From a virus (taxonomy: Duplodnaviria; Caudoviricetes), in IMG/VR virus record IMGVR_UViG_3300020043_001518, positions 1-25,209 of that record: a stretch of DNA of 25,209 nt; one strand, given 5' to 3'. Shown piece by piece: positions 1-25,209 of the stretch. The position numbers and the translations under genes were made by a program. The notes beneath the pieces are model-generated. The model searched no databases and was not told the origin of the DNA. It was given only the letters and a program-made list of their open reading frames with translations. Positions within the stretch are counted from its first letter, which is position 1; every line of letters starts with the position of its first letter.

Positions 1-221
1 GCGAACGCGGGCCTGAACTGTTTGTTCCCCGTTCATCGGGTACAGTAATTCCTAACCATGCTTTAGCGGGCGCGGGAGGCACTACGATGGTCACAAACAA
101 CTACATTAACGCCATTGATACAAAATCTTTTGAGGACAGATTGCTTGGAAGCCCTACTGCGGTTTGGGCGGCTAATCAATATGCTAATAAATCATTGGCA
201 GTAAACAGGGGACGCGCATAA
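1..221 (+). CDS. Tail tape measure protein, C-terminal fragment (5' truncated)
   Basis: Frame from nt 3 reads ERGPELFVPRSSGTVIPNH...NRGRA*; the GERGPE-like motif is typical of tape-measure C-termini; stop TAA 219-221 overlaps the next ATG; position upstream of tail-tip genes. Confidence 0.75.
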   Translation, partial: ERGPELFVPRSSGTVIPNHALAGAGGTTMVTNNYINAIDTKSFEDRLLGSPTAVWAANQYANKSLAVNRGRA

Positions 222-817
222 TGTCTTTCCAAACAATATTTGAAATTCAACAATCCATGACGGTGAATAATCGCCGTGTGGTTGGTCAACAAGTAGCCCG
301 TTCTGGTTACATTACTGTGGCGCAATATTTAACTGCTGTGCCTTGGGTATTTACCATTACGCCACACAGTTATTTGTATTACCCACAGGTTAGGGATGTA
401 ATCCAAACCATCGATAACTTAGACCGCCAATTACCTGAAGCAATTACGTTTACAAGTTCCAATCTTTCATGGTTTACGGAAATGCGCGGAACTGCAACAG
501 CGGCTACGCTAAACGGCACACCAACGCCTAACACGCAAACCCTTGCGTTAACGTCTAATGGCACATTTAAGGCGGGTGATTTCATTATGGTAAGCGGATA
601 CACCTACAAGATAACTGCGGATTCTGCGGGGGCTTCTGTGGGCATCCATCGACCTTTAATCGGTACGCCAACATCAGGCACAACCGTTTATATTGGCAAT
701 CAATGCACATTTAATGTTGTTGCTGAAACTTGCCCAACATACACATTAAACCCAATGACTGATGGCGCGTTTGTACAATGGGATTCGCCATTTGTTTTTA
801 GAGAATACATCGTATGA
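221..817 (+). CDS. Putative distal tail / minor tail protein
   Basis: 198 aa beta-rich ORF directly after tape measure, translationally coupled; assignment by synteny. Confidence 0.55.
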   Translation: MSFQTIFEIQQSMTVNNRRVVGQQVARSGYITVAQYLTAVPWVFTITPHSYLYYPQVRDVIQTIDNLDRQLPEAITFTSSNLSWFTEMRGTATAATLNGTPTPNTQTLALTSNGTFKAGDFIMVSGYTYKITADSAGASVGIHRPLIGTPTSGTTVYIGNQCTFNVVAETCPTYTLNPMTDGAFVQWDSPFVFREYIV

Positions 818-1467
818 CAACAATTAACGCGGTAACTGGTTCGCAGATTAACCATGCGGAATTTGTAAAGTTAACTGTTGGGACTGCGGGAACGGTTTAC
901 ACATTTTGTAATGCCGCCGCACCCATTACAGTTGGTGGTATTACCTTTTCAAACCTTGGCGCATTGTTAAACGTAAGTGATGTTCAACGCGACATTAAAG
1001 CAACGTCTGACGATATGACAATTGCTTTAACTGGTATTGAATCATCAAACATTTCGCTGATTCTTTCTAGCGACATTAAAGGTTCTTTGGTGGAAGTTTG
1101 GCGTGGCTTTTTTGATTCCAACAATCAAATTATCACAACGCCAACAACGCAGTTTTTTAAACGCTACCAAGGCATTATTAACAGCGTGGCAATTACCGAA
1201 GATTTCAATTCTGAAATGCGTACACGCGTAGCAACGTGTTCTATTTCATGTTCGTCTATGCGCCGTATTTTGGAAAACAGATTGTCAGGCGTTAAGACAA
1301 ACAAAAGTAATTGGCAGTTTATTTACGGCACAAGCGAAACATCAATGAACCGTGTTGCGGAAATATCCAATACATTCTTTGACTTTGGCGCACCACCTAA
1401 AACCAATACACAGGCAAGCGAAACTACAGTAACAATGGACAATTCAGCAGGTGACGCATCACCATGA
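814..1467 (+). CDS. Putative tail hub / baseplate protein (DUF2163/gpL-like position)
   Basis: 217 aa, ATGA overlap; motifs like 'GALLNVSDVQRD', 'VEVWRGFFD', 'YQGIIN' resemble siphovirus hub proteins; synteny. Confidence 0.55.
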   Translation: MTTINAVTGSQINHAEFVKLTVGTAGTVYTFCNAAAPITVGGITFSNLGALLNVSDVQRDIKATSDDMTIALTGIESSNISLILSSDIKGSLVEVWRGFFDSNNQIITTPTTQFFKRYQGIINSVAITEDFNSEMRTRVATCSISCSSMRRILENRLSGVKTNKSNWQFIYGTSETSMNRVAEISNTFFDFGAPPKTNTQASETTVTMDNSAGDASP

Positions 1468-1910
1468 TAAGACAGGCGACAAGATACGATATACCCAGAC
1501 TGTTAGAAATTGTGGAGGCTTACGCTTATGAAAACCCAATTAAAAAACTTGGTGAATCGCACAATCACTTTCCGCGATACGTTGAAGAATTATTGTTTAG
1601 CATCATTCAAGGTCGTGGGTTCATTTTTGTGGACACGCATCTTAGAGGTGCAATCGTGGCTTACAAAACTTCTAACATTTGGTCACCCAAAATAAAAGAA
1701 TTAAACGAATTGCTGTGGTGGGTAGAACCTGAACACAGAAACGGAACGGTTGGCGGTAGGCTTTGGAAAGCGTTTGATGAACGCGCAAAGATTATGCTAA
1801 AGGCTGGTGAAGTAGATTTAGTATGCACATCGATTTCGGCTAACGGGCCGTTGATTGATTACACGCGCAGGGGTTATAAACCACTTGGCGCAACTTTCGT
1901 TAGGGAATAA
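1464..1910 (+). CDS. GNAT-family acetyltransferase-like protein
   Basis: MIRQATRYDI N-terminus, WWVEPEHRNGTVGGRL (acetyl-CoA binding motif A like), YTRRGYK C-terminal motif. Confidence 0.75.
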   Translation: MIRQATRYDIPRLLEIVEAYAYENPIKKLGESHNHFPRYVEELLFSIIQGRGFIFVDTHLRGAIVAYKTSNIWSPKIKELNELLWWVEPEHRNGTVGGRLWKAFDERAKIMLKAGEVDLVCTSISANGPLIDYTRRGYKPLGATFVRE

Positions 1911-1912
1911 AA

Positions 1913-4900
1913 ATGGTATCGACACTCATTGCGGCTGGTGCAAATTATTTGGTGACAACGTTTGGCATTAGCGTCACAGCGGCAACGTTTGCCGTTAGTT
2001 TTGCATTGTCACAAGTTGTTTCCCGCATATTTGCTGAGAACCCAGAATCACAGCAAGACATGGGTGTTCGTCAACAAGTACCGCCAAGCCAAGTAAACGC
2101 CATTCCTATTGTTTACGGCGATGCGTATATGGGCGGTACGTTTGTTGACGCTGTGCTGACAACAGACCAAAAAACAATGTATTACGTTTTGGCTATCTCA
2201 AGCATTAGCCAAGCAAACGCAACGTTAGGAACAGCGGCGGGTGTGTTTAACTTTGACACAACCAAGATGTACTACGGCGACCGCCTGATTACTTTTGATG
2301 GCACAGACCTGACAAAAGTTGTTAGCCTGACCGATGAAGCGGGTAATGTTGACACAAAGATTAGTGGCAATCTTTACATTAACCTTTACAAATCTAGTAA
2401 CGCGGGTGTTATTACTTCTGTTAACGGTGCGTCTGCGCCAAGTACAGTTATGGGCGGTTCGGACATTGCCGTTGCGCAAAGATGGCCCGCCACCAACAGA
2501 CAAATGAACAACTTGGCATTTGCCATTGTCAAACTTGTTTACAACCGCGATGCTGACACTACGCAACTTAACCCAATCACATTCAAGGTAAGCCATTACC
2601 CCAATGGTGCAAGCGTTGCAAAACCCGCAGATGTTTGGCTTGATTACATTACAAACGAATCCTATGGCGGCGCAGTTGACCCTGCATTTGTTGACACAAC
2701 TTGCGTGGCTACGCTTAACGCATACTCAGATGCTTTAATTACTTATACACCTTCTGGTGGTGGGTCACCCGTCACACAAGCGCGTTACAGAATCAATGGC
2801 GTGTTAGACGCGGGACAAACTGTATTGTCAAACCTTGACCGCATCATGTCTGCTTGCGATTCGTGGATGACGTATAACGCGGCACTTGGTCAATGGTCTA
2901 TTGTTATTAACAAAGCGGAAACTGCCGCATACGCGTTTACAGATAACAACATCATTGGTGACATTCGTGTTAGCGCAACAGATATTACATCGTCAATCAA
3001 TCAAGTTGAAGCAAGATTTCCGTTTAAAGAAAACCGCGACCAAGCGGCATTTGTTAACTTAGAAACACCGTCTGGATTGCTGTACCCTAACGAACCCGTT
3101 AACAAATATTCCATTACTTATGATTTGGTTAACGATTCGGTTCAGGCTCAGTACCTTGCAAACCGATTGTTGGAACAAGCACGCGAAGATTTGATTGTTA
3201 GTTTTAGCACCACTTTTTACGGCATCCAAGTTAACGCGGGTGATGTGGTTAGCGTAACCAATGCTGATTTTGGTTGGTCTGCTAAATTGTTCCGCGTAAT
3301 GAAAGTTAATGAGGCTTCATTGCCTGATGGAACACTAGGTGCAAAACTAGAGTTAAACGAATACAGCGCGGCTGTTTATGATGACCAAAACGTTACTCAA
3401 TACGCACCAATTGCAAATTCTAATTTGCCATCGCCATCATATTTTTCATCATTATCTGCGCCTACAGTTTCGGCATCTTATCCGTCTGCAACCATTCCAT
3501 CTTTTGATGTAACCGTTACAGTACCGACAACGGGTCGCGTTACGTTTGGCACTTTGTATTACACAACAACGCCCGCAGTTTCTACCAGTTGGTTGGTGTT
3601 GGATGTTGCCAATTCTGTCGATAACATTCCTGTTGTTAACGGTTCAACATACACATTTGCAAATCTAACATTACCTGCGGCAACATATTACTTTACGTTT
3701 ACTGTTGGCAACGAAACCGCTACATCGGCAAAAAGTACAAATAGTTCTGCGTTTGTTTGGAATCCCGTTGGCATGGTTGGCCCATCAGGGGACAACGGTT
3801 TAACGGCTTTAACGGCTTATTTGGTGCAAAGCCAATCTAGTGCAACGCCAACATTTACAACGCCTACAAGCGGTGCGACAGCCCCTAGCGGATGGTCATT
3901 AACAACGCCCGCTATTACTGTTGGTCAAGTAATGTGGTACATCCAAGGTCGATATAACAGCAATGCGGTTACGGTAGATGGCGTAGCGGCAAACACAACC
4001 GCGTGGACAGGCCCGATAGCGGCAAGCGTATTCCAAGACATTCGGTCTGACAATTGGAATGGTTCAACGCCACCTACATACGGTACACCTGCAACTTATG
4101 GTACAGCAGGTTATTACATTCAGCAATCAACAGGCGATTGTTATTTCAACGATGGCGTTTTTCGTGCCGACATTACCACTAGTGGTGATGCAACTTTTAG
4201 CGGTAAGAATTTTGAAAATACTTATCCAATTACAGTTTCTGGTGTTTCTTATAGCATTGACTATTCTGCATACGCAGAAGCCACATCTACGCCAACAGCG
4301 GGTGTAGTTCGTAATGGTTTGTTAGGCGTTGCAAGCGCATCTAGCGGTTTATATAACGTAGGCGTTATTGGATATGGTCAAAACGGTGGTGCGGCATTGG
4401 GCATTGGCGTGTTTGGTCAAGGCAATCACATCGGCGGTTCTTTTACATCACCATCAGTAACAGGTGCAGGTGTTTATTGTGAAAATACCAATCCAACTGG
4501 CGCGGCTTTATGGATTGCAACTGGTAGATTCAAATGGGGCGGTTATTCAATAATTGCTCCCGCAGGTTCAACAACCACATTCTTGAGAAATGATGGAACA
4601 TGGGCTACGCCTAGTGGCGGTGCAACTCCCGCAGGTTCAAATACACAAATCCAATATAACAATGCGGGTGCGTTTGGTGCAACTGGAAACTTAACTTATA
4701 CAGGTTCAGCATTAAACGCTTTTGGTGTTGAAATTAGTTCTGGCAATGGTTCGCACTTTACTAATATTGCTATTGGTGCAAATGCTTTAATTTCAAGGAC
4801 TACTGGGCAAGGTAATGTAGCAACTGGTTATGAGGCATTAAGAAACACTACAAGCGGTGGACAGAATACCGCATACGGATATCTTGCTTTAAAAACAAAC

Positions 4901-5884
4901 ACAACTTCTAGTTTTAATACTGCTGTTGGTTATGCCGCTTTGCAAAATGCAACAGGAGACACTAATACTGCTATTGGATATAACGCGGCATCTTCTGCTT
5001 TAACTGGAAGTGGCAATGTTGCTGTTGGAAATAACACATTAGTAGCCTGCACATCAGGACAAAGTAATGTGGCAATTGGTAATTTTGCGGGTTATTCAAA
5101 CACAACTGGTGGTTCAAACATTTGTATTGGTTTAAATACAAATTTCACAAATACAAGTGGTAATGGCAATATTGCTGTTGGAGGTGACTCATTACGCTAC
5201 AACACAGCAAGTTACAATATTGCAATCAGAGGTTTGTATGCCAATACTACAGGTTCTGGTAATACTGGAATTGATGCACTTTCTTCTAATACAATTGGTT
5301 ATTTTAATGTTGGCGTTGGTTATGGCGCAATAAATAACAACGTAAGCGGTAGCAGTAATGTTGGAATAGGCGTTGAATCCCTTGGTTCAACAACATCAGA
5401 TTCCAACACAGCAATTGGTAGGGCATCAGGCGATACCAACACAACAGGCACAAATAACACTTTTGTTGGTTATCAAGCCCGTGGTTCATCAGCAACCACA
5501 AGTAATAACATTACTTTAGGTAATTCAAGCATTACAACTTTGCGATGCCAAGTAACAAGTATTACTGCATTGTCAGATGCCCGTGACAAAACAGATGTAA
5601 AACCTATTCAATCTGGTTTAGAGTTTGTTAAGAAACTAAACCCCGTGTCATTTACTTGGAACACAAGGGATGGGGCTAAAGTTGGATTGCCTGACATGGG
5701 TTTTATTGCTCAAGAATTGATGGAAGTTCAAAACCAAACTCAGACAATCCCTAATTTGGTTTCACATGACAACCCAGAAAAATTAGAAGCGGCTTACGGG
5801 GCAATGTTCCCAATCCTTGTAAAAGCGGTACAAGAATTAACAGCAGAAGTTGAAACATTAAAAAAATTGCTTCACAAAGATTAA
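1913..5884 (+). CDS. Tail tip / central fibre protein (gpJ-like N-terminus, beta-helical repeats, C-terminal peptidase S74 intramolecular chaperone)
   Basis: 1323 aa; IPIVYG motif, phage-tail domain, N-x-A-x-G-x-x-A-L repeats, then SDARDK...LNPVSFTW...GFIAQEL...LVKAVQEL chaperone signature. Confidence 0.85.
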   Translation: MVSTLIAAGANYLVTTFGISVTAATFAVSFALSQVVSRIFAENPESQQDMGVRQQVPPSQVNAIPIVYGDAYMGGTFVDAVLTTDQKTMYYVLAISSISQANATLGTAAGVFNFDTTKMYYGDRLITFDGTDLTKVVSLTDEAGNVDTKISGNLYINLYKSSNAGVITSVNGASAPSTVMGGSDIAVAQRWPATNRQMNNLAFAIVKLVYNRDADTTQLNPITFKVSHYPNGASVAKPADVWLDYITNESYGGAVDPAFVDTTCVATLNAYSDALITYTPSGGGSPVTQARYRINGVLDAGQTVLSNLDRIMSACDSWMTYNAALGQWSIVINKAETAAYAFTDNNIIGDIRVSATDITSSINQVEARFPFKENRDQAAFVNLETPSGLLYPNEPVNKYSITYDLVNDSVQAQYLANRLLEQAREDLIVSFSTTFYGIQVNAGDVVSVTNADFGWSAKLFRVMKVNEASLPDGTLGAKLELNEYSAAVYDDQNVTQYAPIANSNLPSPSYFSSLSAPTVSASYPSATIPSFDVTVTVPTTGRVTFGTLYYTTTPAVSTSWLVLDVANSVDNIPVVNGSTYTFANLTLPAATYYFTFTVGNETATSAKSTNSSAFVWNPVGMVGPSGDNGLTALTAYLVQSQSSATPTFTTPTSGATAPSGWSLTTPAITVGQVMWYIQGRYNSNAVTVDGVAANTTAWTGPIAASVFQDIRSDNWNGSTPPTYGTPATYGTAGYYIQQSTGDCYFNDGVFRADITTSGDATFSGKNFENTYPITVSGVSYSIDYSAYAEATSTPTAGVVRNGLLGVASASSGLYNVGVIGYGQNGGAALGIGVFGQGNHIGGSFTSPSVTGAGVYCENTNPTGAALWIATGRFKWGGYSIIAPAGSTTTFLRNDGTWATPSGGATPAGSNTQIQYNNAGAFGATGNLTYTGSALNAFGVEISSGNGSHFTNIAIGANALISRTTGQGNVATGYEALRNTTSGGQNTAYGYLALKTNTTSSFNTAVGYAALQNATGDTNTAIGYNAASSALTGSGNVAVGNNTLVACTSGQSNVAIGNFAGYSNTTGGSNICIGLNTNFTNTSGNGNIAVGGDSLRYNTASYNIAIRGLYANTTGSGNTGIDALSSNTIGYFNVGVGYGAINNNVSGSSNVGIGVESLGSTTSDSNTAIGRASGDTNTTGTNNTFVGYQARGSSATTSNNITLGNSSITTLRCQVTSITALSDARDKTDVKPIQSGLEFVKKLNPVSFTWNTRDGAKVGLPDMGFIAQELMEVQNQTQTIPNLVSHDNPEKLEAAYGAMFPILVKAVQELTAEVETLKKLLHKD

Positions 5885-5899
5885 ATGGATTGCTAAAAT
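5871..5899 (+). promoter_or_regulatory. Candidate sigma70 promoter for fibre operon
   Basis: TTCACA (5871-5876), 17 bp spacer, TGc-TAAAAT extended -10 (5891-5899). Confidence 0.45.
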
Positions 5900-5967
5900 A
5901 ACACCATAAGATAAGACACACAGACCCGCAAGAGTGCGGAAGTTCTAACTGAGTTCAGGGAACAACA

Positions 5968-6456
5968 ATGGCTGTCTTTAACAAAAATACACTTGCACAA
6001 GTATCGGGATTTGACAATCCTATCCTTGCGGGTGAACTGGTTTATAACCAAAATACTTATTGGAATTTGACATTCACGAATTCCAATACAAACTTGCCAA
6101 TCAATCTGACAGGCGCAACAATTAACGCGCAGATTGTTCGCAGGGAAGTCACAAACATCATTGACACCCGCAACGGGTTGACATTTGATATTGCCGACTA
6201 CACACCGACACCAACCGCTATTCCGCTGACCGTTTCCAACATTGTTGCGGCTTCAGGCACTTGCACTTTGGTTATTGATTCAACAACGTGGGGTTTAATC
6301 TCCACCGATGCTCAACTTGAAATTAACGCCACAAATTGCGTTGGCTATTCAGGTCGGGTTAAGGTTTCATTTCCCGCAAGTGGCTCGACACCCGCAGATG
6401 ACCAAATCATCTTTTTGTTGTTCTTAGTGCGTTCTGACGGAATCGTGGTTGTATGA
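5968..6456 (+). CDS. Virion structural protein (BppU/fibre-adaptor-like)
   Basis: 162 aa with 'PINLTGATINAQI' motif typical of BppU-like N-terminal domains; AGGG RBS; coupled to fibre gene. Confidence 0.55.
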   Translation: MAVFNKNTLAQVSGFDNPILAGELVYNQNTYWNLTFTNSNTNLPINLTGATINAQIVRREVTNIIDTRNGLTFDIADYTPTPTAIPLTVSNIVAASGTCTLVIDSTTWGLISTDAQLEINATNCVGYSGRVKVSFPASGSTPADDQIIFLLFLVRSDGIVVV

Positions 6457-9400
6457 GCAAAGGCATTATCGTATCCCCTGCGAATAGGGGCGTTCAGGTT
6501 GTTGTAACGGACGAGAACAACGTGCAACTCTTGGTTGATAGCAACCGAGGGGTTAACCTTGAAATCGTGCCACAGCCCCGCATAGAGGTTTTGGTTGACA
6601 AGGGCGTGGAAGGCCCACAAGGGCCAGCGGGCGAGGGTGTCCCTACAGGCGGAACTACAGGTCAAGTTTTAGCCAAAGCAAGCAATGCAAACTATGACAC
6701 AGTTTGGGCAACCATTACAGGCACTTTGGTATATCAGGGTTCTTGGAACGCATCTACAAATACGCCTACGCTGACTTCTAGTGTTGGCACAAACGGTTAT
6801 TACTATGTTGTTGGCACAAGCGGCTCTACTAACCTGAACGGCATTACCGATTGGGTGGTGGGTGATTGGGCTATTTTTAATGGTTCTGTTTGGCAAAAGA
6901 TTGACAACACAGACCTAGTGTCATCGGTTAATGGACAAACAGGCGTAGTTGTTTTGGATGCGGCTGATGTAGGTGCATTGAGTGATATTACATCTACAGA
7001 TGGTTCAGTAACAATTACATCGCCAAATGCAACAACAAGAGATTTATCTGTTGCTGTTGCGGGTGCTACAACCAATGTATTGTGTTTGGTTCGCAATACA
7101 ACAGGCGCAACCTTAACCAAGGGAACTGTTGTTTATATCTCTGGTGCAACAGGTCAAAATCCTACTGTATCCAAAGCAATTGCTACATCGGATGCCACAT
7201 CTGCTCAAACATTGGGCATGATGACTGCTGACTTGGCAAACAACTCAAATGGTTATGTAACTGTCATTGGTTTAATTACCAATATTGACACATCTGCTTA
7301 TACCGATGGGCAACAGTTGTATTTGAGTGGAACTGTTGCGGGTGCTGTAACGGCTACAAAACCCCATGCACCTATTCATTTGGTTTATGTTGCTGTTGTT
7401 GAACACGCTCACCCAACTCAAGGTAAATTGTTTGTCAAAGTTCAGAATGGTTATGAGTTAGATGAGATTCACGATGTTTCTATTGTTAGCCCAACAACAG
7501 GTCAAACGCTTGTTTATAACGCTACAAATGATTTATGGGAAAACTCTAATGCGCCAGTAATTAGCGGCACTACGATTAACAACACAGTCATAGGAGGCAC
7601 AACCCCTGCGGCTGGTACGTTTACTACGCTTGGTGTAACAACATCTATCAATGCGGTAGGAACTGATCCTGACGTAAATCTTTTAATTAACAGTAAGGGC
7701 ACAGGCTCCACCATCTTTAACTCGGACAATGGCGAGCATTTGCGAATTTTTGATCGCGGTCTTGCTAGTGTGGTGAACTACGCTCAGATTTCAGGCGCGA
7801 CCAATACAAATGCTCCACGCATTTCGGGCCAAGGGTCAGGGGCTAACGTGCCTTTGTTCATTGGTACAAAAGGTACGTCACAAATTGCCTTTTACACCAA
7901 CAACTTTAACCAAGAGCAATTCCGAGTATCCCACACCGCATCAGCAGTTAATTACGTTCAGGTGACTGGTGCGGCTACTGGTTCTTCTCCTGTTATTTCA
8001 ATGCAGGGTTCTGATTCTTCAATTAGTTTTTTATTTCAATCAAAAGGTAGCGGCACAGGGGCTTATTTCACAAACAGCGCTTTCCCAGCAAACAACTATT
8101 TTTCAGCAACAAACCCTAGTGGAGTTGCGTCTGCAAACCGTTTAAATGCCGCTGGAGCGGCTACAACTTTTTCGCCTGTTCTGTCAGCCCAAGGCTCAGA
8201 CACCAACATTGCCCAAGTATTCCAATCCAAAGGAACAGGAGCAATAGACCTAGCCGCTGGTAGTTCAGGGGTGAATATCTCTAATGGTGGTACTGTTACT
8301 GCGATTACGAGGACTGCGGCTGGTTCTGCATATACAAGTCAACCAACAGTTGCTATTTCTGCGCCAACTACTGCGGGTGGTGTACAAGCAACAGCAACAT
8401 TTACTCTTACTTTAGCGGCAACACCTACTGTTTCTGCGGGTGGTTCTGGTTATACAGTTGGTGATGTTTTAACAATTACGGGTGGAACTTCCACACAAAC
8501 TGCAACAGTAACTGTAGCCACGGTTTCGGCTGGCGCTGTTGCTACTGTCACAATTTCAAACTTTGGCATTTACACAGTTGCGCCGTCTAATCCAGCATCT
8601 GTAACAGGCGGCACAGGAACTGGTGCTACTTTTAATTTGTCTTTTGGCATATTCAGCGCAACCATCACCAACGCAGGCTCAGGCTATGTAGAACAACCAA
8701 CAATAAGTTTCTCTGGTGGCGGTGGTAGTGGTGCGGCGGCTTATGCGACTGTGGGGTCTGGGACTACTATAAAAAGCATTGGCGCAACGCTTGATTTGTC
8801 TGTAGATAACACAAGTTCACAGGCGTTTCGTTTTTATAACTCTGGCGGTACAGGAACTGCATATTGGTCTGCGGCTTCTGGTTCAACTTCACCATTTTTA
8901 TACGCTCAAGGAGCGTCAAACGTAACAGGCCGTATCACATCAAATGGCACAGGTTCGGTTGCGCTTTACACAGGTGGAGGCGCTCAACTTCAGTTTAACG
9001 TATCCCACACAGCCTCTGCTGTTAACTATGTACAAGTAACGGGGGCGGCTACTGGAACAGGGCCGACAATTAGTTCGCAAGGTTCTGATGCTAATGCAAG
9101 GCTCTTGTTAAACTCAAAAGGTTCATCTAGCGGTATTGATTTGTTGATGAACAACAGCCGTCAGGTTTTTATTGGAACAAACGGCTCTGCGGTCAATTAC
9201 TTGTTGATGGGTGGAACGGCTACTGGCTTTGGCCCCGCTATTTCTTCTGCTGGCTCAGACACAAACATCCCCCTAGTCCTTCAACCAAAAGGAACAGGCG
9301 CACTCCAAGCCCAACAGACAGACTCTACTGCTACTGGTGGTAATGCTAGGGGTGCTAATGCTGTTGATTGGCAGACTATTCGTTCAACTGCTGTTCGTGT

Positions 9401-10652
9401 TGCAAGCGGGCAATCAAGTGTAGTTGCAGGTGGTGCAAGCAATGCCGCACAAGGATATGTTTCGGTAGCATCTGGTGGTGATGCAAACATTTCGAGCGCG
9501 GCTTATGGTTTTATTGGCGGCGGTAGTAACAATATTGCAAGCGGTTTGTACGGGACTGTTGTTGGTGGTTCTTCAAATACAGGCGCAGGATATTACAATT
9601 TTATTGGCGCAGGTTTTACAAACTCTGGAACTGCATCTGCCGCCGTAACAACTCAGTCAGCCACAATGAACGGCACAACAGCCGTTACGCTTGCGGCTTC
9701 CAATGCAAACATTAAAGTTGGTCAGTACATTACTGGCACAAGCATAAACGCAAACACCTACGTTGCCGCAATCTCAGGAACAAGCCTAACCCTATCCCAA
9801 GCCGCAAGCGGTTCATCAACATCTACCCTATCCTTTTACACCCCTCATGGAGTAATAGTAGGCGGTGGTAATAACCAAGCCACAGGCTCTTACAGTTTCA
9901 TCGGTGGTGGTGGTGATGCTGGTACTGCGGCTAATCGTAATGTTGCTAGTGGGGATTGGAGCAAGGTTGGTGGTGGCGTTAAAAACGTAGCCAGTGGTGC
10001 GGGTTCTGTTGTTGCTGGTGGTGGATATGACGGAACAATATATGGAAATATTGCAAGTGGATTAGGTTCTGTTATTAGCGGTGGTATAGCAAGTACAGCA
10101 TCAGGAAATTACTCCACTGTTGTCGGTGGCGCTTTTAATAGTTCAAATGGTCAGTTTTCTACTGTTATTGGCGCTAATGGGCAATCAAGGGCAATTGTTG
10201 GAAACATTGTTACTTCTGCACAGTTTGGTGCTGTATCCTTTTCTAACGGCACAGCGCAAGGCGCAATCCTTATCATTGGAAAACAAACAACAGATGCAAC
10301 TTCTACACGTTTAACATCTGATGGAAATGCCGCATCCACAACAAACCAAGTAATCCTACCCAACAACTCTGCTTACACTTTCCGAGGTGAAATTGTTTCA
10401 GGCGTTACAGGCGGTGGAAACTCAAAGAGTTGGACTATTGAAGGTCTGATTAAGCGTGGTGCAAATGCCGCTTCTACAACCCTTGTTGGTAGCACAGTAA
10501 CATCCATGTATGCAGATGTAGGTGCGGCAACTTGGACAATTGCACTATCAGCCGACACTACCAATGGCGGTTTGGCAGTAACATTCACAGGGCAAGCGGG
10601 TACAACCATTAGAACAGTATGTTCTATCCGCACGACAGAAATGACATTCTAA
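6453..10652 (+). CDS. Long tail fibre / adhesin-like protein
   Basis: 1399 aa, G/S/T/A-rich; short collagen-like GPQGPAG, GGTTGQVLAK, YQGSWNASTNTPTL, VSSVNGQTGVV modules, internal ~45-50 aa repeats and GGGxxN beta-roll repeats. Confidence 0.85.
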   Translation: MSKGIIVSPANRGVQVVVTDENNVQLLVDSNRGVNLEIVPQPRIEVLVDKGVEGPQGPAGEGVPTGGTTGQVLAKASNANYDTVWATITGTLVYQGSWNASTNTPTLTSSVGTNGYYYVVGTSGSTNLNGITDWVVGDWAIFNGSVWQKIDNTDLVSSVNGQTGVVVLDAADVGALSDITSTDGSVTITSPNATTRDLSVAVAGATTNVLCLVRNTTGATLTKGTVVYISGATGQNPTVSKAIATSDATSAQTLGMMTADLANNSNGYVTVIGLITNIDTSAYTDGQQLYLSGTVAGAVTATKPHAPIHLVYVAVVEHAHPTQGKLFVKVQNGYELDEIHDVSIVSPTTGQTLVYNATNDLWENSNAPVISGTTINNTVIGGTTPAAGTFTTLGVTTSINAVGTDPDVNLLINSKGTGSTIFNSDNGEHLRIFDRGLASVVNYAQISGATNTNAPRISGQGSGANVPLFIGTKGTSQIAFYTNNFNQEQFRVSHTASAVNYVQVTGAATGSSPVISMQGSDSSISFLFQSKGSGTGAYFTNSAFPANNYFSATNPSGVASANRLNAAGAATTFSPVLSAQGSDTNIAQVFQSKGTGAIDLAAGSSGVNISNGGTVTAITRTAAGSAYTSQPTVAISAPTTAGGVQATATFTLTLAATPTVSAGGSGYTVGDVLTITGGTSTQTATVTVATVSAGAVATVTISNFGIYTVAPSNPASVTGGTGTGATFNLSFGIFSATITNAGSGYVEQPTISFSGGGGSGAAAYATVGSGTTIKSIGATLDLSVDNTSSQAFRFYNSGGTGTAYWSAASGSTSPFLYAQGASNVTGRITSNGTGSVALYTGGGAQLQFNVSHTASAVNYVQVTGAATGTGPTISSQGSDANARLLLNSKGSSSGIDLLMNNSRQVFIGTNGSAVNYLLMGGTATGFGPAISSAGSDTNIPLVLQPKGTGALQAQQTDSTATGGNARGANAVDWQTIRSTAVRVASGQSSVVAGGASNAAQGYVSVASGGDANISSAAYGFIGGGSNNIASGLYGTVVGGSSNTGAGYYNFIGAGFTNSGTASAAVTTQSATMNGTTAVTLAASNANIKVGQYITGTSINANTYVAAISGTSLTLSQAASGSSTSTLSFYTPHGVIVGGGNNQATGSYSFIGGGGDAGTAANRNVASGDWSKVGGGVKNVASGAGSVVAGGGYDGTIYGNIASGLGSVISGGIASTASGNYSTVVGGAFNSSNGQFSTVIGANGQSRAIVGNIVTSAQFGAVSFSNGTAQGAILIIGKQTTDATSTRLTSDGNAASTTNQVILPNNSAYTFRGEIVSGVTGGGNSKSWTIEGLIKRGANAASTTLVGSTVTSMYADVGAATWTIALSADTTNGGLAVTFTGQAGTTIRTVCSIRTTEMTF

Positions 10653-10663
10653 GGAGAACTCAA

Positions 10664-10933
10664 TTGGCACTTTTAATTACAGCAACTAACAACACAAACG
10701 GACAACAGGAAGCCCAAGCCTATGCCCGTATCACTAACTTCTTTGGTACAAAAGACCAAATCCAAGTTCAAGTGGAAATCCATGCAACAGAGCAAGCCCG
10801 TCAAGCGGGATGGCCTTCTATCCAACAGCAAGCCCATTACATCAACATGAGCGACCTTCAAGGCGACTTGATTCCCGCTATGTACAATGTTCTCAAAACC
10901 TTTACCCAGTACGCTGGTGCAACAGATGTCTGA
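10664..10933 (+). CDS. Tail fibre-associated small protein
   Basis: AAGGAG at 10651 then TTG start at 10664 giving MALLITATNN...GATDV; follows fibre gene. Confidence 0.6.
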   Translation: MALLITATNNTNGQQEAQAYARITNFFGTKDQIQVQVEIHATEQARQAGWPSIQQQAHYINMSDLQGDLIPAMYNVLKTFTQYAGATDV

Positions 10934-11042
10934 AGGTTGCATAAACCAAACAAGTTGGTGCTGTCCTAAATGTAATGAACATATTGGATGGCTTGGACGG
11001 CTTTTAAAATTTACCCACTCTTGCAACAAAAACAAGTTATGA
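10926..11042 (+). CDS. 38 aa Cys-rich peptide (CPKC...HSC)
   Basis: MSEGCINQTSWCCPKCNEHIGWLGRLLKFTHSCNKNKL*; overlaps upstream stop and downstream ATG (ATGA); not in ORF track. Confidence 0.5.
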   Translation: MSEGCINQTSWCCPKCNEHIGWLGRLLKFTHSCNKNKL

Positions 11043-11191
11043 CACTCGAACTAAGTAACGATGAAGTCCAATACCTGATAAGTTTGTTAGGTGAACAACC
11101 TACAAAAACAGGCGCATGGATAGTATTGCAAAACATCACTCAACAAGTGCAAAAGCAACAAGGAGAAGAAAATGTACAACTGGACAATTAA
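11039..11191 (+). CDS. Small hypothetical protein (fibre-associated)
   Basis: MTLELSNDEVQYLISLLGEQPTKTGAW..., ATGA coupling at start. Confidence 0.6.
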   Translation: MTLELSNDEVQYLISLLGEQPTKTGAWIVLQNITQQVQKQQGEENVQLDN

Positions 11192-11471
11192 CAGTTTGCA
11201 AGTGATGAACACACCCGAACCACAAACTGTGGTTATGAGCAATTTCACCATTGCCAAGGATGGTCAGCAAGTCAATTATTCGGTCAACTTGCTACCTGCA
11301 AACCCCGATAACTTTACGCCGTTTGACCAGATTACCCAAGCGCAAGCGTTGGAGTGGACACAGGCGGCGTTAGGCCCTGAACGCGTTACCAATATGGAAA
11401 CAGAAGTTGATTTCCTGATTGCACAAGCCGCTGTTCCTACACCGCAACCCGCACCTTTGCCTTGGGGTTGA
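11172..11471 (+). CDS. Putative tail fibre assembly/chaperone-like protein
   Basis: AAGGAG RBS; 'FTPFDQITQAQALEW' and terminal 'PLPW' motifs common in phage fibre-associated proteins. Confidence 0.6.
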   Translation: MYNWTINSLQVMNTPEPQTVVMSNFTIAKDGQQVNYSVNLLPANPDNFTPFDQITQAQALEWTQAALGPERVTNMETEVDFLIAQAAVPTPQPAPLPWG

Positions 11472-11473
11472 AC

Positions 11474-11644
11474 ATGGACGATACAGCCGCCCGTTTGAGT
11501 ACGCACGAAGAAGTATGCGCATTACGTTATGAGCAAATTAACGCTAGGCTTAAACGATTAGAGGGCATCTTAATCAAAGCGTGTGGCACTATGCTTGTGG
11601 GCATGGCGGGCGTTGTTTATTCGTCTATATACCATTTGAAATGA
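11474..11644 (+). CDS. XhlA-like small membrane protein (holin-like)
   Basis: MDDTAARLSTHEEVCALRYEQINARLKRLE coiled coil plus C-terminal hydrophobic helix; start of lysis cluster. Confidence 0.6.
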   Translation: MDDTAARLSTHEEVCALRYEQINARLKRLEGILIKACGTMLVGMAGVVYSSIYHLK

Positions 11645-11733
11645 AAGATTGGTCAGAAGCAATTTGCGCCGCGATTTGCGTGACCATATTTGTTATTTGG
11701 TGTACCGCAATTATTGCAATGTATTGGAGATAG
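11641..11733 (+). CDS. 30 aa single-TM peptide
   Basis: MKDWSEAICAAICVTIFVIWCTAIIAMYWR*; ATGA overlap with previous gene; not in ORF track. Confidence 0.55.
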   Translation: MKDWSEAICAAICVTIFVIWCTAIIAMYWR

Positions 11734-11736
11734 AAA

Positions 11737-12216
11737 ATTGACCCGCTTACGGCTTTTGCAATGGCTAATGCCGCTTTTAAAGGCGTTAAGGCATTGGTAT
11801 CAGCAGGGCGGGAAATTGAAGATGTTGTAGGGCAGTTAGGCAAGTGGTACACATCAGCGGCTAATTTTTATGTTGGCGCAAATCAAAAGAAAAAGCCTAA
11901 GTTATTTGGCAAAGCCCCTGCGGGAATGTCCGTAGAAGAAGAAGCAATGCAAATTGCGGTTGCCCGCGAAACGATGCGCAAGCAAGATATGCAATTGCAA
12001 AGCATGATAAAACTGCGCTACGGCATGGATGTGTACAAACAAATGATGGACTTGCGGATTAAACTGCAAAGGGAACGATTAGAACAAGAAGAAGAATTGC
12101 GAAAGGCTAGGGCTAAATTTCACAATGACCTTTGGCTATCGGCAAGTTTTATCATTGTGTTTGTAATTGTTGCTTCGTTTATGTGGAACATAATGCTTTA
12201 TTCGGCAAAAAAATGA
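11737..12216 (+). CDS. Coiled-coil membrane-anchored protein, probable ATT start
   Basis: GGAG at 11726-11729, 7 nt before in-frame ATT-GAC-CCG (IDPLTAFAM...); C-terminal TM helix. Confidence 0.6.
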   Translation: MDPLTAFAMANAAFKGVKALVSAGREIEDVVGQLGKWYTSAANFYVGANQKKKPKLFGKAPAGMSVEEEAMQIAVARETMRKQDMQLQSMIKLRYGMDVYKQMMDLRIKLQRERLEQEEELRKARAKFHNDLWLSASFIIVFVIVASFMWNIMLYSAKK

Positions 12217-12821
12217 GTGATGAAAAGAACGACATATTAAGCAAGGTGTTGTCCTATGTTGACAGCCCGTTTAAGTTGTTTGCTTTATTGCTGATGGCTG
12301 TGTTTGCGTTTGCAGGTTATTTTGTTTGGCAAAACCAAGCGTTTTTGGTTGATGCGTACAAAGAAAATAAAAAACTACCAACGATTGCTGAAGATAGGGT
12401 GGAAGATGTTGCCGCCCATTTATTTAAAAACACCAACGCAAACGTAGTTGCTATTTTTAAAGTTAACCCTTTGTTTGGCACAAGAATTTTGTATCGGGCA
12501 TATACCCGCGAAGGGCGCGACAAAACACACGAAGGTTTAGACGTTGGTTTGTTTACGCAAAGTTCTGCAAACAATCGTGATGTGGTTGCGTTAATGGCTA
12601 ACGAAATACCATGTAGCGAATATGCCGTACCCCAAAGTGAAATGGGGCTTTGGTACATTGACAAGGGCATGACGTTTGGATGCCGTGTAAGCGTACCACC
12701 CGAACAAGGGCGGTTTGTTGGTCAAATAACCGTTGGTTGGGAAAAAGAACCTAAAGACATACACAAAGAAATGAGTATGTTATTGATTGCAAGTAATATG
12801 CTGAGTAAAAGCAAACAGTAA
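12213..12821 (+). CDS. Single-TM protein with GAF-like C-terminal domain, resembling T4 holin T architecture
   Basis: ATGA-coupled start MSDEKND; one TM (FKLFALLLMAVFAFAGYFVW); C-terminus CRVSVPP..GRFVGQITVGW..helix, reminiscent of T4 T periplasmic GAF fold. Confidence 0.5.
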   Translation: MSDEKNDILSKVLSYVDSPFKLFALLLMAVFAFAGYFVWQNQAFLVDAYKENKKLPTIAEDRVEDVAAHLFKNTNANVVAIFKVNPLFGTRILYRAYTREGRDKTHEGLDVGLFTQSSANNRDVVALMANEIPCSEYAVPQSEMGLWYIDKGMTFGCRVSVPPEQGRFVGQITVGWEKEPKDIHKEMSMLLIASNMLSKSKQ

Positions 12822-12830
12822 GGGGTAACT

Positions 12831-13334
12831 ATGGATTGGTTAAAAACAATTGCACCAACGATTGCTACGGCGATGGGTGGGCCACTAGCGGGCATGGCGG
12901 TTGATGCTATTGGTAACGCCTTGGGCATGAAAGACGCGACCAAAGAACAAGTAAAAGATTTGTTGGCAAGCGGCACATTGACTAGCGACCAAATGGCAAG
13001 CATTAAACAAGCCGATGCAAGCCTAAAAGTTCGAATGAAAGAACTTGAAATCGACATGGAAAAGGTACACGCGGGTGATAGAAATTCTGCGCGTGAAATG
13101 GCGGCTAGAACTGGCGATGTATGGACACCGCGAATCATGGCGTTGGTGGTGTTTATTGTTTGGGGCGCAGTTAATTACAAATTGTTTAACGGCACAATTA
13201 ACGGCGATATGCGCGAACTTGTTGCCCGTGCCTTGGGAACTTTAGATGCGGTGCTAATGGCGGTAATTTATTACTACTACGGTTCATCATCTAGTAGCGC
13301 GGCAAAAACTGAAGCAATGCAGGGGAAAAAATGA
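12831..13334 (+). CDS. Holin-like membrane protein (3TM-holin-like)
   Basis: N-terminal APTIATAMGGPLAG, DRNSAREM motif, two C-terminal TMs ending YYYGSSSSS; directly upstream of endolysin. Confidence 0.7.
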   Translation: MDWLKTIAPTIATAMGGPLAGMAVDAIGNALGMKDATKEQVKDLLASGTLTSDQMASIKQADASLKVRMKELEIDMEKVHAGDRNSAREMAARTGDVWTPRIMALVVFIVWGAVNYKLFNGTINGDMRELVARALGTLDAVLMAVIYYYYGSSSSSAAKTEAMQGKK

Positions 13335-13759
13335 ACTTAACCGAACACTTTTCGTTAGAAGAACTGACACACACCGACCACCGCCAATTAGACAATACGC
13401 CTAATGATGCTGAACTAGAAAACCTAAAACGCCTTGCCGAATTTCTAGAAGAACTCAAAACCGTTTTGGGCGGCAAACCCATTATGGTTAATTCGGCGTT
13501 TCGTTCTAAAGCGGTTAATGATGCGGTTGGAAGTAAAGACACATCACAACATCGCATTGGTTGCGCCGCTGATATACGCGTACCTAGCATGACCCCCGAC
13601 CAAGTGGTTAAGGCGGTCATTGAATCAGGTTTAGGTTATGACCAAGTGATTCGCGAATTTGACCGTTGGACACACATTAGCATCCCTAATGAAGAAACAC
13701 GCGCACCCCGCAAACAAGCGTTGATTATTGATAAGCAAGGTACGCGTTTATATGCTTAA
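13331..13759 (+). CDS. Endolysin, peptidase M15A family
   Basis: HFSLEEL; SAFRSKAVNDAVG; SQHRIGCAAD (H-x6-D) and WTHIS zinc ligands. Confidence 0.9.
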   Translation: MNLTEHFSLEELTHTDHRQLDNTPNDAELENLKRLAEFLEELKTVLGGKPIMVNSAFRSKAVNDAVGSKDTSQHRIGCAADIRVPSMTPDQVVKAVIESGLGYDQVIREFDRWTHISIPNEETRAPRKQALIIDKQGTRLYA

Positions 13760-14061
13760 ACTTCTTTAACAAAGATGCCATCTTTAGTTAGATGACCTTT
13801 GCGGTGTTTAATTTCTTCATAAGCACCTTTAAGACACTCAACCAAATCTAAATCAGCGCAAGCGCAACCCATAATTAGCGTTACAAGAATGTCGCCGTAG
13901 GCATCTTTCATTGCGGCTACATCGTTATCTTCAATTGCTTCAAACAATTCGTTTAGTTCTTCTTGGGTTTTCATTGCTTGCGCGTAAGCCGTACTGTTTT
14001 GTACGATGCCGCGGGCTTCACCCCATTGGATAACTGCTATTTCTGTATTTGCGTAACTCAT
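13756..14061 (-). CDS. MazG-like nucleotide pyrophosphohydrolase
   Basis: KTQEELNEL...DAYGDILVTL...AYEEIKHRKG...FVK, all-alpha NTP-PPase motif. Confidence 0.85.
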   Translation of the reverse strand: MSYANTEIAVIQWGEARGIVQNSTAYAQAMKTQEELNELFEAIEDNDVAAMKDAYGDILVTLIMGCACADLDLVECLKGAYEEIKHRKGHLTKDGIFVKEV

Positions 14062-14552
14062 TTTTTTGCACCGTTAAATGTTGTGTTCATTACTTCTTCA
14101 AAATTAAATCGTTCTTTGAAACATTCGCTAAAGTAAATTTGTTGTTCGCCAAAGCCAACTAACTTGCGATTGTAAACAAATGCCCTTTTAGGCAAACGCA
14201 TTTGACCGTTCATGTAGTTAATGCCTTTTTGCGTAATGCGCCAATAGCCCGACCCTTTCTTTTCTTTATTGTCATTTGGGTGCGGCTCAATCAAACCCCA
14301 ATAACGCATATTGGTAAAAGTTTTGGCTTGCATAAATTCACGCGGTGCATTTTTAGCGGTATTAGCCCAATCATCAACGCCACCGTTTTTGTAAATCCAC
14401 ACTAAGGCTTGCGCGTTCTTTTGTGTAATGGTGAACCCGTTGTACTTGCCAAAGCGTTTACAGCATGGGCAATGCCCGCCATCACCTTGCAAAACTTTTA
14501 GATAGTTTGCGCTAATTTTGGCTAAGTATTCTTTTTCAAACAAATCGTCCAT
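14058..14552 (-). CDS. Hypothetical protein (CPCC motif, possible winged helix)
   Basis: 164 aa ORF with AGGA RBS; CPCC and 'WGLIE...GYWRITQKG' wHTH-like segment. Confidence 0.6.
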   Translation of the reverse strand: MDDLFEKEYLAKISANYLKVLQGDGGHCPCCKRFGKYNGFTITQKNAQALVWIYKNGGVDDWANTAKNAPREFMQAKTFTNMRYWGLIEPHPNDNKEKKGSGYWRITQKGINYMNGQMRLPKRAFVYNRKLVGFGEQQIYFSECFKERFNFEEVMNTTFNGAKK

Positions 14553-14572
14553 TTTGTAGTGTCCTATAAGGT

Positions 14573-14614
14573 GGGGTACTAGCGTTCGTCCGACATTTCT
14601 GCCCGCGTTCCCCC
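14573..14614 (-). ncRNA. Candidate cis-regulatory hairpin with bulged-G (loop E/sarcin-ricin-type) internal loop
   Basis: Minus strand GGGG-GAAC-GCG-GGC-agaaau-GUC-ggacgaa-CGC-UAGUA-CCCC in intergenic space. Confidence 0.45.
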
Positions 14615-14619
14615 GTTAA

Positions 14620-14865
14620 TCAAAAGGGAATGTCCCCCATATCATCAGGCATAGGCGCGGCTTGGCGTTGTGATGCGCGTGGTTCAAGCGGCGGTCTAGC
14701 ACTTAACCAACCATCCCAACTAACGGGGATGTGGTCGATTTTCAAACTAATACCTTGTTGCCCTTTATCCCAAAGCGTACCAATTTTAGAAAAGCGTTTT
14801 TTGTTGTTGCCTTGGGCATCGGTGTATTCGCCGACTACAGCAATCAAATCTAGTTTAGTTGACAT
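14620..14865 (-). CDS. Small SSB-like protein
   Basis: 81 aa beta-rich with acidic DDMGDIPF C-terminal tail typical of SSBs; downstream of exo/ERF. Confidence 0.65.
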   Translation of the reverse strand: MSTKLDLIAVVGEYTDAQGNNKKRFSKIGTLWDKGQQGISLKIDHIPVSWDGWLSARPPLEPRASQRQAAPMPDDMGDIPF

Positions 14866-15487
14866 GGTTCAATCTTTCATTAAGTTTAAAAATTTTTGCA
14901 TCAAGTTCGGCTAAGAACTTTGTTACTTCTTCTTCAAGCATTGCCGCGTATTCCGTATCGAATTCAACGCGTTTAACAAATAGTTGTAACCCGTTTGGTA
15001 GGCGTGGGTCAAACGATACGAAATCACACCAAGCGCGTTTAGTACAAATCATTTGCCATTGCATTTGGGTTATGTACTTTGTTGGCACTTGTTCACTAAT
15101 CAAGGTATCAATGTGCGTAGCGGTGTTAGGGCATTTGATTTCTAACAAACCATCAGCACCTACCAAGCCATCAGGCGAAGCCCCTGCGCGTTCAATTGAT
15201 GGGTGGGCAATGTACCCTACTTCATCGACCAATACATCGGCATACGATTCATACGCGGCACGGGCAAGCGGTTCGGTTTCTGTACCCCATTGCATAGCCG
15301 CATTGCTATACGATTCTGCAACCGTGTTGGTCATGCGTTCGCAAATCAATTGCGCCATGTAATTTTCGCGTGATGCTGAATAACCGCTTTTGGTTTTGGC
15401 GATTACATCAGCAACGCGGGATGCCGTGACATTACCCAAGCGGGCGGCAAACCATTCAGGTGTACCTTGTTCAACCTTTTCAATCAT
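14855..15487 (-). CDS. YqaJ / lambda-exonuclease family 5'-3' exonuclease
   Basis: QGTPEWFAARLG-VTAS, WGTETEP, GASPDGL, LEIKCP, QMQWQM motifs. Confidence 0.92.
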   Translation of the reverse strand: MIEKVEQGTPEWFAARLGNVTASRVADVIAKTKSGYSASRENYMAQLICERMTNTVAESYSNAAMQWGTETEPLARAAYESYADVLVDEVGYIAHPSIERAGASPDGLVGADGLLEIKCPNTATHIDTLISEQVPTKYITQMQWQMICTKRAWCDFVSFDPRLPNGLQLFVKRVEFDTEYAAMLEEEVTKFLAELDAKIFKLNERLNHVN

Positions 15488-16032
15488 AGTTTTGCCTTTG
15501 CTTTATCTTTGGCGGCAATCACTTTCTTTTGCCAATCAGAATTACCGTTACAAGCGGCATACGCGGCTTTGTAGGCGTTCTTTAAACCATCTTGGTCGGT
15601 TGATGCGTCAATAGCCGCCAAGTGGTCTATAAGGGCGCTTTCATCTACATTTTTTGCAGGGATAGTTGCTAACGCGCCATCGTCATCTTCAGGTGCAATA
15701 CCGCAAGCCGCCATTAACGAACCGCGGCGGGCGTAGGTTAATGCTGACATATACGCGGGCGGGTCATTCTTAACAACAGGAAATTGCAAAACGCCACAAT
15801 TAATTGTTTCGCCTGATTCATGTATAAAGATTGTTTCGACCATTACGCCGCCAACACATTCACGGGTTTTTTGCACAAGGGCAATACCGTTATTGTTTAG
15901 CGCGTCTATAACTGCTTCAACACACGCGGAAAGGTCGGCATACTTATTCTTGAAATGCGGGTTATAGGCGTTCTTTAAAGCGGGTGCAAATGCCTTTTGT
16001 GCTTGCACCAATGCCGTGGCAATTTGTTTCAT
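15484..16032 (-). CDS. erf: ERF-family single-strand annealing protein
   Basis: NPHFKNKYADL, HESGE, SALTYARR, GIAPEDDDG motifs. Confidence 0.92.
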   Translation of the reverse strand: MKQIATALVQAQKAFAPALKNAYNPHFKNKYADLSACVEAVIDALNNNGIALVQKTRECVGGVMVETIFIHESGETINCGVLQFPVVKNDPPAYMSALTYARRGSLMAACGIAPEDDDGALATIPAKNVDESALIDHLAAIDASTDQDGLKNAYKAAYAACNGNSDWQKKVIAAKDKAKAKL

Positions 16033-16220
16033 TCTGCATTTTCCAAGTAGTTGGTTAATCGTTTAATTCGGTCGGCGTGGTAATCGCTCATGCGCTTGGC
16101 GTATTCCATGCCGCTTTGAGCATCAAGAAAACGGCGCTTGGCTTCTTCTAATTCTTTTGCCGCCATTTCTTTGGGCGATGGCATTTGCCACAGGGATTGG
16201 AATCGTTCTAAAAAGTTCAT
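16029..16220 (-). CDS. Hypothetical 63 aa coiled-coil protein
   Basis: MNFLERFQSLWQMPSPKEMAAKELEEAKRR...; conserved in the inverted copy at 24969. Confidence 0.75.
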   Translation of the reverse strand: MNFLERFQSLWQMPSPKEMAAKELEEAKRRFLDAQSGMEYAKRMSDYHADRIKRLTNYLENAE

Positions 16221-16222
16221 GC

Positions 16223-16315
16223 TTAACCCCGCCAAGCCAACAGTACACCCCAACCACCAAAGATGATGATTGCCAAAGTACATTCAATTAAAGTGGTGAT
16301 AATTTTTTGTTTCAT
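16223..16315 (-). CDS. 30 aa single-TM peptide
   Basis: MKQKIITTLIECTLAIIIFGGWGVLLAWRG*; AAGGA RBS; 5 of 6 differences to the copy at 24874 are synonymous. Confidence 0.75.
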   Translation of the reverse strand: MKQKIITTLIECTLAIIIFGGWGVLLAWRG

Positions 16316-16327
16316 TTTGTTTTGTCC

Positions 16328-16468
16328 TTAGATAACCCAAATGTCAATGCCAGTAGATTTTGGATATTTAGCCAAAATTTCTTTTTCCAATTCGTAACGA
16401 CCAACAGCCCAAATTTGTTCAGAGTGTTGTTTGTAATTGCAAAAAAAACTAATGCCATAAAGTTTCAT
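16328..16468 (-). CDS. 46 aa hypothetical protein (insertable cassette)
   Basis: MKLYGISFFCNYKQHSEQIWAVGRYELEKEILAKYPKSTGIDIWVI*; AAGGA RBS; flanked by 20-bp direct repeat. Confidence 0.7.
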   Translation of the reverse strand: MKLYGISFFCNYKQHSEQIWAVGRYELEKEILAKYPKSTGIDIWVI

Positions 16469-16486
16469 TTTGTATTGTCCTTTGAT

Positions 16487-16502
16487 GGGGGCTTGCGCCC
16501 CC
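16487..16502. other. GC hairpin (minus strand GGGGGC-GCAA-GCCCCC)
   Basis: Perfect 6-bp stem with GNRA loop on minus strand just after a stop codon; sister copy at 17514-17527. Confidence 0.6.
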
Positions 16503-16509
16503 GTTTGGT

Positions 16510-16671
16510 TTAGATTGATTTTTTGAAGGTGCGCAACATGGCTTTGTATTCTTTTGAATCAGGGGTCATGTTGGAATAAATTACGTTGCCGTTTGTGTCT
16601 AAACGCATCATGCAAGTGAACGCGCCATAAACTACAAAGCCTGAAGATGTTTTGATTACTGAACGTGTCAT
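16510..16671 (-). CDS. 53 aa hypothetical protein (cassette 1)
   Basis: MTRSVIKTSSGFVVYGAFTCMMRLDTNGNVIYSNMTPDSKEYKAMLRTFKKSI*; directly under repeat R1; conserved in copy at 24671. Confidence 0.75.
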   Translation of the reverse strand: MTRSVIKTSSGFVVYGAFTCMMRLDTNGNVIYSNMTPDSKEYKAMLRTFKKSI

Positions 16672-16679
16672 TTTGGTTT

Positions 16680-16781
16680 CTTTCTAAAAGACCCTAGAAG
16701 TTAGGGCATGGGTTGAATTATAAGCCAACTAATACCTACGTCAATACTTTTTTAAAATATTTTTGTAGGTATTTTCCCTAG
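16680..16781 (-). repeat. Regulatory repeat R1 (box + promoter + operator + leader hairpin + RBS)
   Basis: Minus strand TTGACG(16744-39)-16bp-TATAAT(16722-17); TATAAG-CCAA-CTAATA 16719-16734; hairpin 16691-16707; TAGG-N7-CCTA 16766-16780. Confidence 0.85.
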
Positions 16782-16787
16782 TATGTT

Positions 16788-17030
16788 TTATCCCAACAAC
16801 GCCGCCAAATGTTCGGGCGTACCCTCACGGTACACACCGCCAACAAACGCGTAGTAACGAACACCCTTGGCGTTAATCAATACACCAACTGCGGGGTGCA
16901 AATCTGTACGGGGTGTGAACTTAGCAACCTTGGCGGCTTGTGCGGCATTGGCTTTGGCAAAGCGCATTTCGCTTGCATCGCGTTCGTTGCGTTTTGTTTC
17001 GATTACTTGTTTGAGTGTTGCGTTTGTCAT
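16788..17030 (-). CDS. 80 aa hypothetical protein (cassette 2)
   Basis: MTNATLKQVIETKRNE...; start directly downstream of repeat R2 GAAAG RBS. Confidence 0.75.
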   Translation of the reverse strand: MTNATLKQVIETKRNERDASEMRFAKANAAQAAKVAKFTPRTDLHPAVGVLINAKGVRYYAFVGGVYREGTPEHLAALLG

Positions 17031-17039
17031 TTGCTTTGC

Positions 17040-17131
17040 TTTCTAAAAGACCGCAAGATGTTTGCGGCATGGGTGAATTATAAGCCAACTAATATGCGTG
17101 TCAACAATTATTTTGTAGGTACTTTCCCTAG
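17040..17131 (-). repeat. Regulatory repeat R2
   Basis: Perfect TTGACA(17104-099)-16bp-TATAAT(17082-77); palindrome 17079-17094; hairpin 17050-17068; TAGG-N7-CCTA 17116-17130. Confidence 0.85.
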
Positions 17132-17139
17132 TGTGTGTT

Positions 17140-17400
17140 TTATGCAAATTTCTTGATAAACGCGTTCAACTTGCGAACCTGACCAACTGCCCATTTGTAT
17201 TGTTCTTCACCGTTTTCGCCAATGTAATCTTCATTGTTTAAATGGCCATCTTCATGGAAGCAACTAAGAACATACTTTGCTTCATGCACGATTTCGGCAT
17301 TGGTGTAATCGGTAACTTGCTTGTTGTCATCGCGGGCAATTTGCTGAAGGGTGTTAGCCAATTCATCGATTGCCATTGCTGATTTGAGAATTGCGGTCAT
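17140..17400 (-). CDS. 86 aa hypothetical protein (cassette 3)
   Basis: MTAILKSAMAIDELAN...; ATG at 17400 follows GAAAGG RBS of R3. Confidence 0.75.
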   Translation of the reverse strand: MTAILKSAMAIDELANTLQQIARDDNKQVTDYTNAEIVHEAKYVLSCFHEDGHLNNEDYIGENGEEQYKWAVGQVRKLNAFIKKFA

Positions 17401-17410
17401 TTGCTTTGCC

Positions 17411-17511
17411 TTTCTATAAGACCCCAAGAAGTTTGGGGCATGGTGTAATTATAAGCCAACTAATATACAGGTCAACACTTTTTTTAAATTATTTTCTAAG
17501 TAGTTTCCCTA
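17411..17511 (-). repeat. Regulatory repeat R3
   Basis: TTGACC(17475-70)-16bp-TATAAT(17453-48); palindrome 17450-17465; hairpin 17421-17439; TAAG-N7-CCTA 17497-17511. Confidence 0.85.
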
Positions 17512-17513
17512 AT

Positions 17514-17527
17514 GGGGCTTGCGCCCC
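17514..17527. other. GC hairpin (minus strand GGGGC-GCAA-GCCCC); possible plus-strand terminator
   Basis: 5-bp stem, GNRA loop on minus strand; followed by GTTTTT on plus strand. Confidence 0.55.
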
Positions 17528-17531
17528 GTTT

Positions 17532-17792
17532 TTATCTTTTGCTATCGCCCCAACCAGTTTCTTGCAATACGCGAAGGTCAGGGGTCAGGCGCACACGGTT
17601 GCCAAGTTCATCCCAACCCCAAGCGATTGCATCTGTAACAACCCTAATTTGGCGAACTTGATTTGTTTTAAACAATGTGTGGCTAGACGGAACGCAAGCA
17701 GCTAAATTAGTAAGTGAATTGGTTTTAGCAGTAGCCAAAAAATCAATCATTACCATGTGTTGTTTGGCTGTAAGTTTTGTGTATTTAGACAT
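17532..17792 (-). CDS. 86 aa hypothetical protein (cassette 4)
   Basis: MSKYTKLTAKQHMVMIDFL...; under repeat R4. Confidence 0.75.
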   Translation of the reverse strand: MSKYTKLTAKQHMVMIDFLATAKTNSLTNLAACVPSSHTLFKTNQVRQIRVVTDAIAWGWDELGNRVRLTPDLRVLQETGWGDSKR

Positions 17793-17800
17793 TTGATTAC

Positions 17801-17905
17801 TTTCTTTAAGACCCCGTGCGATTTGCTAGGGCATGGGTGAATTATAAGCCACCTTATACCCATGTCAACACTTTTTTAAAAATATTTTCTAGGTATTTAC
17901 ACCTA
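17801..17905 (-). repeat. Regulatory repeat R4
   Basis: Perfect TTGACA(17868-63)-16bp-TATAAT(17846-41); perfect palindrome TATAAG-CCAC-CTTATA 17843-17858; hairpin 17811-17832; TAGG-N8-CCTA 17890-17905. Confidence 0.85.
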
Positions 17906-17916
17906 TACAACAACCC

Positions 17917-17934
17917 TATAAGTTGGCTTATAAT
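17917..17934 (+). promoter_or_regulatory. Operator palindrome overlapping -10 of cro-like gene
   Basis: TATAAG-TTGG-CTTATA (17917-17932) with TATAAT at 17929-17934, 5 nt before ATG 17940. Confidence 0.75.
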
Positions 17935-17939
17935 AAGGT

Positions 17940-18092
17940 ATGACTAAACAAGAATTGTTAACCAAGGTACGCAATCAGACCGAATTAGCGCAAATATTGG
18001 GTATCAACCAATCGGCAATTAGCCAATGGAAAGAAATACCCAAGGCGCGACTTTGGCAATTGAAGGTACTAAAACCCGAATGGTTCAAATGA
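17940..18092 (+). CDS. cro: Cro-like helix-turn-helix regulator (50 aa)
   Basis: MTKQELLTKVRNQTELAQILGINQSAISQWKEIPKARLWQLKVLKPEWFK*; QTELAQILGINQSAISQW HTH; not in ORF track. Confidence 0.85.
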   Translation: MTKQELLTKVRNQTELAQILGINQSAISQWKEIPKARLWQLKVLKPEWFK

Positions 18093-18286
18093 CTAAGATA
18101 GAAAAATACCTACATCACAAATCTTTGATGATGGAACACCTTGGTTTTGCGTATGCGAATCAATCGATGGATAATTCTTTGTATCACCTGATTTGCTATC
18201 ACTTTCACAAGGATTACACGCAGGGTTACTATTATTTTATGACCCATGAAGAACGCAAAGATTTGCACACAATGATGATTCTTTGA
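18089..18286 (+). CDS. Hypothetical 65 aa His/Tyr-rich protein
   Basis: ATGA-coupled to cro stop: MTKIEKYLHHKSLMMEHL... Confidence 0.55.
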   Translation: MTKIEKYLHHKSLMMEHLGFAYANQSMDNSLYHLICYHFHKDYTQGYYYFMTHEERKDLHTMMIL

Positions 18287-18292
18287 TACAAT
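18263..18292 (+). promoter_or_regulatory. Candidate promoter for replication gene leader
   Basis: TTGCAC (18263-68), 18 bp, TGa-TACAAT extended -10 (18284-92). Confidence 0.5.
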
Positions 18293-18297
18293 TTTTT

Positions 18298-18390
18298 GAA
18301 ACACGGCTAGGTTGGGAGTTGCTACCCAACCGAAAAGGATTCCCACTTTTTCCCTGCCGCCGTTTCTTTTAAGTGGTTTTTGTAAGTGGA
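18298..18390 (+). ncRNA. Candidate structured 5' leader RNA of replication initiator
   Basis: GAAAC/GTTTC and CGGC/GCCG closing stems, GGTTGGG/CCCAACC hairpin, loop CCACTT complementary to two downstream AAGTGG. Confidence 0.55.
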
Positions 18391-18395
18391 AAAAA

Positions 18396-19115
18396 ATGCA
18401 CTATTACCAGTTTCACATTGGTGACTACATAAGTCACACAAGGCATCTTTCTTTGATGGAAGATTTAGCCTATCGGCGCTTGCTTGATTTTTATTTCTTG
18501 CATGAACAACCGATAAAACATCGTGATGCCGCCCGACAAATTGGGATGCGCGAACATGAAGAAGATGTTATGACGGTGTTAAACGAATTCTTTATTTCTA
18601 CCGAAGATGGGTTTGTTAATCCCCGTGCAGATAAAGAAATAAAACAGTACAAAGAATTTGCCGAAGCGGGAAAGCGTGGGGCGGCTAAAAGGTGGGGAAC
18701 ACCCCCAAATGGGGAGGCTAATAGCCCCCCTAATGCTACCCCAATAGCAACCAATAACCATAAACCACTAACCACTAACCATAAACCAAATAAAGAAAAA
18801 TCAACTAGCGTTGATTGCCCACCTGATGTTGACCAACAAATTTGGGATGATTGGAAACAGTTACGCAAAGCCAAAAAAGCGCCCGTTACTGAAACCGTGG
18901 TTAACAGCGCAAGAAAAGAAGCCGCCAAAGCAAACATGGCGTTTAGCGATTTTCTAACCGTTTGGTGCGCTAGGGGTTCGCAGGGGCTACAAGCGGAATG
19001 GCTTAAACCTGAAGAACGAAATTTAAGCAAAACAGGTCAAATGAACCAAAGGGTAATTTCAGGCTTAACCCGTGGGCTAATCGGAGGTGGCAATGTCAAA
19101 TTACTTGGAAACTGA
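18396..19115 (+). CDS. Replication initiator, DUF1376/YdaU family
   Basis: MHYYQFHIGDYISHTRHLSLMEDLAYRRLLDFYF N-terminus; NPRADKEI; C-terminal WDDWKQLRKAKKAPVT domain. Confidence 0.85.
   Translation: MHYYQFHIGDYISHTRHLSLMEDLAYRRLLDFYFLHEQPIKHRDAARQIGMREHEEDVMTVLNEFFISTEDGFVNPRADKEIKQYKEFAEAGKRGAAKRWGTPPNGEANSPPNATPIATNNHKPLTTNHKPNKEKSTSVDCPPDVDQQIWDDWKQLRKAKKAPVTETVVNSARKEAAKANMAFSDFLTVWCARGSQGLQAEWLKPEERNLSKTGQMNQRVISGLTRGLIGGGNVKLLGN
18749..18793 (+). repeat. 7-bp tandem repeats (AACCAnT-like) within initiator gene, candidate origin
   Basis: aaccaat-aaccata-aaccact-aaccact-aaccata-aaccaaa in the linker region, as for lambdoid intragenic origins. Confidence 0.55.
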
Positions 19116-19488
19116 TTTCTGTACACAAGACGAAGGTCTTGACTACATCTTTGCTCGAATGATGGCGATATTTGGAACACCATTTAATCGTCACTTTGAC
19201 GGCATAGACCCAGAGTTTGTCAGACAAGAATGGAAAGGCCAACTAGGACGATTCCTGACATACAGACCAAGCATGGACTTTGCCATTGCCAAACTTGATG
19301 GTGAATTTATACCTAGCGCAATTAAGTTTCGTAATCTGTGCAATCAAGGCCCGCAAATCCCAATCAAGCCATTGGTTCAAATTGAACGCAAAAAAACATT
19401 GCACGAACAAATTGAAGCCGACAAGGTGAAAGCCGAAGCCTTGGCAAAGTTAGCCGAACTTAAAAAACAATTTGGGGCTAAAGCATGA
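19093..19488 (+). CDS. Putative helicase loader / replication partner
   Basis: GGAGGT RBS, ATG 19093; FIPSAIKFRNLC motif resembles lambda P-like proteins; follows initiator. Confidence 0.55.
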   Translation: MSNYLETDFCTQDEGLDYIFARMMAIFGTPFNRHFDGIDPEFVRQEWKGQLGRFLTYRPSMDFAIAKLDGEFIPSAIKFRNLCNQGPQIPIKPLVQIERKKTLHEQIEADKVKAEALAKLAELKKQFGAKA

Positions 19489-19718
19489 AAGACCTATTTG
19501 GTGATGAAGAATTCAATTGGGAAAAAGAATGGCAAGGTATGCCTGAATTTATCCAAGATGATTTATCTGAAATTCATAGCATTACAGTTCATTTTTTAAC
19601 AACAGAAGATATGTTGAAATTTTCTGAATTGATTGGCAAAAACATTACATTCACAACAAAAAGTGTTTTATTTCCAGTAACCAAAACAGAAAAAAAGGTG
19701 TGGAAAGATGAATCCTAA
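19485..19718 (+). CDS. Small acidic protein coupled to glycosyltransferase
   Basis: EWQGMPEF...ITVHF..EDMLKFSELIG..IT..TKSVLFP; overlaps both neighbours. Confidence 0.65.
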   Translation: MKDLFGDEEFNWEKEWQGMPEFIQDDLSEIHSITVHFLTTEDMLKFSELIGKNITFTTKSVLFPVTKTEKKVWKDES

Positions 19719-20568
19719 ACACCCCGTTTACATTGTTTCTAAAGGTAGGTGGGAATCAAGGTTTACAAGTAAAGCCTTTGAAGAAATGCAAGTTCCTTAC
19801 TTTATTGTTGTTGAGGAACAAGAGTACAAACAATATGCTTCAGTCATTGCGGCAGAAAAAATTTTGATTCTTGATAAACAATATTTGCTTGATTACGATA
19901 CTTGCGACACGTTGGGTAATTCTTTGGGCGTAGGGCCTGGCGCGGCACGAAACTTCTGTTGGCAACACTCAATTTCAATTGGTGCATCTTGGCATTGGGT
20001 ACTTGATGACAACATTGATGGGTTTTGCCGCCTTAATCGTAATGAAAGACACAAAGTTACTTCAGGTACTATTTTCCGAATTGCAGAAGATTTTGTAGAA
20101 CGATATGAAAATGTTTCGCAAGCGGGATTTGAGTACAGATTTTTTGCGGGTGGTAGCAGAAGAAAAAAACCCGCTTTTCGCCTTAACACGCGCATTTACT
20201 CTTGCATCTTAAACAGAAACGATGTTCCCTACCGTTGGCGCGGAAGGTACAACGAAGATACGGATTTGTCTTTAAGAATGTTGAAAGATGGTTGGTGTAC
20301 CGTTTTGTTTCAATGTTTTTTGCAAAACAAAGCCGCAACGCAAACTATTAAAGGTGGTAATACAGCGGAGTTTTATGAAAAAGAAGGAACACTACCAAAA
20401 TCGCAAATGTTGGTAAATTTGCACCCTGATATATCAAGGTTGGCGTTTAGATATAACAGACACCATCACCATGTTGACTACAGCGTTTTTCAAAAAAATC
20501 AATTAGTTAAAAAAGATGGAATCATTATTCCTGATGGTGTAAATAACTACGGAATGATTTTGGTATGA
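19708..20568 (+). CDS. GREB1-like / TET-associated (TAGT) GT-A glycosyltransferase
   Basis: YIVSKGR, GAARN, WVLDDNI, YSCIL, RYNEDTDL, KGGNT motifs. Confidence 0.8.
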   Translation: MNPKHPVYIVSKGRWESRFTSKAFEEMQVPYFIVVEEQEYKQYASVIAAEKILILDKQYLLDYDTCDTLGNSLGVGPGAARNFCWQHSISIGASWHWVLDDNIDGFCRLNRNERHKVTSGTIFRIAEDFVERYENVSQAGFEYRFFAGGSRRKKPAFRLNTRIYSCILNRNDVPYRWRGRYNEDTDLSLRMLKDGWCTVLFQCFLQNKAATQTIKGGNTAEFYEKEGTLPKSQMLVNLHPDISRLAFRYNRHHHHVDYSVFQKNQLVKKDGIIIPDGVNNYGMILV

Positions 20569-20687
20569 CATACGAAATAGCAATGCGAATTTTGGACAGG
20601 GTGCGGGATGGGGTTACTTACCCGCAATGGGTCATTCTCAAAGCCTTGGAATTAACTGGCGATATTGATGGACATGGAACACTTTAA
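20565..20687 (+). CDS. 40 aa hypothetical protein
   Basis: MTYEIAMRILDRVRDGVTYPQWVILKALELTGDIDGHGTL*; ATGA coupling. Confidence 0.6.
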   Translation: MTYEIAMRILDRVRDGVTYPQWVILKALELTGDIDGHGTL

Positions 20688-20880
20688 AGATTGCGAAGCG
20701 CGGGAATGGGTTGCGCGTTTCCGCAAAAAGCAATTGGAAGAAGGTAGGGGCGAAGCAATCGAATGGTGGAACAAAATAATTAAAGACATTGCAAGCAAAC
20801 GCGGACAAGCCGCCGCTGATGAATTAAAGCAAAGAATGAATACAGTAAAGGATAAAAATGCGATACGCCGCAAGGGTTGA
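20668..20880 (+). CDS. Hypothetical protein
   Basis: EHFKDCEAREWVARF...RGQAAADELK; coupled operon gene. Confidence 0.65.
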   Translation: MDMEHFKDCEAREWVARFRKKQLEEGRGEAIEWWNKIIKDIASKRGQAAADELKQRMNTVKDKNAIRRKG

Positions 20881-21121
20881 TGCAAACCAAACACAAATTG
20901 TTAGTGCCTTACGCGCCGCGGGTGCATCGGTATGGATTATTAGCCTACCCGTTGACTTGTTGGTTGGCTATCACGGTCACACATTCTTGGTGGAAATTAA
21001 AAGCACCAATAAAGCCCGTTTAACGGGGCTACAAGCCGACTTCTTTGAAACTTGGCACGGTGGGACACTTTGCCGCATTGACAGCCCTGAAGCCGCGCTA
21101 CGGATGATAGGGGTAATTTGA
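20858..21121 (+). CDS. VRR-NUC / PD-(D/E)XK nuclease-like protein
   Basis: RVDANQ..IV.ALR, PVDLLVG, LVEIK, LT..Q..F motifs. Confidence 0.75.
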   Translation: MRYAARVDANQTQIVSALRAAGASVWIISLPVDLLVGYHGHTFLVEIKSTNKARLTGLQADFFETWHGGTLCRIDSPEAALRMIGVI

Positions 21122-21453
21122 TGAACCCACCTTACAAAACAGTAGATTTCATTTTAGAAAACGCGCCAAGGTATGCCAAGGCTAAAGCCGAACGAATCTA
21201 CCTTGAAGAATTCCGTAAAACCAAAAAGGCGTTGCTGATGAAAGTAGCAATGGAAGCGGGATACGAAAGCGCGGCGGCACAGGAACGCGAAGCCTACGCG
21301 CACCCTGATTACCAAGTTTTGTTAAAAGGTTTAGCAGAAGCAATCGAAGAAGAAGAAACCCTAAAGTGGAAATTGACCGCCGCGACCATTAAGGGGGAAA
21401 TATGGCGCACCGAATCGGCTAATGAACGAAGTGGCGTAAAAGCAACGGAATAA
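21121..21453 (+). CDS. Hypothetical coiled-coil protein
   Basis: 110 aa helical ORF (YAKAKAERIYLEEFRK...QEREAYAHPDY). Confidence 0.7.
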   Translation: MNPPYKTVDFILENAPRYAKAKAERIYLEEFRKTKKALLMKVAMEAGYESAAAQEREAYAHPDYQVLLKGLAEAIEEEETLKWKLTAATIKGEIWRTESANERSGVKATE

Positions 21454-21461
21454 CCACATAC

Positions 21462-21532
21462 TTGCGTAGGATATATAAGCCCGCTTATACTGCATCCATG
21501 CCGTTACATTACGGTCTAAACGAAAGCGCAAA
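21462..21532 (+). promoter_or_regulatory. Fifth, rightward copy of the promoter/operator/leader unit
   Basis: TTGCGT(21462)-18bp-TATACT(21486); TATAAG-CCCG-CTTATA 21474-21489; ccATGCCGT-tacatt-ACGGTCT..GAAAG leader. Confidence 0.75.
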
Positions 21533-21739
21533 ATGAAACACGCATCAACTAAGAAAAACCACCTTGTCATCATGTTGGATGAATTCAACAATGTTTGGAT
21601 TGATAAAACCGTTCCCGCCACAGAATTGCAATGTATTCGTTATGTTTGTCATCGCAATTGGACGCACGCCATTGCCAAAGGCACAGTAAAAATTGTTACC
21701 TTGGCGCAATTTGCAGAACTCAACAAGGTGGCGGCATGA
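21533..21739 (+). CDS. 68 aa hypothetical protein
   Basis: First gene after fifth promoter unit. Confidence 0.7.
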   Translation: MKHASTKKNHLVIMLDEFNNVWIDKTVPATELQCIRYVCHRNWTHAIAKGTVKIVTLAQFAELNKVAA

Positions 21740-21831
21740 ACTGGCCTTTTCCACCTTTCCCTAATCCAAAAGACAAGGGAACACGCGTTCCCCGTTTTAA
21801 CCCTGATAACTTTGAAGATGCACCGTTATGA
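21736..21831 (+). CDS. 31 aa Pro-rich peptide
   Basis: [31 protein letters not shown]; ATGA overlaps at both ends. Confidence 0.6.
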
Positions 21832-22073
21832 ACGATTACGAATTTACCTTTAACGCCACAACAGGCGCGGCGGGAGAAACCGTTACTTGCCTTATGTCGT
21901 ATGAACGCGATGAACATGGCGCGTATTTTGAGAATATTGAAACCGTAAAATACGAAGGGGTAGAGGTCACGGGGTTGATTTCGGAAGAACAATTTTCTGA
22001 ATTGGAAATGGTCGGCGTTAACAAATTGCGTGAACACTTAGCCGAAGAAAAAGACAGGGCGCAAGAACTATGA
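21828..22073 (+). CDS. Acidic hypothetical protein
   Basis: 81 aa, Glu-rich; coupled. Confidence 0.65.
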
Positions 22074-22159
22074 GCAATAAAGCAATTTATGCAATATTGT
22101 TTGCGATGCTGATTGCCTTTTGGGGTTGGGTAATTTTTATAACAAAGGGCGTAATATGA
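22070..22159 (+). CDS. 29 aa single-TM peptide
   Basis: [29 protein letters not shown]; ATGA overlaps at both ends. Confidence 0.55.
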
Positions 22160-22347
22160 TGCCGCAACTAGATATGGGCGCTAACTTTTCAACCAACAAA
22201 TTTAAGTTATGCACCAAATGCGAAACCGCTAAACCGCCTGAAGGCGGCATAGAAATGGGAACAAAGTGGATTTGCCAAACTTGTTGGAATAAGCGAATCA
22301 CAGGTAAAAACCTACAACAAAACCGCAAAAATGCGAAAAAGAACTAA
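22156..22347 (+). CDS. Small zinc-finger protein
   Basis: CTKC...WICQTC. Confidence 0.65.
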   Translation: MMPQLDMGANFSTNKFKLCTKCETAKPPEGGIEMGTKWICQTCWNKRITGKNLQQNRKNAKKN

Positions 22348-22792
22348 GCGCAAGATTTGGGCGTTGTTAGACCCAATAGCCCATAGCATTGTTGGGGCAT
22401 CTTACACACCGCGGCAAACTTTGGACAAACTGCGGCTAACCGAATATGCCGCTTTGGAATCAATCATTAAGGGCGTTGGCACAATACAAGATTGGCGCAC
22501 CCTTGTTGATTTGCTTAATCTAGCGGAAATGTTTGCGCGTAACAACATCGGAAAAGATGAAGTGTTACCCGTATGCCAAAAAGCGCAAGATGCCTTGCAC
22601 AAAGCCGCTATACGCTACCAAGAAACAATGCGCATAGGATTAGACGGTGTTGGCATCCAAGCCATCAGGGATTTAATCGAATATGCTGATTTGCAACAGG
22701 GAAGCGTAACCCGTGCTGAATTTGAACGCTTGGTACAAAAAACCCGCGATTACATCAAATCAAACGGCAACCTAGTGGTTGAAATTGAATGA
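22331..22792 (+). CDS. Hypothetical protein
   Basis: 153 aa helical ORF in nin-like operon. Confidence 0.7.
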   Translation: MRKRTKRKIWALLDPIAHSIVGASYTPRQTLDKLRLTEYAALESIIKGVGTIQDWRTLVDLLNLAEMFARNNIGKDEVLPVCQKAQDALHKAAIRYQETMRIGLDGVGIQAIRDLIEYADLQQGSVTRAEFERLVQKTRDYIKSNGNLVVEIE

Positions 22793-23118
22793 GATTCCCC
22801 AAACACCAATACATCCGTAGCCAAACCCTTTTGCGCAACGCCCGCGAAATACCATGCCAACATTGCGGCGCTAATGATGGTACGGTAATAGCCGCACACA
22901 CAAATTGGCAAGGCGGGAAAGGTCGGGGCATCAAAGCGGATGACAACCTAATTGCAAGTTTATGCTATTCATGTCACATGGAAATCGACCAAGGCGGCAA
23001 ATTGGATAAAGCCGAACGCCAAAAGATATGGCTTGCCGCACATTTGCAAACGGTGCGAAAATTACAGGAATTGGGCTTATGGCCTACCGATGTTCCACTA
23101 CCTGAAGGGTTAATATGA
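22789..23118 (+). CDS. DUF1364/YbcO-like His-Me finger nuclease-like protein
   Basis: PCQHCG...AAH...GRGIKADD...LCYSCHMEID. Confidence 0.7.
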   Translation: MRFPKHQYIRSQTLLRNAREIPCQHCGANDGTVIAAHTNWQGGKGRGIKADDNLIASLCYSCHMEIDQGGKLDKAERQKIWLAAHLQTVRKLQELGLWPTDVPLPEGLI

Positions 23119-23507
23119 AATTCCGTGCCGAAGCCGTACAAACCGACCCCGTAATGCAGTTTGTTCAATGCCTACTGCATAGCGTTACCAATGCGCACAT
23201 TCTGCATTTCCAAAGCCTAAGTTATTCACAGCACATGGCATTGGGTGCTTATTACGATGAAGTAAGCGATTTAGTAGATGGGTTTGTAGAAGCGTTCCAA
23301 GGTAAGTACGGGCTATTGACCAACTACAAAGCCGATTACGAACTGCCTGATAGCAACCCCGTTGTTTACCTAACCTACCTGAAAGATGAAGTGGCAACCC
23401 TGCGCCGTATGCCTAAGTTCCCCCAAGATAGTGAACTGCAAAACGAAGTAGATACCATTGCCAACCTAATCAATAGCACCCTATACAAACTGCGATTCCT
23501 AGCCTAA
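23115..23507 (+). CDS. Ferritin/Dps-like four-helix protein (DUF5856-like)
   Basis: AHILHF..SYSQHMAL..YYDEVSDLVDGFVEAFQG...STLYKLRFL. Confidence 0.7.
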   Translation: MKFRAEAVQTDPVMQFVQCLLHSVTNAHILHFQSLSYSQHMALGAYYDEVSDLVDGFVEAFQGKYGLLTNYKADYELPDSNPVVYLTYLKDEVATLRRMPKFPQDSELQNEVDTIANLINSTLYKLRFLA

Positions 23508-23938
23508 TGCCATCACTACCATCTAACAGTAAGTGTTCAGAACTACGGTGCAAGAACCCTAGAAGTAGGCTTAACACCTACTGTTTAGAACATGGTGGCA
23601 TGGATAACATGGAACGGCGCGAAACCGATAGCGCCTACCAAACACCATTATGGAAAAGTATTAGGGCGGTACAGATAAGCAAACAACCCCTATGCCAAGG
23701 TTGTTTAGCGCGTGGCATAGTGACCGCGGCAAAGCACATTGACCACTTGTTTGCATGGAAGCACATAGGTGGGCAAGCCTTTTCACACAACATATTCCAA
23801 TCCCTTTGCCACAATTGCCATAGCCAAAAATCAGGGCTAGAAAAGCAAGGCATCTACAGGCACTACGCCCAAGACGGTGTTAAAGACTACAGTAAGCATG
23901 ACTACGCGTATATGGTGAAGAATGAACAAAGGGCATAA
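23507..23938 (+). CDS. HNH endonuclease (terminase-associated type)
   Basis: N-terminal C-x4-C...CLEH, PLCQGC...HIDH...FQSLCHNCHSQKS. Confidence 0.85.
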   Translation: MPSLPSNSKCSELRCKNPRSRLNTYCLEHGGMDNMERRETDSAYQTPLWKSIRAVQISKQPLCQGCLARGIVTAAKHIDHLFAWKHIGGQAFSHNIFQSLCHNCHSQKSGLEKQGIYRHYAQDGVKDYSKHDYAYMVKNEQRA

Positions 23939-24656
23939 ACACCAACCAAACGGCGCTAGTGTTGTTTATTGGATACATCGACCCGAACACACCGACATTA
24001 CCAAGCAAGGGTATGTAGGCATCACAAATAAGCGGGCGCGGGAACGGTGGGCGGAACATAGAAGGGCATCACGCAAAAATCCTGATGAACATTGCGCCGT
24101 TGTTAATCGTGCTATTTGTAAGTATCCCGATTTAATTTATGAAGTGGTGTTAGTAGCCGACACCCGTGAATACTGCGAACGAATAGAAGGATTGCTAAGA
24201 CCTACTAACGGCATTGGTTGGAACATTGCCCGTGGTGGTATGCCCGTTGATACGATGATGGGCGGCATAGCCAATAGGGAACGATGGATTAAATATTGGA
24301 TAGATAACCCTATTGAAGCGGCTAACCGTTGGTGGGATACCGAACAAAGATTGCTTAATAAACAGGCATTAGAGTATCGCAAGGCAAACAAACCCAAGGC
24401 ATTTACCAAAGAACGCAAGGTTAGTGCGCGTAACAAATCAGGTTATACAGGGGTTACTTGGTATGCAAAGTACGGCAATTGGCATAGTCAAATAGGTATA
24501 GGTGGAAAGCCTATTGGGTTAGGTTACTTTGATACCAAAGAAGAAGGTTATGCGGTCTATCTTGAAGCCAAAAAGATACGAACATTGCATAGGGAAGGCA
24601 CACTAAGTTTGAATGATGCAATTGAAGCAATTTGCGCGTTACAAAGCGGTTATTAG
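23922..24656 (+). CDS. GIY-YIG-like endonuclease with C-terminal AP2 DNA-binding domain
   Basis: VYWIH...GYVGIT..RARERWAEH...E...GWNIARGG; NKSGYTGVTW...WHSQI...LGYFDTKEE. Confidence 0.75.
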   Translation: MNKGHKHQPNGASVVYWIHRPEHTDITKQGYVGITNKRARERWAEHRRASRKNPDEHCAVVNRAICKYPDLIYEVVLVADTREYCERIEGLLRPTNGIGWNIARGGMPVDTMMGGIANRERWIKYWIDNPIEAANRWWDTEQRLLNKQALEYRKANKPKAFTKERKVSARNKSGYTGVTWYAKYGNWHSQIGIGGKPIGLGYFDTKEEGYAVYLEAKKIRTLHREGTLSLNDAIEAICALQSGY

Positions 24657-24670
24657 TACGAAAGACTTAA

Positions 24671-24832
24671 ATGACACGTTTAGTTATCAAAACATCTTCA
24701 GGCTTTGTAGTTTATGGCGCGTTCACTTGCATGATGCGTTTAGACACAAACGGCAACGTAATTTATTCCAACATGACACCCGATTCAAAAGAATTCAAAG
24801 CCATGTTGCGCACCTTCAAAAAATCAATCTAA
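24671..24832 (+). CDS. Homologue of 16510-16671
   Basis: MTRLVIKTSSGFVVYGAF...KSI*; 5 nt differences by manual alignment. Confidence 0.7.
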   Translation: MTRLVIKTSSGFVVYGAFTCMMRLDTNGNVIYSNMTPDSKEFKAMLRTFKKSI

Positions 24833-24873
24833 ACCAAACGGGGGCTTAGTCCCCCATCAAAGGACAAAACAAA

Positions 24874-24966
24874 ATGAAACAAAAAATCATCACAACTTTA
24901 ATTGAATGTGCTTTGGCAATCATCATTTTTGGTGGTTGGGGCGTACTGTTGGCTTGGAGGGGTTAA
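24874..24966 (+). CDS. Homologue of 16223-16315 (30 aa TM peptide)
   Basis: MKQKIITTLIECALAIIIFGGWGVLLAWRG*. Confidence 0.7.
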   Translation: MKQKIITTLIECALAIIIFGGWGVLLAWRG

Positions 24967-24968
24967 GC

Positions 24969-25160
24969 ATGAACTTTATTAACCGTGTTCAATCCCTGTG
25001 GCAATTGCCATCACCCAAAGAAATGGCGGCTAAAGAACTTGAAGAAGCCAAGCGCCGTTTTCTTGATGCTCAAAGCGGCATGGAATACGCCAAGCGCATG
25101 AGCGATTACCACGCCGACCGAATCAAACGCCTAACCAATTATTTAGAAAGCGCAGAATGA
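24969..25160 (+). CDS. Homologue of 16029-16220
   Basis: MNFINRVQSLWQLPSPKEMAAKELEEAKRR... Confidence 0.7.
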   Translation: MNFINRVQSLWQLPSPKEMAAKELEEAKRRFLDAQSGMEYAKRMSDYHADRIKRLTNYLESAE

Positions 25161-25209
25161 AACAAATTGCTACGGCATTGGTGCAAGCACAAAAGGCTTT
25201 TGCACCTGC
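25157..25209 (+). CDS. erf: Second ERF gene, N-terminal fragment (3' truncated)
   Basis: MKQIATALVQAQKAFAP identical in protein to 16032 gene with synonymous changes. Confidence 0.8.
   Translation, partial: MKQIATALVQAQKAFAP

Follow-up and report, generated by a model that had tools for sequence, protein, structure and literature searches.

Four repeats from a phage's left early arm are probably copies of its leftward early promoter unit, a predicted strong sigma-70 promoter that is likely shut off by Cro. The genes behind them appear to be exchanged, and general homologous recombination within the operator/-10 core is the most likely route. The DNA analysed, here called the window, is a partial genome of 25,209 nt in which the array lies on the minus strand. 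It offers a population-scale, base-resolved case of promoter-mediated gene exchange beyond T4-type phages. New here are a palindrome over the -10 box that is tied to the Cro helix, a covarying 5' hairpin and a helically phased upstream box; the literature search, with most subscription papers and supplements outside its coverage, returned no description of the repeat or of its TAGG box.

Genome layout and repeat units

The array sits between cro and the ERF gene in a lambda-like layout, where divergent promoters serve cro and the replication genes on one side and the recombination genes on the other. The features are listed below, with the repeats named R1 to R4 and the cargo genes c1 to c4 in the direction of transcription.

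17940..18092 (+): cro, HTH protein of 50 aa, P22-type Cro; predicted to repress every repeat promoter (Pfam P22_Cro 36.5 bits, cut-off 30.2)
17917..17934 (+): rightward (cro) promoter; operator palindrome 17917-17932 overlaps TATAAT 17929-17934; no canonical -35
17793..17905 (-): R1, primary leftward promoter unit; box 17890-17905, -35 17868-17863, operator 17843-17858, -10 17846-17841, predicted +1 17834, hairpin 17832-17811, then the ribosome-binding site
17532..17792 (-): cargo c1 (family F7), 86 aa, without a named family; in 6/25 complete arms
17511..17530 (+): G/C hairpin 3' of c1, terminator-like solely on the opposite (+) strand; moves with the upstream gene
17401..17511 (-): R2; box 17497-17511, -35 17475-17470, operator 17450-17465, predicted +1 17441, hairpin 17439-17421
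17140..17400 (-): cargo c2 (family F6), 86 aa; all-helical model, pLDDT 97
17031..17130 (-): R3, short form with the box one helical turn closer; box 17116-17130, -35 17104-17099, operator 17079-17094, predicted +1 17070, hairpin 17068-17050
16788..17030 (-): cargo c3 (family F5), 80 aa; model with a long helix and a small beta domain, pLDDT 89
16672..16780 (-): R4; box 16766-16780, -35 16744-16739, operator 16719-16734, predicted +1 16709, hairpin 16707-16691
16510..16671 (-): cargo c4 (family F14), 53 aa, last-slot gene; last in 3/3 arms
16469..16509 (-): second linker, promoter-less, with a G5/C5 hairpin and AAGGACAA ribosome site; closes the last slot
16328..16468 (-): 46-aa gene F9, in 4/25 arms; delimited by short direct repeats of ribosome-site sequence and not by a promoter repeat
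16223..16315 (-): 30-aa hydrophobic ORF F1, first conserved gene past the array; in 25/25 complete arms
15484..16032 (-): ERF-family single-strand annealing protein (PF04404 69.9 bits; phrog_2324)
14855..15487 (-): YqaJ-type recombination exonuclease (PF09588 107 bits)
21470..21532 (+): diverged fifth unit in the right arm, before a 68-aa ORF; operator 21474-21489, hairpin and GAAAG; profile match E 2.6e-6

Neighbouring repeats start 360, 371 and 393 nt apart. Their mean column identity is 76% (pairwise 71-80% over 107-119 columns), and the longest exact stretches between pairs measure 14-22 nt. The pattern TTGAC-N17-TATAAT, with a hexamer spacer of 16, occurs exactly four times in the window against 0.04 expected, which bears out the alternating promoter repeats described in an earlier note on this DNA. 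The same note had given every copy one order of elements, and the TAGG-N7/8-C(C/T)TA box, A/T tract, leader hairpin, GAAAG and ATG are indeed present in all four; the uniformity is less strict than it stated, since the box of R2 ends in CTTA and the A/T tract of R3 is 10 nt shorter. R1 forms the leftward half of a divergent promoter pair, the other half of which faces cro.

The lambdoid left arm is the usual site of recombination genes. Five near-complete relatives, of 36.5-39.2 kb and 97-100% estimated completeness, share the cro/O-like/ERF layout, and each carries a single HTH_3 gene. Tyrosine recombinases (PF00589) were found in 0/5 of these genomes (control 14/14), as were serine recombinases (PF00239) and S24 repressors (PF00717). 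There is no gene between cro and R1, no CI was found in these relatives, and no integrase was detected among the scanned ORFs of the window, a partial genome. The array DNA had no match among named phages, and the best matches of ERF to named phages remained below 60%. The top-scoring isolate, Methylophilales phage MEP301, differs in gene order and was set aside. GTDB scans returned no relative of this Cro, and YqaJ matches there were scattered, at no more than 68%.

Operator, leader and Cro

A palindrome covers the -10 box of each repeat and recurs at the cro promoter. Matches to TATWAG-N4-CTTATA number six in the window, compared with 0.13 expected, and they coincide with all six promoter-like sites and with nothing else there. 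The clustering is alike in 5/5 near-complete relatives, with 0 in the reversed control. Among the 62 repeats of close relatives the left half-site TAT[A/T]AG is kept in 62/62; the same figure for the right half-site arises by construction, because that half overlaps the search anchor CTTATAAT, so the left half is the free result. The best PDB sequence match of the divergently encoded protein is P22 Cro (1rzs). Each repeat carries a predicted binding site for this Cro. With a Cro-type operator in every copy, the array would form a regulon, probably one that is turned off again. The start codon of cro lies 5 nt past its -10 box, from which a leaderless mRNA is predicted. Both the cro gene and the operator in each copy had been missed in the earlier note.

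Across the sequences compared, the operator was shown to track the recognition helix of Cro. A TGT half-site accompanies Arg at helix position 1 in 12/15 helix types and Gln in 0/8 (Fisher p 3e-4), for the 25/44 helix types that passed the score filter. Eight Q/R changes are placed on the ERF tree, of which the starred branches force only two, and the covariation can partly reflect shared descent because cro is physically linked to its promoters. Internal copies match the operator variant of their own genome in L009, L015, L024, L034 and L116; exceptions to a simple helix-operator rule are L016, the right-arm copy of L039, and L015/L018. This natural series of helices and operators provides a small test set for a Cro recognition code.

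The upstream box is spaced from the -10 by whole helical turns, in steps of 10-11 nt. The distance is 33 nt in 12 and 42-43 nt in 47 of the 62 close-relative repeats, and 44/44 distant units with a box fall at 21-22, 32-34 or 42-44 nt. The 5' leader hairpin covaries: in 20 hand-picked leaders of a single geometry, 95.7% of cells are paired with 12 double-sided changes, a result reached in 0/500 shuffles. A terminator pattern scan called none on the coding strand of the array, and an Rfam scan of 15500-22500 gave nothing above the gathering score.

These features recall the promoters of anti-CRISPR operons controlled by Aca1 and Aca2. In the accessible part of the description, an inverted repeat lies over the promoter, transcription starts about 10 nt downstream, and a hairpin of about 20 nt follows directly and ends about 20 nt before the start codon (bioRxiv 10.64898/2026.07.27.740549). 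The units studied here share a promoter-overlapping palindrome, the predicted operator, the hairpin directly past the start and the fixed distance to the start codon, with the predicted start 8 nt downstream in 59/62 repeats, hairpins of 17-22 nt, and 18-20 nt to the start codon in 56/62. As in those operons, a single HTH protein would, by prediction, govern a number of adjacent units that carry small genes of unknown function. A counter-defence regulon of this kind is a tentative possibility: Cro would recognise the 5' RNA hairpin as well as the DNA operator, and the cargo genes would encode defence inhibitors, refreshed by recombination at the repeat. It is compatible with copied, Cro-controlled promoter units and would add RNA binding and a cargo function to them. 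Against it, the HTH protein is a match to P22 Cro, and its gene stands apart from the cargo operons and points towards the replication genes, whereas the operons described have an Aca within the acr operon. The hairpin base, moreover, is present with both helix types (40/44 Gln and 18/34 Arg arms), so that the hairpin, unlike the operator, does not track the helix. No known acr gene was recognised here in searches of Pfam, PHROGs, NCBIfam and PADLOC, and the tandem repeat units act as exchange points, a further difference from the acr-aca operons in the accessible text.

Exchange among related arms

Variation was followed in 25 distinct complete cro-to-ERF arms with Cro at least 82% identical, all of them metagenome assemblies, in which repeats can cause chimeras. 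They contain 62 repeats, with one to five per arm (6, 7, 7, 4 and 1 arms, respectively), 16 cargo families and 35 junction types. The same four genes in the same order do not recur throughout; 23 distinct arrays were counted. Among 12 pairs with cro at least 97% identical in DNA, none has an identical array and four have no common cargo. Independent contigs agree with this: in one (X1 record 4), 217 other letters replace c1 between R1 and R2 while c2-c3 are retained, and in another (X3 record 18) the order is cro-R-c3-R.

The position of the exchange was located by a half-repeat test on 37 internal repeats, where the similarity of segments was compared according to shared upstream gene or shared cargo. 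Segments 5' of the -35 reached 0.73/0.76 with the upstream gene shared, against -0.02/0.47 (p 0.002), and segments 3' of the -10 reached 0.69/0.56 with the cargo shared, against 0.43/0.36 (p 0.002). The operator core is uniform, at 0.84-0.89. The two halves of a repeat therefore move separately, the upstream one together with the preceding gene and the downstream one together with the following gene, and the exchange point accordingly lies in the -10 core. A naive breakpoint test over the whole arm was not significant, with 83/285 alignment ends in repeats versus 25.7% expected (p 0.10); it became significant only when confined to the stretch up to the last repeat, where 79/152 ends lie in repeats versus 35.8% (p 3e-5). 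Together with the contigs, the half-repeat test supports the proposal that units of promoter and gene are gained, lost and replaced with junctions within the repeat, and breakpoints do coincide with repeats.

According to another reading, the repeats are merely co-regulated promoters, and the differences between arms arose as an originally longer array lost units step by step, with illegitimate joins at gene ends and assembly chimeras adding to them. The near-constant order speaks for this, as do a microhomology-type join and a probable chimera seen in the window itself. It is nevertheless improbable, given that half-repeats segregate with the flanking genes and switch in the core, that 16 families are spread over at most five slots per arm, with first-slot genes mutually exclusive and last-slot genes likewise, and that c1 is cleanly replaced in an independent contig.

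The earlier note had also pictured an integrase-free analogue of integrons, with units gained, lost or swapped by the neighbouring recombinase; in a dedicated form of it, the ERF/YqaJ pair would cut out cassettes, put them back and change their order. ERF/YqaJ does adjoin the array, one real swap exists (c2/c3 versus c3/c2, the sole one observed), and Erf tolerates divergence, the Erf/Exo system of phage D3 recombining 78% identical repeats as well as Red in the accessible part of the report (PMC3945230). Order conflicts, however, affect only 1/17 pairs versus 5.2-11.3 expected; even with the last slot fixed, where 5.2 are expected, free re-insertion should disturb the order far more often (p 0.0008). 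ERF/YqaJ keeps the same place in the 6/25 close arms with a single promoter and in 76/99 distant arms with 0-1 detectable repeats. Nor are the repeats the only exchange points: a promoter repeat is missing from 20 junction types, genes are also swapped at short ribosome-site linkers, and many alignment ends fall at such linkers or within genes F2 and F7. A mostly conserved order and linkers that swap genes point to gain, loss and replacement instead of integron-like reordering, and a dedicated system of this sort is very unlikely. Duplicated cargo was found in 0/23 arrays, which counts against general recombination at the repeats, where unequal crossover should sometimes duplicate a gene.

Exchange at a copied, Cro-controlled promoter could proceed as follows. 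Host RNA polymerase would fire all units upon DNA entry, and Cro from the divergent leaderless promoter would then repress them together. Selection for keeping the operator may preserve about 20 nt of near-perfect identity within about 110 nt of 70-80% identity, and this conserved core of about 20 nt could suffice for a relaxed annealing recombinase. A crossover between co-infecting genomes, or a loop-out within one, would delete, add or replace units with the order mostly retained. ERF with YqaJ would be the likeliest catalyst, serving the whole genome and not dedicated to the array. The simplest role for the hairpin would be protection of the mRNA 5' end, and an activator, probably host-encoded, likely acts at the TAGG box. 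The cargo may comprise accessory early host-interaction proteins. Imported genes would arrive under the recipient's repressor, so that unknown, possibly toxic early genes could be imported safely.

Known systems and cargo genes

The array is a PeSL-like variant with an Aca-like control layout; it works like PeSLs without being one in the strict sense. In the accessible text of the two reports, PeSLs are intergenic units of about 100 bp in T4-type phages, with an AT-rich tract, a near-consensus sigma-70 promoter, a stem-loop in one of five described positions (downstream of the -10 among them), a Shine-Dalgarno sequence and ATG. About 50 copies occur genome-wide before genes without known function, indels and replacements map to the unit, and mini-circles joined at the repeat are a further characteristic (PMC2839356, PMC4122927). 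The present units share the repeated intergenic sigma-70-type promoter with its AT-rich upstream tract, the stem-loop (in all four copies) and, at the 3' end, a Shine-Dalgarno sequence with the start codon of a gene that has no assigned function. Indels and replacements among relatives likewise map to the unit, more weakly in the naive breakpoint test. The two differ in setting, here a small phage of lambdoid layout with 1-5 copies in one arm and not the hyperplastic region of a T4-type myovirus; in the stem-loop, where the pattern scan recognised no consensus terminator on the coding strand; and in the Cro-tied operator and phased upstream box, which are not described for PeSLs in the accessible parts of the same reports.

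In lambdoid phages, divergent promoters PL and PR read small genes, an annealing protein and an exonuclease leftward, and cro with a replication gene rightward. The window has the same arrangement, with cro followed by an O-like/DUF1376 gene on the right. It departs from it in that no cI and no integrase were detected, the PL unit is multiplied and an operator-bearing promoter of its own stands before nearly every accessory gene. Integrons possess an integrase and promoter-less cassettes read from a single upstream promoter. Both kinds of array vary and place small unrelated genes between repeated sites, but in the present one no integrase was detected, each unit brings a promoter consensus with it and the order is mostly conserved. 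Mosaicism of lambdoid left arms has been attributed to Rad52-like recombinases in the accessible part of one study (PMC3945230). The SAS/ESAS repeats of Cluster K mycobacteriophages lie at gene starts, half of them with inverted repeats that differ by subcluster, and resemble the short ribosome-site linkers found here; in the accessible text they have no described sigma-70 promoter, and their sites are conserved per gene family and not tied to cassette exchange (PMC3203893).

The four cargo ORFs (86, 86, 80 and 53 aa) are mutually unrelated, as had been noted, with a probability of 1% in a profile comparison of c2 and c3. Synonymous to non-synonymous single-base codon differences are 62:21, 98:6, 139:27 and 8:2, and all four are under purifying selection. 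The gene c3 occurs in 9/25 arms and is followed in seven by a promoter-less partner gene, F8, absent from the window. The linker at 16469..16509 is of a type common to the last-slot cargo of relatives. The designation of the cargo as orphans holds in that no named family was found; clusters of close homologues do exist, 94 for c2 and 119 for c3. In a set of 19 cargo proteins there was no PADLOC match and no named family in Pfam, PHROGs or NCBIfam, and Pfam on 18 longer c2-family proteins gave a single sub-threshold DUF4313 match. Foldseek searches of the c2 model against PDB and BFVD returned none at E<=0.001, the best viral rows being uncharacterised proteins; the c3 model had no match in PDB, and the ESM Atlas gave no usable match for c1 and c3. 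A YqeY fold was considered for c2 and rejected, since the best VIA-align Z of 6.6 (rmsd 3.5, 75 aligned) falls in the range usual for helical bundles. DNA mimicry was likewise dismissed: c2 is mildly acidic (14 D/E, 9 K/R) and the remaining cargo basic.

The earlier proposal that the cargo has anti-defence functions receives only indirect support. The c2 family forms a domain in a 5132-aa protein, directly before an AAA_34 (Strawberry-notch-like) helicase, an architecture that resembles polyvalent early-conflict proteins in the accessible part of their description (PMC5512222), and in P0333 it forms a fusion with cargo family F13 (39% over 79 aa, E 7e-15). Both observations favour the Aca-like regulon; the polyvalent link concerns 1/149 new proteins among the matches listed, and this, with the lack of named matches in the 19 cargo proteins, weighs against it. 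A broader version is rather unlikely: in a lytic lineage, the Cro operator would be both off-switch and recombination hotspot, plug-in early genes would carry an Aca-like DNA-plus-RNA head and circulate mainly among phages with a Cro of the same operator specificity, and the at least 16 unannotated families would constitute a counter-defence catalogue. With the repeat profile, the accessory genes presumably expressed first in an abundant group of uncultured phages can be picked out as candidates for host-interaction screens. As minor observations on the window, the join at the end of c3 is of the microhomology type, and the window end is a probable chimera.

Genome layout and the repeat array

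The left part of the 25.2-kb virus record holds tail and lysis genes, followed by a leftward arm with an endolysin at its end. The rightward arm opens with a 50-aa P22-type Cro (PF14549, above cut-off), for which P22 Cro is the closest solved structure, and then a DUF1376/O-like replication gene. From its start, the leftward arm carries four promoter-like repeats (R1-R4), each with a small cargo gene behind it (c1-c4), then a 46-aa gene, a 30-aa hydrophobic ORF, a 63-aa ORF, ERF and YqaJ. Near-complete relatives have genomes of 36.5-39.2 kb. No tyrosine integrase, serine recombinase or S24 repressor was found in these five relatives, and each has a single HTH gene; an additional weak HTH_3 row among them lies in a 1180-aa frame interrupted by a stop. 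A lytic phage with a lambdoid gene layout is inferred. The best public matches that were aligned to the stretch include lake and aquatic metagenomes. Features of the window are as follows.

13756-14061 (-): MazG-like pyrophosphatase, an auxiliary gene
17929-17942 (+): TATAAT and ATG of cro
18300-18376 (+): low-scoring Rfam hit to int-alpA RNA (28 bits against a gathering score of 35.8; E 0.012), located between cro and the replication gene
19708-20568 (+): TET-associated glycosyltransferase in the replication arm (PF20691, 143 bits)
23115-23507 (+): DUF5856/starvation-inducible-type protein, an auxiliary gene
24669-25209 (+): second, inverted copy of c4, the 30-aa ORF, the 63-aa ORF and the ERF start

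The glycosyltransferase suggests that the phage may modify its DNA bases. The inverted copy is 92-95% identical to 15980-16673 and lacks the 46-aa gene and the promoter repeat. Its junction was bridged by no public contig among those searched, and a relative (L132) has a different gene after the upstream endonuclease gene; the copy probably stems from a co-occurring strain, joined on in a chimera.

The alternation of four repeats with ORFs, described in the earlier note, is real: the repeats are 71-80% identical pairwise, and their exact -35/-10 pattern occurs four times against 0.04 expected by chance. The cargo ORFs are indeed mutually unrelated, and they are real genes under purifying selection.

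Diversity of the array and places of exchange

Relatives were collected in five collection scans; every locus with a Cro at least 80% identical was taken, 72 in all with the window. They comprise 31 distinct arms (the cro-to-ERF stretch), 25 of which reach ERF; the six partial arms were excluded from counts. Complete arms measure 656-2787 nt and contain 62 repeats, one to five each. After correction of one mis-called ORF, the cargo immediately behind a repeat falls into 16 families, and the arms show 23 distinct arrays and 35 junction types. Cassettes vary between relatives, as had been proposed, the window's array being absent from every other complete arm. Similarity of cro had no predictive value for cargo (Spearman 0.03), and none of the 12 pairs with cro at least 97% identical had identical arrays. 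Along cro-R1 and R2-c2-R3-c3-R4, a 1385-nt public contig matches at about 98%, but c1 is replaced by 217 other letters; a second reads cro-R-c3-R. These contigs, from assemblies of other public runs, agree with the comparison: the c2-c3 order of the window is independently backed, and the reverse order also occurs.

Alignment ends did not fall significantly in repeats in a naive count over whole arms (83/285, p 0.10), and did so within the array (79/152, p 3e-5). Thirty-seven internal repeats were each cut into six segments. The three segments 5' of the spacer are alike among repeats with a common upstream gene, the two 3' of the -10 box among repeats with common cargo, and the operator/-10 core across all 37. 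This pattern reads as the trace of crossovers in the core, in line with the proposed role of the repeats as exchange points. They are not the only such points: 20 junction types lack a promoter repeat. At these stands either a second linker, made of a hairpin and a ribosome site, that closes the last slot, or a very short ribosome-site repeat. Several kinds of linker thus make the region modular, the largest of them the promoter repeat. In the window, c3 ends in what resembles a microhomology join; the sequence joined on is the flank usually found after family F13. Mosaic breakpoints also lie inside F2 (L002:143-769 region of the arm) and F7, the family of c1, and several cargo genes have swapped N-terminal codons.

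The integron likeness suggested earlier did not hold. Besides the missing tyrosine integrase, gene order is nearly fixed, with one conflict for the 17 gene pairs that occur in at least two arrays (expected, 5.2 with the last slot fixed and 11.3 with it free), and no array has duplicated cargo. The array is a PeSL-like variant. It appears to work like the PeSL arrays described in PMC2839356 and PMC4122927, although these belong to a T4-type setting that the phage here lacks. The control layout and geometry described for acr-aca promoters (bioRxiv 10.64898/2026.07.27.740549) closely match the units; the regulator differs, being a Cro in the replication operon, and the hairpin base does not track the Cro helix type. 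No published description of this repeat was found in the literature searched, mostly outside subscription journals.

A predicted Cro operator over the promoters

The palindrome TATWAG-N4-CTTATA, absent from the earlier account, has six sites in the window and none elsewhere in it. At each it overlaps the -10 box: in R1-R4, at the cro promoter, and in a fifth, diverged unit in the right arm. In an unbiased palindrome search near cro and further left, the mean score was 30.2 (135 arms) versus 23.1 +/- 2.2 (40 shuffled arms), and most best sites were the two -10 regions. Among the 25 of 44 Cro helix types that passed the filter, a TGT half-site accompanies Arg at residue 1 of the recognition helix in 12/15 and Gln in 0/8. 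On a quick ERF tree the Gln/Arg label changes eight times, only two changes being required by well-supported branches; the covariation can partly be explained by linkage. In several distant phages the internal copies carry the operator variant of their own genome, although there are exceptions. From these sequence patterns, we infer that Cro binds the palindrome.

A further operator-like site lies past the right arm in relatives (L132:9950-10000, G002 36462, G005 3991, G001 14592), preceding in L132 a gene after the endonuclease pair; the Cro regulon may extend to the packaging region. In L095, L097, L119, L005 and L223, the cro promoter and R1 are separated by an inserted segment with an additional box and operator.

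The cro ATG lies 5 nt past TATAAT, in identical register in 30/30 close arms, and a leaderless mRNA is predicted. When the DNA enters the cell, transcription by host sigma-70 polymerase would begin at each unit, after which Cro, made from this promoter, would repress all units and itself. Retention of the operator would keep about 20 nt of near-identity per copy inside about 110 nt of 70-80% identity. ERF/YqaJ would be the likeliest catalyst of exchange, because phage D3 Erf/Exo is reported to match lambda Red on substrates that are 78% identical (PMC3945230). No evidence ties the pair to the array specifically: it also stands in the 6/25 close arms that have a single promoter, as well as in 99 distant arms, 76 of which show 0-1 repeats, the repeat profile being less sensitive with distance.

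The leader hairpin begins 2 nt past the predicted +1 and shows compensatory changes (20 selected leaders). A paired RNA 5' end is a textbook way of slowing 5'-dependent decay. RppH is described as requiring unpaired ends (PMC3997798). The TAGG box occurs with both helix types (48/73 Gln and 13/49 Arg arms), and its pattern is also found at four coding-region places in the window. Its distance to the -10 box is about 22, 33 or 43 nt, in whole helical turns, which points to a protein that needs to face RNA polymerase, likely one other than Cro.

Cargo genes

The cargo had been called orphan. No cargo protein matches a named family, NCBIfam giving one sub-threshold row for c2. Close homologue clusters nevertheless number 94 for c2 and 119 for c3, and a c2 profile search gave 199 representatives at 50% clustering. 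The predicted c2 structure has five helices (pLDDT 97), and the c3 model is likewise confident; no function was obtained from either. The c2 domain occurs in a 5132-aa protein, immediately before a Strawberry-notch-like helicase, and is fused to F13, another cargo family, in protein P0333. The former architecture resembles that described for polyvalent proteins, for which action early in invasion has been proposed and whose domains also occur solo (PMC5512222). The helicase protein and the fusion are two hints that the cargo may have a role in conflict, and the acr-aca-like control layout fits this too. The Cro regulator, the hairpin base that does not follow its helix and the lack of family matches for the cargo speak against it.

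In proteins P0215-P0217 (198-406 aa), the c2 domain is found among small domains strung by repeated RKANP/RKTNP linkers. The F13 cargo at L036:1647-2033 (+), 129 aa, belongs to PHROG 3754, a function-unknown family, and has a DCGVRA ... HHF pattern that may mark it as a candidate Cys-His peptidase.
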